This document shows, piece after piece, positions 1-64,000 of a DNA stretch of 64,000 nt. Position numbers and translations under genes: made by a program. Every line of letters begins with the position of its first letter. Positions within the stretch are counted from its first letter, which is position 1. The DNA is taken from the NCBI GenBank assembly GCA_963767735.1, contig CAVYES010000005.1, forward strand, positions 320,001 through 384,000. Reading direction: 5' to 3'. The notes under the pieces were generated by a model. The model was not told the DNA's origin. It did not search any database and saw only the letters and a list, made by a program, of their open reading frames with translations. Source of the stretch: Candidatus Bathyarchaeota archaeon. GTDB lineage: Archaea; Thermoproteota; Bathyarchaeia; Bathyarchaeales; Bathycorpusculaceae.

Positions 1-637
1 CAAGCCAGACTTGCACATTGTAGTTGCTGACCCTCACAGGCCTGGAGACGAACTTAGATATCATCCTGGCGAAACAAACCTGAGAATGGCAAATGTAGTT
101 GTCATTAACAAAGTGGATACAGCTGACCCTGAAAATGTGAAGACCGTCAGAAAAAATGTCATAAGCGTAAACGCTGAAGCTGAAATAATTGAAGCAGCTT
201 CCCCCATCACCGTTGACAAGCCAGAACTTGTAGCTGGAAAAAGGGTACTTGTTGTTGAAGACGGTCCAACAGTGACCCATGGACAAATGGCCTATGGAGC
301 AGGAGCGTTAGCGGCAAAGATGCTGGGAGCCAAAGAACTGGTGGATCCCCGCCCCTACGCAGTGGGCTCGATTGCTAAAACGTTTGAGAAATATCCACAT
401 TTAAAATCTGTTCTTCCAGCAATGGGCTACAGTTCAGAACAGATACATGAGCTGGAGCAAACAATAAACGCTACACCATGCGACACAATTCTCATAGGAA
501 CGCCGATAGACCTGCGCAGATTCCTCAACTTAAACAAGCCAAGCGCCAAAGCCACCTATGAGCTTCAAGAAATCGGAACACCCAATCTTGAAGAAATCCT
601 AAAGAACTTTTTTTTCAAAACCGCAAAAAACAGTTGA
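1..637 (+). CDS. Predicted GTPase / cyclic 2,3-diphosphoglycerate synthetase-like protein (COG2403), 5'-truncated by window
   Basis: Frame open to the window start (KPDLHIVVADPHRPG); motifs INKVDTA, VVEDGPTVTHG, LPAMGYS, IGTPIDL typical of the family. Confidence 0.8.
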   Translation, partial: KPDLHIVVADPHRPGDELRYHPGETNLRMANVVVINKVDTADPENVKTVRKNVISVNAEAEIIEAASPITVDKPELVAGKRVLVVEDGPTVTHGQMAYGAGALAAKMLGAKELVDPRPYAVGSIAKTFEKYPHLKSVLPAMGYSSEQIHELEQTINATPCDTILIGTPIDLRRFLNLNKPSAKATYELQEIGTPNLEEILKNFFFKTAKNS

Positions 638-705
638 CGCCAGCACCCTTATAAGAAAAATGTCAATTAAAAACACAAACGTTACGCGGTATCAGGCGAA
701 ATGAA

Positions 706-1410
706 ATGTCCGAAAAAACTCGTTCTGACCCTAAGAGGGTCTTAAAGCAGTTACTTGAGGGCAACATCAAGTATGTCAAAAAGTATTCTTCAGAATTCGA
801 CCAGCTTAAATTGAAGCAGACTCCGAAAGTTACCTTATTGGCATGCTGCGATTCCAGGGTTCCACAGAACCTATTTGACATTGATAGCCCAAATGAGATA
901 TTCACCGTAAGAAACATCGGCAATCAATTCCGCAATTCAGAAGGCTCAGTTAAGTATCCAATAATTCATTTGCATACCCCGCTCTTAATCGTGTTGGGTC
1001 ATACGGGCTGCGGAGCCATAAAGGCAGTTTTGTCTGACTATAGAGAAGACGACGACGCCATACAAAAAGAGGTCATCGGCCTTGTCAATTCTATAAGGGT
1101 AGCCAACCAGACCAGGGACATGACCAAGATTGCTGACGAAAACCAGAAACTCGCGATATACGGCCAAGCCAATGTAGACCAACAGGTAAACAAGATTATG
1201 GCAGAGTACAGCGTGAAAGCAAAAATCCAAAAACAGAAGCTCTATGTCGTCGGTATGGTTTTTGACATCCACGGCGTCTACGGTGGAAAGCTTGCCCAAG
1301 TTTACATTACAAACATCAATGGCATAACCGACATCGATGAGATCAAGAAGCATGATCTTGCCGCTGAGATTGGAAAAGATATAATTAGTCAGAAATTCAA
1401 GAGATTGTAA
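706..1410 (+). CDS. Beta-class carbonic anhydrase
   Basis: CCDSRV, RNIGN, LGHTGCGA zinc-binding motifs. Confidence 0.92.
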   Translation: MSEKTRSDPKRVLKQLLEGNIKYVKKYSSEFDQLKLKQTPKVTLLACCDSRVPQNLFDIDSPNEIFTVRNIGNQFRNSEGSVKYPIIHLHTPLLIVLGHTGCGAIKAVLSDYREDDDAIQKEVIGLVNSIRVANQTRDMTKIADENQKLAIYGQANVDQQVNKIMAEYSVKAKIQKQKLYVVGMVFDIHGVYGGKLAQVYITNINGITDIDEIKKHDLAAEIGKDIISQKFKRL

Positions 1411-1560
1411 CGGATCATGGATGTGAAACTGACGGCGTGCTCATAGTTCCCTAAATAGAGAGTTTGGTGAGTTTAAGTCATAGGAAGTTTGCTAAGAACT
1501 CCTCAGCATTCACCAAGTAATCTTCATAAAAGATATAGTTTTTGACCTAAACTTAACGAT

Positions 1561-2253
1561 TTAGTCTTTACTTTGCTTTTCTGACAATATCTTTAGGACC
1601 TCTTCCTCCGTTAGGTCGTACCAGTTCTCGTAAGCGTCTGCGACGGCGAATGACGGTCCACTTCTTATGTTGAGACATATGATCTTGTCTGCTTCGGGAA
1701 GGAGAAGTTCGATGGCACCTAACGAAGCTGTCGGTACAGCAACAACTATATTTTTAGGCATACTCTTCCTTGCGGATCTTGCTGCAGCCAGCATAGTGAA
1801 GCCCGAGGCAAGCCCGTCGTCGACGAATATGACAATCTTGTCCCTTAAATGGGGCATCGGTTTATCTTGTCTGAACAATCTAAGTCTATCTTGAATATTT
1901 CTTTTAGTCTTCAAGATTGACTCCGCTATCTCTTCTTTGGTCAGGTCCAGCTGCTCAACAAGAGGTTCGTTTAGAACTGTTTCTCCATCCCAGGTTACTG
2001 CCCCGAATCCAGCTTCAGTGTTCCATGGAATTTGGATTTTCCTAACTATCACCACATCCATCGGAACGCCAAGTTCTTTTGCAACCACGTAGCCGACGGG
2101 AACTCCACCTGCGGGAACAGCTAGGACGATAACATTCTTTTTACCGCGATATTCTCGAAGTTTCTGTGCCAAAAAGTTGCCTGCCTGAAATCTGTCTCGA
2201 AACACGTTCAGTCGTTCCCTTAAAGAGGGTTCCTCAATGATCTGGGCAATCAT
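1561..2253 (-). CDS. Phosphoribosyltransferase family protein (COG1926-like)
   Basis: FRDRxQAG, VPAGGVPVG, VDDGLASGFT PRPP-binding loop. Confidence 0.9.
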   Translation of the reverse strand: MIAQIIEEPSLRERLNVFRDRFQAGNFLAQKLREYRGKKNVIVLAVPAGGVPVGYVVAKELGVPMDVVIVRKIQIPWNTEAGFGAVTWDGETVLNEPLVEQLDLTKEEIAESILKTKRNIQDRLRLFRQDKPMPHLRDKIVIFVDDGLASGFTMLAAARSARKSMPKNIVVAVPTASLGAIELLLPEADKIICLNIRSGPSFAVADAYENWYDLTEEEVLKILSEKQSKD

Positions 2254-2393
2254 GACTTAAAACCTAACACGGATAAACCATGAAATCCGCTGTGTCTTAA
2301 TTACATATTTTCTGCCTATAACGATTTGCTAAACTGTAAAAACATTAGGGCGACTGGAATGAAAACGAATCACTTCTTTATGATTAAATTTCA

Positions 2394-3221
2394 TTATGGT
2401 AATCTGATGCTGTAAAATCTCATCAAGTTAGATGGGTTAATAACCAGTACAAAGGGGCAGCCTCCGTACACTCGCGTTGAGCTAACTGTAATCACCTGTC
2501 GATGATGCATAAAGTAAGGACCTTTTGATGCTTTTTGTGGTTCATGGCTTCGCACTATTTTCTTGATGCCCAGATTTTCGCAAACCTTCGATGTCACGTC
2601 GAATCCGAATTCAACACCAGCACCTCGGTTTGCGTTCGGCTTCTCGCCTTGCCCTTCAAATGGGTCTGACCATAATACATCAGTTTTCACTTCGTCAGTT
2701 GGATGTTTCAGGTCATCTTGGCTTCTTATTCTGCTTGAAATCCCCCCGTGAACAAAAAGTAAATTTTCGGGAACAATAGCAGCCAAATTAAGATCCCGCA
2801 GGAAGCTTTTCAGTGTTTTTTCAAAATATTCCGACCAAATGCCGTTTTTTCTCAATACTTCGCCGGGTAGGGTGCTTGGATAAAAATTCGGTTCTCCACT
2901 CTCCGAATAATCTTCGTGGTTTCCTCTGAGCAAAACGATGTTCAGAGGTTTACTATCTCTTAGGCGGCTTAAGGCATCTATGATCTCCATCCCGAAAACA
3001 CCTCTATCGCCGTAATCGCCCAGAAATATCAGGCAATCTTTCGCTGGATCAGCCACATGGAGCAAAGAACGAAAAGAGTCATAATCACCATGAAGATCTC
3101 CAATCACCAGTAGCCTTCTAAATTTAGACAGCTGCTGCTTATCCAATTCAACCAACTGTGATTCCATCTTATCGCTCACCCAATTGACATAATACCCTGC
3201 TTCCTTTCTATCCGATGTCAA
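2394..3221 (-). CDS. PPP-family Ser/Thr protein phosphatase (metallophosphoesterase)
   Basis: GDLHG, GDYGDRG, LRGNHE, HGG, DVLWSDP, RGAG..FG, RSHE motifs; true start may be the ATG near 3167. Confidence 0.9.
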   Translation of the reverse strand: MTSDRKEAGYYVNWVSDKMESQLVELDKQQLSKFRRLLVIGDLHGDYDSFRSLLHVADPAKDCLIFLGDYGDRGVFGMEIIDALSRLRDSKPLNIVLLRGNHEDYSESGEPNFYPSTLPGEVLRKNGIWSEYFEKTLKSFLRDLNLAAIVPENLLFVHGGISSRIRSQDDLKHPTDEVKTDVLWSDPFEGQGEKPNANRGAGVEFGFDVTSKVCENLGIKKIVRSHEPQKASKGPYFMHHRQVITVSSTRVYGGCPFVLVINPSNLMRFYSIRLP

Positions 3222-4212
3222 CAGGTGTCATCGTTCGTTCTGTTCCGCACTTGCTACATTTTTCTATTGATAGGTACCCGGATGTTTTGCGTTGGTATTT
3301 GATTGGGCCTTCAGGGTCAGGGTAGAGAGTTGTTTTTTCTGCTATGGTTCCTCGTTTTATTGGTGTAAATTCGTGTGTGGTTCTCTTTAGAACTTCTAAA
3401 ACTCTGAAATTATCTTCAAGCTGGGTTTTGAGCTCTTCGGATTTGGCTAATTGACCCTTGTCGAAGTTTTCTAGTTGCGATTTAATTGATTTTAGTTTGC
3501 CAAGAGAGGTTTTCAGTTGATTTATCTGGGCTGTTGCTTCCGTTATGGGTTCGTACTTGTTAATGGTTTTGTTGATGTTTTCAATGTCAGCCGATATTAA
3601 GGCTAAGTTATTTTTGATTGTTGCATAGTTGTTTACTGCTTTGGTCAGGCTTTTGTTTTGTTCAGTCAGTTTTTCTATTTGAGGCTTGTACTGTGAGAAT
3701 TTTTGGTCGTAATTTTGAGGGTCTATGTGGCATAAAGGTTGTTGGTTTTCAATTTCTTTTGTCGCCTCAAGAAATTTTGTGGCTTCTTGCTCAATTTTGT
3801 CAATCAGGTTTCTATCAGGAACTTGATAGTTTTGCCATTTATCTCCAATTGATTTCATTTTATTAACAGTGCCCGATCTTAGCTTTGTTTTTCTTTCTTG
3901 TTGTATTGCTTCTTGCAGTTGCCTGGTAATTCGGGCGGTTTCGGCTTTTGCTAAAGCTTCCATCGCTGTTTTTCCTTTTGGAGTCAGCTCAAAACCAACT
4001 TTGCCTTGCAAGTAAACTTTGCGGATCAAATTTTTTGCGCTCAGTCTTTTGATGCTCATCTCTGCTTCTTCGCTGCTGATTTCCATTTTGCTGCTGATTC
4101 GAGCAAGCGCCAGTCTTTCCGTTAAATCAGCTATACTTTTCTTAGACAGATAATTTACGATAGCATCGTCTACTGATAATTTGCCTTCATCGCCAATGCT
4201 CGTGTCGTCCAA
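3208..4212 (-). CDS. Hypothetical protein: N-terminal winged helix, long coiled coil, C-terminal CxxC
   Basis: wHTH-like IKRLSAKNLIRK..GFELTPKGK, heptad-rich middle, CSKCG near the end. Confidence 0.7.
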   Translation of the reverse strand: MDDTSIGDEGKLSVDDAIVNYLSKKSIADLTERLALARISSKMEISSEEAEMSIKRLSAKNLIRKVYLQGKVGFELTPKGKTAMEALAKAETARITRQLQEAIQQERKTKLRSGTVNKMKSIGDKWQNYQVPDRNLIDKIEQEATKFLEATKEIENQQPLCHIDPQNYDQKFSQYKPQIEKLTEQNKSLTKAVNNYATIKNNLALISADIENINKTINKYEPITEATAQINQLKTSLGKLKSIKSQLENFDKGQLAKSEELKTQLEDNFRVLEVLKRTTHEFTPIKRGTIAEKTTLYPDPEGPIKYQRKTSGYLSIEKCSKCGTERTMTPVDIG

Positions 4213-4295
4213 CCTCGATCAATACGGTTAGTGCAGAGGTAAATAAATTCAACTGGGTACGCTCAAAGATTAAGCTAGTCTTCAAGCATTTGTTT

Positions 4296-4655
4296 TTACC
4301 AATCAGGTTTTCTCTTCCAAATGTTAAATGTACATTGACCCCAACAGTAAGAACCAGCCTTGTATTGACAGCCATTACAGCCAATGCCTGTGAATTTAGG
4401 TACAGACTCTTTTTTTGTTTGAACCCGGACAAATACCTTTTTTGGTTCTTCACTTTGATTCGCAGACACGCCTTCTTTTTGGTACTTCAAACGCAGTGGA
4501 CATTTTTCGTAAATTGAAGAATCGGAAAAAATGGATTGAGGACAAGTTTGACCTCCGCAATGACGAATGACTAATTCAAATTCCCCAAAACCAGTCTCAA
4601 CTTTAGCATATTCACAACAAACCACTTTCACTTTCCCCCAGTCCAAACTCCTCAA
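4296..4655 (-). CDS. Cys-rich hypothetical protein
   Basis: 119-aa ORF with multiple Cys (CNGC..C..C), co-oriented upstream of 3208-4212. Confidence 0.5.
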   Translation of the reverse strand: MRSLDWGKVKVVCCEYAKVETGFGEFELVIRHCGGQTCPQSIFSDSSIYEKCPLRLKYQKEGVSANQSEEPKKVFVRVQTKKESVPKFTGIGCNGCQYKAGSYCWGQCTFNIWKRKPDW

Positions 4656-4763
4656 TCAAGTATAAAGCCTCATCACGCTTATCTTGTTTTACTTCTTAAT
4701 TGGTTATTGCGCAAAAAATATTAACATGCGATGCCTTTTCGATTGGCATTAAGGTAAGGCTAA

Positions 4764-6266
4764 TTGTCCAAACCGACTAAAGCTCGCGGCGTAGAAGAGA
4801 TTAACGAGAAAATTCGCAACGGCGATGTTCAGGTTTTAACCGCTGAAGAAATGAAAAAACTAGTTGAAAGCAGCGGCGTTGAAGTTGCCTTTAAAGAAGT
4901 TGATGTTGTTACAACAGGAACTTTTGGTGCCATGTGTTCGTCAGGCGCAGTTATTAACCTTGGGCACTCAGACCCGCCAATTAAAATTGAGCACGCATGG
5001 ATGAACGACGTGGAAGTTTGCCATCCTGGCGCAGCGGTGGACCTGTTTATTGGAGCAACTAACATGTCTGAGAAGCAGCCTTTCGAGTATGGCGGCGGAC
5101 ACGTAATCCAAGACCTTGTTGCAGGCAAAGAGGTTGAACTACGCGCCACAGCTTACGGTACTGACTGTTACCCGAGAACTCAGCTTAAAACAACATTAAC
5201 AAAAGACGATTTAAACCAGTTTTATCTTTTGAATTTCCGCAACTGCTACCAACGGTACAACTGCGCAGTGAACACAAGTGACGAAGCCATCTACACTTAC
5301 ATGAGCAAACTCTTGCCACGACTGCGAAACGCGACGTTTTCTGGAGCAGGCGAATTAAACCCGCTCATGAACGACCCAGATTACGAAACAATCGGTATGG
5401 GGACAAGGATTTTTCTTGGCGGAGCACAAGGCTACGTGATTGGTGAAGGAACGCAGCATAGCCCCAAAAACCTAAACGGGACCTTGATGGTTAAGGGCGA
5501 TGCGAAGAAGATGTCTCCTGAATTCTTGCAGGGCGCAGCCTTCACGCGCTACGGGACTTCAATGTACGTTGGGCTAGGTATTCCTATTCCAATTTTGAAT
5601 GAGGGCTTAGCAAAGAAGACAGCGATTCGTGACAGCGAAATCATGACGGATGTGGTCGATTACAGCGTGCCGCGTAGAGACCGACCGAAACTTCGGCAAG
5701 TGAGTTATAAAGAGCTAAAGTCTGGCTCTATAATGATTAATGATAAGAAAGTCAGGGTTAGCAGCCTGTCTAGCTTAAAGATGGCTAAGAAGGTTTCTCA
5801 GACACTGAAGTCTTGGATTGAGGATGGCACGTTTTTCTTAACTTCACCCGTTGAGCGGTTGCCTACTGACAGTGTGTTTAAGCCTATGAGGCAGACGGAG
5901 GAAATACCGTTCGTCGTGAGCGTTATGCATCCCGCGGTCACATGCACTGAGAACGAGGAGATACGTGCTATTGCCGAGCGGATTGTAACTAAATCGGTTA
6001 ACCACATCGTGGTTGTTGACGACGCTGGCAAATTGAAGGGCATCGTTACTTCCTGGGATGTCACTAGGGCGATGGCGGAGGGCAAAAAAGCGTTAGCCGA
6101 CATAGAGACACATAACGTGGTGACTGCTAAACCCGATGATCCGCTAGAGATTGCTTCGAAACGGATGGCTCAACATAACATTTCAGCGCTACCAGTGATT
6201 GATATAGAAAATAAAGTGATGGGCATAATCACGTCAGAAGACGTGTCTAAACTCTTGGGGCGATAA
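4764..6266 (+). CDS. Homocysteine biosynthesis protein (DUF39 + CBS pair; L-aspartate semialdehyde sulfurtransferase, MA1821-like)
   Basis: DVVTTGTFGAMCSSG, YGGGHVI, GTDCYPR, LNPLMNDP, C-terminal CBS domains. Confidence 0.92.
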   Translation: MSKPTKARGVEEINEKIRNGDVQVLTAEEMKKLVESSGVEVAFKEVDVVTTGTFGAMCSSGAVINLGHSDPPIKIEHAWMNDVEVCHPGAAVDLFIGATNMSEKQPFEYGGGHVIQDLVAGKEVELRATAYGTDCYPRTQLKTTLTKDDLNQFYLLNFRNCYQRYNCAVNTSDEAIYTYMSKLLPRLRNATFSGAGELNPLMNDPDYETIGMGTRIFLGGAQGYVIGEGTQHSPKNLNGTLMVKGDAKKMSPEFLQGAAFTRYGTSMYVGLGIPIPILNEGLAKKTAIRDSEIMTDVVDYSVPRRDRPKLRQVSYKELKSGSIMINDKKVRVSSLSSLKMAKKVSQTLKSWIEDGTFFLTSPVERLPTDSVFKPMRQTEEIPFVVSVMHPAVTCTENEEIRAIAERIVTKSVNHIVVVDDAGKLKGIVTSWDVTRAMAEGKKALADIETHNVVTAKPDDPLEIASKRMAQHNISALPVIDIENKVMGIITSEDVSKLLGR

Positions 6267-6269
6267 AGC

Positions 6270-6701
6270 GTGGTTAGACTTCTTTTAAGATTCACTGAAG
6301 AACAAGTGCCGCAGCCTATAGCTTCTCAAATAATTATTGAGTACAAAGTGCCAATGGTAATTTTGTCTGCGTTCATAAACTCTAAGGGCGGCGAAATACT
6401 CATTGAAATCCCAGACGAGCAGCAGGAAAAAATAGTAAAAGCTTTCAGGGAAAGAGGCATCTCAGTAATCGTTCCCAAATTAATCGAGGTAGATACTGAG
6501 AAATGTTTCAGCTGCGGCTCCTGTGTGGCCCTTTGCCCTGTGGAAGCCATAAGCATAGACAAAGATTCCACCGTACAATTCAACAAGGAAAAATGTGTCG
6601 GCAGCACCTGCAGCATCTGCGTTGACGCATGTCCAGCTAGAGCGATAAAATCAATCAAACAAACCAGCTCTGAGCAACCAGCAAATAATAGGAAAAAATA
6701 A
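6270..6701 (+). CDS. NIL domain + 2x[4Fe-4S] ferredoxin (MA1822-like partner)
   Basis: NIL-like N-terminus; CFSCGSCVALCP and CSICVDACP; follows the DUF39 gene. Confidence 0.88.
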   Translation: MVRLLLRFTEEQVPQPIASQIIIEYKVPMVILSAFINSKGGEILIEIPDEQQEKIVKAFRERGISVIVPKLIEVDTEKCFSCGSCVALCPVEAISIDKDSTVQFNKEKCVGSTCSICVDACPARAIKSIKQTSSEQPANNRKK

Positions 6702-6703
6702 CG

Positions 6704-7408
6704 TTGACAGGAAGCCTATTCAAAGAAAACTTTATTCTAAAAGAAACACAATGCACCATAATTTCAGATAAACGGCAAGCCATCCGAGCAGCCACAGCAT
6801 CCATTAAACGCAACAGGGAAGAACTCGAAATTTATGTAAGAGCCCATCCCAAGTTCTTGTATACGCTAAAGCCAATCCCGCCGCCAGAAAAACCTCTTGT
6901 GGCCAAATTGATGGCTTTAGCTGCAGAAAAAGCAGACGTTGGACCCATGGCGGCTGTTGCTGGAGTCATAGCAGACTTAGCAGTAAACGACATGACCTGT
7001 GAAGGCTGCAAAGTCGCTGTTGTGGAAGACGGCGGCGAAGTCTCAGCAATATCAAACACGCCTGTTGATGTGGCAGTTGCCGCTGGAGAAGAGCCCCTGT
7101 CAAAACGGTTCGGCTTTCGGCTCACAGAATTCCCAATCGGCATCGCTACCAGTTCAGGACGATTTAGCCATGCTTTAAGTTTTGGTGATGCGGAGGCAGC
7201 GACGGTTTTTTGCAAAAACGCCTCGTTAGCCGATGCGGCAGCCACAGCCGTGGGCAACGTTGTTAAAGGCGAAAACGCAGAAGCGGCGATCAAATCGGCA
7301 ATCGACAAAGGACTATCGATTGAAGGTGTGGAAGGAGTGCTCATAATCTACAAAGGCCAAGTGGGCACCGCAGGCAAAATCCCTCAAATAATCAAAGTTG
7401 AACCATAA
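6704..7408 (+). CDS. UPF0280 / ApbE-like protein (COG2122)
   Basis: VGPMAAVAG, EDGG, GIATSSG, SFGDAEA, ADAAATA motifs. Confidence 0.9.
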   Translation: MTGSLFKENFILKETQCTIISDKRQAIRAATASIKRNREELEIYVRAHPKFLYTLKPIPPPEKPLVAKLMALAAEKADVGPMAAVAGVIADLAVNDMTCEGCKVAVVEDGGEVSAISNTPVDVAVAAGEEPLSKRFGFRLTEFPIGIATSSGRFSHALSFGDAEAATVFCKNASLADAAATAVGNVVKGENAEAAIKSAIDKGLSIEGVEGVLIIYKGQVGTAGKIPQIIKVEP

Positions 7409-7499
7409 AAATAAGCAAAAAGCAGCTTACCAAAAAACACCTGCACTGAGGAATAACAATAGCCAAATTTTAATAAGCGTGCCGAGTTTACTAAATTAA

Positions 7500-8249
7500 G
7501 TGAGGTTTCTTGTCATCTCTGAAGGAGGTTTAAAGGTGGATTCTGTTGAGAAAATAAGAGAGGCGCTGGGTATAGAAAGGGAAGCAGTGGGAGTGAAATA
7601 CTCCGATGAGTCCCCTATAGCCAAGGTGGCTGAGGGCCAATATTCCGTGTGTGATGGCATTCTAGAGGCTGCTGGTGGCAAAGTGATAATGCTCTCGAAG
7701 GAGACCTGCTCTTGTCCCGGAGGAAGAAGCATTATTGGGCTTACTGAAAGGCGAGAAGTGCCGCTTAGGCTGCTTGTTGAAGGGGAGAAGCTTTGGTGCG
7801 ATGTTAAGACGGCGATGAGGTCGTTCATTGAATCTGAGAAGATTGCTAAACCACCTCTTGGTATTGCCAGCAAGGTCTATCTGTATCCAGTTAGCAAAGA
7901 CATTTTCGTTCCTGATTTAATCATCTTCCTCGTGAATGCAGAACAGGTATCAAGACTAATTACGTTGGCTCAGTTTTGGGATGGCAAGACCCCGCCATTT
8001 GAGATGAAGGGGTCGCTTTGCTGGAGCAGCATAACCTACCCTGTTGTGTCAGGTAACTTTAACGTGACTGCCGGTGATATAAGCGCAAGGCGAATGGTTG
8101 GATGGGACAAGAATACACTATTCGCCTCCGTTCCAGTAGAGAAAATAAAGGGAATCGCCGATGCCATAGATAAAAGCACAGCTGGTACAGCTAAGCCATC
8201 TAGCCGATTCATTAAACTGACCGAAACTATAAGGTTAGGGAAAAAATAA
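7500..8249 (+). CDS. DUF169 family protein
   Basis: AVGVKY, CPGGRSIIG, PDLIIFLVNAEQVSRL, GDISARR. Confidence 0.8.
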   Translation: MRFLVISEGGLKVDSVEKIREALGIEREAVGVKYSDESPIAKVAEGQYSVCDGILEAAGGKVIMLSKETCSCPGGRSIIGLTERREVPLRLLVEGEKLWCDVKTAMRSFIESEKIAKPPLGIASKVYLYPVSKDIFVPDLIIFLVNAEQVSRLITLAQFWDGKTPPFEMKGSLCWSSITYPVVSGNFNVTAGDISARRMVGWDKNTLFASVPVEKIKGIADAIDKSTAGTAKPSSRFIKLTETIRLGKK

Positions 8250-8435
8250 CTGGCCACTCGAAATTGCCTCCCGAGTTCAGGTTTCCTTTGAATAGGAAAC
8301 TTGTAGGTCTATGTTTTCGTTGTCTTCGAAGACTTTTTCAGAAGAGCTCAGAGTTTCCTCAACCAGAGTGGAGTTCCTCTATTTCTGGCTTGCCTGTAGC
8401 TTTGTCTGTGTTTCTTTGGATTTGTCTTGCGCTTG

Positions 8436-8630
8436 TTAATTCTTATTCTCAATGAGAAACATGAACATGAATATCATGCTTAACACAAAGGCAATAAATC
8501 CAAGTCCAATAAATGTGAAAAACGGTACATGGTTAATAAATAGGGCGTTTAGGGGAACTTGGTCGATTATTATTCTTGCTGCAATGTAGAGCCAAAGAAG
8601 AAAAGTGTATAACCAGAGAGTAGCGAACAA
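8436..8630 (-). CDS. Small two-TM membrane protein
   Basis: Two hydrophobic segments; GGAGG upstream suggests a slightly earlier start (~8651). Confidence 0.6.
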   Translation of the reverse strand: MFATLWLYTFLLWLYIAARIIIDQVPLNALFINHVPFFTFIGLGFIAFVLSMIFMFMFLIENKN

Positions 8631-8976
8631 CGCTTTCTTTTTCTTAATAATCTAACCTCCAACATCAGCGATCACGTATTAAGAACTACTTTGCATCAAT
8701 CCGCCTTAAAGAACATTCACCTAACTTTTATCCTCATTGGGAGTCTGACGAGGTTTCCAAGGGGCAGGCTCGTCGATTAGTCTTATGGTAATCTGCTCAT
8801 TGTTAACAGACACAATTATCTCTGAGCTTGGACTAAGCTCATTTGATGCGAGACGGCTCTTTCAAAATAGCTTTTCAATTTCTGATGAACGAGCGTGCTT
8901 AAAAAAGGGAAAACCCTTTGTCATTCATGAAAACTCTTAAATTATACAATTCCCAACTGAACTGCAAGGTCCTTTC

Positions 8977-9993
8977 ATGTCATCAAACACTAACAAGCTG
9001 GAAATCCAAAGCTATGACGATAAAGAAAAAATGTTCCTTGTGAAATCACCTATGGGAAACATCGTGAAGGTTCAGGATACCTTTGCAGAAATGTTCCCGC
9101 TTTGGGTAGGAAGAGTTTTAATTACTGCTCAAAACGAGAAATGGGCACTTATCGCTGCAAGTTTAACTACGGGTTTTGCCACGAGCGTTATTGAGGCAAC
9201 TGCGGAAGCTGCAATCGAAAGAACTGTTCCAGCAGACCAGACCCCTGACAAACGACCCGGAGTACTTATCCAAATTTATAACCGTGACCGTTTTGAACTC
9301 AAACACCAGCTCATGCAACGTATTGGCCAATGCACCTTGACTTGTCCCACAACCGCGGCCTTCAACGGCATGGATAAATCAAAACGAACGTTAGACGTTG
9401 GCAACAGTTTACGCTATTTCGGCGATGGTTTCCAGAAAAAAGCCATGGTTGGCGGAAGAAAATGCTGGAAAATCCCAGTTATGGAAGGCAGCTTCATCGT
9501 TGAAAACGGTTTTGGCGCTATGGAAGCGGTTGCAGGCGGCAACTTTATGATTTTTGCGAAAGATCAGCCATCTGGATTGAAAGCGGCTGAAGCAGCGGCA
9601 GATGCAATCCGAGCAAATGCTCCTGACGTAATAATGCAGTTTCCAGGTGGCGTTTGTCGTGCAGGCAGCAAAGCTGGCTCGCTCAAATACAAGCTGAAGG
9701 CTTCAACTAACCATCCGTACTGCCCAACCCTGCGTGATCTTGTGCCTGACACTGTTGTTCCAGAAGGCGTAACTTGCGTTTATGAAATTGTCATGAACGG
9801 CTTGTCATTGGACGCTGTCAAAAAAGGCATGAAAGAAGGCGTAACCGCTGCAGTCGGTGTGCCTGGTGTCGTTAAGATATCTTCGGGTAATTACGGTGGA
9901 AAGCTTGGTCCGTTCAAAGCTTATCTCAGAGAAGCCATAGGCGCACCCATGCCTGAGCCAGCGACGACGCCGCCAGCTAAGCCAAAAGCCTAA
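8977..9993 (+). CDS. ftr: Formylmethanofuran:tetrahydromethanopterin formyltransferase
   Basis: DTFAEMF, TPDKRPG, RIGQCTLTCPTT, YFGDG, AVAGGN, GSKAGS, GNYGGKLG. Confidence 0.95.
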   Translation: MSSNTNKLEIQSYDDKEKMFLVKSPMGNIVKVQDTFAEMFPLWVGRVLITAQNEKWALIAASLTTGFATSVIEATAEAAIERTVPADQTPDKRPGVLIQIYNRDRFELKHQLMQRIGQCTLTCPTTAAFNGMDKSKRTLDVGNSLRYFGDGFQKKAMVGGRKCWKIPVMEGSFIVENGFGAMEAVAGGNFMIFAKDQPSGLKAAEAAADAIRANAPDVIMQFPGGVCRAGSKAGSLKYKLKASTNHPYCPTLRDLVPDTVVPEGVTCVYEIVMNGLSLDAVKKGMKEGVTAAVGVPGVVKISSGNYGGKLGPFKAYLREAIGAPMPEPATTPPAKPKA

Positions 9994-10076
9994 ATCTACC
10001 GCTTTTTATGTCGGAACTTTTATTTGATTCCTTTTAACGTTAGTTATCCAGTTAAAGATAGATTTAGTGAAGTTAT

Positions 10077-11348
10077 TTGAGTACAGAGAAAAAATCGTCT
10101 CTTGAACTATTCAGGCTAAGAAAAACACTCAACTCCCTAGCCAGCAAAGAGGGCAGCCACACGGAACTAATTACCGTTTATGTTCCGCCGGGCAAACAAA
10201 TCAGCGATGCATTGAATCTTCTGCGTAACGAATATGGAACAGCCAGCAACATCAAATCCAATGTTACACGCAAAAACGTTCTAGACGCCATCACTAAAGC
10301 TCAGCAGAAACTCAAGCTCTTCAAAGACCCAGGCGAAAAGGGCATAGTGATTTTTACAGGGGCTCTACTGCAGACTGGAGGTGCGCCAGGCACTGAACGC
10401 ATGGAATCCTACGTGATTGTTCCGCCTGAACCTATCAGAATTTTTCTTTACCGCTGCGATTCACGGTTCCACACTGAGTATCTGCAAGAGATGCTGCGGG
10501 AGAAAGAAACCTACGGCATCTTGCTGGTCGACGCCAACAACGCTACCATCGCAACGTTGCAGGGCAAACATGTGGAAATTGTCAGGCAAATGCATTCGGG
10601 TGTTACAGGGAAAACTAAGGCAGGTGGACAGTCAGCGCGGCGATATGAACGGCTGCGGGACATGCAGTTAAACGAGTATTTTACCCGTGTAGGCGCGCAT
10701 GCTAACGAAACTTTCCTGCCGATTGACACATTAAAAGGCATTATTTTGGGTGGTCCTGGACCGACAAAATATGATTTTGAGAAAGGCGGCTACTTGAATT
10801 ATCAGTTGAAGGACAAGATTTTGGATGTTGTTGACACGGCTTACGTGGAGGAGCAGGGCGTTAAAGAAGTGATAGATAAGGCGCCGGAGATCATGCGTAA
10901 AGTACGCTATATTGAAGAGAAAGAAATCATGCAGAAGTTCCTCTACGAAGTCGGCCATGACACAGGCATGATGACTTATGGTGAAGCCGAAGTGAGGCGC
11001 CTCTTGCAAGCAGGAGCTGTGCGCTTGCTCATCATGTCTGAGAGCTTAGATTTGGTCCGCGTCACCGTGAAATGCAGTGCTTGCGGCTACGAAGAACAAC
11101 AAACCCTCAAAAGCCAAGAAGTAACCAGTTTCGAGCAAAGTTTAGCGGGGAAACCATGCCCAAAATGCAGTGCGCCATCCCTGACTGTGCTGGAGAAAAA
11201 AGATGTCATAGATGATTTGGCAGAGCTGGCGGAAATGTCAAACACGGATGTAGAGATAATTTCGGGAGAAACTGAAGAGGGGCAGATGCTGAAGAACGCG
11301 TTTGGCGGCATCGCAGCAATGCTCAGATTCAAACAACAGCAAAGCTAA
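10077..11348 (+). CDS. prf1: Peptide chain release factor aRF1
   Basis: TASNIKS, YRCDSRF, GGQSARRY, FGGIAAMLRF; Zn-ribbon insert. Confidence 0.97.
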   Translation: MSTEKKSSLELFRLRKTLNSLASKEGSHTELITVYVPPGKQISDALNLLRNEYGTASNIKSNVTRKNVLDAITKAQQKLKLFKDPGEKGIVIFTGALLQTGGAPGTERMESYVIVPPEPIRIFLYRCDSRFHTEYLQEMLREKETYGILLVDANNATIATLQGKHVEIVRQMHSGVTGKTKAGGQSARRYERLRDMQLNEYFTRVGAHANETFLPIDTLKGIILGGPGPTKYDFEKGGYLNYQLKDKILDVVDTAYVEEQGVKEVIDKAPEIMRKVRYIEEKEIMQKFLYEVGHDTGMMTYGEAEVRRLLQAGAVRLLIMSESLDLVRVTVKCSACGYEEQQTLKSQEVTSFEQSLAGKPCPKCSAPSLTVLEKKDVIDDLAELAEMSNTDVEIISGETEEGQMLKNAFGGIAAMLRFKQQQS

Positions 11349-11636
11349 ACCTTGAGCAGCAGCTGTTTTTTTCTTGTGCAATTTGGTTGTAAAAATCAGG
11401 ATATAGCAAGAAGGTTCAAAAACCGATTCCATTTCCATCTCATGGTCATCAAACAATGTATCGGCAAAGACTCAAAGAATTGCTGATGACAAAATAACTG
11501 CGGTTTTGGGGTAAGGTGTTGGGGGTTTGCCCCTCTCCCTTGAACTACAATTCTTTCCACTTGTCTTAAGCGCTTTTTTTGTTTATAAGGGATATTTCGG
11601 TTTCTGATATATCAATACTTATTTACAATCAGTTAA

Positions 11637-11912
11637 TCATTTTATCTGCAAAAGCTGCTCTACTTGGCTTTTATTCATCGCCTTCACGAATAGTTGTTTC
11701 TGTTTTGAGGTGGCGCCGGAGGCAAGCTCAACTTTGGCGTGCAAAAGCTTGGAAAATTCCTTCAAAATTTCTTTGTTTACTTTGCCCTTAACTGGTTCCT
11801 CAGTGCAGTGGACGACAATTTCGATACCCTCAAATTCTATTCTAAATTTTGGGGAGTTCGGTTTGACGAAAATTGTGATGATGACGCCGTCTTTGATTTC
11901 GGTTATGGTCAT
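11637..11912 (-). CDS. UPF0235/DUF167 (YggU-like) protein
   Basis: VKPNS, PVKGKVN, GATSKQK; ATGA overlap with the topoisomerase stop. Confidence 0.85.
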   Translation of the reverse strand: MTITEIKDGVIITIFVKPNSPKFRIEFEGIEIVVHCTEEPVKGKVNKEILKEFSKLLHAKVELASGATSKQKQLFVKAMNKSQVEQLLQIK

Positions 11913-13576
11913 GCAGTTATGCACTCGGCTGCCTGAGGCTGCGCCTTGCCGCTTTGCAGTGCCCAGCTAAACTTGTTGCGCAATGTTTTGGGGTAGAATT
12001 TTTCGATGTCGAACTTTACTTTTTTTGCCCATTTCACGTAAGCTGTCGGGTCAATGTAGGATTTCAGCGAAGTGCCCAAGTTGTATTCTTTGGTTAGCTT
12101 TGTTAGTTCCAAATCCAACTTGGCCCGCTCTATTCGGGTCTGTAGGGACTCGGTCTTTTTGCCTTCAGCTTTTTTGATGGCAAGCTGCTGTTCAAGCGAT
12201 TTGGCGTTGGCCTCTTTTTTCTCCAGTCGCTGGTCAAATGTCGGAGGTACCTTTTTCTTGTGGTTTGCCACAACTGCAACTTCATAATTGGCTAGTTTTG
12301 CATAATAGGTTTTTTTGTAGTCTGGCGACTCCTTTGTCACTTTTTTCTCATCCACCGCTGCTTTGAGCGAGGTTTCAAGGGTGGTGGTACATTTCCAAGT
12401 ACGAAATACTTTGGCTGAGAGTTTCGGTATTTTCTCGGAGAGAAATCGAGCAACTTTTTTGGAGTCAACGCCTTCAAAAAGGTATTCTTTGCTTGTCTTC
12501 ATGTAGTTTTGAATGTTGCGAATAACTTCTTGGGGTGCTGGAAGCGTTTTATCCCATTCCACGCTGTCTTTGCCTAGAAAATGAAAGTTCAGTTGGTTTC
12601 CATCAATTTTTACGTGTTCCGCTCTAAGAGTGATGGCGCCTACGGTGTCTGCTTCGTCAGGGTCTTTTTCGTCGCCTACCCTCATGTTAACCGCAAAGAT
12701 TAGCCAAGCAACGGTGGCGACTTTACGTCTCTCTCCATCCTTCGAATCCAGATTCCTCTCAATGTGTTGCTCAATGGTTTTGATTTGTTTGCCTAAGGTT
12801 TCGGCTTTTTGAAACTTTTCTTTTTCGCGGTTCTGCTTGAGAAACGCGGTGTCGCTGAACCAGACGTACTTGATCTTGCCTGTGAGCTTATCTTTCCAGC
12901 TGGCAACGTACATTTTGTTTGGTTCCCAAACCGCGCCAGCCCATCCCTCTTTTTTCGCTTCTTCATCTGTTGTAGTTGATGCATTAAGAGTTATGTCGCC
13001 TTTGCCTGGACCATCCTTCCATTTGCCACGCTGCGGGTGGTCGCCGCGACCAGCAAAAAGGCATGATGGCTCAGAAGTCCAGTTAGCAATCTCCAGTTTT
13101 TGCCCATCAACTTCTGCGAAGCCAAATTTTTCTTTAAACTCTAACCGCTTGATTTTACGTTCTTCAGCTTGCTGTTTTTTGACTTCTTTAGCTAAGGCTT
13201 CTTTTTTTGCTTTTTCTATCTCTATGAAACTGCAAACTTGGCTGAAGTCAATTTCGTTAATTTGACCACCGCTGTTCTGAATCTGGGGTGGATGCTCAAT
13301 GTTCTGTAAGTATCTTGGGATAAATGCATCAAGGAAGCCGGATGACGGGTTTTCAGCTTTAAGCTGGTTGAGAAATTCTTTCATGAAATTGTGTTTGAAA
13401 ACTTTGTCCGGCGGCGAAACAGTTGACAAGGATTTTCTTACCCATGCGACCGCCATCTGCTCGCTTTTAGGCGTCAGCTTTACTGTTTGACCGTCGATTT
13501 TGACGCTGAATCCTTTGTAATCGTAAATTGGAACAAATATCCCGTTATGCTTTAAGGTTTTCATAACGTGTTTCAT
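11909..13576 (-). CDS. DNA topoisomerase IB (eukaryote-like, archaeal)
   Basis: LKHNG, FAGRGDHPQRGKWK, MRVGDEKD, DTVG, FLGKDSV, AKVFRT, ANH, SLKSYIDP (catalytic Tyr). Confidence 0.95.
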   Translation of the reverse strand: MKHVMKTLKHNGIFVPIYDYKGFSVKIDGQTVKLTPKSEQMAVAWVRKSLSTVSPPDKVFKHNFMKEFLNQLKAENPSSGFLDAFIPRYLQNIEHPPQIQNSGGQINEIDFSQVCSFIEIEKAKKEALAKEVKKQQAEERKIKRLEFKEKFGFAEVDGQKLEIANWTSEPSCLFAGRGDHPQRGKWKDGPGKGDITLNASTTTDEEAKKEGWAGAVWEPNKMYVASWKDKLTGKIKYVWFSDTAFLKQNREKEKFQKAETLGKQIKTIEQHIERNLDSKDGERRKVATVAWLIFAVNMRVGDEKDPDEADTVGAITLRAEHVKIDGNQLNFHFLGKDSVEWDKTLPAPQEVIRNIQNYMKTSKEYLFEGVDSKKVARFLSEKIPKLSAKVFRTWKCTTTLETSLKAAVDEKKVTKESPDYKKTYYAKLANYEVAVVANHKKKVPPTFDQRLEKKEANAKSLEQQLAIKKAEGKKTESLQTRIERAKLDLELTKLTKEYNLGTSLKSYIDPTAYVKWAKKVKFDIEKFYPKTLRNKFSWALQSGKAQPQAAECITA

Positions 13577-13758
13577 TAAGCTAAACCTCAATATTCCTGG
13601 CAAATGACTTTTGGTTTTAGTCTTTGCAATACATGCTTAAACATCGTTTTTTTGCTTTTCGGTTTTCAGACGGTGTTAAAGCTGCACTTTCCCATAACCG
13701 CTCACCGAAGCTTAAAAACTTAATGCGAAAAACGTCAAAGTTTTCTAGATAAAAGCAG

Positions 13759-14163
13759 CTACATTAGCGTCTTCTGCTTTCTCGCAGCCCGATCGCTTTG
13801 AAGCTTCCTGTAAACCGCCTCAACATTTTTCCTTTCCACGTACCCTTTGTGGGGGCGGAAACCGCCCGAGAAGCCGCCTGGAATATGCATCAGTTCATGA
13901 ATCAGAGTTCTCTCTTTATCTTCAGCTGACATTCTGTCGTAAATCTCCGAAATAACCTCGATGGTGTATGAGGGCGGGAGGTTTAGGACTCCTTGCCAAA
14001 TTCTGCCTAAACCGTGGATGCGTGCGATTGTGCGTCTGGCTTTGGAGCCTTTGCTTCTTACGCAGAAAACGAATTGTGGAACAACATGGTAGAACTCGCA
14101 TTCCTCTGCCAACTGGTCTACTTGCTTTTTGATTTCTGGGGCTTCAAAGTACTTAATCGGCGT
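13759..14163 (-). CDS. Putative HExxH metallopeptidase
   Basis: VRSKGS..IARIHG, LIHELMHIP, GGFRPH; frame open upstream to ACG-PIKYFEAPEIK. Confidence 0.8.
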   Translation of the reverse strand, partial: TPIKYFEAPEIKKQVDQLAEECEFYHVVPQFVFCVRSKGSKARRTIARIHGLGRIWQGVLNLPPSYTIEVISEIYDRMSAEDKERTLIHELMHIPGGFSGGFRPHKGYVERKNVEAVYRKLQSDRAARKQKTLM

Positions 14164-14217
14164 GGTCCTCTCTTCCTTGGCACTCTATAGTACGTTTAGG
14201 TTAAAAAGTTAAGTGTT

Positions 14218-15273
14218 TTAGCCGATTATTTTTTTCACATAGGGCATCTTCAGCAGCGGGTAAAGAATTAGGCAGGTTACTGCAAACACGATTATAGTCA
14301 TCACAGGAACCTCCAATATTGAAGGCAACGCGAAAATTTCAAGTCTCCAGCCTAGATAGGTTCCGATTAACTCGAGAATCATAACATGAAAGAGAAAGAT
14401 TGGCAACGTATTCTGGCTGACCCAATGCAGTGCACCATTAAACTTGGTGTGTCCCTCAAACCGGTTTGCTGGAACCGCGAGCAGCAGCAGGAATAGAGCG
14501 GCGGAGGCTATTATGGTTGGGAAGATTAGGTATTCATGGAAGAAGCCGTTTAGCTGGGGGTTGTATATGCTGACTGCCCAATCGCCGGCTACTGCGCAAA
14601 GTACCCCCAAAGTTAAGGTGGCGTATGGTACCCATGGCTTGACTTTAGTTTTTAGCAGGTAGACGCCAAGTAGGAAGTAGCCTATCCACCCTGAGAAAAC
14701 GAAGAGCAACGGGTTATAGTTGTAGCGGATGAACAGCTGAAGGTATGGTACGACGAAGCTGCCGACAACCCAAAGAATCAAAAAGTAGCCAAATCGTTGC
14801 ATGTCAATGTACTTCACCACTATCCGCAAAATAGGCGTTGCAAGGTAGAGCCCGATCAGCAAGTAGAGGAACCCAAGATGGTAGTATGAGCCTTCCATTA
14901 GCCCGTTAAAGACGCTTGCTACCGTGAAAGGGTACCCGTTGAAATAGTAGCCCCATGCAAAGTAGGCAGCTGTCCAAAAAATCATTGGAATGCCGATGCG
15001 CGCCCAACGCTTCTTAAAGAAAACGCTCAGCGGCTCGTCGCATTTGGCTGGGTCAAGCAGCAAAATGCCTGTAAGCATGATAAACAGCGGTACGCCAAAG
15101 TTTCCCGCGGCTCGGTAGGCGTCAATTGTCCACCAGTTCGCTACTGATGTAGGCGTCAAGGCACCGCTTATGTTATAGGAGACTGTGTTTGCGTGGACAA
15201 AAATAACCAGCAGCATAGCTAACGCTCGGATTAAATCTGCCGAGAAGTTAACTTCAGTTAGCTTGGACTGCAA
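14218..15273 (-). CDS. Acyltransferase family 3 (membrane O-acyltransferase)
   Basis: DLIRALAMLLVIFVH, VPLFIMLTG, KKRWARI, YHLGFLY, ~10 TM; start approximate. Confidence 0.88.
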   Translation of the reverse strand: MQSKLTEVNFSADLIRALAMLLVIFVHANTVSYNISGALTPTSVANWWTIDAYRAAGNFGVPLFIMLTGILLLDPAKCDEPLSVFFKKRWARIGIPMIFWTAAYFAWGYYFNGYPFTVASVFNGLMEGSYYHLGFLYLLIGLYLATPILRIVVKYIDMQRFGYFLILWVVGSFVVPYLQLFIRYNYNPLLFVFSGWIGYFLLGVYLLKTKVKPWVPYATLTLGVLCAVAGDWAVSIYNPQLNGFFHEYLIFPTIIASAALFLLLLAVPANRFEGHTKFNGALHWVSQNTLPIFLFHVMILELIGTYLGWRLEIFALPSILEVPVMTIIVFAVTCLILYPLLKMPYVKKIIG

Positions 15274-15440
15274 TTTTTCTTTTTGCTTCCCCCATGCCTT
15301 TTCTTCGTTGGGCGCCACTAATAAGATTAGTGAAAACAAAGGGGCAGAAACAGGAGTTTTGTAAAGCAGCCAGTTTGCGGTAATTATGAAAAACTTTATA
15401 ACCGCGCCGAACGTTTGGATTCTAAAAAGGTAGAAGCAAA

Positions 15441-16364
15441 TTGAAATTCGGCACATACATGTTTGAAGCAAAAAAAGTTCCAGGCTTCGACTATGACCTT
15501 TTCCGCGTTAAACCAGAAGTAGGAAGACGATTACCTCCAAAACCTGACATGCATAGCAACATTGCGATTTTCGGAGACAACGTAACCGCACGAAACCACC
15601 CAGATTGGATCTCTCAATCAGATCTAGGTCCAGCATGGAGAACCAATGATAACTTCAACGTCAGATGGGACATTCTCTGTGCAACCCAACCTGAACACCG
15701 CGCAGAACAACTAGATTACATCGAAGATGTAGCACGCAAAAGCCCAGGCATCTGGCTAAACAGCATCCACTTCGCAGACCACGGACACTGCACATGCCCA
15801 CGCTGCAACGAACTCCACGCAAAAAGCGGCTTAAGCCGGTATGAATGGCGACGAAAAGAAATCACTGATTACATGGCATTAGTAAGCGAACGAGTACGCG
15901 ATAGAGCTAAGAGCAAATTTGTCATCGGTGTCCTTCCAGACCCAGTTACCAATTATGAACGCTTTGGCGTTAATTTTGATGACTTAGCCCCTCTGACAGA
16001 CGAATTTCTCGTCGTCATGTTCAGCAAAAACTACGCTACACCTTGGTATTGGGAAATGCTTACCCGCAACTTCAAGAAACTCTTCAAAGACGTAAAACTA
16101 AACATCGCACTGTACGTTATCGGACCCGGCGACGACCCAAGAGAAACACCAACCCCGAGCGAAATCTTAACAGTTTCAGTACGCATGGCAAGAGCAGGCG
16201 TAGACGGCATACTATACTTAACAGACAAAGCCTACCAGATGGTAGAATTCCAGAAAGCAATGATAGCACTAAAAGATACACGTGAACGCTTGAAGAGCTA
16301 CGGCGGCAAACAAGGCCAAGAAGTTCTTGACTTAGTTACCAGCTGGGAAAAGATCGTAGAATAA
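15441..16364 (+). CDS. Hypothetical TIM-barrel, glycoside-hydrolase-like protein with CxCxxC
   Basis: HPDW, GIWLNSIHF..CTCPRC pattern resembles GHL10/DUF187-like proteins. Confidence 0.55.
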   Translation: MKFGTYMFEAKKVPGFDYDLFRVKPEVGRRLPPKPDMHSNIAIFGDNVTARNHPDWISQSDLGPAWRTNDNFNVRWDILCATQPEHRAEQLDYIEDVARKSPGIWLNSIHFADHGHCTCPRCNELHAKSGLSRYEWRRKEITDYMALVSERVRDRAKSKFVIGVLPDPVTNYERFGVNFDDLAPLTDEFLVVMFSKNYATPWYWEMLTRNFKKLFKDVKLNIALYVIGPGDDPRETPTPSEILTVSVRMARAGVDGILYLTDKAYQMVEFQKAMIALKDTRERLKSYGGKQGQEVLDLVTSWEKIVE

Positions 16365-16595
16365 GCCCGACAATCCGACATTGCAGGCATGAGTGGTGAA
16401 AACCACTAGGCTGCTCTTTTTATTTATTTCAGTTAAAACTGTTCACTCGATAAATTATCGTAATCGCTTTAAACTTTGAATTTCGGGCAAAAACGTGGTT
16501 TAACATTAATAAAATCAAATTCTAAGCAAACACTATATACGAATCTTCATCTATGAAAAATCATAAAACAAATCAAAATAATTGAAGGCTGAGTT

Positions 16596-18131
16596 TTGAA
16601 TCCGAACGAGGATGAGAAATTTCCAACAGCTGACGTTGAAAGATTCGTTAACTGTTACGCTTTAGGTCGGGACAAATGCGAGGGGTCTTCCCATTTCTTG
16701 AGGATAAAAATTCCAAACGGGAGACTTACAGCTGAACAGTTTAGGGCAATAGCTGCTTTGTCTGAAAGATACGGCAGGGGATATGCTGAAATCACAGATA
16801 GACAGAACTTGCAGCTGCATTGGATTGAATCTGAAGATGCCTTGAGCATATTTTCAAAGTTGGAGGCAATCGGTTTCTCCACAGATCACGGCGGGCAGGG
16901 ATACTCCACTGCGCAACACGGCGATGTGCGAGCTATTGTGGGTTGCCCAGCGGCTGGAGTCGACAAATTTGAACTAACCGATGCTTCGCCTATAGTTACG
17001 AAACTAGACAGCTTCTTCAATGGCAATAGGGACTTTTTGGATCTGCCTAGAAAATTTAAAATTTCAGTATCAGGCTGCCAACTGAACTGTGTAAGCCCAG
17101 AAATTCACGACCTCTCCTTTGTGGCAGTAAAACAGCCCGCAGGAAAAGTAGGGTTCGCGGTATTAGTTGGGGGAACTATTGCTGCTGCGCCTCAACTTGC
17201 CCGCCCACTCAACGTACTGGTAAAACCTGACGAAATACTGGACATAACAAGGTGTACTGTTGAAATCTTTAGAGATTTTGGAAGCCGAGAAAGCAAAGCA
17301 AAAGCCCGTTTCAGATGGCTGGTTGACGCGTGGGGAACCGAGAAACTGAGAAAAACCATTGAAGAAAAGATGGGCCGAAGACTTGAAACATACCATCTGG
17401 AGCATTTACCAACCTGCAAGGGCGAACACGTGGGCGTTCAGCCGCAGAAGCAAGAAGGCTACTCGTACATCAGCATCCCCGTCTTGTGCGGTGTATTGTC
17501 AAGTGACAAAATGCTAAAGATCGCCCAAATCGCTGAGGAACACGGCGGCGGAGAGTTGCGGCTAACTCCGTTCCAAAACATAATATTCTCCAAGATCCAA
17601 AACGAATCCGTTGATCAAGTTCTAAAAACCCTCAAAGAAGAGGGATATTCCACGTCCAGTGCGAACCTGAAGTGGACAACTCTCGCGTGCGCCGGCAACT
17701 TTTGCGGCAAAACTCTTGATCACCCAAAAAAACGCGCGACAGAAGCAACAAATTACCTGGAAAGCCGCTTCGGAGAAGCCCTAAAGAACGAAAAGTTGCG
17801 CATCAGCTTTAGCGGTTGCCCAAACGGTTGCGCTCGACACCTAACCGCAGACATCGGATTGCAGGGTACACAGTTAACTTCTAAAGGAAAAACTTTACTT
17901 GGCTACAACATTTACGTCAGAGCAAACTGCGGATCAAATGTTGCACTCGGAAGACTAATCCAACGCGGGATCAACGCAGAAAAAGCCAAGTTTGCCATCG
18001 CCAACCTTATAGATGCCTACCTAAAGGATGGCGCAAACGCAAGCTTCAATGAATTCTGTAACGGAAAAACTGTTGAAGAACTGCAAGCTATCCTAAATTT
18101 TAATGGAGAGATTAAAAACAGTGCCAGTTAA
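16596..18131 (+). CDS. Siroheme/[4Fe-4S] nitrite/sulfite reductase
   Basis: RIKIPNGRL, ITDRQNLQLH, LPRKFKI.SGC, CAGNFC, SGCPNGCA, ADIGLQG. Confidence 0.92.
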   Translation: MNPNEDEKFPTADVERFVNCYALGRDKCEGSSHFLRIKIPNGRLTAEQFRAIAALSERYGRGYAEITDRQNLQLHWIESEDALSIFSKLEAIGFSTDHGGQGYSTAQHGDVRAIVGCPAAGVDKFELTDASPIVTKLDSFFNGNRDFLDLPRKFKISVSGCQLNCVSPEIHDLSFVAVKQPAGKVGFAVLVGGTIAAAPQLARPLNVLVKPDEILDITRCTVEIFRDFGSRESKAKARFRWLVDAWGTEKLRKTIEEKMGRRLETYHLEHLPTCKGEHVGVQPQKQEGYSYISIPVLCGVLSSDKMLKIAQIAEEHGGGELRLTPFQNIIFSKIQNESVDQVLKTLKEEGYSTSSANLKWTTLACAGNFCGKTLDHPKKRATEATNYLESRFGEALKNEKLRISFSGCPNGCARHLTADIGLQGTQLTSKGKTLLGYNIYVRANCGSNVALGRLIQRGINAEKAKFAIANLIDAYLKDGANASFNEFCNGKTVEELQAILNFNGEIKNSAS

Positions 18132-18378
18132 CTTGGTAAAAGTGAGCGAGCGAAATTACGCAATAGATGTGCGTGGTTACACGTGTCCTTTTCCCGAGAT
18201 TTACATGGCTAGAGCATTGGCGCAGATGTCGGCGGGTCAACTCTTGGAAGTGACGTCAGATAATCCGGCATCATGCGATGGAATCTCGTCAACCGCCAAA
18301 AAATCCCAAAGCGATGTCCGAGAAACAACAAAAATCAACATTTCCACTTGGAAAATCATAATACAAAAAAATGAATAG
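18121..18378 (+). CDS. tusA: TusA/SirA-family sulfur carrier
   Basis: IDVRGYTCPFP motif; overlaps the reductase end. Confidence 0.85.
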   Translation: MPVNLVKVSERNYAIDVRGYTCPFPEIYMARALAQMSAGQLLEVTSDNPASCDGISSTAKKSQSDVRETTKINISTWKIIIQKNE

Positions 18379-18444
18379 AGCCTGAAAAAGTTGAAGTGGC
18401 TAAGATAAAGCCGGGTGAGTTAGAGCATTAATTTACAAATTACT

Positions 18445-18891
18445 TTAATGTATGTAGTCTAGGGTTTTGTTTTCTGTTTCTCGGATTTCTTTCATGGATT
18501 CGTATTGTGCTTCGATTAGGATTTTGAGGGCGTCAATGTTCTTTTTTATGTCTTCTAGCTCCGCGTTTTTTAGAAGAACACCTGATTTTATGAGTTGGTC
18601 GTTGATGGTGCCAACTGTTACTTCAAGCACTTTTACTTTAAACGCGAATATCTGAAGTGTATAGAGCAAACTAAGCTGTGAGTTTAAGGCTTCTAACTGG
18701 TCTAAATAACGGGTTTTGCGAATAAACGCCTTGATTTTTTGCTCGTCAGAAGCCTGAGGTGACTGCATTATTTGGTCATAAACAGCCGATTGCTTCCAAG
18801 TCGCCTGTTTTGTGTCATCAGCAAGTTTCTGTATACGCTTAGCGGTTTTATCTAACATATCTAATACTTCATCCAAACGGTTCTCCCCCAA
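18445..18891 (-). CDS. Hypothetical coiled-coil protein
   Basis: 148-aa helical ORF with no recognised motif. Confidence 0.7.
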   Translation of the reverse strand: MGENRLDEVLDMLDKTAKRIQKLADDTKQATWKQSAVYDQIMQSPQASDEQKIKAFIRKTRYLDQLEALNSQLSLLYTLQIFAFKVKVLEVTVGTINDQLIKSGVLLKNAELEDIKKNIDALKILIEAQYESMKEIRETENKTLDYIH

Positions 18892-19036
18892 ATTAACGTC
18901 AATGTACTTTCATGAAACTGTAACAACCATTATATATAATTTTAAACTTAAACACAAACAAGGCTTCTTTGAAAATTTTTCGAGAATCTGCTTTATCTTT
19001 AACCGCCTAAATTCGCCTGGTGCCTCAAGCATCTTA

Positions 19037-19366
19037 CTATTTGTGTTCAAGCAAGATGGATGTTCCCTCAACTTTGACGGTGTAGGCAGTTTCGTTGTTG
19101 ATTTTAGGATGCATGAAGAGCACTTTTGGAGGAGAAACCACTTTGCCGTTTGTTACGTCAAATTGTGCTTTATGCTTGGAGCAAGTTACAATGTTTCCCT
19201 GCAGTGTCCCCTTTGAAAGGTTTCCGCGTTCATGAGAGCAGACGTTTCCAATAGCGTAGTACACGCCATTTACGTTTGCAAGCAAAATTTCTTCAGCCCC
19301 AAATTTAACGGCTTTCATTTGCCCAGCCGATATCTCTGTGGTTTCAGCGACTTTTTCAAAAACCAT
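19037..19366 (-). CDS. Rieske [2Fe-2S] ferredoxin
   Basis: CSH...CSKH motif; GAGGTGG RBS. Confidence 0.92.
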   Translation of the reverse strand: MVFEKVAETTEISAGQMKAVKFGAEEILLANVNGVYYAIGNVCSHERGNLSKGTLQGNIVTCSKHKAQFDVTNGKVVSPPKVLFMHPKINNETAYTVKVEGTSILLEHK

Positions 19367-19398
19367 TTTTCCACCTCATCTTTCACATAATTCGTTCA

Positions 19399-20031
19399 TT
19401 AGTTGCTTATTGCGGGTGCTTGTCGCAGATATTTGGTGTCTTCTATTTGCTTGAGCATAAAGTCCGCGATGTCTGCACGCCTTATCTGTGTTCCAACTTC
19501 TTCTGAGCCAACGTAGCCTACTTTGACTTTTCCAGATTTCGGCTTATTATTTAGAATTGCCAACCGCACAATCGTCCAGTCAAGATCTGAGGCACGCACG
19601 GTTTCGGCGACGCTGACGATGTCTTCATAAGCGGCATGCATAGTGGTTTTTACAAGGTTCACCATGGCTCTGGTTCTGAAGTCCGGTTTGTCGCCTGCGT
19701 CTTTGGCGCTCAACGTCGATGTCATGATTAGTCTGCGCACACCTTGGTTCTTCATGGCTGCAATAATGTTCTGCATTCCCTGTGTTAGCGGCTTGTCTTT
19801 TGAGCCTCCCCGCGGACCCAACGCACTAAGAACCGCATCGGCCCCTTTAACGGCGGTTTCAACTAACGCAGGGTTAGACAGTTCACCCTGAATAACCGTT
19901 AGATGCTCACTACTGATGTTGAGCTTGGAGGGGTTGCGAGCATAGGCGACAACGTCATATCCCGCTGCCAGTGCCTGCTCAACAATTTGTTTGCCGGTTC
20001 CGCCGCTTGGTCCAAAAACTGTAATTCTCAT
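19399..20031 (-). CDS. NAD(P)H-binding flavin reductase / BVR-B-like atypical SDR
   Basis: FGPSGGTG, LDWTIVR, IRRADIADFML. Confidence 0.9.
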   Translation of the reverse strand: MRITVFGPSGGTGKQIVEQALAAGYDVVAYARNPSKLNISSEHLTVIQGELSNPALVETAVKGADAVLSALGPRGGSKDKPLTQGMQNIIAAMKNQGVRRLIMTSTLSAKDAGDKPDFRTRAMVNLVKTTMHAAYEDIVSVAETVRASDLDWTIVRLAILNNKPKSGKVKVGYVGSEEVGTQIRRADIADFMLKQIEDTKYLRQAPAISN

Positions 20032-20310
20032 CTACTCATCTCACTTAAAGCATCTGTTACTATGCTGTTACATTTGAGTTGCAATTCCAAATCAACATAT
20101 ATAATCGGAATATTTATAATTTGTTCAAATATATCGGAACGGATTATATGCTATAAAACTCAGTTGAGTTTTCTTGGCTCTCAGGGCGCAGGGAAATAGA
20201 ATTTTAAACTTCTCCCTTTTCTTCGCTAAGCACATAATTTTTTTAGTAAAATTTTTTTGACTAACCATCTTAAAAGAATCCGTTGATTAGTTGTAAATGG
20301 TGAATTAGCT

Positions 20311-20826
20311 TTGGATAAAGAGTCGCCAAATGAAAGCTTGGAAGAATCAATCTTTAAGACTTTAAGTCACCAGACCCGCCGAGATATTCTCAGGGTCATC
20401 GGCGAACAGAAACAAGCGTCATTTACCCAAATAAAAAACAGCGTCAAAGTTGAAGACAGCGCCTCGTTATCATACCACCTAAACACTCTCCAACCTCTTA
20501 TTACCCAAAAAAGCGGAAAGTATGTTTTGTCTTAGCTTGGGCAAGACGCTTATGCCTTAATCAATAAAACAACGGTTTACACAGAATCAAATTCAACGCT
20601 GAATTTTTTGAGAACCAAAATCCCATTGGTTATTGTTGCAAATGCTGTTCTTTGGCCATTGGCTCTGCTTTTGACCACCTACTTTGAAGGCGGGTCGGTG
20701 ATATATTCCATTATAATTTTTGTTGCCCTATGGTACGTCAGCCACCTTATTCTGAATTCGCTCTTGCGAAAGCTGAAGGTAAAACCGTGCCTAATGCGAA
20801 ACAGAAATTTAGCAAATAACTTTTAG
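20311..20826 (+). pseudogene. ArsR-like winged-HTH regulator with two C-terminal TM helices, interrupted by an in-frame TAG
   Basis: ORFs 20311-20535 and 20608-20826 share a frame; read-through gives KYVLS*LGQDAYALI. Confidence 0.8.
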
Positions 20827-20992
20827 TTTGGATTTAGCCGGCGGTTTTTAGTTAATGTTAGTTGCGGTTAAGTTTTTGTGCTTAACTGACGGTGTTGTTT
20901 TAATTTTGTTGTTTTGTTGTTACCAGCGGTTTTGCTGCCATTTTTGATCAGTTTATTTTGGGTTGCTTTTTTGGTTTAGACTTTAAATTAAA

Positions 20993-21045
20993 GTTAGGCT
21001 ACGGTTAAAAACGGTTAATAATGGTTAAGTCTGGTTTAACGGTTG
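20993..21045 (+). repeat. 10-bp-phased GGTTAA direct-repeat array upstream of a BRE/TATA-like element
   Basis: acggttaaaa-acggttaata-atggttaagt-ctggtttaac followed by gaaaaggtttaacc (~21056). Confidence 0.6.
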
Positions 21046-21399
21046 TATTTGGCAGGAAAAGGTTTAACCCCCTAACACACTCAGTTAGCTTCAAAGCAGC
21101 CATAGGTAAGGAAACCGAATACAAATCCCCACACTCATCAGATGGGAATTCAAACTAGAATCCACCCAACTCCTAACAGTACACGTCCGATTGTTTGGCC
21201 GCGGAATCGACGAAACCTTCCACACAAAAATGAACAAGACGGCCGCATACTTATTCCCCTTTTGACATTGGCGCTAATCTCACGAGAAGAAAAGCCAGCT
21301 CTTGCAGGTCACATTTTTAAGGTATCGTTTGAACCCACATGACAAGGTACTGGTAAATGTCGAGCAAAAATGTAAGCTAAACCGTACAGCTTTTATTTT

Positions 21400-23217
21400 T
21401 TATTTGCTTTCTGTTGGTTTAACTTGGTTCAGCGCCGTAACCCATTCTTTTGTGTTCATTAAGCATGGCGCAGACGGGTACTTTTTCTTGTATTCATGGC
21501 TTAGTCTCACTGCCATCGGTGGGATTATGCCGGCTTTTTCAAGTAATTCTGCATTTGAGAAGAAACCCCTTGTTGATCCGTCGTATGTTACGGCTCCGTT
21601 ATGCATAACTATGACTCTTTTTGTGTGTTCCGAAACCAGTGTCATATCGTGAGTAATAGCTAAGATTGTGGTGCCAGCCTTGTTTAGTTCTTCAAGCAGG
21701 TTCATGATGTCTTCTGACATTCTGAAGTCTTGACCAGTCGTTGGCTCATCCACTATCATTATTTTCGGGTTCATGGCAAGAATAGAAGCTACGGTTAATC
21801 TTCTCTTTTCGCCTTTTCCCAAAAACATCGGGTCCTCATCGATTTTTGAGAGCAAACCAACGCTCTTCAACGCTTCTTTGACTCTTTGATCCAATTCTTG
21901 CTGCGGCGTCTTTAGGTTTCGCAGTCCATAAGCCACTTCGTCATAGACTTTTCTCATGAAAATCTGGTTGTCAGGGTTTTGGAATACGTATCCGACGTAG
22001 CAGGGTATTTTCTCAATCACTTTCTTGTTTCGCAGGTCCATTCCCATTACTTTCGCTTCACCCTGGAACTTCTTGTACAAGCCGCTGATTATCTTGGATA
22101 TTGTCGATTTACCTGCCCCGTTTTGCCCTATAAGTCCCACATATTCTCCTTGTTTTATGGCGAAGGTTACTCCTTTAAGAGCTTGTGTTCCATCTTCGTA
22201 GGAGAAGCCAAGGTCCTTGACGCTTATGATTTCTTCAGCTTTCTCGTCAGGCGGGTCATCCTCAATGTTTGCCAAAGCGTTTTGTTTCTTGTCGTTAAAC
22301 GCCGCCATAATTTCTTCGACAGTGAAGGGAACTCTGCCATTGTAACTTAATTTTGACTGCCATCCAATCCTTGTTATGTCAGATGCATAAAGCCCATTTT
22401 CATCAAACAGCTTCGATTGGCAGTAAACTTGTTCTGTGGTGCCGTATGCAATCATTTCCCCGTTGTTTATGGCAAGCACCTTGTCAGCGTATTTTTGGAT
22501 GACTTCAGGGTTATGTTCAACTATAACTATTGTCAAGTCATACTGACTTCTTATGTTATCAATAGCCTGAATGATACTTAGCTTCCCTTCAGGATCAAGA
22601 TTAGACATGGGTTCATCCAGCACCAGCAGGTCTGGCCGCAGGGCAATGAAAGAAGCAATTGCCGCCCTTTGCTTTTGTCCTCCTGACAGCTCGCTCGGGT
22701 GAATAAGGTCTGCGATCTGCCACAAGTTACCCAAACCGACAATTTCCAATGCTTCTTTGGCCCTTCGCTCAATTTCGTCTACAGGCAACCCAAGAAGCTC
22801 CATGCCGAAGCTAATTTCATGGAGAAGATCCATTCTTAAAAACTGGTTTTCTGGGTCTTGGAGAAGAAGTCCAACTCTTGGAGTTGCCTGTTTCAAACCG
22901 ACAACTTTGTCAACTAATTTGCCAGTTTTCTCATCAGTTACCGATTCAACTTTAGTCAGTGTTTGCCCGAAAAGTTTTATTTCGCCTTTTATGTGCTCTC
23001 TTGCTTTGCCCAACGGAACCGTGAAAACATGCGGTATTATTCCAGTCAAGGCGTAACAGAGTGTAGTTTTACCTGCGCCGCTGGGTCCGATAATACCGAA
23101 GAAATCGCCTTTGTCAACTTTAAATGACAGACCCTTCAAAGTGAAAGGGTTCTCGGTTCCTACGTAAGTTCGGTATTTCCACCAGAAATCGTTGACTTCC
23201 AATACCGACATGCCCAT
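21400..23217 (-). CDS. ECF transporter fused double ATPase (EcfA-A')
   Basis: Two Walker A motifs (GPSGAGKT, GQNGAGKS), QDPENQ/QNPDNQ, DEP motifs. Confidence 0.93.
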   Translation of the reverse strand: MGMSVLEVNDFWWKYRTYVGTENPFTLKGLSFKVDKGDFFGIIGPSGAGKTTLCYALTGIIPHVFTVPLGKAREHIKGEIKLFGQTLTKVESVTDEKTGKLVDKVVGLKQATPRVGLLLQDPENQFLRMDLLHEISFGMELLGLPVDEIERRAKEALEIVGLGNLWQIADLIHPSELSGGQKQRAAIASFIALRPDLLVLDEPMSNLDPEGKLSIIQAIDNIRSQYDLTIVIVEHNPEVIQKYADKVLAINNGEMIAYGTTEQVYCQSKLFDENGLYASDITRIGWQSKLSYNGRVPFTVEEIMAAFNDKKQNALANIEDDPPDEKAEEIISVKDLGFSYEDGTQALKGVTFAIKQGEYVGLIGQNGAGKSTISKIISGLYKKFQGEAKVMGMDLRNKKVIEKIPCYVGYVFQNPDNQIFMRKVYDEVAYGLRNLKTPQQELDQRVKEALKSVGLLSKIDEDPMFLGKGEKRRLTVASILAMNPKIMIVDEPTTGQDFRMSEDIMNLLEELNKAGTTILAITHDMTLVSEHTKRVIVMHNGAVTYDGSTRGFFSNAELLEKAGIIPPMAVRLSHEYKKKYPSAPCLMNTKEWVTALNQVKPTESK

Positions 23218-23222
23218 CTACC

Positions 23223-24281
23223 TCACAGTAAGGCGGTGATGGAGTGCCCAAGGAAGACCACGTATATTAATAGTGCGGCTAATATCGCAATTATCGTAAA
23301 GTCCACTACGCTTAATCGCTTTGTCTCCTTATAATCCGTCATTTTGTTTGATGATTCAAAACCTCTAGCGTAGAGCGCCACACCCATCTCTGTGGATCGC
23401 CTAATCATGCTTGCCACTAATGGAATAGACGTATATCCAAGGTCTATAATTCTGGAAAATATGTTTTTTCGAACAACGTTTGCCGCTCTTGCCGTTTGAG
23501 CCATTCTAATATCCTGATAATCCAGCAATAACGTGTTTAGGTTTCTGAACATTAGTGTCACGAAAAACGCTTTCCTAATCGAAACTTTGAACTGTCTGAA
23601 AACTCCAGCAATCTCAACATCTCTGGTCGTTAAAACAAAAAGGAAAGCGGTATAGATCATTACACTATACCCGAGAGCCTTTGATAAAGCAACAGTAGGG
23701 GACCATTGAGGAATTTGAAAAGTAAAACTTGTTCCTAAGGGAACCTTTAGCCATGTAGCCAATGGAGAAAGAGTTAGGACACTCGGCATCACCGCAAACC
23801 ACCCCAATAATAGTGAGGGTATAAGAGACAACACGATATTTCTGCTCTTATAATAAACGAGGGCAAAAACTCCCGCGAAAACTAATGTTGAAACTCCAAT
23901 AGGCAAGAACCCCGGCCAAAAATACAAAGTCATTTTTGCTCCTGGTAAAGAATTGTTAAAGAACAGCCAATAGAAGAACTCGCCTAAAATCACTGGCACC
24001 GCCAGTAAAAGATAAGAATTTGCAAGGTGCTTTGTGGTTCCGGACATTACCAACAGTGTGAATACTAAAACTAGCAAAAGAATTAACCCAAATATGTCTG
24101 GTCCGCCTTTGGTTACGGGGATATCAAACATGTATAGAGCAAGAACAGACATCACCACAATCATCGTTAATTTTGTTATTACATGAAGTTTCTCAATTGG
24201 TGTTCCCGTACGCATAGAAAAAATAAAGGTGGATACGTACTTCTTGGAAGTACGACGTGCTTCCACGTCTTGACTTGCCAA
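23223..24281 (-). CDS. ECF transporter transmembrane T component (CbiQ/EcfT)
   Basis: AQTARA and LYARGF (XRX) motifs, multiple TM. Confidence 0.9.
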   Translation of the reverse strand: MASQDVEARRTSKKYVSTFIFSMRTGTPIEKLHVITKLTMIVVMSVLALYMFDIPVTKGGPDIFGLILLLVLVFTLLVMSGTTKHLANSYLLLAVPVILGEFFYWLFFNNSLPGAKMTLYFWPGFLPIGVSTLVFAGVFALVYYKSRNIVLSLIPSLLLGWFAVMPSVLTLSPLATWLKVPLGTSFTFQIPQWSPTVALSKALGYSVMIYTAFLFVLTTRDVEIAGVFRQFKVSIRKAFFVTLMFRNLNTLLLDYQDIRMAQTARAANVVRKNIFSRIIDLGYTSIPLVASMIRRSTEMGVALYARGFESSNKMTDYKETKRLSVVDFTIIAILAALLIYVVFLGHSITALL

Positions 24282-24319
24282 CTAGATTTCCTCTTAAATT
24301 TTTTGGAGAAGTTTGGTTC

Positions 24320-25024
24320 TCAAGTTACCCAGCCGTGGTTTATGAGGCCCTGCCTTTCGACGAGATTTGTGAGTCCTTTGACAAGCACCGGAGTTATTAC
24401 TACCATTGCCACCAAGTCGCCTACGAACCATCCCCACCAGTATAGCCAGAAGAGGTTACTTGGAATGAGTCCCATTTGATATTGTATTCCAATGCCAAGC
24501 TCTGCACTGATTAAGTTCAGTATGACTCCGTTAATGAGCACAAACCAAACCCATGCCATCGGTCTTTTTGTTTTGACCCCCGCAATTTCTTTTTCCGTTA
24601 AGTCCCTCCACAATGGGTCAAAGCCTCGCTTTGAAAGCAGCCCACGGTAGACTATGAATGCTACTAATGGCGGAACAAAGTCACTTATAGCATACACAAT
24701 CGATGGAACTAGAGGTACACCGACGAACAGTCCTGCTCCGAGCACACAGCCAATATATGCAGCACCAATGCCCCATATTCCCCACCACATGGTAAACACC
24801 AAGAAGAATGGGTACACAAAGTAGAAAAATGAGATTCCAGAGAAATTTATTGGACCAAGCGCCACGTAGCTTAAGTATGATAAAACAATGATTGCCGCGA
24901 TCTGCACTGCGTACAGTACATATTGCGTTGTAGAGACGGGTTCTCCTCTTCCCATTTTCAATCCATAGTTGCTCCAAGGATACTTATTTTGCGTATTAGA
25001 TACTGTCTTTCCTTCCCCACTCAA
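24320..25024 (-). CDS. Probable ECF substrate-binding S component
   Basis: ~6 TM protein at the head of the ECF operon. Confidence 0.7.
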   Translation of the reverse strand: MSGEGKTVSNTQNKYPWSNYGLKMGRGEPVSTTQYVLYAVQIAAIIVLSYLSYVALGPINFSGISFFYFVYPFFLVFTMWWGIWGIGAAYIGCVLGAGLFVGVPLVPSIVYAISDFVPPLVAFIVYRGLLSKRGFDPLWRDLTEKEIAGVKTKRPMAWVWFVLINGVILNLISAELGIGIQYQMGLIPSNLFWLYWWGWFVGDLVAMVVITPVLVKGLTNLVERQGLINHGWVT

Positions 25025-25171
25025 ATGAATCCCCGCTTCTCTTAGTCAGCGCTATCACTATTTAATACTTTTCAACAAAATTTAAACGAACTTTTCCATC
25101 ACAATTTCTTCAAAAATCAGCTTCCAGCAAGCTAAATTCAAACAAAATCAGCCGCATTTTTCCTACCAACC

Positions 25172-27190
25172 TTAGCTTGCTGGGAGATTTACGGTTTTTT
25201 TGTTTGATGTCATTGCCTTTTTCTCCAAATAGTAAACTGTTCCCGCTAGCATTGCGGCTGCGGCAGCTATTGGGGTCCAGAACCACCATTGCAGCCAGAT
25301 GGCTGTGCTTGTTGGTTGTTCGGCTACGTTGAGGATTCGGATGTTTTCTAGGGTGGTTATTGAGTCATGTCCAAAATAGATGCCTGTGGTTGGTTCTATT
25401 GAGCCGGCTGGGTTTTGTGTTCCGGCGAAGACGGTAACGTTCTGTTCTACTCCGTTGACGTAGATGTGCATGCCTGTTTGGGTGCTGCGAGTAAACACAA
25501 CGTGGTACCACTCATTTAGAGAAATTGGCTGCGTGGTGTCTATTTCGTTGAAGCCTCCCGTGTTGGTTGTTACGTAGCCGCGCAGACCGCCCAAAATCGG
25601 AGAGTTGCTGTTGCTTGGCGCGACACCGTTTACTGCGAGTCCTAGAATCCTTGTTGCAGTGAAGGGGTAGGCTGCGGTTGTAGTTACGAATTCAATAACG
25701 ATATTGTTGTAGGATACGTTTTTGAATTGGTTCACTTTGATCCACGCGTCGATGGTGATGTCGCCGGGAATGGTTAAGCTGGGCGAGGCTGGAACATAGG
25801 CGTATGAAGCTCCTGTAAAGTTTAATGCTTCGCCCTCTTTGCCTTTAACTAACTGGGGCGTATACGTATAGTTAGCGGAGCCAGAAGGTAATCCAAAAGC
25901 CTCCAATTCTGCCGGTGGCAGCAAGTTACCCACGAAACTTAAAACTGCCGGGTTATTTCCCGTCGCGTCGGACGTAACACCGTTGGGTTCCACGCTGCCA
26001 AAACTCCACGACGCAGCAACATGGCTGGAGCCGGTAGTCGGCGGAGTTTCAGCCGCTGGGCAGATGGTGTTTGAGATGTCAAAAGGCGTCATGAGCGGGT
26101 ACTTGTCAGTGTTGTTGGGGCAAATTGAGTAAGGCAGATTCATTATTCCAGAATCACCTATCTCCGATGCGTTCGGGTAAACTGTTGAGTAGTCGCTCCA
26201 ATAGTTTCCTCCCAGAGGGTAACCTTCATCCCAAATTTGGATGTCATAGGGCGTGATAGAATATGCGTTGTGCTGGTTGTTTACGAAGTTGTTGTGAAAT
26301 ATCGTGTTGTTGCTGGATAAGCCAAAGCTTGGAATTGAATAGACGCCGTATTTGTTTTGGGCAATATAGTTTGCCGAGATGACGTTGTTGTCGCCTGTGA
26401 GGTAAATGCCTTCTTCGCTGTTTTCAGATATGTTATTTTTGAAGACTAATGAATAAGTCGCGCTTAATCCGATGCCTATCATGTTTTGGGACAGATTGTT
26501 TCCGGTTATGTTGTCTGAGTAGCCTATGATGGTGATGGCGGAGCCTGCGTTGTTGGTTATGGTGTTGTTTGTGATGATGTTGTTTGAGCCACCGTAGAAT
26601 TCAATTCCGTCAGAATCGCTTCCGTCATTATGATTCCCAGATATACTGTTTTGGCTGATGAAGGCGGAGGACTGAACCGAACAAAAGATTCCTGCCAAAG
26701 TATTCACAATATTATTGCCAGTTATCGCGCAGTTGTCGGCTTCAATCAATACGCCGTAAGCGTAGTTGGCAGAAACCGAATAGTTGACGCTTGTGATGGT
26801 GAAACCTGTAATCTTCACGTCGTCCGCTGCAACCGTGAAAACACTGGCCCCAACAGAGCCGCCTTTTCCAACGACAATGGTGTTTGCGCTGTTTTCGCCC
26901 TGCAGCGTTAATGGCTTGTTAATTATCGGGTTTTCAAAATAGGTTCCGCTTTGAACCAGAATTGTATCGCCTGCCGACGCGTTTCCGATGGCGTCAGTTA
27001 TTGACGGGTAGTCGAGGGGAACGATTAATGTTTTCGTGACTGCCAGAGGGTTAATTGAGACCCCCGCGTTTGGAACAGAAGAGCCAAGAGAAAAGCAAGA
27101 AGACACTACTACGCATTCTGGGAGCACCATCATCATAATTAGAGCTGCAAGAAGAAGAACAGAGACGAACCGTTTTTTGGCGGATTTCAT
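25172..27190 (-). CDS. Secreted surface protein: NosD/CASH parallel beta-helix + LamG-like domain + C-terminal TM anchor
   Basis: VPLDYPSITDAI, Asn-rich beta-helix repeats, GGNYWSDY, TIDAWIK..WYHVV..IYVNG. Confidence 0.85.
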   Translation of the reverse strand: MKSAKKRFVSVLLLAALIMMMVLPECVVVSSCFSLGSSVPNAGVSINPLAVTKTLIVPLDYPSITDAIGNASAGDTILVQSGTYFENPIINKPLTLQGENSANTIVVGKGGSVGASVFTVAADDVKITGFTITSVNYSVSANYAYGVLIEADNCAITGNNIVNTLAGIFCSVQSSAFISQNSISGNHNDGSDSDGIEFYGGSNNIITNNTITNNAGSAITIIGYSDNITGNNLSQNMIGIGLSATYSLVFKNNISENSEEGIYLTGDNNVISANYIAQNKYGVYSIPSFGLSSNNTIFHNNFVNNQHNAYSITPYDIQIWDEGYPLGGNYWSDYSTVYPNASEIGDSGIMNLPYSICPNNTDKYPLMTPFDISNTICPAAETPPTTGSSHVAASWSFGSVEPNGVTSDATGNNPAVLSFVGNLLPPAELEAFGLPSGSANYTYTPQLVKGKEGEALNFTGASYAYVPASPSLTIPGDITIDAWIKVNQFKNVSYNNIVIEFVTTTAAYPFTATRILGLAVNGVAPSNSNSPILGGLRGYVTTNTGGFNEIDTTQPISLNEWYHVVFTRSTQTGMHIYVNGVEQNVTVFAGTQNPAGSIEPTTGIYFGHDSITTLENIRILNVAEQPTSTAIWLQWWFWTPIAAAAAMLAGTVYYLEKKAMTSNKKTVNLPAS

Positions 27191-27391
27191 GAGCTTTCCT
27201 TCTCAAACAAATGATATTGCTATGCACGCGGTATATAGCTCTCCCCAGAGAACAGAATGTTCCGCAAGAAGAACAGCCTTTAGGATGTTTCCCATGGTTT
27301 CATTTTTTTCTTTTGCAAGAAATAGCGGCTACCAAAAGCGATTGATCATTTTTTTCTAGTTTCCCGCTATGAACTTTTTGATGCAGAAAAT

Positions 27392-27856
27392 TTATTTGTC
27401 TTGGCTGTATGCTGGCGTTTTGCCTATTTTCTTAGTTAACGATAATCCCTCTCTAAGGAAAAGAATCGTGGCAATCGCTGTTATTGAAAGACCTAACGCA
27501 AAGAAGACTTTGAACTCGTAGGTTTCAACCGCGTAATGAATTGCTAAAACCACAATCTCGATGATGAAGAGTCCGAGGAAAGAATAGAAGTAGAACATTG
27601 CATTGGGCAAGAGGCGGCGGCCAAGCCAGTGATATCCATTGACCCTCATTTTCTTCTTAAGCAGATATTCGCCATACTTGTTTTTCATCAGTAGTTCTGC
27701 GTCTTCGAGTTTCTGGAGATGACGATAAGCAACGCTTGGACTGCTAAGATGCACACCACGCATCACATCTCTTGGACCAACGGGCTTGCCTTCTTTAGCC
27801 ACAAACAAATACACGCTAAGGGTAGTCCCCTCAAACCCCACGCCGTCGTCCGACAA
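27392..27856 (-). CDS. Winged-HTH regulator with two C-terminal TM helices
   Basis: GPRDVMRGVHLSSPSVAYRHLQKL HTH, then two hydrophobic helices; upstream of the NosD gene. Confidence 0.8.
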   Translation of the reverse strand: MSDDGVGFEGTTLSVYLFVAKEGKPVGPRDVMRGVHLSSPSVAYRHLQKLEDAELLMKNKYGEYLLKKKMRVNGYHWLGRRLLPNAMFYFYSFLGLFIIEIVVLAIHYAVETYEFKVFFALGLSITAIATILFLREGLSLTKKIGKTPAYSQDK

Positions 27857-28008
27857 ACCAAGGTCTCCAGAACAAACCCTTAAACTATCTTACCAAGATT
27901 TCTATTTTTCGCTCAGCTCAGAAACTCGCCTAACTTTAAATACAAGATTTTCAGAAGGTAAGCCCCGCTATTTTTCAAATTCATTGGAAGAATTAATATG
28001 TCTCTGAT

Positions 28009-28863
28009 TTGCCATATGATGCAAAGGTTCAAAACATGGTGGTTTCAGACTCTTTTCTTCTGCATCTTTTTTTGGCGTTTGCTGTTGGAAGCCTTTGGGT
28101 AACCTTAATCACGATCGTTGCGGAAAAGAAAGGAAGCATCATAGGCGGAATCCTCGGCGGTCTCCCCTCAACGTCGGCTTTCTCGTTTTTCTTCATCGGC
28201 ATTAACCAATCTTCAGCCGCCGCAGTTCAAGCAACAACAGTGTTCCCGTTAGCCTTCGGCGTCACAAGCGCTTATCTCTTCTTCTTCGCTTTTTTCGCCC
28301 AGAAAAGCTTCAGCCGCGGAATCTTCGCTTCTCTTCTCCTCTGGTTCGCGTTTTCAGGCTTAATTGTGGCGTCTGGTCTGAAGGATTTTGCATTCTGCTT
28401 AGTCGGGGGAGCGGCGATTTCAGTTTTAACCTATTATTCTTTCACTAAATTGCTAAAACTCCAAAACCTAAAAGGAGAAACCAGAATCTACAGAATCCGT
28501 GACGTTGTTTTGCGTGGAGTCGGCGCGGGATTGCTTGTTTTGGTTTCAGTGCTTTTAAGCCAAATTGGCGGACCCGTGCTAGGCGGCATTGCAGCGGCGT
28601 TTCCAGCCGTTTTCACCTCTACACTTGTAATATTGAACAGGAGCAGAGGAAAAGAATTCTCCCGAGCAGTGACTAAACCCTTAGTTTTGTCGGGTATCCT
28701 CACGATTTACCCCTTCTGCGTAGCCGTGAGATATTTGTATCCGAGCTTAGGAATATGGCTTGGAACCTTCGCTTCCTACGCCCTTGTAGTTCCCTTAGCA
28801 ATTCTATCTTATTACCTGGCGCAACGTTTCTGGAGGCTTAACGTTAAAAAACCTGCCATTTAA
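28009..28863 (+). CDS. DUF3147-like multi-pass membrane protein
   Basis: Duplicated GGILGGLPS / GGIAAAFPA repeats. Confidence 0.7.
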   Translation: MPYDAKVQNMVVSDSFLLHLFLAFAVGSLWVTLITIVAEKKGSIIGGILGGLPSTSAFSFFFIGINQSSAAAVQATTVFPLAFGVTSAYLFFFAFFAQKSFSRGIFASLLLWFAFSGLIVASGLKDFAFCLVGGAAISVLTYYSFTKLLKLQNLKGETRIYRIRDVVLRGVGAGLLVLVSVLLSQIGGPVLGGIAAAFPAVFTSTLVILNRSRGKEFSRAVTKPLVLSGILTIYPFCVAVRYLYPSLGIWLGTFASYALVVPLAILSYYLAQRFWRLNVKKPAI

Positions 28864-29013
28864 ACTTGGGCGAAAATGTGAATAAACTTAAGATTGACAA
28901 TCTTCAAAATGTTTAATTAACGCATTAATGGCTTAAGGGTAGTTTGAAATGAGTAACAATTATAGAACAAAAGGTAGGTTCGAGCTACGCGGTTTAGACG
29001 GAAAAGTTGAGGA

Positions 29014-30210
29014 GTGTTTATGAAAGTCAAAGTTTGGAAGTTTGTAGGTCTTCTACTCGTTATTATTTTTGCGTTATCAGCTGCCAACATGGTTCACGCT
29101 GTGGAAGTAACCGCCGTCGTGCCTGTAGGAGCAAATCCCGAAGGGATAGCTTGTGATTCTGGCTTAAATGAGATATTTGTAGCTAATTATGGCTCTAACA
29201 CGGTTTCCGTCATATCAGATAGCAACAACACCGTTGTAGCAACCGTGCCCGTGGGAACTGAACCTACAGGCGTTGCTTATGACTCTGGCAAAGGAGAAAT
29301 CTTCGTTACAAACGATGGGTCGGGTACCGTTTCCGTCATCTCAGACCACAAAAACATCGTTATTGCAAATGTGACTGTTGGAGCCAATCCACTTGGGGTG
29401 GCTTATGATTCTGGTAGGGGCGAAATCTTTGTGGCGAATTGGGGTTCCGACACTGTCTCGGTTATATCTGACAGCAGTAACACCGTGGTGGCAACCGTGC
29501 CCACGGGAACCAATTTTATAGGCCCACTTTCTTTCTCTCCCACAGGCTCGCCTGAACCTATAGGTGTAGCTTACGATTTGGCTAAAGGCGAAATCTATGT
29601 AGTAAATTCTTATCCGCATAGTAGTTTGGGCGGCACAGTCTCAGTCATATCGGACAGCAACAACACCGTCCTCGCAAGCGTACTCGTGGGAGGCGATCCC
29701 TATTATGCAGCTTATGATTTTGGCAAAGGCGAAGTATTCGTAACTAACGATGGGGACGATTTTGTCTCAGTTATCTCAGACAGCACAAACGCCGTTGTTG
29801 CTAATGTAACCTTGCCTAAGGGAGCCTACGGCTCTTGGGGCATAGCATATGATTCTGCCAAAAGCGAGATATTCGTAGTTAACCAGTACGGCGCGGTCTA
29901 CGTCTTATCCGACAGCCCAAACGCTTTTGTGGAGACTGTAAACTTATCTAACTCAACCCTCAACGTAGGAAACACTCACTGCGTAGCCTATGACGCTGCC
30001 AAGAATGATCTGTTCATAACCAATGAGGGCGGCGGCTCGGTCTTAGTCCTATCGGATTCTTCAGGTGCGTCTGCGTCGCCAAGTCCAACTGTGCCAGAGT
30101 TTAGTGGTGCAGGGTTCATTTTAATGGGGGCAGCAGTTGTGGCTATGACCTTGTGCGTGGTGGCATTGGTAAAAAGAAAATCAACCCAAGCTCGCTCAGA
30201 TTTCAAGTAA
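29014..30210 (+). CDS. YVTN/YncE beta-propeller surface protein with PEF-CTERM-like sorting signal
   Basis: Repeats AYDSGKGEIFVxN..TVSVISD; PTVPEF + TM + basic tail. Confidence 0.9.
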   Translation: MFMKVKVWKFVGLLLVIIFALSAANMVHAVEVTAVVPVGANPEGIACDSGLNEIFVANYGSNTVSVISDSNNTVVATVPVGTEPTGVAYDSGKGEIFVTNDGSGTVSVISDHKNIVIANVTVGANPLGVAYDSGRGEIFVANWGSDTVSVISDSSNTVVATVPTGTNFIGPLSFSPTGSPEPIGVAYDLAKGEIYVVNSYPHSSLGGTVSVISDSNNTVLASVLVGGDPYYAAYDFGKGEVFVTNDGDDFVSVISDSTNAVVANVTLPKGAYGSWGIAYDSAKSEIFVVNQYGAVYVLSDSPNAFVETVNLSNSTLNVGNTHCVAYDAAKNDLFITNEGGGSVLVLSDSSGASASPSPTVPEFSGAGFILMGAAVVAMTLCVVALVKRKSTQARSDFK

Positions 30211-30397
30211 AAAACCAAGCTCTGACAATTTACGTTAGTCTTTTAGTTACGTTAAACCTTCTTCCTAAATTGGTGCTCTGTCTCTAGTTTTGGTGTGACC
30301 ATGGTTTGCGCAGAATACAGTGGGAGTACAGCAACTTTTTGTTCAGGCTGTTTTGGGTTGTTTTTTTTAAGCAGAGCTTAAATTGTTTGCAGGTTGA

Positions 30398-30472
30398 GTC
30401 AACAAAAGTCAACAAACGTCAAAGAAAGTCAATAGACGTCAAAAAAAGTCAAGGAAAGTCAATAAAAGTTAA
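30398..30472 (+). repeat. Eight exact 10-bp-period GTCAA/GTTAA repeats upstream of a promoter
   Basis: GTCAA at 30398, 30408, 30418, 30428, 30438, 30448, 30458 and GTTAA at 30468; gaaaggttaag follows. Confidence 0.85.
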
Positions 30473-30587
30473 AGCTTCAGAAAGGTTAAGCCAACGTTTT
30501 ACAAGTTGGAAAGATCTAAAGTTCATGGTCAACAAGGTACATAGCCTTAACGCACCATAAAAAAATATTTAGAGACAGAGCTCTAAA

Positions 30588-31850
30588 TTGGAGAAAAGTT
30601 ATATGCTGGAGGCTAAACCAATTCTTGTGAAGAATTTAAAGAAAATCTCATCGGTCTCAATTCTTGCATTAATTCTTGTTTTGTCAGCTGGCAACCTGGT
30701 TCATGCTGAAGTAACCTCCACGATACCTCTGGGAACACTTCCTCAAGGGTTGGCTTATGACTCCGCCAAAGGAGAAATTTTTGTAGCCAATCCAGCGGTC
30801 AACGCGGTTTCGGTCATATCGGATTCCACTAACGCTGTCGTTGCAACTATTAATGTGGGGTCCGATCCCAACGAAGTGGCTTATGACTCCGGTAAAGGAG
30901 AAATCTTCGTAACAAATGGCTTGGGCAGCTCGGTTTCAGTCATAGTAGATTCAAATAATACTGTGGTTGCAACGGTGGCGGTGGGAAACTACCCTTCAAC
31001 CATAGCTTATGACTCTGGCAAGGGCGAGATCTTTGTAGCTTGCTCTGGTAACTTGGTCTCGATAATATCGGATTCAAATAACACTGTGGTTGCAACGGTG
31101 GCAGTGGGAAATGACCCACAGGGTATGGTTTATGATTTTGGTAAGGGTGAAATGTTCGTAACTAATGTGGGTGACAACACTGTTTCAGTCATATCCGATA
31201 GCAGTAACGCGGTAGTGGCAACCGTTGACATGGTACCTCAACCTAATTTAGACAGCTCGCTCACCCAAGCATGTTCAGCCGCCTATGACCCCGAAAAAGG
31301 GGAAATCTACGTAGCGATAACCGATTCACAGACGGTCTCAGTCATTTCAGATAGCACTGACGCCGTCATAAAAAATATTTCAGTTACCATACCACAGGAC
31401 ATCATATATGGTTCTGGGACAACCGATCTTTTCGTTTTAAACCGCGGCTCTCCGGATGTTTCTGGGCTTATTTCAGTTATATCGGATAATAGCAATACCG
31501 TGGTTGCAACTGTGGATTTGCAAGGGTTTGCTGGCGAGATAGCTTATGATTCTGGCACAAACGAGATTTTTGTATCAAATGCTAACAATACCACCGTATC
31601 AGTTATACCGCTTTCTTCTATAACGTTCACGTCTCCCAGCCCAACGCCTCCTCCGTCACCAAGCCCAACCACGTCTGCTTCCCCAAGTCCAGCTACGTCT
31701 GTTTCTCCTAGCCCAACTGTACCGGAGTTCAGTAGTGCTGGACTGATTTTAGTGGTGATAGCTGTGGTGACTCTAGCCTTCGCTGCGGTCGCATTGGCAA
31801 CCAAAAAATCAACCCGAACTAATTCTGGTTCAATGCAGAAAACGAAGTAA
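30588..31850 (+). CDS. Second YVTN/YncE beta-propeller surface protein with PEF-CTERM-like signal
   Basis: Same repeats, Pro/Ser/Thr linker, PTVPEF + TM; paralog of 29014-30210; start may lie slightly downstream. Confidence 0.9.
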   Translation: MEKSYMLEAKPILVKNLKKISSVSILALILVLSAGNLVHAEVTSTIPLGTLPQGLAYDSAKGEIFVANPAVNAVSVISDSTNAVVATINVGSDPNEVAYDSGKGEIFVTNGLGSSVSVIVDSNNTVVATVAVGNYPSTIAYDSGKGEIFVACSGNLVSIISDSNNTVVATVAVGNDPQGMVYDFGKGEMFVTNVGDNTVSVISDSSNAVVATVDMVPQPNLDSSLTQACSAAYDPEKGEIYVAITDSQTVSVISDSTDAVIKNISVTIPQDIIYGSGTTDLFVLNRGSPDVSGLISVISDNSNTVVATVDLQGFAGEIAYDSGTNEIFVSNANNTTVSVIPLSSITFTSPSPTPPPSPSPTTSASPSPATSVSPSPTVPEFSSAGLILVVIAVVTLAFAAVALATKKSTRTNSGSMQKTK

Positions 31851-31971
31851 GGCTAAACCTGCTTCAACTGCTATAATCATCGTTGGTGCAGGGGGCTTCC
31901 AACGTTATAACTGGATCTTTAGAAAATAATTATGGTGACTGCCTTCTATTTTTCAGGGCAGCCAGTTCACT

Positions 31972-32805
31972 TTATGTTGTTTTGGTTTGTGGTATTAGTT
32001 TTATCTGGTAGAGGTTTGGCCAGTCCTTGCCTGTTACGTAGAGTCTGTTGTTTTGTTGGTCGTATGCTATGCCGTTTAGTACGGCGTTTTGGTTTGGATT
32101 ATTTGAGTCTGGTAGGTCTGCGAGGTTTATCCACGCTTTAACTTGTCCATTTTGCGGGTTGATTATGGCGATTGTATTTGTCATCCAGATGTTGGCGTAA
32201 ACTTCACCATTGATGTAATCCAGCGAGTTGATGTTCAATACAGATGTGTTTCCGTTGTGAACTTGGATTTCTCCTGTCTGCTGAAGCGTTGCTGGATTCA
32301 AGAAGTAGAGGTGGTCGGTGCCGTCGCTCATAATCAGGTTTTTGCCGTCAAATGTTAAGCCCCAGCCCTGCGTGGGATAAGAAAAATTTCCCAGCAACGC
32401 AAACGTGGTTTTGTTGTAGATGAAGCCTATGTTTGACTGCCACGTTAACTGTATGATGGTGTCGTTGACGATGGCTATGCCTTCCCCGAAATACTGAGTC
32501 GGCAACGTAACCTCCTGCAGCACCTCGCCTGTAGTTAAGTTCTCACGCCGCAGAGTTGAAGCACCATTAAAGCTGCCTGAACTCTCGTAGAGAAAACCAT
32601 TCGAGTACACAAGCCCCTCCGTGAAGGCATTTGTATCATGCGGATACGTGTTAACTATACTGCAAGTGTACTGTGTCACAGCGGAGTTGGCTGAACCGTT
32701 ACTGCTGTCGAAGATGACAATTAGGGAAGCGCTCAAAACAATTACGATAACCACGAGCAAGATTGCTATTACTAATGGCTTCTTCATTGTAATTTCAATA
32801 AACAT
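31972..32805 (-). CDS. Glutaminyl-peptide cyclotransferase (bacterial/plant type), N-terminally anchored
   Basis: YPHD..AFTEGL, YFGEGI, QGWGLT, MSDGT, VLNGIAYD, VTGKDWP. Confidence 0.93.
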   Translation of the reverse strand: MFIEITMKKPLVIAILLVVIVIVLSASLIVIFDSSNGSANSAVTQYTCSIVNTYPHDTNAFTEGLVYSNGFLYESSGSFNGASTLRRENLTTGEVLQEVTLPTQYFGEGIAIVNDTIIQLTWQSNIGFIYNKTTFALLGNFSYPTQGWGLTFDGKNLIMSDGTDHLYFLNPATLQQTGEIQVHNGNTSVLNINSLDYINGEVYANIWMTNTIAIINPQNGQVKAWINLADLPDSNNPNQNAVLNGIAYDQQNNRLYVTGKDWPNLYQIKLIPQTKTT

Positions 32806-32960
32806 TTCCCTTTAATATGCGAAACGGACAAAGCCGCCCATTTTTGCCTTGTAAACCCCGAGTTGAACAGCATAGTTTTGTTTATCTAATTGGGAAAATA
32901 GACTTAAGCCTTCTTTGGATTAAAAGCAAGAAAAAACCCGTTAGGACGGAGAAATAAAAG

Positions 32961-33555
32961 ATGCAATGTCCCACATGTGGAAAGGAAAATGCTGAGGAAA
33001 ACATTTACTGCAACTGGTGCGGAAACAAAATGACGGGCTCAACCCAAAGCCAGTCTGCTGCGCAAAGCCCTCAAAATCAGGTTGTTTCTCAAAACACGCC
33101 TGTAAACCAGTCTTCGTCTGGCGTTGAAGACGAAGTTAGGGCCGTTATTATTAAGAGGTTTGATGCCATAAAGAATAAAGATGAAAAAGCAGTTACGGCG
33201 CTTTTGGATGAGAGCTACAGTAAATTTGACGATTGGCCTCCTTACCAAATACAGCAGCGTGCACAAGCCCTGCAGAACGAGTTCACCGCGTTCAAGGTGC
33301 TCTCCAACTATACATACGAAATCAAAGATTTCAAAGCCACCGTACTGGGCGAGGCAGCCTTAAGCCACCTTCACCATAAACTACAAAGCAACCATGAGAA
33401 ACCAACAGTTCGACGTAACTTCACGCGTAACCGCCGTACTGAAAAAACAAGACTCATCTTGGAAACTAGTCCATGAGCACCTATCCCGTTTCCCCGCAGA
33501 AAGACATCCAGACCAGCAGCGGCAACCCGGACATCGCAGGGGATTCCCTTTTTAG
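32961..33555 (+). pseudogene. Zinc-ribbon + NTF2/SnoaL-like (DUF4440) protein, frameshifted
   Basis: CPTCG..CNWCG; after one extra base near 33363 the frame continues ATFTINY...WKLVHEHLS to TAG at 33555. Confidence 0.8.
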
Positions 33556-33723
33556 CCAAAGCTCTTCCCGTTTCGAATTAGCGTTCTAAGATGCAACACA
33601 ACACCTCCCTCAGATGGGTCACTTTGCTTGTTCTTGGAACGCGTTTCAGCAGATTTATGAACCGTTGCTTTTGCGGGTGAAAATCTGAAATGTTTAAATA
33701 AAAAATGCTTTATAATTTTGGGC

Positions 33724-34482
33724 ATGAGCTCTAAAAGAAACAGCAAAGTTAAAACTTACAATCCTAAAACGCGTGGCAAAAACCGAAAACTGATCGCAGT
33801 AGCAATTATAGCCGTCCTCGCCATCGCAATTGCCGCTTACGTTGTGATTGATCAAAACGGCTCGCATAAGCCAAGTTCTAATCAAGTGGCAAACACCCCT
33901 TCGCCATCTCCAACTTCCACTGCAAGCAGTCCATCTCCAACTCCCACTTCGACTAGTTCGTACCCATCTGTGACTCCGCTGACTTCCCCAGCAGGCGAAT
34001 ACAGTGCAAGCAGCATCAAGGTTCTCTTCATAACTTCCATGGGTGACATAGTTATCCAGATGAGAAATGACAAACCAATAACCACAGCCAACTTTGTAAA
34101 TCTTGTTAAGGAAGGATACTACAACAACACCATCTTCCATAGGGTTATCGCTGGCTTCATGATTCAAGGCGGAGAAGGCAAAACCTCTGAACCCACTATT
34201 AAAGACGAAATAGGCAACGACAACGTCAACAAAGACATGACCATCGCCATGGCAAAAACGGGAGCGCCAAACTCAGCAAGCACCCAATTCTTCATCAACG
34301 TAGCAGATAACAGCAGCCCAAGCTTTGATGCTTCATACACCGTCTTTGGTCAAGTAATATATGGTCAAAACGTTGTAATGGCAATTTCACAAGTGCATGT
34401 GGAAGCAAATCCAGCTTACAACGGCGAGGTTTCTGAACCAATAACACCCGTGACCTTAATCGGCGCAGTAGTCATGCCATAG
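33724..34482 (+). CDS. Membrane-anchored cyclophilin-type PPIase
   Basis: IFHRVIAGFMIQGG, AMAKT, STQFFIN, YTVFGQV; N-terminal TM and PT linker. Confidence 0.93.
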   Translation: MSSKRNSKVKTYNPKTRGKNRKLIAVAIIAVLAIAIAAYVVIDQNGSHKPSSNQVANTPSPSPTSTASSPSPTPTSTSSYPSVTPLTSPAGEYSASSIKVLFITSMGDIVIQMRNDKPITTANFVNLVKEGYYNNTIFHRVIAGFMIQGGEGKTSEPTIKDEIGNDNVNKDMTIAMAKTGAPNSASTQFFINVADNSSPSFDASYTVFGQVIYGQNVVMAISQVHVEANPAYNGEVSEPITPVTLIGAVVMP

Positions 34483-34709
34483 CTCCCCATCAACCACCAT
34501 TCTTTTGTTTGTACTCAATTGTCTGTTCAAATCGTTTTTGTATTGTTGTCTCTTAAAAGTTTACGTGGAAAGCAATTCCTTGATAGCTTGATACATTATG
34601 CTTCTTAATTTTCGGGTTTACGGTATGCGGTCACGGTGAATTTGGCTTCCATTGCTCTCCGATAAACATAAAAACATAAGTTTACTTCTTGTTAAGCGGT
34701 GATTTGTTT

Positions 34710-35039
34710 TTGAAGAAATTTATGATTTTGTATATGGCACCAGCTTCCGTGATGGAAGCTCAAATGAAAATGAGTCCTGAAGATATGAAGAAAGGGATGG
34801 AGCCTTGGCTTGCTTGGTTTAAGAGATGCGAGAAATCGATAGTTGATAACGGCAACATGTTGGGAAACGGGATGCATTTTACTAAGACGGGCAGTTCTAA
34901 AGGGCAAACAGAAGTGACAGGCTACTCTATTGTTCAAGCAAAAGACATGGATGCTGTAAAAGCAATAATCGCCGACCACCCGCATTTCATGATGCCAAAA
35001 GCAACCATCGAAATCCTCGAAATAATACCCATGATGTAA
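34710..35039 (+). CDS. YCII-related hypothetical protein
   Basis: KKFMILY..WLAWF..GYSIVQAKD..DHPH pattern. Confidence 0.7.
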   Translation: MKKFMILYMAPASVMEAQMKMSPEDMKKGMEPWLAWFKRCEKSIVDNGNMLGNGMHFTKTGSSKGQTEVTGYSIVQAKDMDAVKAIIADHPHFMMPKATIEILEIIPMM

Positions 35040-35131
35040 AGCAGCATACTACAAAATAGATCCGTGAGAATTTTTTTTTAAATTTTTTTGAATGGCCAAG
35101 CAATAGCGTCTATGCGCCTTTGATATAGCGG

Positions 35132-35326
35132 TTACCTGCTCGACGGATTTTCTGCACGCTCGTTTGCCTTTTCGAGAAACCGCCTGATCAAGTCTAAGTC
35201 TGCTTGGACGGTTTCCATTTGTCGGCATCGGGTCAAAAGCGTCCTGTAACCGTCGAGCTTTTCGCCTTTCTTTAGGTACCTTTTGGCTATGTGCCTTTCG
35301 CTTTCGGTCAGGATGTACTTTCGCAT
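35132..35326 (-). CDS. Small basic hypothetical protein (possible DNA-binding)
   Basis: 64-aa ORF MRKYILTESER...; palindrome TACTAT-T-ATAGTA upstream. Confidence 0.55.
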   Translation of the reverse strand: MRKYILTESERHIAKRYLKKGEKLDGYRTLLTRCRQMETVQADLDLIRRFLEKANERAENPSSR

Positions 35327-35659
35327 ATTATTTGCCTTGGATCAGTTTGAAAGAAGTGGAATAATAATGTTACTATTGTGGTAATACTATTATAGTAGCA
35401 TTTTTGCTCTGAAAATCTCCAGCGGAAACGTTGGGGTGTTCATTAACCCACATACAGCTACCATTGCAGTAGCAATGAAAAGTGCGGATCCGTTATCTGC
35501 AAAGAGGATGATTTCAGCGAGAGTAGCTCCCTTGAAGAAGAATCTTGACAACTCATCTAGGCAAGCTTTGAATCTGCCAGCAACTTCACTAGCAAAAAGC
35601 TCTTTAGAAAATGAAAGAAACCGCCAAAACATCGCAAAAATGTCCGAAATTTACTCTAC

Positions 35660-35678
35660 TGGACGGGGGGATTTGAAC
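35660..35678 (-). repeat. Degenerate copy of the tRNA-Ala 3' end (att-like)
   Basis: tggac-ggggggatttgaac versus tggactgggggggatttgaac at 44335. Confidence 0.75.
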
Positions 35679-35686
35679 TCTCAGCA

Positions 35687-35792
35687 AAGTGGAGATGTCA
35701 CCCGCGATTTCCTTTTTTTTCTAAATTTTTGTTACTGAAAACCGTTTGAACTACGTTTGAGGGAACATACCCTAAGTGGTGGTGTCTCCCGC
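35687..35792 (+). repeat. Pair of 19-bp motifs AAGTGGnGrTGTCwCCCGC (35687-35705, 35774-35792)
   Basis: Same motif also at 40697, 40786, 57158, 58655; each followed by CC(C) and a T-tract. Confidence 0.85.
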
Positions 35793-35849
35793 ATAATCCC
35801 CTCTTTTTCTTTTTTATGTTCCCAATTTTCTCCGAAGTTTTTGTCTCTT

Positions 35850-37280
35850 CAGTAGATGGAAAAGTAGCTTAAGGGTTTGATATTAGTATTTTAGTGCAAA
35901 CAATTGAGATCTTGCGCTCAGACGATAAAGCGTAAATCAAAAGAACGAAAAGTTTCAAGCAAAGTCTTCAAGTTCACAGCCAACCTGCTCAACAACTACC
36001 TGCAGTTTCCAGCAGCCAAAAACAGCCTCTACACCAGCAGTCATATCAACCAATGTCTAATCCAACTCTCGCTCTCCCAAAGCTACGCTGAAGGCGGCTT
36101 ATTAGACCTCTCAGAAAAATGCGCTATGCCAAACAAGGTTCCCACGGGAAGAACCTTCAGAGGAAGAATAGAGCGTTTAGCTGAGAAGCAGATTCGAGAC
36201 TCACTTATAGAAGCAAACGATCAGGTTCTACTCATCCTACGATGCTATAGCATCTTCAGACGCAAAGCAGTGGTTGCAATTGATTATACCAGGCAACCGT
36301 TCTACGGAAACCCAGACGCTAAGAATGTGATAGGCGGCAAACAGGAGAGAGGAACAAATTGGGGCTACACGTATGCCAGCATGGATATTGTTGAAGCCGG
36401 AAGACGATTAGCAATCTACTCTATTACCGTAAACCAGTTCAGCGAGAAAGCACAGGTTGTAGAGAAACTACTCTTTGAAGCAAAGGCAAGAGGGGTACAC
36501 ATCAGTATAGTGCTGCTTGACCGCGCATTCTTCACAGTAGACGTCATTACTATGCTCAAGAGTTTAGGCGTCTATTTCATCATTCCAGCGGTTAAGAATG
36601 GCACAGTCAAAGAAGCAATGATGAACTATGACCAGAAGCAGCGAGCCAAACGTTTCACTTTGGGCAATAAAAGAAAAAGCGTCAGCTTCACTCTCTACAT
36701 CTATAAACGACCAGCAGGGCAGTTGCCGAAAAAGAAGAAGCTTACTGTTTGTGATCTCTATTTTGGTTTTGCAACGAATCTTCCAAGGTCTTTGGCTCTT
36801 GCGTTGCCGTCGTCTATTCCTTCTGAGTACAGGCGGAGGTGGGGTATTGAGACTGGTTATCGTGTGCAGGATAATGCTCAGGCTAAAACTACAAGCACCA
36901 ACTACAAGCTTAGGCTGCTCTACCAGATGGCTTCTGTGCTGCTCTACAATGTTTGGCATTACGCTAACTTTCTGCTCTGCAGGGCTTTGAAGAAGGCGTT
37001 TGATAGGCCAGTTTTGACGTTGACGCGGTTGGCTGTGCATTTTGAAGGCTTTGTTATTGGCGGGTTAGGGCCACCTCGACGGTAAGCATTCTCAGATGCA
37101 GTTCGAGGGACTCGATCGCGTAGATCAGACCCTAAACTCCGCCACTTTCTCAACTATTCAAGCCTTCAGGATATAAAACTGTTCAATGAAAAAGCTTGCT
37201 TAGAACGCTCCGATCGAGGAATTGTTATGATTACGATGTGAATGAAGCATCAGAATCATAAACTACTTTTCCATCTACTG
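35850..37280 (+). mobile_element. ISH3-family (IS4-like) insertion sequence, 1431 bp
   Basis: TIRs CAGTAGATGGAAAAGTAG / CTACTTTTCCATCTACTG; 5-bp TSD CTCTT (35845-49, 37281-85); empty site seen at 40856. Confidence 0.95.
35904..37085 (+). CDS. ISH3-family DDE transposase
   Basis: AIDYT, LLDRAF, YRRRWGIETGYR. Confidence 0.93.
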   Translation: MRSCAQTIKRKSKERKVSSKVFKFTANLLNNYLQFPAAKNSLYTSSHINQCLIQLSLSQSYAEGGLLDLSEKCAMPNKVPTGRTFRGRIERLAEKQIRDSLIEANDQVLLILRCYSIFRRKAVVAIDYTRQPFYGNPDAKNVIGGKQERGTNWGYTYASMDIVEAGRRLAIYSITVNQFSEKAQVVEKLLFEAKARGVHISIVLLDRAFFTVDVITMLKSLGVYFIIPAVKNGTVKEAMMNYDQKQRAKRFTLGNKRKSVSFTLYIYKRPAGQLPKKKKLTVCDLYFGFATNLPRSLALALPSSIPSEYRRRWGIETGYRVQDNAQAKTTSTNYKLRLLYQMASVLLYNVWHYANFLLCRALKKAFDRPVLTLTRLAVHFEGFVIGGLGPPRR

Positions 37281-37508
37281 CTCTTTGAGCTAAATTTATA
37301 TAAATTAGTTATTTATTATAAGATAGACTAATTTTTGTAATAAAATAAGCGAAAATGCCACTATTTACCCAAGTTTTATAAGGAAGTTGGCAAGATATGG
37401 GGCTTTCGGGTAAGAAACATGAATGCTATAAATGCTCTCGCCCAAAAAAGAGTTTTTTTATGTATTTATGCTTCTTGCTAAAAAAAATAAAATTGAAGGA
37501 AAAGAAAA
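37281..37508 (+). promoter_or_regulatory. Promoter/leader region nearly identical to 40856-41084
   Basis: Direct comparison; TATA-like TTTATAAG and CTATAAAT. Confidence 0.75.
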
Positions 37509-40430
37509 ATGCAAAATATAAAAGGTAAAACTTTGGCTATTTTGATTGCAGCAATTTTAACAATTTCCATAGGAGCTTCAACAGCATTAATGCCGAGCGC
37601 TAGTGCACATACACCTGCATGGCAAATTCCAACTTTCGCCTACATTTTTGCGGAACCTAACCCTATTGGCGTCGGTCAGACAATACAAGTTTACATGTGG
37701 CTTGACCCTGTTTATGGAGCGGCTGGCGGAACAGTTGCAACTGTTGGCACTAATGGTTACACCGCCAGTACAGCATTGCTAGCAAACGACTATAGATTCG
37801 ATAACTACAAGCTTACCATCACAGCGCCCAGCGGTGCAGTCTCAACAGAGACTTGGGCTGTAGTAACAGATCCAACCTCAGCACAGGAAACGTCATTTAC
37901 CCCCAGCGCCGCCGGCACGTACAATTTCACCTTTAGCTTTCCGGGACAGACCTACGGAGTAAATGGTGACGGTTTTGCAGGTTCACCTCTGATTAACGAT
38001 ACATATCTGCCAAGCAGTGCATCAACAACGCTTACTGTTCAGTCATCGCCGATTCCTGCGGCTGTAGGTAGTTCTCCGCTTCCAACTGTTTATTGGCAAA
38101 GCCCTGTTTACGGTGAGAACACTAACTGGTATTCGATTACGTCAAACTGGCTAGGTACAGGTTCACCGGTTCCAGCAGGGTATACTAGCGACACACTGTA
38201 CCATGGTGACAACCTAGGACCTCTGACTTCTCATATCATGTGGACAGGCCAACTTCAAGACGGAGGAGTTGTTGGAGGAAACTATTTTGCTAATGATCAG
38301 GGCGTCGGCTTCTTCGAGGGTTCTTCATACCAGCCAAGATTCGGCAATCCGATACTAATTGACGGATACCTATACTACACAGAACCAGCAGCATTCACAG
38401 GTTCCACAAGTGGACCAACAGTCTGCGTTAACCTGCAAACAGGGCAACAAATTTGGAGCAGCACTACCATACCTGCACTATCATTCGGTTACGAATATGA
38501 CCTATGGGACCCCGACCAGCACGGATCTTTTCCACCAATCTTAGTCGCAGCCAATTCAATTACAGGCAACTGGCAACTTTATGATGCATACACAGGAGAC
38601 GCATTGTTCAACGTAACTGGTGTTCCGTCAGGCTCGGCGACAATGGGTCCAAGCGGTGAAGTGTTGAGATATGTCTTTAACAACGCAGGCACAGTCGCAA
38701 ATCCACATTGGTATTTGGCTGAGTGGAACATGTCCAAACTATGGCAGTACGATATAATCCCATATACCGGCGCTGGAAGCACATCACCAGACCCTATAAA
38801 TGCAACAAACGGAGTTCTCATTCCAACGCTGCCTATTCCAATTCAAGGCGAGTATGGTACCGCTCCAAATGGAGCAAGTGTTCTTGTTCCCTACGGTTCG
38901 ACAATAACAGTCAACGCTAACATTCCTATTGACGACACTGCCCTTGCCCCTGGAACGACAACGCCTATCGGACAAATCAATGGTGATTCTTTAACTACTT
39001 ATGACTGGAACGTCTCGGTACCTTGGGTAAATACTATGCCTCCGCCATATTCCACTGTTGGCGTCACAGGACAATTAATACCTCCAGCTCCGGGAGCAAA
39101 TCCAGTAACGGTAGAGTTTGTTAATTATGGCGATGTCATGCTTTGCATAAATGGTTCCCTACCTACTGGTTTCGACAGGACCTATTCTGGCTATCCAGAG
39201 CTTCCATGGACAATGTTTACTGTCAACCTCAACGCATCTATGGGCGCAATCGGTTCGGTACTGTGGATGCAGACCTATAATCCGCCATTAGGCAACCTTA
39301 CTGTTCTGTGTGACGGAGCCGACTTCCAAACTCGTGTGTTTGTTTTGAGTTATGAGGAAACTATGCAATGGGTAGGATACAGTCTGACAACGGGTGCACT
39401 GCTATGGGGTCCAACTACTTCCTTACCTAACGACTTCAATTATTATAGTACATCATATACTTATGCAAGTAACCTGGCTTACGGCAACATCTACTTCATG
39501 GGGTATGCAGGAGTACTTTACTGCTTTAGCGATTTGACTGGAAAAATACAGTGGACCTACGGTAACGGTCCAATGGGGTCCGACAACAGTACTAACGCCG
39601 GCTTTAACACGCCTTACGGTGATTATCCAACCAACATAGAATCCGTTGCTGATGGAGTAGTATACATATCTACGGAAATGCACACTATCAGCGACCCGAT
39701 TTACAAGGGCTGTACAGCAGCCGCTATTAACGCTACCAACGGACAACTAATCTGGGGTCTTTCCGATTACTGCAGCGAGTGGACCGCCCCAGGCAGTTCT
39801 TGGGTTGTCGCAGATGGCTATGCAACATTCATGAACGGTTACAACAACCAAATCTACAGTGTCGGCAGAGGACCCAGCGCAACCACAATACAAGCACCAC
39901 AGACTACTGTCACAGCAGGGACCAACGTGGTAATCCAAGGTACAGTGATGGATAAGTCCGCTGGCACGCAGCAGAGCCAACAGTTAGCTGACTTTCCAAA
40001 CGGGGTTCCATGTGCATCAGATGCAAGCATGCAGGCTTGGATGGGCTACGTTTACCAGCAGCAACCAGAGCCAACCAACTTCACAGGCGTAACAGTAACA
40101 TTGACCGCTATTGATCCAAACGGCAACTTCGTAACTCTCGGCACAGCTACAACTGATTCAAGCGGCTTATACCACTACACTTGGACCCCTCCGAGTATTC
40201 CAGGAAACTACCTCGTCACAGCAACATTCGCTGGCACCAACGGCTATTGGGGATCAAGGGCTGAAACTGCCATGACAGTACAAGGAGCAACTTCTGCTAC
40301 TGCGGTGCCTACAGCTACTCCGGCTTCTGTCGCTAATGTGTACTTTGTTCCTGCAATCGCTGGCTTATTCGTTTTAATCATCATAGTCCTTGCCTTAGTG
40401 ATCTTAATGATGCTCAGGAAACGACCATAA
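37509..40430 (+). CDS. Large secreted surface protein with PQQ-like beta-propeller repeats, Ig-like C-terminal domain and TM anchor (paralog 1)
   Basis: Signal peptide, VNLQTGQQIWS / INATNGQLIW propeller repeats, DPNGN..ATFAGTNGYW, TM + RKRP. Confidence 0.85.
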   Translation: MQNIKGKTLAILIAAILTISIGASTALMPSASAHTPAWQIPTFAYIFAEPNPIGVGQTIQVYMWLDPVYGAAGGTVATVGTNGYTASTALLANDYRFDNYKLTITAPSGAVSTETWAVVTDPTSAQETSFTPSAAGTYNFTFSFPGQTYGVNGDGFAGSPLINDTYLPSSASTTLTVQSSPIPAAVGSSPLPTVYWQSPVYGENTNWYSITSNWLGTGSPVPAGYTSDTLYHGDNLGPLTSHIMWTGQLQDGGVVGGNYFANDQGVGFFEGSSYQPRFGNPILIDGYLYYTEPAAFTGSTSGPTVCVNLQTGQQIWSSTTIPALSFGYEYDLWDPDQHGSFPPILVAANSITGNWQLYDAYTGDALFNVTGVPSGSATMGPSGEVLRYVFNNAGTVANPHWYLAEWNMSKLWQYDIIPYTGAGSTSPDPINATNGVLIPTLPIPIQGEYGTAPNGASVLVPYGSTITVNANIPIDDTALAPGTTTPIGQINGDSLTTYDWNVSVPWVNTMPPPYSTVGVTGQLIPPAPGANPVTVEFVNYGDVMLCINGSLPTGFDRTYSGYPELPWTMFTVNLNASMGAIGSVLWMQTYNPPLGNLTVLCDGADFQTRVFVLSYEETMQWVGYSLTTGALLWGPTTSLPNDFNYYSTSYTYASNLAYGNIYFMGYAGVLYCFSDLTGKIQWTYGNGPMGSDNSTNAGFNTPYGDYPTNIESVADGVVYISTEMHTISDPIYKGCTAAAINATNGQLIWGLSDYCSEWTAPGSSWVVADGYATFMNGYNNQIYSVGRGPSATTIQAPQTTVTAGTNVVIQGTVMDKSAGTQQSQQLADFPNGVPCASDASMQAWMGYVYQQQPEPTNFTGVTVTLTAIDPNGNFVTLGTATTDSSGLYHYTWTPPSIPGNYLVTATFAGTNGYWGSRAETAMTVQGATSATAVPTATPASVANVYFVPAIAGLFVLIIIVLALVILMMLRKRP

Positions 40431-40494
40431 AAAGGATTAACAACCACAATCTCTCTTTCCCCTTTTTTTGTCTTAAAAGCACGTTGAAACATGA

Positions 40495-40600
40495 GGGCTG
40501 AGAAGGCTCTGGTTAATCACGATTTACGCTCTTGCTCAGTATCGTGGTGGCGCATTTGCATTTGCCTTCTTTTCTCCTTTAAAAGTTCCAGAGCCTCAAA
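40495..40600 (+). other. Conserved structured non-coding element (copy 1)
   Basis: AGGCTCTGG/CCAGAGCCT closing stem, ATCACGAT/ATCGTGGT hairpin; homologous to 44155-44255. Confidence 0.6.
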
Positions 40601-40667
40601 AACCCCCAATTTATCTGATGCCATCAATCACTAATTGTTTTTTTAAAAAAAAAGTTTGATCTTCAAA

Positions 40668-40693
40668 TGGACTGGGGGGGATTTGAACCCCCG
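40668..40693 (-). repeat. Perfect 26-bp copy of the tRNA-Ala 3' end (att-like)
   Basis: tggactgggggggatttgaacccccg identical to 44335-44360. Confidence 0.95.
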
Positions 40694-40696
40694 CCA

Positions 40697-40804
40697 AAGT
40701 GGAGATGTCACCCGCAAAACCCTCTTTTTTCTAAATTTTAGTTACTAAAAAATCATTTGATCTACTGTTCGGTGGAACATACCCTAAGTGGTGATGTCTC
40801 CCGC
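40697..40804 (+). repeat. Second pair of 19-bp motifs (40697-40715, 40786-40804)
   Basis: aagtggagatgtcacccgc and aagtggtgatgtctcccgc. Confidence 0.85.
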
Positions 40805-41084
40805 GCAATCCCTCTTTTTCTTTTTCATGTTCCCAATTTTCTCCGAAGTTTTTATCTCTTTGAGCTAAATTTACATAAATTAGCTATATTCATAAAAATG
40901 AACTAATTTTTGTAATAAAATAAGCGTAAATGCCACTATTCACCTAAGTTTTATAAGGAAGTTGGCAACATATGGGGCTTTCGGGTAAGAAACATGAATG
41001 CTATAAATGCTCTCGCCCAAAAAAGAGTTTTTTTTATGGATTTATGCTTCTTGCTAAAAAAAATAAAATTGAAGGAAAAGAAAA

Positions 41085-44081
41085 ATGCAAAAAATAAAAA
41101 GTAAAACTATGGCTATTCTTATTGCTTTATGCTTAACACTTTCAATGTCAGCTTCAATGATGCTTATACCAAACGCTAGTGCACATACACCTGCATGGCA
41201 GATTCCAACGTATGCCTACATTACTGGGATACCTAGCACTATAGGTGTCGGTCAGACAATAACTGTTTACATGTGGCTTGACCCTGTTTACGGAGCAGCT
41301 GGCGGAACAAGTGCCGTTATTTTAACGAATGGCTACACAGCCAGCACAGCATTGACAGCAAACAACTACAGATTCGATAACTACAAGCTTACCATCACAG
41401 CGCCAAACGGTGCAGTCTCAACCCAAACTTGGGCTGTTTGCTCAGACCCAACATCATCCGTGTTCACATCCTTCACTCCCACACAAGTCGGCACATACAA
41501 TCTAACCTTTAACTATCCAGGACAAGTCTATGGAGCAAATGGCAACGGCTACTCTGGTTCACCATTGGTTAACGATACTTACCTGGCAAGTAGCGCATCA
41601 ACAACACTTACTGTACAATCAACACCAATCGCCGCGCCCGTAACTAGCGAACCATTACCAACAAATTACTGGGCACGCCCAATATACGGTGAGAACACCA
41701 ACTGGTACACGATTTCGTCAAACTGGCTAGGCTCAGGTATGCCACAAATAGCAGGCTATACTAGCTCCTCAGTATACCACGGTGATGCAGTAGGATCTCT
41801 GACGGCTCATATCATGTGGACACTGCCGATTCAAGCGGGTGGAATTGTCGGAGGAAACGAGTACACTACTGCTACGGGAGTTGGCTACTTCGAGGGCTCT
41901 TGCTACATAGGAAGATTCTCCAATCCGATAATTGTAGACGGATACCTATACTTCAACGCACCATCATCATTCACGGGAGGCGCTGTTGGACCATTCGAGT
42001 GCGTTAATCTGCAAACAGGACAAATTGTTTGGTCTTCTAACGCTATACATTCGGTATCATTCGCTTACATCTATAACCTTTGGAATGGTGAACAGCACGG
42101 AGTTTTTCCGCCAATTCTGGTTTCAACTGCAGGAGGCGGTCTCACCGGTATGCCTTCGATGTGGACGCTTTGGGATGGATTCACAGGAGAGCAATTGTTC
42201 AACGTTACTAATGTTCCAGGATTTGCAGCACAAACAGGCCAAACCGTAGGAGGCCAGCCAGCCACGGCTCTCACAACCTCGACAGTAGCGGGCCCAAGCA
42301 GTGAAATATTAAAATATGTCTTTATGAACGACGGCACCGCCGCGAATCCTCAATGGTATTTGGCTCAGTGGAACTCGTCCGATCTATGGCAATACGATGT
42401 AAATCCATACACTTTCGGTGGAAGTCTGTCACCATCAATTGTTAATGCATCCAACGGGGTCCTTGTTTCATCTGCAGGCATTCCTCAAACAACTTTGGGC
42501 ACCACAGGTACCACGCCAACGGGAGGAAGCGTTTTCATCCCCTATGGTTCCACAATAACAGATAATGCATTCATCCCTCTTAACGCCACAACTATATACC
42601 CGGAGAACCTTGGTGCACGAACCACTTTTGACTGGAACGTTTCCGTACCATGGATTAACAACATGCCAATGCAGCCTACCTACCCCAGCCTCGGGGGGAC
42701 AGGGTCACCAATACCAACATTTATGCAAGGAACCGCTATCGGTGATTTCGCAGCAGGCGGAACATGTCCTGTAACGATAGTTGCAGCTAACTATGGCGAT
42801 GCTATGCTTTGCAGAAACGGTTCTCTACCAAGCGGTTTCACGACAACTATGGCTGGATACCCACAACTTCCCTACACCCTCTTCCTTGTCAACCTCAACG
42901 CAACTGTGGGTCCAATCGGTTCAATACTATGGATGAAGAACTATAACCCGCCAGCAGGAAACCTTACTGTCAGCATTCCCGCAGTCGACTGGCAGACACG
43001 TACCTTCCTCGAATATTATGACGAACTAGAGGAATTTACTGGATTCAGTCTGACTACAGGCGCACAGATATGGGGTCCAACTGCACCTATGGTTCCCCTG
43101 CAATACTATGATATTGGTTACGGCATTCTCGGTGCAGCGGCTTACGGCAACTACTACTGCGATAACATGGGAGGCGTATGCTACTGCTACAACGACTTGA
43201 CTGGAACTCTAGAGTGGACCTTCGGCAACGGTCCATCCGGCTCAGACAACAGCACTATGAGCTTGAGTTCTCCTTACGGTGAATATCCACAATACGTTGG
43301 ACCCATTTCTGGTAACGGAATAGTATACCTGATGTCCAATGAACACACAGTCACAGACCCGATTTACAAGGGCGCATTTTTAGCCGCTCTTAACGCCACT
43401 ACAGGACGAGAAATATGGACTCTTTCATGCTACGGCAGTATGGCTACCCCCGCACTCTCAGACGGCTATACAACATTCCTCAACGGTTACGACATGCAAA
43501 TCTACACTGTAGGCAGAGGACCCAGCGCAACCACAGTGCAAGCGCCACAGACCGCTATCACAGCAGGCAGCAACGTAGTAATACAGGGCACAGTGATGGA
43601 TACTTCCGCTGGCACACAACAATCAACGGTGAAAGCTGATTTTCCAAGTGGCGTTCCATGCGCATCTGATTCAAGCATGACTGACTGGATGGGCTACGTT
43701 TACCAGCAGCAAGCAGAACCAACTAACTTCACAGGTGTAACAGTAACATTGACAGCTATGGATCCCAACGGCAACTTCATCACCCTCGGCAGCGCTACAA
43801 CCGATGCAAAAGGCAACTTCATCTACTCATGGCAGGCTCCAAGCGTCCCAGGGAAATACACCGTCACCGCGACATTCGCTGGCACCAACGGTTACTGGGG
43901 TTCAAGCGCAGAAACCGGCATGACCGTACAAGCACCTTCGGCTACTTCGGCACCTACAGCTGCACCAGTATCGGGTCTAGCAACAATGTCAGGCCTAACT
44001 ATGGGAATCGCTGTTGTAATAATCGTTATGATAATTGCAATCGCCATAGTAGGCTTACTCCTGCTAAGAAAAAAGCCGTAA
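41085..44081 (+). CDS. Large secreted PQQ-like beta-propeller surface protein (paralog 2)
   Basis: Colinear with 37509-40430 (HTPAWQIPT, YMWLDPVYGAAGG, WMGYVYQQQ), TM + RKKP. Confidence 0.85.
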   Translation: MQKIKSKTMAILIALCLTLSMSASMMLIPNASAHTPAWQIPTYAYITGIPSTIGVGQTITVYMWLDPVYGAAGGTSAVILTNGYTASTALTANNYRFDNYKLTITAPNGAVSTQTWAVCSDPTSSVFTSFTPTQVGTYNLTFNYPGQVYGANGNGYSGSPLVNDTYLASSASTTLTVQSTPIAAPVTSEPLPTNYWARPIYGENTNWYTISSNWLGSGMPQIAGYTSSSVYHGDAVGSLTAHIMWTLPIQAGGIVGGNEYTTATGVGYFEGSCYIGRFSNPIIVDGYLYFNAPSSFTGGAVGPFECVNLQTGQIVWSSNAIHSVSFAYIYNLWNGEQHGVFPPILVSTAGGGLTGMPSMWTLWDGFTGEQLFNVTNVPGFAAQTGQTVGGQPATALTTSTVAGPSSEILKYVFMNDGTAANPQWYLAQWNSSDLWQYDVNPYTFGGSLSPSIVNASNGVLVSSAGIPQTTLGTTGTTPTGGSVFIPYGSTITDNAFIPLNATTIYPENLGARTTFDWNVSVPWINNMPMQPTYPSLGGTGSPIPTFMQGTAIGDFAAGGTCPVTIVAANYGDAMLCRNGSLPSGFTTTMAGYPQLPYTLFLVNLNATVGPIGSILWMKNYNPPAGNLTVSIPAVDWQTRTFLEYYDELEEFTGFSLTTGAQIWGPTAPMVPLQYYDIGYGILGAAAYGNYYCDNMGGVCYCYNDLTGTLEWTFGNGPSGSDNSTMSLSSPYGEYPQYVGPISGNGIVYLMSNEHTVTDPIYKGAFLAALNATTGREIWTLSCYGSMATPALSDGYTTFLNGYDMQIYTVGRGPSATTVQAPQTAITAGSNVVIQGTVMDTSAGTQQSTVKADFPSGVPCASDSSMTDWMGYVYQQQAEPTNFTGVTVTLTAMDPNGNFITLGSATTDAKGNFIYSWQAPSVPGKYTVTATFAGTNGYWGSSAETGMTVQAPSATSAPTAAPVSGLATMSGLTMGIAVVIIVMIIAIAIVGLLLLRKKP

Positions 44082-44154
44082 AAACATAACAATAAAACAA
44101 CCACAATCCCTCCTTCCCTTTTTTTAGTCTTTAGAAAGCAGCGAGAAAAGAAGT

Positions 44155-44255
44155 GGCTGAGAAAGCTCTGGTTAATCACGATTTACGTAATCGCTCAGTA
44201 TCGTGATAGGCATTGCATTTGCCTTCTTTTCTCCTTTAAAAGTTCGAGAGCTTCT
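44155..44255 (+). other. Conserved structured non-coding element (copy 2)
   Basis: AAGCTCT/AGAGCTT closing stem, ATCACGAT/ATCGTGAT hairpin, AGGCA/TGCCT hairpin. Confidence 0.6.
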
Positions 44256-44334
44256 GCAAACCCCAAATGCTTTGGAATGTCCGCTAATCTCTCAATTCTC
44301 TTTTTTTAGGAAAGGAGGCTTAATATTTTCAAAG

Positions 44335-44408
44335 TGGACTGGGGGGGATTTGAACCCCCGACCTCTTGAGTGCAAGTCAAGCGTTCATACCAGCTGAACT
44401 ACCAGCCC
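44335..44408 (-). tRNA. tRNA-Ala(UGC)
   Basis: GGGCTGG...CTTGA-CTTGCAC-TCAAG...GGGGGTTCAAATCCCCC CCAGTCCA cloverleaf; G3:U70 Ala identity pair. Confidence 0.97.
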
Positions 44409-44542
44409 TAGCTTTCCAATTGATTAACCGTTCAATGATATTTAGCTTTTGTTCGTGCAAAAGCAGGGCTAACGCAGAAAAATAATAAAAAACATAAAAA
44501 AAATAATTAATAAACTGGAGATTTATGGGTTACGCGGTTAGC

Positions 44543-44689
44543 TTAATATCGTCTTGGCGATCTTGCTGGTCGTTTCTTAGCAAAGCATTCTCGGCAATAA
44601 ACTGGCCTGCTTGGGTCAGGTTTGAATGGAACTTCACATTCCTTTCCACATTCAGCACAAGTTGCCTTATGCATTTCCTTCTCGGACAC
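44543..44689 (-). CDS. CxxC-x17-CxxC small zinc-binding protein (48 aa, absent from ORF track)
   Basis: MSEKEMHKATCAECGKECEVPFKPDPSRPVYCRECFAKK; GTG start. Confidence 0.92.
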   Translation of the reverse strand: MSEKEMHKATCAECGKECEVPFKPDPSRPVYCRECFAKKRPARSPRRY

Positions 44690-44909
44690 TACTTTTCAAC
44701 TCCTTCTATCTGTTTATTGTGCAAAACTGCTTCTTGCACCACGATTTATGCAACGCATTGACGCATATAAAATTTATCGTCAAACAAAGAGCCCTAACCG
44801 CTTTGCTAAAAGCTTGCTCCTGATTGGCTTTTCAAAAAGCAGCTTACAATTTTTTTAAAAAAGTTATATGCTAAAGCGCTGCATAAGTCATCAGATTGGA
44901 GGCTTAAAT

Positions 44910-45395
44910 TTGGAGTTAAAAACTGTTAAAATTGACCCCCCGAAAGACTGCAACATCATTTTAGGCATGGCTCACTTCATAAAAACCGCTGAAGACCTCT
45001 ATGAAGCCATGGTTAACTCTGTTCCAGACATTAAATTTGGCATAGGTTTCTGCGAGAGTTCAGGACCATGCTTGGTTAGGCATGAAGGAAACGATGTAGA
45101 ACTGCGACAACTGGCAGCTGAGAAAGCCTTTGAAATTGCATGCGGGCACAGCTTTCTCATTTACCTAAAAAATGCTTATCCGTTAAACGTTCTCGACAAA
45201 ATCAAGAAGGCACCCGAAGTATGCACCATTTACGCCGCCTCCGCTAACCCGCTCGAAGTAATAATTGCTGAAACCGCTCAGGGAAGAGGCATCATCGGCG
45301 TTGTTGACGGCTCAAAAAGTAAAGGCATAGAAACGGACGCTGACATCAAGGAGCGTCGGCAGTTCCTGCGGAAAATCGGCTACAAACTAGGCTAA
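44910..45395 (+). CDS. Adenosine-specific kinase family (DUF355/COG1839)
   Basis: [34 protein letters not shown]. Confidence 0.9.
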
Positions 45396-45401
45396 CAACA
45401 A

Positions 45402-46370
45402 TTATTTTTCTGAAGCTATTATGCCCTTCAACAGGTAGTCGTCGATGTTTCCGCCAGATACAACTATAGCAACGGTTTGCCCAATGAATGAATCATTGTT
45501 TTCCAAAAGCATTGCGACGCCTGCCACGCCCGAACCTTCCACTGTTTGCTTTTCGTTTTTCCAAAGCAGATAAACCGCTTGCCTAATCGTTTCTTCTCTC
45601 ACCAGCATTACTTCGTCAACGTACTGTTGCGCTAAGTCGAATGTGATGGAGCCTTTCTCGATGCCTCCCGATAAGCCTTCAGCAATGGTGTATCGTTCAT
45701 GTCTGTGTGGAGGAACAATTTTGCCAGCCTTCAAAGACTCGTACATGATAGGCACAGCTGCGGATTGTACCCCGATAACCTGCACGTTAGGTCTTAGGCT
45801 TTTAACAGCTACGCTTATGCCTCCAATCAAGCCTCCTCCACCAACCGGCACAACAACAACGTCAACATTTGGGAGTTCCTTGAGAATTTCTAATCCGATG
45901 GTTCCGTGTCCAGCCACGATTAACTCGTCATTGTAGGGGGAAATGTAGAGGCGACCAGTTTGTGTCGCAATTTCTTTAGCTTTCCTTTCAGCCTCAGGGT
46001 ACGTTCCACCGAACAACAAAAGGTCGGCGCCGTACTGTTTTATGCCATCCACTTTAATTTTGGGCGTATTGGTGGGCACTACGATTTGCGCTGAAAAGCC
46101 AAGTTTTTGGGCACCATATGCTACTGCTTGACCATGATTCCCCGCTGAAGCCGTCACCACCCCTCTGGCTTTTTCTTCAGGTGAGAGGCTCAGCAGCTTG
46201 TTTATTACTCCGCGAATTTTGAAGGAGTGCGTTACCTGCTGGTTTTCCAGCTTCAAAAAAACGTTGCAATGGCACTGCTCGCTTAGAAACTTTGAACGAG
46301 CCAAAACGGTTGAAACAGCGTATGGTGCAATAGTTTTTTGCGCTTGCTCGATATCTCGAAGTGTAACCAT
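45402..46370 (-). CDS. ilvA: Threonine/serine dehydratase (PLP)
   Basis: KLENQQVTHSFKIRG, ASAGNHG, PVGGGGL, SGGN. Confidence 0.88.
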   Translation of the reverse strand: MVTLRDIEQAQKTIAPYAVSTVLARSKFLSEQCHCNVFLKLENQQVTHSFKIRGVINKLLSLSPEEKARGVVTASAGNHGQAVAYGAQKLGFSAQIVVPTNTPKIKVDGIKQYGADLLLFGGTYPEAERKAKEIATQTGRLYISPYNDELIVAGHGTIGLEILKELPNVDVVVVPVGGGGLIGGISVAVKSLRPNVQVIGVQSAAVPIMYESLKAGKIVPPHRHERYTIAEGLSGGIEKGSITFDLAQQYVDEVMLVREETIRQAVYLLWKNEKQTVEGSGVAGVAMLLENNDSFIGQTVAIVVSGGNIDDYLLKGIIASEK

Positions 46371-46479
46371 GATTTCATCGCCTAAGAAACCGTTAACTTA
46401 CCTGTTAAGTTAAGAACCATAAACTATTTTAGCTTACTTAAGAATCAAACCTTAACAGCGTTACGTTACTGGTGTTTTT

Positions 46480-47325
46480 ATGAGTTTAGAGAGAAATATA
46501 GCTCAAATTGAAGATTACAGGAAACAACAATCCAAGCAGCAGCAGAACCTAAAAGATAGAATGGGCAAAATTAAACATAAAATCGCCGTCATAAGCGGGA
46601 AAGGCGGAGTTGGAAAAAGCACCGTAACCGTTAACCTCGCCGCCGCTTTCGCACAGAAAGGTTTCAAAGTTGGCGTTTTGGATGCGGATATTCATGGGCC
46701 AAGCGTTCCGAGGCTTTTGGGTTTAGAAGGCAAACAGGTTAAGTATGGTCCCCCGGGCGCTTTCCCCGTTGATGGACCATTCGGTTTGAAGGTTATGTCG
46801 ATTGATTTCTTTTTGCCTGAACAGGCGCCCACAATTTGGCGTGGACCATTAAAAATGAGAGCGATCCGCCAGTTTTTGGCTGATATCGTTTGGGGAGAAC
46901 TGGATTTTCTCTTCATTGATTTGCCCCCTGGAACAGGCGATGAACCCCTCAGTATTGCTCAACTGCTGCCTGACCTCGACGGCGTGGTAATCGTCACGAT
47001 GCCTTCACAGTTGTCAAGTTCAATTGTTAAAAAAGCAATAACTTTCGCTGAAAGATTAAACATGCCAATAATCGGCGTCGTGGAGAACATGAGCGGCTTT
47101 ATCTGTCCACACTGCGGAGAAAAAACTGAAATATTCCAATCCGGTGGAGGCGAAAAGATGGCTCAAGAAGCTGGCGTTCCCTTTCTCGGAAGCATTCCAA
47201 TTGATCCCAAAATAGGCGTGGACTCCGACAAGGGGCATCCTTTTGTAGCCGCGGATAAGGATTCTGCTGCGGCGAAAGCCTTCATGGAAATTGTCAAGAA
47301 AGTTGAGGCATACCTGAAAAAATAA
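46480..47325 (+). CDS. mrp: Mrp/NBP35 Fe-S cluster carrier ATPase
   Basis: SGKGGVGKS, DADIHGPS, DLPPGTGD, ENMSGFICPHC. Confidence 0.95.
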   Translation: MSLERNIAQIEDYRKQQSKQQQNLKDRMGKIKHKIAVISGKGGVGKSTVTVNLAAAFAQKGFKVGVLDADIHGPSVPRLLGLEGKQVKYGPPGAFPVDGPFGLKVMSIDFFLPEQAPTIWRGPLKMRAIRQFLADIVWGELDFLFIDLPPGTGDEPLSIAQLLPDLDGVVIVTMPSQLSSSIVKKAITFAERLNMPIIGVVENMSGFICPHCGEKTEIFQSGGGEKMAQEAGVPFLGSIPIDPKIGVDSDKGHPFVAADKDSAAAKAFMEIVKKVEAYLKK

Positions 47326-47393
47326 CTGCGACATTTTGATATGTAAAAAGTTTGGAGAGCTTAAAACTCCCAGGTTAATTGCTGTGGGTCAAG

Positions 47394-47693
47394 CTACATT
47401 TTTGTCAAAGTGATTTCTATCGTTGAAACCATTCTTGACCTATTTTCGCCCTCTCTTGGTGGCATCTCTACTGTTCCGATTGCGATTTTTGTCACTTTGA
47501 GGTCTTTTAGGAACCGGCTTCTTGTTATTTCTGCAACGTCAACTGCGGTAGTTATTGCTTGTCCTCTTGCTTTTAGGGTTATTTCTTTTTCTATCCCTGA
47601 AGAGAATGCCGTTATGATAGCTAGCACATAGCTCATTGGTGGTTTGTTTCCAACGAAGATTACATCATTTGGTTTTTCTGCCATATATATCAC
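47394..47693 (-). CDS. albA: DNA/RNA-binding protein Alba
   Basis: VGNKPPMSYVLA, KARGQAITTAVDVAE, VSTIEI. Confidence 0.95.
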   Translation of the reverse strand: MIYMAEKPNDVIFVGNKPPMSYVLAIITAFSSGIEKEITLKARGQAITTAVDVAEITRSRFLKDLKVTKIAIGTVEMPPREGENRSRMVSTIEITLTKM

Positions 47694-47897
47694 TCCTTTT
47701 TATTGTTAATTGCGGTAGTACTGCATAACAACGCTAAACTTCCTTATAAACGCAATTAAGCAACCCGATATATGCGGTAACGCTAAACCAAAAAACAACC
47801 CCATACACTTTGTAAACAAAGCCTACCAATGCATATCCAGCAAATCCATCAGCAAACATGGAATCACGCAAAAGCGGTATAGTTTTATACCTCAACC

Positions 47898-48698
47898 TTG
47901 AAGGAAGAATACAAGCCGGAGCCTTATTTCATGTCAGTGTCGCCTAGCCTCAGAGAAGTTTTAGGAAGAAGAATTGCTGGAGAAATAATTCTTTCAGGCA
48001 AACCGGGCGCTACCATGCGGAAGTGGCGTGAGCTTTTTGCAGTTTCTCAACTGACCCTCTCCGAAACGATGGGGCTTTCGTCCTCGGTTATAAGTGATTA
48101 TGAAAGTGGGCGAAGAAAGAGTCCGGGCGCCAAATTCATCCGCAGGTTCGTGCTTTCGCTTTTGCAGATTGACGAGGGAAAAGGCAGCCGCTTCATCCGA
48201 GAATTTGCGAAGCTCACCAGTTCGCCAAGCATGGCTGTTGTGGATTTACGTGAGTTTCCCATTCCGGTCAGAATTGAATACCTGTGCCGAGCAATCGGCG
48301 GCGAAGTAGTAGCTTGCAAAGAAAAGTACGTTAAAGAAGTCAACGGGTACACGGTCATTGATAGCACAAAAGCTGTTGAGGCGTATTCTGGTTCGGAGTA
48401 CGCGCAGCTATTTGGAGCAAGCACTGATCGAGCGTTGATTTTCACAAATGTGGAAGACGGATGCTTGCCCATGATGATTGTGCGCGTCAGCAGCCTAAAA
48501 CCGCGAATTGTTGTTTTTCACAAAACCCAGCCTGACGCCGAAGCCATACGCATAGCAGAATACGAGCAAATCCCCCTCATCTACTCAACGGCACCCAATG
48601 TCGAGCAACTGGTAAAATCCCTGCGGAAACTGTACCGCATAGCACTGCGTATAAAACTTGGCAGACGAGTGCGTCCACCGCCAAAAATAACCGCATAA
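47898..48698 (+). CDS. XRE-type HTH transcriptional regulator (COG1709)
   Basis: RIAGEIILS, MRKWRE, SVISDYESGRRKSPG, RALIFTNV. Confidence 0.88.
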   Translation: MKEEYKPEPYFMSVSPSLREVLGRRIAGEIILSGKPGATMRKWRELFAVSQLTLSETMGLSSSVISDYESGRRKSPGAKFIRRFVLSLLQIDEGKGSRFIREFAKLTSSPSMAVVDLREFPIPVRIEYLCRAIGGEVVACKEKYVKEVNGYTVIDSTKAVEAYSGSEYAQLFGASTDRALIFTNVEDGCLPMMIVRVSSLKPRIVVFHKTQPDAEAIRIAEYEQIPLIYSTAPNVEQLVKSLRKLYRIALRIKLGRRVRPPPKITA

Positions 48699-48722
48699 AA
48701 AGGCTCTTTTGAAAAAAAGTTA

Positions 48723-50198
48723 TTATTTGTTTTTGTTGTTGTAGTCTGTTGTTAGCACGTTCATGGCGCTTAGCACTGCTTCCATGCTGGCTTTTACTAT
48801 GTCTTCGCGTACTCCTGTTGCTGTTACGGTTCGGTTTCCTTTGCGCATGCGCACGACGACTTCAACCATAGCGTCTGTGCCGCCGGTGATGGCTTTAACC
48901 ATGTACTGCTCCAGCGTGATGGGTTCGACTTCGGCTATGGCGTTTTTGACTGCATTTATTGCTGCGTCAACTGGTCCAACGCCGACCGCAGCGCCCCAAA
49001 CAACCTTGCCGTTCAGCGATAGACGCACGGACGCGGTTGCGGTAACTTTGTCACCACCGACAAAAGTCATTTCCTCAAGCCTTATCGATTTAGCCTTGCT
49101 TAAGCCCATAACGGCTTCGGCGATTGCCAGGACGTCTGCATCCAAGACTGTTTTGCCTTTGTCACCTAATTTTTTGATGCGCTGGAAAATTTCTTTAAAT
49201 TGTTCCTCAGATGGCTTAAGCCCCATGTTTTCTAAGTCTGCTCTGATGGCATGTGACCCTGAATGTTTTCCTGCAGATATGCGGCGAGTTGCACCAACCA
49301 ACTCGGGGGCAATCGGCTCATAGGTCAATGGGTTAACCAGCATTCCTTGAGTGTGTATTCCTGATTCGTGGGTGAAAGCGTTTTCGCCGACGATTGCCTT
49401 GTTGGGTTGTACGTGAACTCCGGTTAACCTTGAAACCAGCTGGGATGTGCCATAGATCAGTTCAGTTTTTATGTTTAAATCAAGTTTGTAGAGTGATCTG
49501 AGTGTAAGAACTATTTCTTCCAGTGAAGCGTTTCCTGCCCGTTCACCCAGCCCATTAATCGTTGCATGCACCTCTTCAGCACCCGCACCTAAAGCGGCAA
49601 CGGTGTTGGCGACAGCCATGCCGAAATCGTTGTGGCAGTGCACACCTATTGGAACTTTTATGATTTCTTTTAGTTTAGAGAAGAACTCGGCTGACCGCTC
49701 AGGAGTCAAGATGCCCACAGTATCACAGGGGACAACTCTGTCTACTCCAGCCTCAACCGCTATATGGAACGTCTCAGCTAGGAAATCAAAATCAGACCGA
49801 GTTGCGTCCTCAGCTAAAAACTCCACGATTAAGCCGTGATCTTTAGCGTACCTGACGCATTCATCTGTGACTTTGAGCATTTGTTGGCGTGTTTTGCGGA
49901 GTTTGCACTCTATGTGCAGGTCAGATGTTGGGATAATCATGCTTATAGTTGAAGCGCCGCTTTTTACTACGGCGTCGATGTCACTTTTTGTTCCTCTTGC
50001 GGCACTTGAGATTTGAGCCCTCAAACCCTGCTTAGCGATGAGGCTGACGGCTTCCATTTCGCCTTCGGAAACAGCGGCGAACCCCGCCTCGATAAAGTCG
50101 ACGCCGAGCTCGTCTAAGCGTTGAGCAATTCTTAATTTGCTTTCAGGTACAAGTGATACTCCGGGTGTTTGTTCACCATCGCGGAGGGTGGTGTCCAA
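48723..50198 (-). CDS. 2-isopropylmalate / (R)-citramalate synthase family
   Basis: DTTLRDGEQ, HCHNDFG, GLGERAGN, HESGIH, C-terminal regulatory domain; leuA versus cimA not resolved; real start probably further upstream. Confidence 0.92.
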   Translation of the reverse strand: MDTTLRDGEQTPGVSLVPESKLRIAQRLDELGVDFIEAGFAAVSEGEMEAVSLIAKQGLRAQISSAARGTKSDIDAVVKSGASTISMIIPTSDLHIECKLRKTRQQMLKVTDECVRYAKDHGLIVEFLAEDATRSDFDFLAETFHIAVEAGVDRVVPCDTVGILTPERSAEFFSKLKEIIKVPIGVHCHNDFGMAVANTVAALGAGAEEVHATINGLGERAGNASLEEIVLTLRSLYKLDLNIKTELIYGTSQLVSRLTGVHVQPNKAIVGENAFTHESGIHTQGMLVNPLTYEPIAPELVGATRRISAGKHSGSHAIRADLENMGLKPSEEQFKEIFQRIKKLGDKGKTVLDADVLAIAEAVMGLSKAKSIRLEEMTFVGGDKVTATASVRLSLNGKVVWGAAVGVGPVDAAINAVKNAIAEVEPITLEQYMVKAITGGTDAMVEVVVRMRKGNRTVTATGVREDIVKASMEAVLSAMNVLTTDYNNKNK

Positions 50199-50318
50199 AA
50201 ATTTTACGAGTTTAGGGAAGCGGTTGAATAAAGCAATACCCCACTTAAATCACATCTCTTTTCAAGGCGTCACGCTTAAATATAAAATTATTGGTGTCTT
50301 AACTGAGCAAAGAGGTTA

Positions 50319-51953
50319 ATGGATATGCGAAGTGACGAGATTAAACTTGGACCTGAACGGGCACCACACCGCGCCCTGCTTAAAAGTTTAGGTTTAACAG
50401 ACCAAGATATAGCTAAACCATTCATAGGAATAGCAAACAGTTACACGTCAATCGTTCCAGGGCACATTCACCTAAGAGCCTTAGGCGAAGCCGTGAAAGA
50501 AGGCATTTTGGAAGCCGGCGGAACACCCTTCGAATTCAACACCATAGCCGTATGCGACGGCATAGCGATGGGTCACGAAGGCATGCGATATTCGCTTCCA
50601 AGCCGCGAATTAATCGCAGATTCAGTAGAAATCATGATGCAAGCCCACCGTTTAGACGGTATGGTGCTGATTTCAAACTGCGACAAAGTCACCCCAGGCA
50701 TGCTTATGGCAGCAGCACGACTAAACGTGCCCGCAATATTGGTTACGGGGGGACCCATGGAGTCAGGCATACTGAACGGGCAAAAAGTCGGTGTCAACAA
50801 CGTTTTTGAAGCAGTCGGCAAAGTTTTCGCAGGCAAAATGACAGTGGAGGAATCGGCGATGCTGGAGAACGTGGCTTGTCCAGGCTGCGGCTCCTGCAAC
50901 GGCATGTTCACAGCCAACACCATGGCATGCATGACTGAAGCGTTAGGCATGTCTCTTCCTTACTGCGCTACGGCACTGGCGAATGGCGCATTGAAGCAGA
51001 GAATCGCAAAAGAAACAGGACAAAAAATCGTTGAACTCATCAAAAAAGACACCAAGCCCTCCCAGATAATGACTCAGAACGCTTTCGAAAACGCTGCAGC
51101 AGTTGACATGGCTCTTGGAGGCTCAACAAACACGGTTCTGCACCTCTCAGCCATAGCCAAAGAAGCAGGAGCAAAACTTGACCTCTCAACCTACGACGAG
51201 ATCGGACGGAAAGTCCCGCACTTATGCAACATGGTTCCAACAGGCTCTTTTGACATGGCAGACTTAGGAAATGCAGGCGGTTTGCCAGCCTTGATTAAAG
51301 AGCTTAAGCCGTTCGAGCATTTTGACGCTTTAACAGTTACGGGTAAAACGGTTGGCGAAAACGTTGCAGACGCCAAGGTGATAAACGCCGAAGTTATCCG
51401 CCCTCTGAGTAATCCAGTTCACAAAGAAGGCGGCATCGCCATACTCAGAGGCAACTTGGCGCCTCAAGGTTCGGTGGTTAAAATGGCGGCGGTCTCGCCT
51501 AAAATGATGAAGCATCAAGGTCCAGCAAAAGTTTACGATTCAGAACACCAGGCGGAAGAATCTATGAAACGCCACGAAGTGGTAGCTGGCGACATCGTGG
51601 TGATTCGTTATGAAGGGCCAAGAGGCGGGCCCGGAATGCCTGAAATGCTGATTCCCACAGCCACCATCGCGGGCATGGGTTTGAGCGAAAGCGTAGCCTT
51701 AATAACTGACGGCAGATTCTCCGGCGCGACTCGTGGACCATGCATCGGGCACGTTGCCCCTGAAGCCTTCGAAGGCGGACCAATCGCAGCACTTAAAAAC
51801 GGCGACAAAATAACCATCGACATCCCCAACAGACTTCTGAAAGTTGAGCTGTCAGACAAAGAGCTAAAAGAAAGGTTATCTGCGTGGAAGCCACGGAAAC
51901 CTAAAATTTCCAAAGGCTACCTAAGCAGATACTCACCTACCCCATCAGAATAA
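50319..51953 (+). CDS. ilvD: Dihydroxy-acid dehydratase
   Basis: [40 protein letters not shown]. Confidence 0.96.
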
Positions 51954-52035
51954 CCACAGAGAAACTTCGCAAAAGCAGACAGAATAAGATAAGCTTAATT
52001 CGCTCCCTTATCTGAAAGAATATGGGTAATAATTC

Positions 52036-52480
52036 TTGAGGAAAGAATTAGCGAGCAGTATCGAGATTAACGCCTCACCTGAAGAAGTTTGGTCGGTGCT
52101 TACGGATTTCGCAAAGTTCCCCGATTGGAACCCATTTATGCGCTGGGCAAAAGGTGAACTCAGAGCGGGGGCGAAACTTGAAGTGCGCATTCAGCCCACA
52201 GGAGCACGAGGGTCAACTTTCAAACCGACAGTACTCGTCGTTAATCCGCCCAGAGAGCTCAGGTGGATTGGTCATCTATGGATAAGCGGATTTTTCGACG
52301 GAGAACACATCTTAACAATTGAACCAATCGGAAACAACAATGCGCGCTTTGAACAAAAAGAAATTTTTAATGGGCTTTTTGTCAGGCTTCTAGCTGAAAA
52401 GCCTCGATAGAGACACACTTCGCGGCTTCAATGAAATGAATAAAGCGCTGAAGAAGCAAGTGGAACTCCACCCTAAATAA
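52036..52480 (+). pseudogene. SRPBCC/polyketide-cyclase-like protein, frameshifted near the C-terminus
   Basis: One extra base in gaaaagc (~52397); alternate frame gives SLDRDTLRGFNEMNKALKKQVE to TAA at 52480. Confidence 0.8.
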
Positions 52481-52741
52481 GACTTATTTAACACTCCAAA
52501 TCAAGCATTGCTTCACTTTACCGATGCCAAAAAATCACGTGCGCTTTAACTTATTTTGCTTGTTTAAGCGGTATTTCCGTTGATTGTGGTAGTGGCGCAA
52601 CTACTGCAAATGCTTTTACGGCGAAAACCGTTAATTTTTCTTACTATCCAGTTTTAATCTGCATATTGTTGTTTGGCGCGCAAAGTATGAATGTTGGTTG
52701 GAAGTGTTTTTTATGGTGTTAGTTGAAGGAATCGAAATCAA

Positions 52742-53069
52742 GATGAAAGCTAAGCCTATACACAAAAAACGGCTTGTTAAAGCCTGGAAAACTTTATCGA
52801 GTAAGCCGCTGCCTAAAGTTAAAGCACTCAAATTAAGCGATGAAGATTTTAACCATGTTATTCAGCGCAGGCACTGTTTTGAAGATGAATTGTGCGAGAT
52901 TGAGGAATGGGGCAGGGTTCTTTCAACCAGCGGCACGGATGCATGTGTGTTTAACGCTGAAGAAACCCGAGACGCCGACTACGTTATACTTGTGAGGCAA
53001 AACCCACACCACGGCTTAGATGAAATTATTCTTCATGAATTATCTCATATCGCCCGAGGAGACCTTTAA
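52742..53069 (+). CDS. Small HExxH hypothetical protein
   Basis: IILHELSHIARG at the C-terminus; start uncertain. Confidence 0.6.
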
Positions 53070-54019
53070 CCACCCGTCTTATTCATGATTCCTTCAGCAA
53101 ACAGCCTCAAGCCCTCAACGCTGGGCAAATCCCCAAAATAAAGCATAAAGCAAGTCACGCCAAGGTCAACATAAACCTGCAATTGCTCTCTGCACTGCTG
53201 AGCCGTACCCACCAAAGAAGTCTTCTTAAACTCTTCCAAAGTCAAACCCAAAACATTTTTTTGTGAAATTTTTTCGTTTACCTCACTTTCATCCTGACCA
53301 ATCAGCACCTGCCCACCTGGCCAGCAGGATTTCTCAATTTCGCCAAAATTTCTGCCAATCGCCCGACATTCCTTCTCTAAAACCTCAAGCTTGCACTTAT
53401 ACCGCTCAACAGAAGGCTGGAAGCCAAAGTCAAACCTGTTAGCATACGGAGCAGTCACTTTCCTCAGCAGCAGTTTGCCGCTGCCCCCTACGGTTATAGG
53501 CGGGTGAGGTTTCTGCAAGGGTTTGGGCTGACAAACTGCATCCTTCAGCGAATAATACTTCCCTTCGAAGTTTGCCTTGTCCTGTGTCCATAATTGCTCT
53601 ATAACCTCCAAAGACTCGACTAAACGGTTAATTCTAACGCTTGGTTTGGGATAATCAAACCCGTAAGCCGTGTGCTCCGCCTCTTGGATTCCTGCTCCAA
53701 TCCCAAACTCTAATCTGCCGTTTGAAAGCACATCAAACGTAGCAGCCATCTTCGCTAACAAAGCTGGGTTTCTATGTGCGCTGCAGGAAACCATGGTTCC
53801 AAGTCGTATTCTGCTGGTTAACGCTAAGAGTGCAGACAGGGTTGTCCAGGATTCAAGAATCGACCAATAATCATACATTAAATGGTCGTCAAGCCAAACT
53901 GAATGGTAACCTAAGCGTTCACACTCTAAAACAATGTCCCGAATGTGGCTGAAGCTTCCCTTATCTTTTGTTTGGAACGCGTAGAATGGAAGGAAGACTC
54001 CGAATTTTAGTTTGCCCAA
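53066..54019 (-). CDS. LLM-class (F420-dependent) oxidoreductase
   Basis: SVWLDDH, RNPALLAKMAATFDVLSNGR, PKPLQKPHPPI. Confidence 0.92.
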   Translation of the reverse strand: MGKLKFGVFLPFYAFQTKDKGSFSHIRDIVLECERLGYHSVWLDDHLMYDYWSILESWTTLSALLALTSRIRLGTMVSCSAHRNPALLAKMAATFDVLSNGRLEFGIGAGIQEAEHTAYGFDYPKPSVRINRLVESLEVIEQLWTQDKANFEGKYYSLKDAVCQPKPLQKPHPPITVGGSGKLLLRKVTAPYANRFDFGFQPSVERYKCKLEVLEKECRAIGRNFGEIEKSCWPGGQVLIGQDESEVNEKISQKNVLGLTLEEFKKTSLVGTAQQCREQLQVYVDLGVTCFMLYFGDLPSVEGLRLFAEGIMNKTGG

Positions 54020-54107
54020 GCTAAGCTCCAGCCTGCTGACCCATAATTTAAAGGTTAATAAAATTGTTACCTATTGTTGTTTCTAAAACTAAATTTTTTC
54101 AACGACA

Positions 54108-55418
54108 TTAATCTAAAAATCTCGAAGCTATTTTAGCAGGCATATCCAGTTTAGCGCTTTTCTGAGTTTTCTTCTTCCAAACATACGCAAAGGCTATCAG
54201 AACCGCAACGAAGAGAACGGGTATGGCTATCAATAAAGATAACGAGACAAGCGGCGTCGAGGTAGGAGCCGTCGAGGTAGGAGTTGTCGTGGATTCGGTA
54301 GTTGTAGCATACATGCAATAGGCAATATCAGTGGTTGGTTCCGGCGGGTTTCCAGAGAAGCTTATGTGTGGGTTGCCATTGGAATCTAATACCATATTAT
54401 AGTCTGGTAGGGGGCCTACTTCTGAAGCGTTATTTGGGTCAACAGTTTGCGTGGCCCAAGCCTTGCCCGTCCATGTAGCATACAATAAAGTGCCTTCATA
54501 ATCTCCGTAAGTTTCCTTATAGTAGGCCACATGTGGGTTATTGTGCGAGTCTAACGCAAGATAGCCTGCATCTTCAGAATTGAAGTTTGAAGCCACTGTT
54601 TGAGTTTTCCAAGCGGAACCAGTCCAGCTGTCATACGTTAATGTTTCACCCTTGTAATAGGTAAAGTGCGGGTAACCGTTGGAGTCTAAGACCAGGTTTC
54701 CATAGTATCCGTCAATTATATTAGAGACTACGGTTTGTATACTCCAAGCTGATCCATTCCACACGGCATATTTGACGGATGTAGACGAGGCGTACCCGTT
54801 TTTAATAATGGTATAGTTGCCGCCGTAGAGGATGTATGGATTGTTGTTTGAATCTAATGCCAGATAGGCACCACTATTATTTCCTGAGTCTACTGTTTGG
54901 ATGCTCCAACTTGACCCTGTCCAACTTGCATATTTGAGGTCTCCATTACCTCCGAGGTACGCTACGTGCGGATTGCCTGCTGAATCGAGTGCAAGAGAAC
55001 CACAACTTCCCTGGAAAGGTAGGGTTTGGATAGTCCAGTTTACGCCTGTCCAGCTGGCATACATCAGGGCTGGAATTTCATTTATGTTACCCAGAAGCAA
55101 TACGTGAGGGTTGTTATGGGCATCTATTTTGAGGTCAATAGCCCAAGCATTTGGGGTTACAATTTGTGTGTTCCATGTTGAGCGGTTCAAGCTTGCATAC
55201 ATCAGATAAACTGTGTTTTGATAGTACCCGTTTTCATAGTCAGAATAGGCGATATATGGGTTATTATTAGAGTCGAGGGCAATTATGCCTCCGCCACTGC
55301 TGTCTTTGTCTACTGTTTGGATATTCCATGTCAAGGCAGCATGAGCTGGAAGCACCGAGCAGAAAGACACCAACAAGATGAATAGAAGAAGAAAACTCAA
55401 CAACACACAAACTCGCAT
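54108..55418 (-). CDS. Secreted repeat (beta-propeller-like) surface protein with TM anchor
   Basis: Repeats LALDSNxNPHxxY..YAxWTGxxWxIQTVD; signal peptide; TM + KKK. Confidence 0.8.
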   Translation of the reverse strand: MRVCVLLSFLLLFILLVSFCSVLPAHAALTWNIQTVDKDSSGGGIIALDSNNNPYIAYSDYENGYYQNTVYLMYASLNRSTWNTQIVTPNAWAIDLKIDAHNNPHVLLLGNINEIPALMYASWTGVNWTIQTLPFQGSCGSLALDSAGNPHVAYLGGNGDLKYASWTGSSWSIQTVDSGNNSGAYLALDSNNNPYILYGGNYTIIKNGYASSTSVKYAVWNGSAWSIQTVVSNIIDGYYGNLVLDSNGYPHFTYYKGETLTYDSWTGSAWKTQTVASNFNSEDAGYLALDSHNNPHVAYYKETYGDYEGTLLYATWTGKAWATQTVDPNNASEVGPLPDYNMVLDSNGNPHISFSGNPPEPTTDIAYCMYATTTESTTTPTSTAPTSTPLVSLSLLIAIPVLFVAVLIAFAYVWKKKTQKSAKLDMPAKIASRFLD

Positions 55419-55518
55419 TTTTGTGGCTACCTCGTCAAAGCACTAAAACAGCTTATAATTTTGCAACTATAAAAAATTATGCAAATCTTCATTTGGGCGG
55501 CTTTATCATAGCAAGTCA

Positions 55519-56971
55519 TCATTTAGTGGGTACTTGTTTCCTTACGTCTTTTCCTCTTATGATGGATAATACGCCTGCAATTGCCAGGATTATTATTGAT
55601 GCGTAAAATGCGTGGTCTATGCCTGATATGAATGTTTGGCTGACGCCGCCTGTGAGGCTTTTGGTTCCGATAAACACTTCGAATGCTACATACCTGGGTA
55701 TTGAGGCTGCTGCAACTGAGATTGCTAAAACGTAGCTTCCGACTAATCCGATGTTTTGCACCATTCGCAGCAAGCCTGAGATGCTGCCAAACGATCCTGT
55801 TCTTGCATTTGCCATGACGGCGCTGTTGTTGGCTGGGAAGAACATGGAGGTTCCTAAGCCGGAGACTGCTGAAGCGAAAAGCACGATGTAGAGCGGCGAG
55901 GTTGCACCCATTGTTAAGTAAATCAGTATGGCGACGGCTAAGAAGAATATTCCCAGTGTAGCGATTTCTCTTGAACCGTACTTGTCGGATAATCTGCCCA
56001 TTATTGGACCAAGAAAACTGCCTGCCACATATCCAGGAACCAGCAGTAAAGAAGCATTCAGCGGCGTCAACGCTCTTATTCCCTGCAGATACATTATCAC
56101 GAGGAACACTACGGAGAAGTAGCCGATACTTACAAATAACGCTGAAAAGATTGCGTTCCGCAGAACCCTGTTTTTGAAGGCTTCAAAATCAATCATGGCA
56201 TTTTTAATCCTGCGATCATACAATATGAAAACAGGTATCAGCACCGCGCCAATTACTGATAAAGTGACGTTTAAGGAGTTGATTCCGTTTGAAGCAAAAT
56301 TTACTAATCCCAAAGAGAGCAGTACCAATGCTGCGGCAAGCAGGCCCATTCCAGCCAGGTCCAATTTGGCAGGTGTTTTTTCGGTGTCCTTTATGTATTT
56401 TAAGCCCGCTATCACCGCGATTATGCCGATTGGGATGTTTATGAAAAAGATGTACTGCCAGCTAACGTAGGTGGTGATTATTCCTCCTAAAACGATGCCA
56501 AGCATTGCTCCAGCCGTAAAGCCAAGCGAATTGTAACCGTATGCTCTGCCGCGTCTTTCTCTGGGAAAATAGTCAGCTATTATGGCTCCGCTGGTTGCTT
56601 GCAGAAGGGCTCCGCCTGCCGCCTGAATTGTTCGGAAGCCTATGAGAAGATAGATTTGACGGTGAGAAACCGCAGAGGGCTGAGCCGACTGTGAAGATTA
56701 CGAAGCCTAAGTTGAATATTTTGCTTCTGCCGAAGATGTCTCCTATTCTTCCCATCTGCGCGGTTGCAACGGCGAGAACAAGAAGATAAGCAAGAATAAT
56801 CCACAGAGACGTTGACAGGTCTGAGTGGAGCTTGTCATTTATGGTTGGAAAAGCCAGCAGAACGATTGTACTGTCAAGCGCACCCATGAGAGTTCCAAGC
56901 ATCACGATGGCTAACACTATATTGCTGTGTCTTCCAGGGCTAGAAATCGGTTTGCCGGGTGCTTCTTGCAT
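55519..56971 (-). pseudogene. DHA2-family MFS transporter, frameshifted
   Basis: ORFs 56573-56971 and 55519-56505 join if one A is removed near 56656 ([27 protein letters not shown]). Confidence 0.85.
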
Positions 56972-57135
56972 TCAATTCACCGTTAGCTACCTTTCTTTTG
57001 GAATCGTATTGTTAATTAAAATTTACTTGGTTCCTTTAAAAATATTAACTAATTTACTGAGGTAGACAACTAAAAACATAGAGTTTCTTAAGTTAAAAAG
57101 TGTATTGATTGGAGACAATAAACTGCAAAACCAGA

Positions 57136-57176
57136 GGATAAGTAATTATCCTATAGGAAGTGGCGATGTCTCCCGC
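57136..57176 (+). repeat. Palindrome GGATAA-GTAA-TTATCC plus the 19-bp motif (57158-57176)
   Basis: GGATAAGTAATTAT recurs at 59484-59497; motif aagtggcgatgtctcccgc. Confidence 0.7.
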
Positions 57177-57287
57177 AAACCCCTTTTTCTTTAAGTATAC
57201 TTAGCGAAATAGTCAAAAGGTGATAAGTATTGGAATCGAAAATCGTTAATTGCCTTAGGAGCAAGCTTGATTTGAGAGATAAGAGTG

Positions 57288-58397
57288 CTATAGTTTTTTA
57301 AAGTCTTCCAATGCCTTCTTGAGATCCATTGCCGCGTTGAAAGATAGATCGTCAGTGTCGTATTCAATTCTTTTTAAGCCCTTAAGGTTTGGAGGCAGAT
57401 CTACTTTTCTCTCAACCAACAGAACAACCTGCGTATTGTATTTCAGATAGGCCGCATCGATTTCAGAGGTTACATTTGAATTAAGGATGTAGATTCCGCT
57501 GTACCTTCGCTCCTGTTCAGCGGCAGCGATGTTTATTATTGCACAATCACAGTCTTGCATCAACCCGAATTTATTTTCAGAAATTGGCACAGTTGTTTCT
57601 TCTTTATCGCCCATGACGTAGTCATAATGCAGAAAATCCAACATTTTCTTCACCTGGTCAGAAACTTGGGTGCTGCTATTAGATATGAAGACACGAGGTT
57701 TCAGACCTTCTTTTTGGGGCTCATTTGGCGCTCTTTCAACAAAAGGTGCTGTTTTAGTCACTTGGTCGTCAATTACATATGCAGGTGGCGCCTCAAAGGT
57801 GACTGGTAAGCTTGCAAGGTTTTTAATCCTGGCAGCATAGCGCTTATTCATTAGTTCATTTATGCGTAGCAGCTGAAGTTCAATTCCATTTTCCAATGCT
57901 GTTATTTTTCCCTCTAGAGCGGTGTCATCAAAATCGGGTGCTACAATTATGCCCTTTTGTGCTCTTCCGTTTACTAGCACTTTGACAAAGGCTTCAACAT
58001 CAGCCAAGCGGACAGGATCGGATTGTTTAATCAAAAGAGGTTGACCTCCCTCGGTAAACCCGCTTACGCCTGTAGCTGGGTCGCTTGGTTTGCCATTGAA
58101 TTTTTTTATTACCCGGTCTTCGAAGTCACTGGAGGAAACTCCGCCATTTAGACTCTTTTCATTCCTCCTTTTCTTAAAAACAAATACAAAAGTGACAACA
58201 ACAACTACTGCTACAACCGCTATGATTCCGCCAATAAGTAATAAGGCAGAGGTACTTCCAAGTATTCCTGCTTTGGTTGGGGTTGGCTGTGTCGTTGAGC
58301 TTGGTGTTAATGTTTGGCAATAGGATATTTGCGGAAGGACTACAACTAAAAAAAAGAAACACGCTATAATAGTGGCTACTAGGAATTTTTTATTCAT
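57288..58397 (-). CDS. Membrane-anchored protein: signal peptide + TM + Mrr-like domain + TIR-like (CAP12/Pycsar-type) domain
   Basis: FEDRVI..KQS..VEAF..KGIIVA (Mrr_cat-like); PRVFIS..NVTSEI..VDLPPNLKGLKRIEY (TIR-like). Confidence 0.7.
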   Translation of the reverse strand: MNKKFLVATIIACFFFLVVVLPQISYCQTLTPSSTTQPTPTKAGILGSTSALLLIGGIIAVVAVVVVVTFVFVFKKRRNEKSLNGGVSSSDFEDRVIKKFNGKPSDPATGVSGFTEGGQPLLIKQSDPVRLADVEAFVKVLVNGRAQKGIIVAPDFDDTALEGKITALENGIELQLLRINELMNKRYAARIKNLASLPVTFEAPPAYVIDDQVTKTAPFVERAPNEPQKEGLKPRVFISNSSTQVSDQVKKMLDFLHYDYVMGDKEETTVPISENKFGLMQDCDCAIINIAAAEQERRYSGIYILNSNVTSEIDAAYLKYNTQVVLLVERKVDLPPNLKGLKRIEYDTDDLSFNAAMDLKKALEDFKKL

Positions 58398-58630
58398 GAT
58401 TTTGCATTCCTTTGATGTGGATAATGTTTAACTTCCCGACCATAGGTAAATACCTACTGTGAATGGAAGGTTATTGGTATATCGCCTTAAAAAACTATTG
58501 AAAAGAAATGCCTAGTCTCAAATTCAGCTTTCGAGTACTCGTTGTCAATTTTTGTTTACGAAAGCAATGAGAGCGATACTCTAGTTTCTCAGAAATCGCT
58601 CGGTCTACAGTTTTCATTCATTGTAGTGTA

Positions 58631-58673
58631 GAGGGTGGATTTGAACCTTTACCGAAGTGGAGATGTCACCCGT
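58631..58673. repeat. Decayed tRNA 3'-end-like sequence plus the 19-bp motif
   Basis: gagggtggatttgaacc followed by aagtggagatgtcacccgt (58655-58673), same layout as 35660 and 40668. Confidence 0.7.
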
Positions 58674-58723
58674 AATCCCATTTTCTTGCGCAGGTTCTAT
58701 GCCGTCTTTTTTTCCTTTGAGGC

Positions 58724-59143
58724 TTAGTTTGATGACCTATTTCGTCGGTTTTCGATATATATTCGTTGTCCGTTCAGCATATATCCGATTCCCAGTAAGA
58801 TGAGAATGAACTCGCCGGCTGTAACGGCAGGTGGAGGGGCAACTGTGAAGAAAAACTTTGCTTGATCGGCGGGCGCGGTTAAGAAAATTAGTGCAGCGTC
58901 GATTACCGCCAAGACGCCAGCGACTCTTGGTCTTCGCCACAGAGAGACCAGCCCTGCAATCGGAAGCAACAACCCCACTGTCACAAAAAATACTGCGAAC
59001 CAAAGGGTCCGTATCTCGTTCTCGCGGGTCTCAAATCCCAATGGAGTTAACAGGAAGCCCACAACGAATCCCACCACAAACAAAACTGCCAATATCCGCT
59101 TTGTGTCCCCCAAAGAAGCCTTTGCGTCAAAAAATGAAGCCAT
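58724..59143 (-). CDS. Four-TM hypothetical membrane protein
   Basis: 139-aa hydrophobic ORF. Confidence 0.7.
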   Translation of the reverse strand: MASFFDAKASLGDTKRILAVLFVVGFVVGFLLTPLGFETRENEIRTLWFAVFFVTVGLLLPIAGLVSLWRRPRVAGVLAVIDAALIFLTAPADQAKFFFTVAPPPAVTAGEFILILLGIGYMLNGQRIYIENRRNRSSN

Positions 59144-59549
59144 AAAAAATCACTTAAAGAATCTGTAAGTTAATCACTAATTAAAGCGTTTAGATGCGAT
59201 ACTACTAACGAGATGTAAGTGATAGCTGTAGGGGAACAGCTTGAATTAAAAGTTGAAATCACATTGACTCCTTGTGCGACTTGTTGCGAACCTCCTCTTC
59301 AAAACGCAAAATGGCCGAGACTATGAGTTACTGCTACCACACCTGATGAGATTCTAGCTTTAGGAAAGGCTTGCTGGCAAAAATACGCTGAAGCGACTTT
59401 TAACGGTTTGACAATGCATTTCTACCGAAAGCCCAAACGTTTCGGAATCTTCAAAAATATAGAGGATAAGTCCCAGACTATGGGGATAAGTAATTATAAT
59501 TCGTAAACCGTATTTTTAGATTAAACCGCTTCCAGTCGTGGTTCTCTAT

Positions 59550-60119
59550 ATGCCCGAGAAAGACGCTTCTTACGTTGACATATTCGGCTTGTTATCGGAA
59601 GAGAGCCCTGAGCAGGCAAAAAAGAAGCGCAGGCAAGAGCTTTTGGAGCCAACAGGCGTAAAAGAACTATTCAAGGAAGGAAACATAAGCGTGAACAAGT
59701 TTACGTGCGCTGGCGTGCAATGCAAGTTATGCGTTAAAGCTTGCCCAACAAACGCTTTGTACTGGGGAAGTGGCGGAGTAGGAATCACCGAGGACTTGTG
59801 CGTTTACTGCGGCGCTTGCGTCCTTAACTGCATGGTTGATGACTGCATAAAAATCGAACGAACACGGGAAGACGGCAAAGTTGAACTCTTCAGCAAACCG
59901 CAAGACGTTATCAAGCTTGGAGAAAAAATTAACGGAAAGAAACGTTTTGACCGCGTGAAAGCAATTTTCCCAACAGTTGACGCCTACTGCGAAAAATGCC
60001 CCCCGAAGACAGAAAACATTAACCTATTTTTAGAAAAATCTGCTATCAACAGGAATGCCGATGAGCAAAAGCATCAGTTTAGAAAACCCAGTACGCGAAG
60101 GCAACCCAAGAATGAGTAA
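59550..60119 (+). CDS. 4Fe-4S dicluster domain protein
   Basis: CAGVQCKLCVKACP and CVYCGACVLNC. Confidence 0.85.
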   Translation: MPEKDASYVDIFGLLSEESPEQAKKKRRQELLEPTGVKELFKEGNISVNKFTCAGVQCKLCVKACPTNALYWGSGGVGITEDLCVYCGACVLNCMVDDCIKIERTREDGKVELFSKPQDVIKLGEKINGKKRFDRVKAIFPTVDAYCEKCPPKTENINLFLEKSAINRNADEQKHQFRKPSTRRQPKNE

Positions 60120-60133
60120 AACTTACAAAATAA

Positions 60134-61297
60134 TCACGGAACTTTAGGCGGCATGATTGAGACGGCCGTTGCACTTCGAGTAGATAACTCCATTTTATCT
60201 CCAAAACCCTTTTTCACATACGCGTTTTCCAAGAACAATTTGTCACCAATCTTTAATCCACTAAGGGCTTCTGCGTGTTGGCGCCAAGCTGAAATCCGAA
60301 CAGTGCCAGTCTCGTCTTTTAGCTCAAAAACCGTTAGCTTCACGGTTTCACCTTTGGACGTGTTTACTTCTTTGTTTTCAGGAACCGTTGAAACTACCCC
60401 TTCAACGTCGGCGATTTGGTTCTCAGTCAGGTTGGCTATTTTCGTTAACTGCGGTGCAACAGCTTGAACGCTAATAAAACTGGTGAAGTCAACGTGAACT
60501 TCTATGGTGCCGTTTTGGGTTTCTTTCACTTTAGCGTTACCCAATTGCAAACACGCGTTCGCTTTGAGGGTTTTTTCTAATTCTTGGGCTTTTTCATTCC
60601 AAGCAACCACCGTAACTTCTCCAGAATCATCCGCTAAAGTGAACCGCATAACTGTTCCATCACTTTGATCGTTTCGGGTGAACTTGGTTGAGCCTAAAAC
60701 CGATTTTACAGTGCCTGAAAGATGCACATTCCCCACTGTTTTATTTAGGGAATTTATTTTGGTGGCGAACTTGTCGATGGCTGGGTATTCGCTGGCTTTT
60801 TCTTGAGGCTCCACTTCAATTTGGCTTTTGCCACCAAGATGCAACTCCACTTTGGCGTAACGATCTTGTCGCGTATATCCGTGAAGAAGCCGAACTGCCT
60901 GTCCAACTTTCAACTCGCCCTTCTCAACCAAATCAGCCTTATCATTCCACAACACCACACGCACAATACCGTCGCTGTCAGCAACCATTAACGTCGCAAA
61001 TTTGCCAGGTTTTTCTCCTTCAAAAGTTCGCGCTGGAAAAACCGCGATTAACCGACCAGCCACCGTAACATCGTTTAAGCCAGCAAACAAGCGGCTTGTC
61101 GATAACGTTCCACTGTTGCGAATTGTATTTTGCTGTACCTCAACGCCGTATCTGGCGGCGATTAATCTCAGAAGCGTTTCGTCACCAAGCAGACCCCCCG
61201 TTCTGGATTTTTCCACATGTAATTTCTCGAGAATTTGCTCTTTGTTGATTTCTGGGTTTTTTGCAAGAATTTTGTCGATTATGTCTTGGATGGTCAT
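60134..61297 (-). CDS. rpa: Replication protein A-like multi-OB-fold ssDNA-binding protein
   Basis: Three OB folds (ADSDG.VRVVLWN, LADDSGEV.VVAWN, LKDETGTVRISAW). Confidence 0.85.
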   Translation of the reverse strand: MTIQDIIDKILAKNPEINKEQILEKLHVEKSRTGGLLGDETLLRLIAARYGVEVQQNTIRNSGTLSTSRLFAGLNDVTVAGRLIAVFPARTFEGEKPGKFATLMVADSDGIVRVVLWNDKADLVEKGELKVGQAVRLLHGYTRQDRYAKVELHLGGKSQIEVEPQEKASEYPAIDKFATKINSLNKTVGNVHLSGTVKSVLGSTKFTRNDQSDGTVMRFTLADDSGEVTVVAWNEKAQELEKTLKANACLQLGNAKVKETQNGTIEVHVDFTSFISVQAVAPQLTKIANLTENQIADVEGVVSTVPENKEVNTSKGETVKLTVFELKDETGTVRISAWRQHAEALSGLKIGDKLFLENAYVKKGFGDKMELSTRSATAVSIMPPKVP

Positions 61298-61412
61298 TTT
61301 GCGCCGACACGATTAAGATATTCTGGGCTTTTAATTTTTTGCATTCTCTCAACAACGTTGCTATGTTTATTAAAAACGCAGTTCCATCTTAGCTTGGAGC
61401 GCTGAAGACAAA

Positions 61413-61679
61413 GTGGATCTTGCAGTTTTCTATGCCTCCGGAATAGCGCTGGTGGCAGTGGGAATCATCATTATTGTTGCAGCGATTATTTTGGTTTCCG
61501 CACGTGGGGCTGGAAAGGGTAAGGGTAAGGTCAAGGCTGCGGGTGTGATTATGATTGGTCCTATTCCGATAATTTTTGGGACAGATAAGAAATCAGTTAA
61601 GTCCGTTTTGGCGCTTGCTTTGGCGCTAACTATAGTGCTTGTGGTAGCTACGGTGATATATTACTGGTTGCTGAGGTAA
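61413..61679 (+). CDS. DUF131 (TIGR00304) membrane protein
   Basis: GVIMIGPIPIIFG. Confidence 0.85.
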   Translation: MDLAVFYASGIALVAVGIIIIVAAIILVSARGAGKGKGKVKAAGVIMIGPIPIIFGTDKKSVKSVLALALALTIVLVVATVIYYWLLR

Positions 61680-61685
61680 ACTTTC

Positions 61686-61976
61686 GTGTTAATCGAGCAG
61701 GAAGATGAGGAGGAAGGCATAACAATATCCAGTAGACTTTTTGGTTTTTTGATTTTGGGAATTGCCTTAGTTTTCGTTGGCATAGTGGTTTTGGTGGTTG
61801 TTTCGGTGTTCTTAGGCGGTTCAGGAAGTGTTGGGGTTGTTGTTTTTATAGGTCCATTTCCAATTGTTTTTGGATCCGGGCCAAATGCAACTTGGCTTAT
61901 CCTCTTAGGCATAATTATTGCTGTTGTAAGTGTATTGGTTTTTTGGGTTATGAATAGAAGGTTCGATTGGCTTTAA
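61686..61976 (+). CDS. DUF131 membrane protein (second copy)
   Basis: VVFIGPFPIVFG. Confidence 0.85.
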   Translation: MLIEQEDEEEGITISSRLFGFLILGIALVFVGIVVLVVVSVFLGGSGSVGVVVFIGPFPIVFGSGPNATWLILLGIIIAVVSVLVFWVMNRRFDWL

Positions 61977-61996
61977 AAAATTAAGAAGGAGGGGTT

Positions 61997-62119
61997 TTAC
62001 TCGTTTACTATCTCTTCATCTTTACCGTAATACCCGTAGAGAAAGATAAGAATTAAAGCGACAAATATTGAGCCCATTAATAGGTATTCTAAAGTTGTGA
62101 AGTATGCTCCAATGTCCAT
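61997..62119 (-). CDS. 40-aa single-TM microprotein (absent from ORF track)
   Basis: MDIGAYFTTLEYLLMGSIFVALILIFLYGYYGKDEEIVNE with GGAG upstream. Confidence 0.6.
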   Translation of the reverse strand: MDIGAYFTTLEYLLMGSIFVALILIFLYGYYGKDEEIVNE

Positions 62120-62163
62120 AGAGATTCTCCCTGATTTTTACTTATTCTTGTGCGTCTTAATAT

Positions 62164-62574
62164 TTAAGGAGTAGCTTTTTTCCACTCATTCATCAACATA
62201 TCATAGCACTCGTCAGTTTCCTCTATGATTTCAAACCAGCCTAGATTCTGCGCGACCTTCTGCGTTAACAGATGATAACACATGTGAACCTTCTTGTCTA
62301 ACACTCGAAAATAGAAATCGTCGCAGGTGCAAAATTCAGCTTCAGGCATAATTAGGTAGTCGCGTTCTCTGCCGACAACTATCCAGACGGTTTTTCCGCT
62401 CGGCTTGAAATTGTATTTTTTCACTCGGTTCTCTTTTAGGGCGTCAAGGGCTTTTGTGAATCTTGACCCGAAAAGCTCGTAGAGCTCGGTTAGGTTGTTG
62501 CCTGACAGTTTGCCTGCTGATTTTGCTTCTCTACAAATAGCGTTTAACGTATCTATCTCTGAATTATCGCTCAT
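62164..62574 (-). CDS. SWIM zinc-finger protein
   Basis: FCTCDDF..CYHL. Confidence 0.85.
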   Translation of the reverse strand: MSDNSEIDTLNAICREAKSAGKLSGNNLTELYELFGSRFTKALDALKENRVKKYNFKPSGKTVWIVVGRERDYLIMPEAEFCTCDDFYFRVLDKKVHMCYHLLTQKVAQNLGWFEIIEETDECYDMLMNEWKKATP

Positions 62575-62619
62575 TATACACTCGCAACTGGAAAGATTAG
62601 GGAAAATTGGATTTTGGCT

Positions 62620-63219
62620 TCAGACTATGTCGATTGGTTCTCCCTTAGGCTTAGTTTCCGCTTCAGCCTTGGGAAGCACCACTTCTAAGACGCCGTTTTT
62701 GTAGCTTGATTTTGCTTCTTTAACCTTTACTTTAACTGGTAACTCAACTTCCTTGAAGTACTTGTTCTGAGCAGTATCAACCGAAATCGTCAGCGAATCT
62801 TCCGTGCCGTGAAGTTTTATGTCGCCTTTTTCTACACCCGGAAGCTCCGCAACCACGTGGATTTCACCGTTTGTTTCAACAATGTCAACCAGTGGCTCGC
62901 GTTCGTCTTTAACCTGGGGCGCACCTTTGAGGCCCTTTTTTATGTTTCCAAACTCCTGAATCTCAGGTTTGCCGTCTGGACCAATCTTCATGCTGTAACC
63001 ATAAACGAAGGGACCAAGCTCCTTAACTGTGCTGCCATCGGGAAGTTTCCGCTCTTTCACGTATTCTTTAGGCACTTTCTCAGTGAAATCTTTCAGCTCT
63101 TCATCCATCATCTTTTCCATTTCACGAAACATGTCATCTATGTCACCGAAAAACGGTTCTTTCGCCTTTCTCTTCTTTGACCATTCAGGGGAATCCTCAT
63201 TATCAGAAGACATATACAC
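62620..63219 (-). CDS. hsp20: Archaeal small heat-shock protein Hsp20
   Basis: GPFVYGYS..GPDGKP..EFGN, EPLVD, AELPGV, YKNGVLEV. Confidence 0.95.
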   Translation of the reverse strand: MYMSSDNEDSPEWSKKRKAKEPFFGDIDDMFREMEKMMDEELKDFTEKVPKEYVKERKLPDGSTVKELGPFVYGYSMKIGPDGKPEIQEFGNIKKGLKGAPQVKDEREPLVDIVETNGEIHVVAELPGVEKGDIKLHGTEDSLTISVDTAQNKYFKEVELPVKVKVKEAKSSYKNGVLEVVLPKAEAETKPKGEPIDIV

Positions 63220-63410
63220 TCACCACAATACCTTGCGTTTTCCGCTCCAATAAATTTTATGCAATGAAAACGCTTATTTCATGCTGCTGACAGGAGCTTT
63301 TCCATTATTTTTTAGTGAATGAGCCGCAAGCAAAACTTAATCGTGCCTTTAAAAGTTTAAATCACTGAAAATAAACTAAATGACAGCAGCTAGCAAAAAA
63401 GTCGCAATTT

Positions 63411-63578
63411 GCCGGGGTAGCCTAGCCTGGCTAGGGCGCCAGACTCATAATCTGGTAAAAACACACAATCCAGATGAGAAATCTGGAGACTTAGGGGCTA
63501 AACGTCCAAAGCCAGAGGTCGCGGGCTCGAATCCCGCTCCAGAAACAGAATTAACGTCTGTTTCGGCGAACGGCACCA
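63411..63578 (+). tRNA. Elongator tRNA-Met(CAU) with three BHB introns (63450-63480, 63489-63517, 63541-63570) and encoded CCA
   Basis: Removing the three inserts gives GCCGGGG..CCAGA-CTCATAA-TCTGG-AGGTC-GCGGG-CTCGAAT-CCCGC-TCCCGGC-A-CCA. Confidence 0.88.
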
Positions 63579-63728
63579 ATTCGAGCCTAACTACCCACAA
63601 AATCGGCAAACCAAGCAAATTGATAACACCATTGATAACAAAACCGCAAAAATTGCTCGACCGCAAAAGCTAACAGTCGAAGACAGGAAAAATTTATTTT
63701 TCGCAATCTTAAATGAAGGTAGACAGCC

Positions 63729-64000
63729 ATGACACAGAATGAAGACGAATTCTATAAATCCTTTAACGATTGGCTAATCAATGAAAAAAAGATAGGCTCT
63801 AAAGTCGCTTACGAATATGTGCGCTTGAGTCGGCAATTCATGGCTAAAGCTAAAGATTTGACTGGCATTGATGGTATAAACATCGAAGACAAAATAAACG
63901 ATTTTCTAAACATTGAAAACCCCAATAGCTACAGAAACAACTTAGCAGCGATAAAGAAACTTTTTGAATTTGTCGGACAGCCCCAGCTTATGCAGAATTT
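63729..64000 (+). CDS. Probable tyrosine recombinase/integrase, N-terminal part (runs off window)
   Basis: MTQNEDEFYKSFNDWL..AYEYVR..NSYRNNLAAIKKLFEFVG resembles an integrase core-binding domain; 150 bp downstream of a tRNA. Confidence 0.6.
   Translation, partial: MTQNEDEFYKSFNDWLINEKKIGSKVAYEYVRLSRQFMAKAKDLTGIDGINIEDKINDFLNIENPNSYRNNLAAIKKLFEFVGQPQLMQN

Follow-up and report, generated by a model that had tools for sequence, protein, structure and literature searches.

Two related surface-protein gene units stacked behind a tRNA-Ala gene of a Bathyarchaeota archaeon suggest site-specific gene insertion

How the genomes of the abundant, uncultured Bathyarchaeia acquire genes is poorly understood. 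A 64-kb stretch of DNA from one of these archaea, here called the window, contains two homologous units of ~3.6 kb that lie head-to-tail behind the gene for tRNA-Ala(UGC) and carry one large surface-protein gene each. How did these units come to be stacked at this place? What is seen resembles the trace of site-specific gene insertion by a system whose enzyme the locus lacks, and our answer, which we favour with some reserve, is that two related, non-autonomous, att-bounded islets were inserted one after the other, with a subsequent homogenisation of their 5' ends.

Layout of the stacked units

Both units follow the same order from end to end (a tRNA-end copy, two 19-bp boxes, an upstream region, the gene, and a 3' flank), and the sizes, shared gene order, and position against tRNA-Ala that had been given for them in a prior, sequence-only reading of the window were reproduced. 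The features of the locus, together with those of a third one further along, are these:

35660-35684, minus strand: distal copy of the tRNA-Ala 3' end, an att-type repeat of variant form TGGAC-GGGGGGATTTGAACTCTCAG (sequence comparison)
35687-35705, plus strand: 19-bp box of m1 type (AAGTGGAGATGTCACCCGC), then a T-tract (exact-match and profile search)
35774-35792, plus strand: 19-bp box of m2 type, then a T-tract (exact-match and profile search)
35850-37280, plus strand: ISH3-like insertion sequence in unit A (inverted repeats, target duplication, transposase)
37281-37508, plus strand: upstream region and 5' leader of gene A (96% identical to the gene B counterpart)
37509-40430, plus strand: gene A, coding for a secreted, C-terminally anchored beta-propeller/Ig-like surface protein of 973 aa
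40431-40667, plus strand: 3' flank of unit A, with a T-tract and a short conserved hairpin, CACGAT..ATCGTG (homologous to 44082-44334)
40668-40693, minus strand: middle copy of the tRNA-Ala 3' end (26/26 identical to the tRNA)
40697-40715, plus strand: 19-bp box of m1 type, then a T-tract (exact-match and profile search)
40786-40804, plus strand: 19-bp box of m2 type, then a T-tract (exact-match and profile search)
40861-41084, plus strand: upstream region and 5' leader of gene B (aligned to the gene A counterpart)
41085-44081, plus strand: gene B, coding for a 998-aa paralogue of A (60% amino acid identity, dS 0.72)
44082-44334, plus strand: 3' flank of unit B (homologous to that of unit A)
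44334/44335-44408, minus strand: intact tRNA-Ala(UGC) (ARAGORN; Rfam 70.6 bits)
57128-57192, plus strand: third-locus box of m2 type, with a 9-bp hairpin upstream in place of a tRNA fragment
58630-58690, plus strand: decayed tRNA-like T-arm fragment with an m1-type box at 58655

An exact match to the 3'-terminal 26 nt of tRNA-Ala is present at just two places in the window, 40668-40693 and 44335-44360, against an expectation of 0 (100 shuffles), and this gives the locus the direct repeat of a tRNA 3' part, with the intact tRNA at one end, that characterises tRNA-integrated elements. The tRNA-proximal copy had been called perfect over 26 bp, which it is, and the distal copy decayed, a description that is too simple. 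In the distal copy, two bases are missing and CCCCCG of the tRNA is replaced by CTCTCA, and this right half (half-site GAACTCTCA) recurs as a shared variant at two loci from other genomes, L042 and L086. Ala-type copies in other genomes have CCCCnGCCA|AAGTGG in common, unlike the CCCCCGACCT of the real tRNA. Moreover, the DNA on the left of the middle and proximal cores is homologous and therefore element-borne, and that on the left of the distal core is unrelated and therefore chromosomal. This flank homology agrees with the earlier view that the anatomy is what two successive site-specific integrations at a tRNA 3' end would produce.

The insertion sequence in unit A ends in inverted repeats that match over all 18 bp and is flanked by a duplicated 5-bp target, CTCTT (35845-35849 and 37281-37285). 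Its transposase ORF (35904-37085) matches DDE_Tnp_1 (E=1.9e-8) and is ISH3-like (NF033541 at 164 bits, below the cut-off of 225), so that the DDE transposase, inverted repeats, and target duplication of an ISH3/IS4-type element are all present. This transposase is the only recombination-related hit of a Pfam scan of 61 window ORFs (15 and 46), which returned no Phage_integrase or other site-specific recombinase. As had been claimed, neither unit encodes a recombinase, and the integrase gene that belongs inside a tRNA-integrated element of the tyrosine-recombinase type was not found among these ORFs.

The 19-bp motif has six exact matches in the window (0.14 expected), all in the same orientation (6/6), and a profile search of the window found no copies beyond these. 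Four of them form the pairs already described for the two units, 87 bp (35687 and 35774) and 89 bp (40697 and 40786) apart, and only 1/38 box positions is changed between the units, while neighbouring stretches are 9-18% diverged. The other two boxes, at 57158 and 58655, bracket a single minus-strand gene (57288-58397), and the hairpin and box of this third locus also occur in L010, L085, and L115. Pairing between m1 and m2, for which 12/12 is possible in the window, is not kept by the doublets of L036, L027, and L041, and the idea was dropped. As for the 3' "structured element" of the sequence-only reading, its conservation stands (84% mean column identity, or 61-72% per 100 columns once gaps count). 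A convincing fold does not, as z-scores for the two copies are weak (plus strand, -1.2 and -0.5; minus strand, -2.9 and -1.0) and their predicted folds are unlike each other.

Ancestry of the two units

Proteins A (973 aa) and B (998 aa) share 60% identity, and each begins with a signal-like segment and ends in a transmembrane helix with a basic tail. Their proposed identity as PQQ-like surface proteins is upheld for size and anchoring and is borderline for the fold, the Pfam PQQ_2 score lying just above the cut-off of 27.6 bits for A (27.9 bits) and below it for B (22.2 bits). PF13360 is carried by most of the 120 homologues among the matches listed, and PADLOC and NCBIfam gave no match for A, B, or a 369-aa protein. 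The near-identical region that had been noticed ahead of each gene (37279-37520 and 40856-41096) was measured at 96% identity; it is AT-rich with a TATA-like box, and we infer that the two copies are promoters.

In the phylogeny, A and B fall into separate clades (SH-aLRT 96-100) and are not mutual closest relatives, since, among the matches listed, A is closest to P0059 (74%) and B to P0002 and P0003 (77-78%). That each has closer relatives elsewhere than the other supports the proposal that the units are separate insertions. Against it, a B-clade member (P0002) and an A-clade member (P0016) occur together on the 1.196-Mb contig of one relative, and the A/B split is therefore old. The path length from this relative's A-clade protein to A is 0.65, and that from its B-clade protein to B is 0.33. 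A protein 99.8% identical to B (P0001) is present on another contig, and no match of at least 90% to A was found in the protein collection, in either length class, except for two 137-aa fragments without a contig; a near-identical B with no matching A in that collection is a hint only.

No excision product, circular junction, or empty site came to light, and it is from the arrangement of the DNA that we infer the mobility of the units, the mechanism of recombination, and the order of events. Under sequential insertion, each islet would enter by site-specific recombination, with the block of identity reaching from tRNA nucleotide about 45/48 to 73, as one would expect if a tyrosine integrase made its crossover within the T-loop or close to it. 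Such recombination would leave the displaced tRNA 3' fragment joined to a conserved arm of the element, namely the 19-bp box and T-tract. Unit A would already have been in place when unit B entered between it and the tRNA, and the two would derive from related yet distinct members of one element family. Later, the 5' ends (att, boxes, promoter, and the first ~400 nt of the gene) may have been homogenised or held constant. The recombinase would act in trans, from outside the window.

The main competitor, which we regard as rather unlikely, is an old tandem duplication in situ, arising from unequal crossing-over between the flanking tRNA-end repeats of a single att-bounded islet. Relaxed or diversifying selection would then account for the divergence of the coding regions, and gene conversion for the likeness of the 5' ends and of the middle core; the 19-bp box would be a general intergenic element with no role in mobility at this locus. 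The homology of the units indeed runs from end to end with the order kept, and identity falls smoothly from the 5' end (97% in the leader, 77-82% in the first 400 nt of the gene, and 40-75% in mid-gene), much like a conversion tract. A dN/dS of about 0.4, the large, multi-copy nature of the family (>1252 homologues), and the presence of both clades on one relative's contig also suit a duplication. However, a middle core free of constraint would be expected to show decay at a dS of 0.72, and the actual one is identical at 26/26 positions. Moreover, the distal core differs not by scattered changes but by the variant common to two other genomes. Against duplication as well are the closer relatives that A and B each have elsewhere, and the unequal distances in that relative, where the path to A from the A-clade protein is double that to B from the B-clade protein.

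The 19-bp box across Bathyarchaeia

A genome scan with the 19-bp motif gave 119 loci among the matches listed, 69 of which are of archaeal type, with 65 titled Bathyarchaeia or Bathyarchaeota. Among these listed matches, a downstream T-tract is found in 62/67 evaluable archaeal copies versus 2/50 bacterial chance matches, and a T-loop-like sequence or tRNA 3' fragment lies upstream in 34/67 versus 0/50. The spacing is regular: the T-run comes 7-9 nt past the invariant box in archaeal copies, and the box itself starts 7 nt after GGATTTGAACC in 37/48 of the listed T-arm copies and 6 nt after it in 9/48. Moreover, the box is far better conserved than its surroundings.

Where several copies share a locus (18 loci among the matches listed), the extra copies are all co-oriented, with none inverted, and the arrays often bracket single, unrelated genes. 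Between units are found surface proteins, a methyltransferase, a cupin, DUF3795, a TM/TIR-like protein, and an IS, and the cargo genes of the other arrays lie on either strand. Three arrays end at a complementary-strand tRNA, these being the window, L042, and L025, although in the latter two the fragments on the box side are not copies of the adjoining tRNA. Doublets and "empty" units of 81-124 bp occur in eight places among the matches listed (that of L030 is 113 bp and repeats flank, core, and box), and units are present or absent beside the orthologous core genes Alba, TopoIB, FTR, and LLM. The motif-flanked cargo that the accretion reading called for thus exists beyond the two units, with tRNA-fragment and motif junctions at 57158-58673 and co-oriented arrays in other Bathyarchaeia genomes. 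The motif is not, however, a boundary specific to cassettes, as about half of the copies (44/92 among the matches listed) have no tRNA fragment and many sit beside housekeeping genes, with TopoIB, eRF1, TBP, MetRS, FTR, and PolB among the core-gene neighbours.

The outer 3 bp of the T-stem are fully paired in only 11/48 copies beside the box (among the matches listed), and such frequently unpaired stems fit hybrid junctions; in a test of this, the information content of the two T-stem halves was roughly symmetric. Two positions of the box vary, and both do so with the presence or absence of a T-arm. Folding of the alignment of 48 units predicted five pairs at -3.5 kcal/mol with no compensatory change (0/5), and Rfam returned no family match (the best, mascRNA, had 19 bits against a cut-off of 42.5). 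Phage and plasmid collections gave T-arm matches to tRNA genes or nothing, and literature searches by word, not by sequence, found no description of the 19-bp box.

Several identities for the box were rejected. A split tRNA or intron is contradicted by broken T-stems, missing 5' halves, and often a lack of room for a 5' exon, and by eye no tRNA 5' part lies ahead of any of the 44 copies without a T-arm. A C/D-box, H/ACA, or other known RNA has neither an Rfam match nor covariation in its favour, and no inverted copies were found of the kind that the terminal repeat of a MITE or casposon requires. Nor is the box tied to the A/B protein family, a distant member being nearby in just 3/69 archaeal-type loci (L036, L047, and L079) among the matches listed.

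Readings of the box and likeness to known systems

Of the accretion reading as first put forward, the anatomy and the absence of a recombinase have stood, and the separate ancestry of A and B supports it; the specificity of the motif and the likeness to integrons have not stood. Integrons are themselves reported in Archaea (10.1101/2022.02.06.479319; PMC9668308), and the present units share with them mostly single-gene units in arrays and a short recurrent site between these, co-oriented throughout. We think it improbable that a hairpin or tRNA T-arm, the 19-bp box, and the T-tract make up a recombination site analogous to attC, serving a dedicated recombinase with its gene at some other place for the insertion and excision of single-gene cassettes, with tRNA 3' ends as one class of entry site. 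The co-oriented arrays at 18 listed loci and in the window, the varied and mostly single genes between consecutive units, the doublets and "empty" units in eight listed places, the variable presence of units beside orthologous genes, and the conservation of the box all speak for it. Even so, the hallmarks of an integron are missing. No IntI was found beside an array in the 61 window ORFs and 108 flank ORFs of other loci (55 right and 53 left, in ~40 loci with 2-kb flanks), and none of these 108 is an integrase of any kind; no link between the motif and any recombinase emerged. The folding of 48 units yielded nothing like the long imperfect palindrome of attC (57-141 bp, forming a hairpin), with covariation at 0/5 predicted pairs. 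Integron cassettes are promoterless, co-oriented, and transcribed from a shared promoter, whereas genes A and B each have their own upstream region and cargo elsewhere is on either strand. Moreover, both variable box positions track the T-arm, so these do not assort as halves of a crossover site, and housekeeping genes are frequent neighbours. In sum of differences, the units have no IntI, attI, or folded attC-type palindrome, and their sites are fused to tRNA fragments.

Stated more broadly, it is similarly doubtful that the T-arm or hairpin with box and T-tract is the site of an undescribed, Bathyarchaeia-wide cassette system, in which a recombinase supplied in trans adds, stacks, and exchanges self-expressed cassettes of one gene each, at tRNA 3' ends and at units already present. 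The cargo under that reading would consist of surface proteins, enzymes, and possibly defence genes. If true, Archaea would have their own equivalent of integrons, with tRNA-derived sequences as its sites.

T-runs terminate archaeal transcription, and the T-run after the invariant box in 62/67 listed archaeal copies, the placement of copies between genes, and the keeping of the box in situ while the adjoining tRNA fragment decays would suit a transcript-level or DNA-binding element (a protein-bound terminator, an insulator, or a small-RNA end), with the tRNA fragments as unrelated scars and the box uninformative on the origin of the units; we nevertheless judge this very unlikely, given that the orientation to neighbouring genes is not fixed (a minus-strand gene ends on the T-tract side in roughly 24/38 loci, by eye), that the junction with tRNA nucleotide about 45-48 is fixed in 46/48 listed T-arm copies, more than chance adjacency would lead one to expect, that Rfam and covariation offer nothing, and that the split-tRNA idea fails. 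A box that did prove to be a terminator or binding site would still be an unannotated, class-wide regulatory element.

Returning to sequential insertion, tandem stacking and integrase-less integrated elements are described in archaea (PMC8371274), as are partial tRNA genes that persist as attR scars, e.g. the 44-bp repeats around PYG1 (PMC9897764). The present locus resembles such tRNA-targeted elements in that the tRNA gene at one end is intact and each unit lies between direct repeats of the 3' part of that tRNA. In contrast, the units here measure only ~3.6 kb, hold one cargo gene each, and lack integrase, replication, and virus genes, and a 19-bp box lies at a fixed distance from the core in many genomes and beside several tRNA identities. 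In bacteria, CIMEs are cis-mobilisable, att-flanked elements that accrete beside ICEs. Being att-bounded, without recombination genes, and accreted in tandem with a related element at one site, the non-autonomous units are CIME-like, but the host is an archaeon, the core is a tRNA T-arm, and no autonomous partner element or integrase was identified.

As a signature of tRNA-fragment junctions, the 19-bp box would help to map insertion hot spots and find the responsible recombinase, and to trace the turnover of a very large surface-protein family (>1000 homologues) that probably shapes cell-surface diversity. REP/BIME and MITE-like repeats are short, lineage-specific, and intergenic, with many copies per genome, sometimes doublets, and a variable presence beside orthologous genes, and the box shares all of these traits. 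Unlike them, it has no terminal inverted repeats or inverted doublets (0 in 18 multi-copy loci among the matches listed), and its fusion to tRNA 3' fragments is fixed.

Anatomy of the two units

The window has an archaeal gene content (eukaryote-type topoisomerase IB, eRF1, Alba, RPA-like OB folds, and formylmethanofuran:H4MPT formyltransferase [FTR]), and the relatives of its surface proteins and motif are nearly all titled Bathyarchaeia or Bathyarchaeota. Adjoining the topoisomerase IB gene is a small ORF (13759-14112, minus strand) with a match to 'putative phage metallopeptidase' PF18894 (E=6.6e-17). As the sequence-only reading had described, two units of identical part order lie at tRNA-Ala, each delimited by repeats of the tRNA end (here, cores).

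Features of the tRNA-Ala region
35660-40667: unit A
35660-35684: distal core, a variant form of the tRNA-Ala 3' end
35850-37280: ISH3-like IS in unit A (18-bp inverted repeats, 5-bp duplication)
40668-44334: unit B
40668-40693: middle core, an exact repeat of the last 26 nt of tRNA-Ala (T-arm, acceptor 3' strand, discriminator; 0 expected by chance)
44335-44408, minus strand: tRNA-Ala(UGC), containing the proximal core

Each unit runs from the tRNA-end copy through two 19-bp boxes 87 or 89 bp apart, each followed by a T-tract, to an AT-rich upstream region and leader (96% identical between units), a single gene (973 aa in A, 998 aa in B), another T-tract, and a 3' flank of roughly 240 bp that is alignable up to the next core. 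This flank, previously called a structured element, is indeed conserved, though the predicted folding is weak and not the same in the two copies. Sequence homology is seen to the left of the middle and proximal cores but not to the left of the distal core, as an order of chromosome-core-[A]-core-[B]-core-tRNA would predict. Neither unit encodes a recombinase, there being no integrase match among the 61 window ORFs. We also noticed that the ~120 nt directly before both start codons (37390-37508 and 40966-41084) are 97% identical and include a segment GGGGCTTTCGGG...GCTCTCGCCC and, before the ATG, a purine-rich tract; this stretch gave no gathering-score match in Rfam and could be a regulatory leader.

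Proteins A and B, from a family of >1000 members, both start with a signal-like segment, match the PQQ_2 propeller weakly, carry Ig-like domains towards the C-terminus and a linker rich in Thr, Ser, Pro, and Ala, and close with a C-terminal TM helix whose last residues are RKRP or RKKP.

The box and its tRNA junction across genomes

Our scan of species-representative genomes with the box motif as query returned at least 119 loci (L-numbers below). Among the matches listed, 65 of 119 are titled Bathyarchaeia or Bathyarchaeota, and with three other archaea (a Hermodarchaeum, a Thermoproteota, and an 'uncultured archaeon') and one bacterial-titled MAG contig with archaeal-type flanks, these make up an archaeal-type group of 69. 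The remaining 50 listed loci are bacterial, have no flank in common, and look like background, as by our arithmetic ~140 matches are expected by chance in 596 Gb. Moreover, among the matches listed, a T-tract lies within 25 nt downstream of the box in 62 of 67 evaluable archaeal matches versus 2 of 50 bacterial ones, and a T-loop-like sequence within 35 nt upstream in 34 of 67 versus none of 50.

From the matches listed, we tallied 92 box copies with at most three mismatches, and 48 of these adjoin a tRNA 3' part in reverse complement. Junctions of tRNA end and motif with other cargo, as anticipated from the window, are found in other genomes. The junction is fixed, with the box starting 7 nt after GGATTTGAACC in 37 of the 48 T-arm copies and 6 nt after it in nine, at about tRNA nucleotide 44-48. 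Williams reportedly distinguished, in 2002, a T-loop class of tRNA integration sites. The fragments derive from several tRNA identities, some being Ala-like (TGGACY...) and some having an encoded CCA. Copies with a T-arm mostly have the box form GGAGATGTCACC (32/48), and those lacking one mostly end in ...TCTCC (35/44). T-stems adjoining the box are often unpaired, as expected of hybrid junctions. A word-based literature search, which may have missed an earlier description, found no account of such a box, conserved and set at a constant spacing from the core in many genomes and with various tRNA identities.

All additional copies in the 18 multi-copy loci (matches listed) and all six window copies have one orientation, and consecutive copies mostly enclose one gene, on either strand, or small ORFs. 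In 39 of the 119 listed loci, the flanks are only ~300 bp on each side.

Cargo between box copies
L006: transposase
L017: methyltransferase and YdjM-like protein
L030: secreted 476-aa protein
L042: two DUF3795 genes
L057: FG-GAP protein
L080: cupin

Box doublets 81-124 bp apart occur at eight places among the matches listed. In L030 (~215-440, minus strand), two fragment-and-box units lie 113 bp apart, the 113-bp 'empty' unit repeating a ~40-nt flank, core, and box; 1.7 kb off, beyond the one secreted-protein gene, is a third unit that shares their tRNA-like part. Three arrays end, on the same side, at a complementary-strand tRNA, namely in the window (Ala), L042 (Gln), and L025 (Lys), and in the latter two the fragments beside the box are not copies of that tRNA. 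Box neighbours include TopoIB, eRF1, TBP, MetRS, PolB, and FTR, as well as PQQ, NosD, and FG-GAP surface proteins, AbiE, and Shedu. No integrase was found among 108 flank ORFs of the listed loci (55 right, 53 left).

Typical units of tRNA fragment, box, and T-tract were also seen in L058, on a contig titled Candidatus Sulfotelmatobacter and binned as an acidobacterium, where the unit adjoins a T4 gp19-like tail-tube gene and a matrixin, and in L063, on an Asgard MAG contig (Candidatus Hermodarchaeum). Mis-binning may account for these two cases, or the units may have spread beyond Bathyarchaeia.

Origin of the tandem units

The most likely reading, which we favour tentatively, is that two related integrase-less att-bounded islets would have inserted at tRNA-Ala one after the other, with the 5' ends of both homogenised after insertion. 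In archaea, integrated elements are documented to leave partial tRNA genes as scars, to integrate in tandem, and to lose their integrase afterwards (PMC9897764, PMC8371274, PMC3293823). The anatomy, the separate clades of A and B, and the core lineages support in part the earlier proposal of non-autonomous cassettes accreted at tRNA-Ala, while homology throughout and a 5' identity gradient weigh against it. Bacterial CIMEs offer a comparison system.

An old duplication is possible, if distinctly less probable. Units A and B are homologous throughout, with identities of 82-91% in the att and box segment, 86-97% upstream of the gene, 77-82% in its opening ~400 nt, 40-75% over most of its length, 75-84% in the Ig-like part, and 61-72% in the 3' flank (gaps counted as mismatches). 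Between the units' four boxes only 1 of 38 positions differs, and the proteins are 60% identical (dS 0.72, dN 0.29), so compared with synonymous sites, the 5' end is either much younger or under much stronger constraint. Also speaking for duplication, one relative's contig holds both a B-clade (P0002) and an A-clade (P0016) homologue, but the path from P0016 to A (0.65) is twice that from P0002 to B (0.33). Further against it, A and B fall in separate, well-supported clades of the homologue tree, with their nearest relatives elsewhere (P0059 at 74% for A; P0002/P0003 at 77-78% for B). The distal core, formerly regarded as decayed, does differ from tRNA-Ala (CTCTCA for CCCCCG), yet its GAACTCTCA half is also box-joined in L042 and L086. 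The middle copy and the Ala-type copies of four other loci have CCCCnGCCA directly joined to AAGTGG, the real tRNA having CCCCCGACCT. As these variants are common to other loci, the box-side half behaves as element-borne sequence with its own lineages, and A and B differ in lineage.

That the box unit underlies a true cassette system seems unlikely, and the proposed likeness to integrons does not hold for IntI, attC structure, or promoterless cassettes. A purely regulatory box is less probable still. Box units sit beside homologues of Alba (L013), TopoIB (L020), FTR (L043), and a luciferase-like monooxygenase (L010), and the matching places in the window lack them or have them in a shifted position; they are hence gained and lost rather than fixed regulatory sites of particular genes.

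On another contig (161,479 bp), homologue P0001 is identical to protein B at 957 of 959 positions (99.8%), with a frameshifted C-terminal tail. Apart from two fragments of 137 aa that have no contig, no long or short protein in the same collection is ≥90% identical to A, a hint at variable presence of unit A, though gene-calling or assembly gaps could be the cause.

Further features of the window

55519-56971, minus strand: MFS transporter in two ORFs (328 aa, 132 aa), probably a frameshifted pseudogene or assembly indel
57158 and 58655, plus strand: extra boxes bracketing one minus-strand gene (unit span 57128-58690)
57288-58397, minus strand: the bracketed gene (369 aa, N-terminal TM, weak CAP12/Pycsar TIR-like match, E=0.0026; no PADLOC match)
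63415-63540, plus strand: tRNA-Met(CAT)-like gene (Rfam 29.1 bits; missed by ARAGORN)

The box at 58655 is preceded by a decayed T-arm. The unit's hairpin and box at 57158 also occur in L010, directly beside the luciferase-like monooxygenase homologue, from which 3.1 kb (BNR protein and MFS genes) separates them in the window. Two apparent introns interrupt the tRNA-Met(CAT)-like gene. The first follows the anticodon stem (near nt 43-45), which roughly matches the place in the tRNA where fragment and box join, and the second lies within the acceptor 3' strand.

Follow-up and report, generated by a model that had tools for sequence, protein, structure and literature searches.

Bathyarchaeia are abundant and largely uncultured, and a limited search of the published work on their regulatory RNAs found nothing relevant. 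In hok/sok systems a 3′ element folds back to pair with the 5′ translational region of its own mRNA, and in type I antitoxin loci a small antisense RNA lies over the start region. A different kind of folded repeat is the attC site, in which the structure is conserved and the sequence is free; it carries extrahelical bases, and inverted core sites (RYYYAAC / GTTRRRY) are found at both ends. Pairing between the 5′ and 3′ UTRs of bacterial mRNAs is described for icaR of Staphylococcus aureus and hbs of Bacillus subtilis: according to the available part of the report, a distant downstream pyrimidine-rich, anti-SD-like stretch pairs with the ribosome-binding site of its own mRNA, and both translation and stability fall (PMC12697547). 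In bacteria, as the accessible parts of two further papers describe, 3′UTR-derived small RNAs are regulators released from mRNA 3′ ends (PMC9438474, PMC9731577). For archaea, the portion of the source at hand describes sRNA162 of Methanosarcina mazei, one of the trans-acting sRNAs that cover ribosome-binding sites, as a small RNA for which pairing with the 5′ region of target mRNAs is predicted (PMC3510493).

The window, i.e. the whole 64,000-nt stretch analysed here (C5:320001-384000 of the source genome, G000), contains two copies of a conserved element located 3′ of surface-protein genes. What is new is that the inner loops of this element match, as reverse complement, the 5′ end of the surface-protein genes.

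Surface-protein genes and the element family

Two surface-protein paralogs are encoded on the plus strand: paralog 1 (973 aa, 37509..40430), with weak PQQ-like beta-propeller and Ig-like matches, and paralog 2 (998 aa, 41085..44081). For the gene family as a whole, Pfam returned weak PQQ_2 and Ig-like matches only and NCBIfam returned no match; a hydrophobic C-terminal stretch of paralog 1 is read as a membrane anchor. The sequence-only reading had placed a conserved block at the 3′ end of each cassette, and both are found there: copy 1 at 40496..40608 (plus strand; covariance-model match G000:C5:360496-360608, 79.3 bits) and copy 2 at 44155..44265 (plus strand; G000:C5:364155-364265, 75.3 bits). 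The two are 87% identical across ~112 nt, and the spacer downstream is far less similar. Putative signals read from the sequence precede both: a T7 tract after gene 1 with the A/T-rich box GTCTTAAAAG ~20 nt before the element (40463..40479, plus strand), and its counterpart at copy 2 (T7 at 44119-44125, plus strand, and TCTTTAGAAAG). Another T7 tract ~35 nt after copy 1 (40638..40644) and its counterpart after copy 2 (44302-44308) are candidate ends of a plus-strand transcript. An intact tRNA-Ala(TGC) lies on the minus strand at 44334..44408; its 3′ 26 nt are repeated at 40668-40693, ~70 nt downstream of the element, which is the ‘att site’ of the earlier reading, and a degraded form is found at 35660-35678.

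Both blocks are members of a multi-copy family of ~105 nt. A covariance model search detected 11 copies in this genome; beyond the window pair these include five close and at least four divergent ones. Copies are also present in 49 of 60 other genomes of the same genus, with up to 28 per genome; outside the genus, the model matches three further genera from its family and one genus that belongs to another family within the order. Related genomes hold hundreds of copies. This recurrence is far above chance. The hosts are a group of uncultured peat and soil archaea in which many surface-protein genes have the element 3′ of them; this gene-3′ context is missing in ~15 of 55 copies of the genus.

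Fold and covariation

The general fold is a nearly invariant clamp enclosing up to three hairpins. The clamp consists of P1 (GCUGA/UCAGC), a 3-nt bulge, the 8-bp stem P2 and a tail AAACCC, ending CAGCAAACCC. In copy 1 the bulge is GAA (40502-40504), and the 5′ strand of P2, GGCTCTGG (40505..40512), pairs with CCAGAGCC at 40588-40595. Inside the clamp, fold and covariation place hairpin P3 (ATCACGAT ... ATCGTGGT) at 40516..40548; P4 (GGCG/TGCC) follows at 40549..40566, with UUUGCAUUU (40555-40563) on its loop and 3′ edge, and then UUCUUUUC (40567-40574) and hairpin P5 (CUUUU/AAAAG), together at 40567..40585, with the anti-Shine-Dalgarno-like P5 loop CUCCUUU. All these features are on the plus strand. 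In copy 1 the final two P1 pairs are gone, CAAAA standing in for CAGC in an eroded 3′ strand, and the clamp of copy 2 contains two mismatches, U.U and G.G. These hairpins are those proposed earlier as ATCACGAT/ATCGTGRT (8 bp), GGC..GCC (present as GGCG/TGCC or GGCA/TGCC) and CTTTT/AAAAG. The reported closing-stem change between AGGCTCT/AGAGCCT and AAGCTCT/AGAGCTT also holds, as a G-C pair replaced by A-T at alignment columns 10/139. The complementarity between the loop CTCAGT and the 5′ GCTGAG, put forward as a pseudoknot, is present as sequence; the CTCAGT motif is found only in the five close copies of G000 and a few relatives.

Across 100 distinct copies, 87.0% of the cells are paired (76.6% in shuffles), double-change cells number 260 (86.4 in shuffles) and the covariation score is 0.278 (0.135 in shuffles, at most 0.065 in slid controls); none of 500 shuffles matches the observed pairing, double changes or covariation score. 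These counts overstate independence, since the alignment was fitted to the model and the sequences are related. Double (compensatory) changes are seen at 8/8 pairs of P2 across the family and at 6/6 pairs of P3 (helix 4), where 81% of cells are paired. In other genera GGCUCUGG/CCAGAGCC is swapped for, e.g., GGCUCCAGGCGG/CCGCCUGGAGCC or GAUUCAAACAC/GUGUUUGAGUC. The letters of the P4 stem are not homologous to the gene and show the compensatory variants AGCGCA/UGCGUU, AGAGCA/UGCUCU, AGAGAG/CUCUCU and GAGC/GCUC around a conserved anti-AUG loop; the anti-AUG motif is enclosed by a stem of 4 bp or longer in 29 of 52 copies, only a moderate enrichment over flank shuffles (21.0 +/- 2.7, max 29). Concerning folding energy, well-kept copies beat their shuffles (z -4.58 for C7:318342 and -5.09 for C6:456145), and window copy 2 does no better than its own (z -1.20, equalled by 22 of 200).

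Rfam 15 gave no match to the element at the gathering score over the entire 64-kb window, nor at E up to 5 for seven element loci; at E up to 10, the region 40400-44450 returned only tRNA and tRNA-fragment matches. The element is a large new RNA-like family whose fold is backed by covariation, in agreement with the earlier suggestion of a conserved structure that had gone unrecognised. Inspection of the clamp showed no kink-turn, bulge-helix-bulge, hammerhead, C/D or H/ACA motif, and Rfam gave no match to them.

The same earlier reading had offered a ribozyme-like RNA or an attC-like signal. The stem, with its conserved extrahelical bulge and its variable centre, lies beside tRNA-derived repeats and does recall an attC-like folded single-strand site for recombination in an integron-like cassette array, or else a ribozyme that cleaves itself, and yet both are very improbable. 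There is no integrase in the window or in the neighbourhood of other copies (Phage_integrase has 16 matches in the genome and 0 in the window, the nearest on the contig being C5:138569 and C5:466208). The ends GGCTGAG/CTCAGC differ from the usual consensus of attC core sites, the clamp sequence is nearly invariant, unlike that of attC, with a conserved 3-nt bulge, and the linked genes have their own promoter-like region and leader. No ribozyme model matched at E up to 5-10, and a catalytic core was not seen.

Complementarity to gene starts

The region complemented by the element comprises the ribosome-binding site, the AUG and the signal-peptide codons of the ~980-aa surface-protein family that precedes it: the P5 loop complements the Shine-Dalgarno region, that of P4 the AUG with adjacent bases, and that of P3 the signal-peptide codons. 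In copy 1, UUUGCAUUU complements AAAUGCAAA, which surrounds the start codons at 37509 and 41085, and UUCUUUUC complements GAAAAGAA immediately 5′ of the AUG; the segments 40555-40563 and 40567-40574 complement one contiguous mRNA stretch, 41075-41091. Copy 2 carries its two antisense segments at 44213..44231 on the plus strand (UUGCAUUU at 44213-44220 and UUCUUUUC at 44224-44231). This loop complementarity gives the element concrete predicted targets, namely the translation starts of gene 2 (GAAAAGAA + AAAUGCAAA, 41075..41091, plus strand, ATG at 41085) and gene 1 (37499..37515, plus strand, ATG at 37509).

Elsewhere in G000, the 19-mer AGGAAAAGAAAAATGCAAA is found at the start of seven family genes and its perfect antisense within element C3:58639, and 15 nt of the stand-alone copy C6:456145 are perfectly complementary to a subset of gene starts. 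Few inner columns are nearly invariant, and the anti-AUG letters are among them. The complementarity tracks the gene 5′ ends of each genus: the antisense score peaks against same-genus genes, with G000 elements scoring 33 on G000 genes vs 21 on G040/G167 genes, and G040 elements scoring 36 and 34 on G040/G167 genes vs 22 on G106/G207 genes (sense-strand control: 13-27). The G040 element carries ACCAAAGUGAUAGUAGCA, an 18-nt perfect complement of the signal-peptide codons of its genus, and has UUUUUCAUUUUU opposite AUGAAAAA gene starts. In RNAduplex, the best element-to-start duplex was stronger than the shuffled-element mean in 9/9 copies (C6:456145: -47.3 vs -22.4 +/- 2.3; window copy 1: -40.1 vs -27.7 +/- 2.7), which is weak support only, since the method permits many loops and the medians lie near shuffles. 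Mismatches between element and mRNA show no wobble bias (22 G.U-type vs 50 A.C-type against G000 gene starts), a test confounded by the use of G000 starts for elements mostly from other genomes.

Such inverted repeats between element and gene starts, up to 19-20 bp long, could also serve as DNA, with the inverted gene-5′ copy as a recombination partner and the clamp as a signal for protein binding or a cruciform. It could bring about inversion of the ~500-bp segment with the next gene's promoter or of a whole gene, or else gene conversion or cassette exchange within the family. The arrangement of the tandem arrays suits this, as ~500 bp, including the promoter-like region of the next gene downstream, separate the element from the start of that gene, and the cassettes are bounded by tRNA 3′ fragments. 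We regard it as improbable all the same: in most copies, including both window ones, the repeat is broken by hairpin-forming insertions into 8-9 bp pieces, and its sequence varies among genera. The inverted state, a long gene fused behind the element's ATG, is seen in 0 of 74 copies read, the 3′ half of the element is found upstream of 0 of 16 G000 gene starts, no copy adjoins a recombinase gene, and the wobble strand bias given below is unexpected for duplex DNA.

Copy number and erosion

Counting against an antisense role, the element is not obligatory: three genomes with 24-32 surface-protein family genes have one copy each, and copy number correlates only weakly with the number of family genes (rho 0.26, p 0.20). 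Its absence from some gene-rich genomes, presence/absence at one locus, the many copies and the occurrence of eroded or truncated ones (both window copies among them) recall a functionless selfish or decaying repeat, either MITE-like or a fossil inverted 5′ gene fragment co-copied with duplicating cassettes. With its 5 + 8 bp, the clamp forms an inverted repeat like the terminal ones of MITEs, and nearly all copies have the ends GGCTGAG... and ...CTCAGCAAACC. In G000 the paired end motifs are always 80-95 nt apart, and the few 5′ end motifs that stand alone, downstream of genes of the family, resemble truncated copies.

Against such an origin, which we consider unlikely, target-site duplications or direct repeats were not seen on inspection of the stand-alone copies, G000 holds no longer element with the same ends, and the polymorphic C6 locus (one locus) differs by ~500 nt rather than by just the element. 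The analysis gave no support to a classical MITE. Moreover, clamp and loops stay conserved between genera and in two families, with compensating changes in the stems, and the loops follow the local gene 5′ ends.

Strand and expression

As had been noted from the window pair, wobbles favour the plus strand: G.U vs A.C cells are 39:13 in P2, 66:17 in P3 and 30:6 in P4. The plus strand also folds at lower energy in 36 of 55 copies, with a mean gain of 2.07 kcal/mol. We infer that the element is transcribed and, from this indirect evidence on the strand, that the plus strand is the active one.

The opposite strand would give a small structured RNA mimicking the 5′ end of the family mRNAs (Shine-Dalgarno and AUG), and could act as a decoy for a translational regulator or ribosomes or as a leader-like mini-ORF. 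It reads AGGAGAAAAGAAAAAUGCAAA, in the same sense as the gene starts, and A/T-rich boxes and T-tracts flank the element on this strand as well. The ~3:1 wobble counts and the folding energy make it quite improbable, and the ORF from the conserved ATG, readable in 74 of 98 copies, is 3-48 aa long (median 14), is not conserved and in G040 reads MKK-stop. Plus-strand coding from the upstream ATGGAG was also rejected, since several copies are out of frame or stopped on inspection.

Promoter and terminator signals do not settle the strand. A T run of at least 5 is found within 70 nt after the element in 52 of 98 copies on the plus strand and within 60 nt in 64 of 98 on the minus strand, so the T-tract test is neutral. 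An ATATATA box lies 23 nt before the stand-alone copy C6:456145; in genus g16 the A/T-rich box between U-tract and element is absent. A promoter/terminator scanner gave nothing useful, its sigma-70/hairpin model being ill-suited to archaea. Assembled contigs of four peat metatranscriptome runs from one study were compared with window positions 37300-44500. They cover both genes, some pieces without differences, and give neither strand nor ends; their depth, for contigs only, is 0-0.45 over the bins of copy 1 (40433-40673) and 2-3 over those of copy 2 (44048-44288).

Proposed antisense action

Because the loops mirror the ribosome-binding site and start codon of the family, antisense action on translation is the most likely function. 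We give a probability of about one half to the element being a structured plus-strand antisense RNA that masks the translation start of the surface-protein family, either as a read-through 3′UTR or as a small RNA. Made in the same sense as the preceding gene, its hairpin loops and linkers would pair with the 5′ end of paralogous surface-protein mRNAs; the ribosome-binding site and start codon would be masked and translation lowered, possibly with mRNA stability too. In cis, read-through past the first U-tract would place the element in the 3′UTR; such a role requires read-through, given the T7 tract between each gene and its element. In trans, a small RNA could be processed from the 3′ tail or made from its own promoter. 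Both the mode of action (cis or trans) and the direction of the effect are what we infer from this layout. The element looks as if it arose by inverted copying of the 5′ end of its target.

A more speculative extension, which we hold to be unlikely, is that each of 13-35 family genes trails an antisense RNA against the family's shared start, and that the expressed gene (by read-through) or a few master copies silence the rest. This would be RNA-based dosage limitation or mutually exclusive surface-protein expression, the clamp being a handle for an RNA-binding protein or nuclease, with a logic comparable to antigenic or phase variation, in archaea.

A specific predicted target, the translation start of a family, is unusual for sequence-only discovery. 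If the antisense action is true, it shows how inverted copying of the 5′ end of a target can give rise to its regulator, that self-directed anti-start modules can be borne on the 3′ ends of archaeal mRNAs, and that a large surface-protein family is under post-transcriptional control; the element also offers a compact model of clamped multi-loop antisense design. If it is wrong, the repeat is still unusual, and some other explanation is required for the way it co-evolves with gene 5′ ends.

Comparison with known systems

The element shares with attC sites and MITEs an imperfect inverted repeat, a conserved bulge, a variable centre and many copies; it differs from them in that it has no integrase beside it, no core sites, no target-site duplications and, in G000, no parent element, its sequence is conserved and its content is complementary to a target. 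Both the element and the hok/sok and type I loci are multi-copy, a likeness that does not imply homology; in contrast to those loci, there is no toxin at the element, and its targets are large secreted or anchored proteins. Bacterial 3′UTR-derived small RNAs, in the accessible parts of the papers cited above, usually regulate other genes, whereas the predicted target of the element is its parent gene family, and its processing is a proposal. sRNA162, as far as the available portion of its report describes it, is a single-copy gene, whereas the element has up to 28 copies per genome, sits 3′ of the very genes predicted as its targets and, unlike sRNA162, looks derived from an inverted target 5′ end. 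Compared with the icaR and hbs pairing, the element is a discrete clamped three-hairpin module behind a U-tract, repeated after many paralogs and also found solitary; it is archaeal, its action in cis is a proposal, and it covers the AUG and signal-peptide codons besides the Shine-Dalgarno region.

Window genes and cassette layout

The two surface-protein paralogs, gene 1 (37509–40430, 973 aa) and gene 2 (41085–44081, 998 aa), lie head to tail on the plus strand. Their proteins have only weak matches to PQQ-like beta-propeller and Ig-like domains and no name in NCBIfam; a hydrophobic C-terminal stretch in both is read as a membrane anchor. The order 3′ of each gene is a T7 tract, an A/T-rich box, a ~105-nt folded element (copy 1, 40496–40608; copy 2, 44155–44265; 87% identity) and a less conserved tail of ~35–45 nt terminating in a second T7 tract. 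The conserved block of ~100 nt behind each gene, described in a sequence-only reading of this DNA, is thereby confirmed.

The same reading placed an 'att site' ~70–80 nt from the element; a tRNA-Ala 3′ end is indeed present ~70 nt past each copy, on the opposite strand, as a 26-nt fragment (40668–40693) behind copy 1 and within an intact gene (44334–44408) behind copy 2. Together with a degraded fragment (35660–35678), these three 3′-end copies bound two tandem gene cassettes of ~3.6 kb each, near which no integrase was found. A strict T-arm pattern occurs 57–86 nt downstream of 10 of the 55 copies of the genus, and tRNA-3′-end-like pieces are also seen behind other gene-linked copies. At 63415–63540 (126 nt), a borderline Rfam tRNA match of 29.1 bits, at the gathering score and without an ARAGORN call, may represent a tRNA with an intron.

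An IS element (35850–37280; DDE transposase, 35904–37085), with inverted repeats of 18 nt at its termini (CAGTAGATGGAAAAGTAG) and apparently a 5-bp duplication, CTCTT, is present upstream of gene 1. In the spacer that separates the folded element from the promoter region of the next gene, a ~30-nt motif, GATG(T/C)C.CC ... CCCTC ... T-tract, is found three times (40620–40646, 40696–40731, 40787–40822); it also occurs at 35685–35720 and 35775–35813. The gene leaders (40948–41084 and 37372–37508) are 92–96% identical between cassettes, above the likeness of the coding sequences, and contain a TTTTATAAGG box, a GC-closed hairpin (GGGGC...GCCC) and a T8 tract (41028–41035) well ahead of the start codon, which makes each a possible attenuator.

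Peat metatranscriptome contigs (four runs of one study) matching window positions 37300–44500 span both surface-protein genes, with some pieces showing no difference at all, and give almost no cover over the element. Many more pieces are 85–95% alike, suggesting that many paralogs or relatives are expressed; DNA carry-over is also possible.

Distribution of the element

Besides the window pair, the source genome (G000) contains three further close copies, and several more that are divergent or truncated. With one copy as BLAST query, 17/24 further genomes of the genus gave matches, as did 1/16 genomes from the order's other genera. Homolog collection and a covariance model, the check proposed with the sequence-only reading, recovered a multi-copy family: with the model, built on 53 copies, the element was found in 49/60 further genomes of the genus; matches per genome ranged from 0 to 28, and the search gave over 440 hits in all. 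Ten genomes in a draw of 150 others of the class contain a match. These are genera of the same family (g18, 3/3; g21, 1/1; g22, 1/1), genus g16, from another family in the order (3/3), the genus itself (g1, 1/5) and one weak match elsewhere (E 3e-4). The element is a new family; as that reading had supposed, it is unrecognised. No Rfam family matches it, and a literature search on Bathyarchaeia non-coding RNA brought up nothing relevant.

Scored by a crude C-run/T-tract pattern, a gene 3′-end signature lies just upstream of ~40/55 copies in the genus and of at least 23/43 in other genera; ~15/55 copies of the genus lack it. A stand-alone copy (C6:456145; prefixed coordinates are not window-based) occupies a divergent intergenic region, 23 nt downstream of an ATATATA box. 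At this locus the element is present in G000 and two other genomes (G055 and G043), and the intergenic region is just 27–152 nt in five more; the genomes differ by ~500 nt rather than by the element alone. Paired elements in the same orientation, ~40–150 nt apart, are found in some genomes (G188:C15, L219; G207:C37, L246; G106:C8, L247; G013:C3, L047).

The gene family is found in all 24 genomes of the genus searched (1–35 N-terminal matches each) and in 5/5 element-holding genomes of other genera. The element is not obligatory for it: G002, G010 and G022 have 24–32 gene matches each and a single element each, and the copy numbers of element and gene correlate weakly (rho 0.26, p 0.20).

Secondary structure and covariation

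Nearly all copies start with GGCUGAG and finish with CAGCAAACC(C). P1, in which GCUGA pairs with UCAGC, is followed by a 3-nt bulge (mostly GAA, GUA or AAA) and by the 8-bp P2, GGCUCUGG paired with CCAGAGCC. This clamp encloses as many as three hairpins: P3, frequently CACGAU/AUCGUG, its loop being for example AGCCAUAG; P4, whose stem varies and surrounds UUUGCAUU; and P5, CUUU(U)/AAAG surrounding UCUCCU. Every hairpin listed in the sequence-only reading is present in the window copies.

Among 100 distinct copies aligned to the covariance model, an alignment that is model-fitted and composed of related copies, standard pairs make up 87.0% of cells (76.6% in shuffles), double-sided changes number 260 cells (86.4 in shuffles) and the covariation score is 0.278 (0.135 in shuffles; slid controls at most 0.065); none of 500 shuffles reached the observed pairing, double-change or covariation values. 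The compensatory stem changes claimed from the window pair are upheld on this larger set, and they occur in 8/8 P2 pairs and 6/6 P3 pairs. Across 53 copies of the genus, double changes in the clamp number only three; copies from other genera have a longer P2 of altered sequence, e.g. GGCUCCAGGCGG/CCGCCUGGAGCC and GAUUCAAACAC/GUGUUUGAGUC. P1 and the tail are almost constant, suggesting that they are recognised sequence-specifically. Copy erosion and patchy distribution would fit a selfish or fossil repeat; however, the clamp and loops are conserved in two families while the stems change by compensation, and neither target-site duplications at stand-alone copies nor a parent element in G000 were found.

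In the five close G000 copies the P3 loop (40526–40540 and 44185–44199 in the window) contains (C)GCUCAG, a duplicate of the 3′ strand of P1, which could pair with the 5′ GCUGAG in an alternative fold or pseudoknot. The pairing sequence of the pseudoknot proposed earlier exists, but only in this subfamily.

The G.U to A.C counts are 39:13 in P2, 66:17 in P3 and 30:6 in P4, so the claim that wobbles favour the plus strand holds for these stems; it is reversed in P1 (6:26), mostly at one position (24 unpaired cells) with an alternative G–C pair. Folding is better on the plus strand in 36/55 copies, T-tracts behind the element are about equally frequent on both strands, and the flanking A/T-rich boxes are compatible with either direction. 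Weighing wobbles and folding energy against these neutral features, we put the odds for the plus strand as the active one no higher than about three to one. A minus-strand RNA mimicking the 5′ end of the family mRNAs is disfavoured: the wobble counts speak against it, and no conserved small ORF was found.

Complementarity to gene starts

The 16 family genes of G000 share a conserved start region, typically GAAGGAAAAGAAAAAUGCAAAAU, of which an inner stretch of the element, UUUGCAUUUUUCUUUUC(U)CCUU, is the reverse complement. The 19-mer AGGAAAAGAAAAATGCAAA is perfect at seven family starts and is found antisense within the element at C3:58639. In copy 1, segments 40555–40563 and 40567–40574, with just the 3-nt 3′ strand of P4 between them, complement the contiguous mRNA stretch 41075–41091 of gene 2 and equally 37499–37515 of gene 1. 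The P3 loop AGCCAUAG complements codons 10–12 (ACU AUG GCU) in many family genes. Because loops and inner stretch complement the start region, the element resembles an inverted copy of the gene 5′ end with internal deletion, reaching from the Shine-Dalgarno region to within the signal peptide and apparently rebuilt into clamp-closed hairpins that display the complementary pieces.

Such a copy might instead act as DNA, an inverted repeat at which inversion or cassette exchange takes place, and the tRNA-bounded cassettes fit this; yet the repeat is split, the inverted state is seen in 0/74 copies and 0/16 gene starts, and a recombinase was not found nearby.

With small gene-start sets (3 to 15 per genome), G000 elements score 33 in antisense on G000 gene 5′ ends versus 21 on those of G040 and G167, and elements of G040 score 36 and 34 on G040 and G167 genes versus 22 on those of G106 and G207; the sense-strand control gives 13–27. 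By these scores the loop complementarity follows gene 5′ ends across genera. A G040 element contains an 18-nt perfect complement of UGCUACUAUCACUUUGGU (signal-peptide codons) and has UUUUUCAUUUUU opposite the AUGAAAAA starts of its genus.

Proposed function and comparison with known systems

The sequence-only reading had offered a non-coding RNA, a ribozyme-like RNA or an attC-like signal. The element is structured and probably acts at the RNA level; the ribozyme and attC readings failed their defining tests. We propose, with a probability of roughly 0.5, that it is a plus-strand antisense RNA module that masks the family mRNAs at their ribosome-binding site and start codon. In one mode, read-through past the first U-tract would place the element in the 3′UTR, from where it would fold back onto the 5′ end of its own mRNA. 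Such read-through isoforms are plausible since the efficacy of termination in archaea varies with the U-tract of the terminator and with the factor aCPSF1 (PMC8716108). In the other mode, a small RNA, either processed from the 3′ tail or transcribed from a promoter of its own, would act on every paralog, as it could because the paralog start regions are nearly the same.

The chances are about even that the element is a start-masking antisense regulator, a known kind, in a new variant; what is unusual is that it is multi-copy, sits behind its own predicted targets, is apparently derived from the target 5′ end and has an invariant clamp. Long-range anti-SD-like sequences and 5′–3′ UTR pairing, documented in bacteria (PMC12697547), follow the same general principle as that proposed here, and archaeal sRNAs are known whose targets are mRNA 5′ regions (PMC3510493), as is predicted for the element.

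Follow-up and report, generated by a model that had tools for sequence, protein, structure and literature searches.

A three-intron tRNA(CAU) gene of Bathyarchaeia with an intron in the 3′ strand of the acceptor stem and a probably trailer-assisted splice motif

Non-canonical and multiple bulge-helix-bulge (BHB) introns in tRNA genes have been described for Thermoproteales, Thaumarchaeota and others (Marck and Grosjean 2003 and Sugahara 2008, as cited in the accessible portions of PMC4090602 and PMC6379350). The non-canonical sites named in the accessible text of PMC4090602 include 45/46 and 59/60, with 3/4 being called an extreme case, and the same text describes pairing between leader and trailer in split and permuted tRNAs. 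The available part of PMC6379350 mentions BHB motifs in the acceptor stem as well as in the D and T loops, and acceptor-stem BHB introns are, as a class, already in print; a few acceptor-stem inserts in Asgard tRNAs also appear in the available part of a 2026 preprint. According to the accessible text of PMC8450103, candidates were extended by 60 nt for introns near the gene ends, and the search was iterated since some motifs become available only once another intron has been removed. In the accessible text of the literature searched, no statement was found on a 68/69 intron or on an outer helix built by a trailer, nor on an order of splicing first and 3′ maturation afterwards for an intron of the acceptor stem's 3′ strand. 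The gene described here, from a bathyarchaeal genome assembly (3.04 Mb, 10 contigs, 94.9% complete), belongs to the known kind of BHB-intron tRNA, at a rare intron position and with a proposed trailer-assisted splice motif as a probably new feature.

The gene occupies positions 63411-63578 on the forward strand of the window (the whole stretch of 64,000 nucleotides that was analysed), specifies a CAU anticodon and contains three BHB introns, at 37/38 (31 nt), 45/46 (29 nt) and 68/69 (30 nt). All three inserts form a central helix of 4 bp, with a 3-nt bulge on either side, that is continued by an intron stem. When each of the six sites is cut behind the second base of its bulge, the product is a 78-nt RNA that folds into a perfect cloverleaf with an encoded CCA and is scored by ARAGORN at 116.2 as tRNA-Met(cat), so that a canonical tRNA is restored by intron removal. 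An earlier note on this DNA had already proposed the three inserts with their BHB motifs and the exact cloverleaf after cutting; both are borne out by an independent search in which strict BHB candidates in the region were enumerated, up to three of them were spliced and the products were scored with ARAGORN. The best solution of this search consisted of exactly the same three introns, and the unspliced gene sequence, when scored by ARAGORN in the same search, gave no tRNA. The 168-nt RNA also folds better than all of 200 shuffled versions (z = −3.9). This three-intron tRNA gene is real and conserved, and it is almost certainly spliced.

Exon 1 (63411..63449; tRNA positions 1-37) comprises the 5′ strand of the acceptor stem, the D arm and the 5′ strand of the anticodon stem, includes the anticodon (63446-63448) and is identical in most orthologs; like all other features of the gene, it lies on the forward strand. 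In intron 1 (63450..63480), an intron stem (H2) of 5 bp is formed by TCTGG (63451-63455) and CCAGA (63470-63474), the central helix CTCA/TGAG has its TGAG partner at 63475-63478, the bulges fall at 63448-63450 and 63479-63481, and an outer helix (H1) of 5 bp completes the strict hBHBh′ motif. Exon 2 (63481..63488; ATCTGGAG) contributes tRNA positions 38-45 and is followed by intron 2 (63489..63517), whose central helix joins CTGG at 63483-63486 (tRNA 40-43) to CCAG at 63512-63515 and whose H2 has 3 bp (CTT, 63490-63492, with AAG, 63509-63511); an outer helix is absent. Exon 3 (63518..63540; tRNA 46-68) carries the variable loop, the T arm GCGGG-CTCGAAT-CCCGC and U66, C67 and C68. The BHB search places intron 3 at 63541..63570, with an H2 of 8 bp between GAAACAGA (63542-63549) and TCTGTTTC (63557-63564), a loop at 63550-63556, and a central helix CGCT/GGCG in which GGCG (63565-63568) pairs with tRNA 63-66 (63535-63538); its bulges lie at 63539-63541 and 63569-63571, and its H1 amounts to 2 bp alone and to 12 bp together with the trailer discussed below. 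Exon 4 (63571..63578; tRNA 69-76) supplies CGGC, the discriminator A73 and the encoded CCA. As the earlier note had remarked, the central helices of introns 2 and 3 thus borrow bases of the anticodon stem and the T stem, respectively. Since positions 40-43 are used by the BHBs of both intron 1 and intron 2, these two motifs cannot exist at the same time, and the precursor must therefore refold between these two cuts; of the ordered splicing with refolding that had been proposed, the refolding holds, and an order of splicing is not derivable.

The sequence itself appears secure. The region is found without any difference, intron 3 included, in DNA contigs of three runs from three studies, one of these runs being a possible source of the assembly, and this agreement argues that the sequence is not an assembly artefact. 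Parts of the stretch were found in 20 runs, one of them an RNA run, which placed nothing on the stretch and hence gives no verdict. When the three introns were compared with their own genome by blastn-short, nothing beyond chance was found, the best match being 15 nt long (E = 0.04), and there is therefore no sign of intron copying within the genome.

Orthologs were gathered from 60 relatives by DNA search and from species genomes by a scan with an exact pattern (at least 119 rows), which together gave at least 149 loci; among the matches listed, 140 were parsed, yielding 84 distinct genes, and nine were left unparsed as incomplete, N-containing or aberrant (L008, L043, L048, L057, L064, L118, L121, L125 and L130). 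Contigs with an identical 5′ exon come from Bathyarchaeia or Bathyarchaeota metagenome-assembled genomes (MAGs) of soil, peat and similar sources. In this set of matches, which is unbiased with regard to intron 3, the 45/46 intron is present in all 84 distinct orthologs (an insert at this site being required by the parse), the 37/38 intron in 11, an intron in the T loop, reading as 59/60, in 13, and the 68/69 intron in 2, namely this gene and L102. The T-loop intron is 16-26 nt long and has the central helix CTCG/CGAG (L017, L025, L045, L050, L072, L088, L089, L092, L095, L100, L101, L111 and L146); L111 combines the 37/38, 45/46 and T-loop introns. One orthologous gene thus displays four intron sites (37/38, 45/46, 59/60 and 68/69) in various combinations among close relatives, which makes it good material for a study of intron gain and loss. 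In another relative (L008/L118, genome G018; gene at about L008:1501-1575), the 5′ half is identical up to position 43 and the remainder is intron-free, with a different T arm (GAGGG-TTCAAAT-CCCTC), the 3′ strand TCTCGGC and no encoded CCA; this gene looks like a hybrid or recombined form in which the 45/46 intron, otherwise universal among the matches listed, has been lost. The gene was also encountered in MAGs that bear the names Acidoferrum, Sulfotelmatobacter, Methanocella, Bacteroidales and Limnocylindrales (L034, L045, L067, L082, L156 and L158), which probably contain mis-binned contigs of Bathyarchaeia.

For the intron in the 3′ strand of the acceptor stem, orthologs lacking it provide a direct view of the interrupted site: in these, exon 4 is contiguous with the preceding sequence and CCCGC(T/C)CC-CGGCACCA reads unbroken, which is precisely the junction predicted for the spliced product, and the 68/69 boundary is not shiftable. 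The position assigned in the earlier note is thereby upheld, and so is its rarity. A targeted pattern, in which 12-42 free bases separate the T arm and positions 66-68 from the last exon, recovered 10 loci in species genomes and 65 loci on metagenome contigs, 64 of the latter being this tRNA; the 75 loci were parsed into 60 distinct intron-plus-trailer versions, which grade from the type of this gene to a type with a GC-rich stem. Two loci were rejected as members of the family and left out of the counts, L220 as a chance match in GC-rich coding DNA and L150 as bacterial coding DNA. Within the order, the insert occurs in 9 of 401 genomes, all nine in one family (f1) and distributed over three genera (3 of 89 genomes in g1, this genome included, 2 of 3 in g31 and 4 of 5 in g60), and in none of the 153 genomes of other families. 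Such a patchy distribution would follow either from an old intron with many losses or from movement of the 3′ part of the gene between genera.

The third BHB is strongly conserved as a structure. In an alignment of 59 distinct sequences and 14 pairs (2 of the outer helix, 4 of the central helix and 8 of the intron stem), pairing is seen in 97.1% of 826 cells, compared with 31-46% when the partners are slid, and the central helix by itself pairs in 98.3% of its cells. Changes on both sides affect 7 of the 14 pairs (95 cells), and none of 500 shuffles reaches the observed pairing or covariation score, counts and p-values that overstate independence since the sequences are kin.

A second conserved element lies outside the gene. 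Shortly after the CCA, intron-3 genes carry a segment complementary to the 5′ strand of the T stem and the T loop; in this gene it is ATTCGAGCCT (63579..63588, forward strand), complementary to tRNA 51-60 (63523-63532). The rest of the long trailer (63589..63701, forward strand) runs without an oligo-T run until the first T4/T5 run at about +118 (63697-63701). As controls served 102 trailers of orthologs without a 68/69 intron, taken from among the matches listed. With positions 49-62, 43 of 55 distinct intron-bearing trailers and 11 of the 102 controls can form a contiguous helix of 7 bp or more, and 36 of 55 and 3 of 102, respectively, can form one of at least 8 bp; 6% of shuffled trailers reach 7 bp. 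The mean energy of the trailer duplex is −18.3 kcal/mol with the intron and −5.9 kcal/mol without it. Oligo-T runs are the usual archaeal terminator signal, and the first T4 run follows at a median distance of 86 nt in intron-bearing genes versus 13 nt in controls: only 1 of 54 trailers with the intron has such a run in its first 25 nt, and 57 of 102 trailers without it have one in their first 15 nt. Given the long stretch free of oligo-T, the complementary segment should be transcribed. In an alignment of the trailers that is anchored on the helix, fractions of 0.85-1.00 are paired at the positions facing 51-57, and the flanks show a consensus of 0.35-0.53, the anchor itself inflating the pairing nearby. 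Opposite G53, the consensus base is found in 0.75 of trailers and a pairing base in 1.00, C-to-T changes keeping the pair; two-sided covariation of this helix cannot be seen because the T-arm side never varies. The register of the trailer differs between subgroups (offsets of +1 and about +6), so that the outer helix does not have the same geometry throughout. Trailers also often contain 6 nt or more of complementarity to tRNA 1-14, irrespective of intron 3 (67 of 102 without it); as a candidate second trailer motif, suggested by the fold of the full-length precursor, this pairing was rejected because it is not enriched (at least 7 bp in 19 of 55 trailers with the intron and 29 of 102 without).

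Folding calculations connect the two elements. A fold constrained to contain the third BHB lies on average 1.13 kcal/mol above the minimum free energy (MFE) when the trailer is included and 2.42 kcal/mol above it when the trailer is omitted, and it comes within 1 kcal/mol of the MFE in 37 of 59 sequences with the trailer versus 1 of 59 without. For this gene, the constrained fold with trailer has −27.5 kcal/mol, as compared with an MFE of −28.5 kcal/mol, and features a 10-bp helix between tRNA 51-60 and the trailer, extended by C61-G71 and C62-G70, with C72-A76 (63574-63578) bulged out, together with the 4-bp central helix, both 3-nt bulges and the 8-bp intron stem. The helix between trailer and T arm is present in the MFE structure of the full precursor in every splicing state. 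A textbook BHB is seen in the unconstrained MFE of none of the 59 sequences, whether the trailer is included or not; in these models, the third BHB is a near-optimal alternative fold and not the predicted ground state. The third splice signal appears to be completed by RNA transcribed just 3′ of the gene. Pairing with the trailer would turn the third motif into a full hBHBh′, which implies that splicing would precede 3′ trimming.

These observations can be accommodated in a single pathway, which we consider likely: a functional, single-copy, elongator-type tRNA(CAU) would be spliced by the tRNA endonuclease EndA and the ligase RtcB, with the trailer supplying the outer helix of the third BHB and intron 3 being removed before trimming. 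The precursor would consist of the 168 nt and a long 3′ trailer. EndA would cut in the 3-nt bulges of the three BHBs and RtcB would ligate the exons, with refolding between the cuts of the introns at 37/38 and 45/46. For excision of intron 3, the 3′ strand of the T stem (63-66) would leave the T stem and pair with the 3′ end of the intron, and the freed 5′ strand of the T stem and the T loop (about 49-60) would pair with their complement in the trailer to form the outer helix, CACCA being looped out. Removal of intron 3 would accordingly precede both the trimming of the trailer and the folding of the T arm. We lean slightly towards the view that the 68/69 intron and the trailer represent one co-evolved unit, comprising an antisense copy of the 5′ half of the T arm, loss of the nearby terminator, and splicing ahead of T-arm and acceptor folding and of 3′ trimming.

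The enzymes for such a pathway are present. Two genes with an EndA domain (PF01974) were detected, one (C2:237-482) in which Tyr, His and Lys are kept and one (C4:496874-497128) with Thr at the place of the catalytic His of the Methanocaldococcus enzyme, as well as a gene for RtcB (C6:77176-78486). The best matches of the first EndA gene are crenarchaeal catalytic (alpha) subunits (2cv8, 3p1z_B, 3ajv_B and 2zyz_B), including an N-terminal segment which we take to be the crenarchaeal specific loop. Judged by these sequences, the genome encodes an EndA with the (alpha-beta)2 arrangement and RtcB. According to the accessible text of PMC6379350, the (alpha-beta)2 type is one of two that cut relaxed, non-canonical motifs. 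This breadth bears on the first alternative, in which the introns are spliced but the trailer has no role, EndA cutting a relaxed motif without any need for an outer helix; in that case, the motif in the trailer would be a leftover of shared descent or would serve another function, such as 3′-end processing, transcript stability or the downstream gene. Intron 2 dispenses with an outer helix and is nevertheless found in every distinct ortholog among the matches listed, so this EndA may not need one. The link to the trailer is also not absolute, as 12 of the 55 intron-bearing trailers fall short of 7 contiguous pairs and the 11 controls mentioned above attain them, and all carriers belong to one family. 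Yet the complement is conserved amid diverged flanks, its pairing survives the C-to-T changes, it goes together with the loss of the nearby oligo-T run, and most orthologs that lack the intron do not have it. A trailer without a role is therefore possible but doubtful, and a contribution of the trailer to the third splice motif is the reading retained here.

The identity of the tRNA requires a comparison with the other CAU genes of the genome. A survey based on 50 tRNA seeds (Rfam at E up to 1, plus ARAGORN) contains three CAU genes only: an initiator gene (C5:186288-186389), marked by A1:U72 and three G-C pairs in the anticodon stem, an intron-free gene (C7:104566-104642) and the gene studied here, which has G1-C72 and the anticodon stem CCAGA/TCTGG and is devoid of the initiator marks (A1:U72 and three G-C pairs at 29-31:39-41). 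In 213 of 217 archaeal genomes, one gene of each of the three CAU kinds was found, as far as the accessible text of PMC8450103 reports. From this near-universal rule and the presence of three CAU genes, it follows that the three-intron gene is the only candidate for either elongator tRNA-Met or tRNA-Ile2, the latter being a CAU tRNA that is later modified with agmatidine. The rule is equally compatible with the assignment of the three-intron gene to Ile2 and of the C7 gene to elongator Met, and the two genes share A73, G1-C72 and the same bases in the anticodon stem-loop. Against this assignment, the C7 gene is the more similar to the tRNA-Ile(GAU) of the same genome: it shares with it the D stem GCTC/GAGC and acceptor pairs 1, 2, 4 and 5 at an overall identity of 0.71, and tRNA-Ile(GAU) is not among the six closest relatives of the three-intron gene (the sixth having an identity of 0.69). 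In addition, archaeal Ile tRNAs usually begin with GGGCC and elongator Met tRNAs with GCCGGGG or GCCCGGG, typical sequences on which the preference for Met partly rests. An Ile2 identity thus seems unlikely, and the gene probably encodes elongator tRNA-Met. Of the earlier designation as tRNA-Met(CAU), the anticodon and the non-initiator character stand, and the choice of Met over Ile2 is favoured on weak grounds and not proven.

The same survey places the gene among other intron-rich tRNAs. No further intron in the 3′ acceptor strand was seen among the 50 seeds, five of which could not be resolved, and the only other three-intron parse (C9:23082; score 102.4) is weak and doubtful; the other resolved introns of the genome lie near 9/10, 29/30, 30/31, 37/38 and 53/54. 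Non-canonical BHB introns have to be assumed for six other tRNAs (C6:581970-582027, C4:561416-561489, C2:238584-238737, C4:295406-295510, C2:181626-181728 and C6:83681-83735), at about 9/10 in Arg(CCT) and Ser(TGA), at 30/31 plus 37/38 in Tyr, at 53/54 in Ala(GGC) and at 29/30 in two Gly tRNAs, and several such tRNAs are mislabelled when ARAGORN is used alone, for example Tyr as Arg and Gly as SeC or Trp. The five seeds that were not resolved by up to three strict BHB introns (C5:397205-397259, C7:287459-287512, C5:108648-108704, C2:15679-16057 and C5:21606-21726) could represent pieces of tRNA genes, remnants of attachment sites or genes whose motifs are relaxed.

An alternative parse of the anticodon region would merge introns 1 and 2 into a single insert, about 62 nt long and located in the variable region, and would let the first ATCTGG close the anticodon stem. 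It owes its appeal to a direct repeat, AATCTGG, through which both parses arrive at the same anticodon arm, and to the cmscan alignment with the Rfam tRNA model, in which introns 1 and 2 are merged into one long insertion after position 43. Most orthologs, however, lack the first 31 nt altogether and proceed directly from CTCATA to exon 2 (CTCATA-ATCTGGAG) and then to their own 45/46 intron. Moreover, the H2 of intron 1 covaries across 18 distinct versions (e.g., TCTGT/ACAGA and TCCCA/TGGGA), and the two-intron parse combines strict BHBs with the best score. In L003, the first copy reads ATCTGT, which would mispair with C27, and its intron partner changes to ACAGA. As ATCTGT could not close the anticodon stem, the parse as one long insert is regarded as ruled out, and we give the reading next to no credence.

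Scarcely conceivable is a decaying pseudogene with inserts that are never removed: although the only RNA run gave nothing on the stretch and scores from standard finders are low, the exons are perfectly conserved, compensatory changes are found in all intron helices, the architecture is common to 59 distinct sequences, and, in a genome that is 95% complete, one essential CAU tRNA has no candidate gene but this one. Self-splicing introns of group I or II, which are ribozymes of hundreds of nucleotides, are ruled out by the insert length of 29-31 nt and by Rfam searches, which find a tRNA only.

Standard finders miss the gene or shorten it. ARAGORN misses the unspliced gene in the window and also in intron mode on the whole genome, its only tRNA in the window being an ordinary, intron-free tRNA-Ala(TGC) on the reverse strand (44334-44408; 70.6 bits), and the Rfam tRNA model scores the gene at 29.1 bits, just at the cut-off, covering model positions 5-66 only. 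The earlier note's expectation that standard annotation would probably shorten the gene holds. An essential CAU tRNA gene that is invisible to common finders, or shortened by them, can make genomes of the group seem to be without it.

With this gene, the range of intron sites known from archaeal tRNAs comes to include the acceptor stem's 3′ strand, and it does so in Bathyarchaeia, a lineage that is abundant in soil and sediment and uncultured. If the proposed role of the trailer is true, the arrangement would contain a built-in order of processing for an intron in this strand, with splicing first and 3′ maturation after it. The link between trailer and intron suggests a rule by which an intron that borrows bases from two tRNA stems may survive, namely, that the flanking transcript serves as a surrogate strand; such a surrogate would, in turn, fix the order of processing.

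With the multiple BHB introns of archaeal tRNAs, the inserts of this gene share their small size, the two 3-nt bulges around a 4-bp helix, the limit of up to three per gene, the predicted cleavage by a broad-specificity (alpha-beta)2 EndA and, as far as the accessible text of PMC8450103 bears on the point, the need for refolding between neighbouring motifs. They differ in the 68/69 position within the 3′ acceptor strand, in the bathyarchaeal host and in the outer helix that would be built by the trailer. The use of sequence outside the mature tRNA for a helix of the splice motif is reminiscent of split and permuted tRNA genes as described in the accessible text of PMC4090602. In those systems, the outside sequence is removed by EndA, whereas the trailer of this gene would presumably be removed later by 3′ processing. 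Unlike split and permuted tRNA genes, the gene described here is contiguous, its intron lies in cis, and its trailer would pair not with a leader but with the 5′ half of its own T arm.
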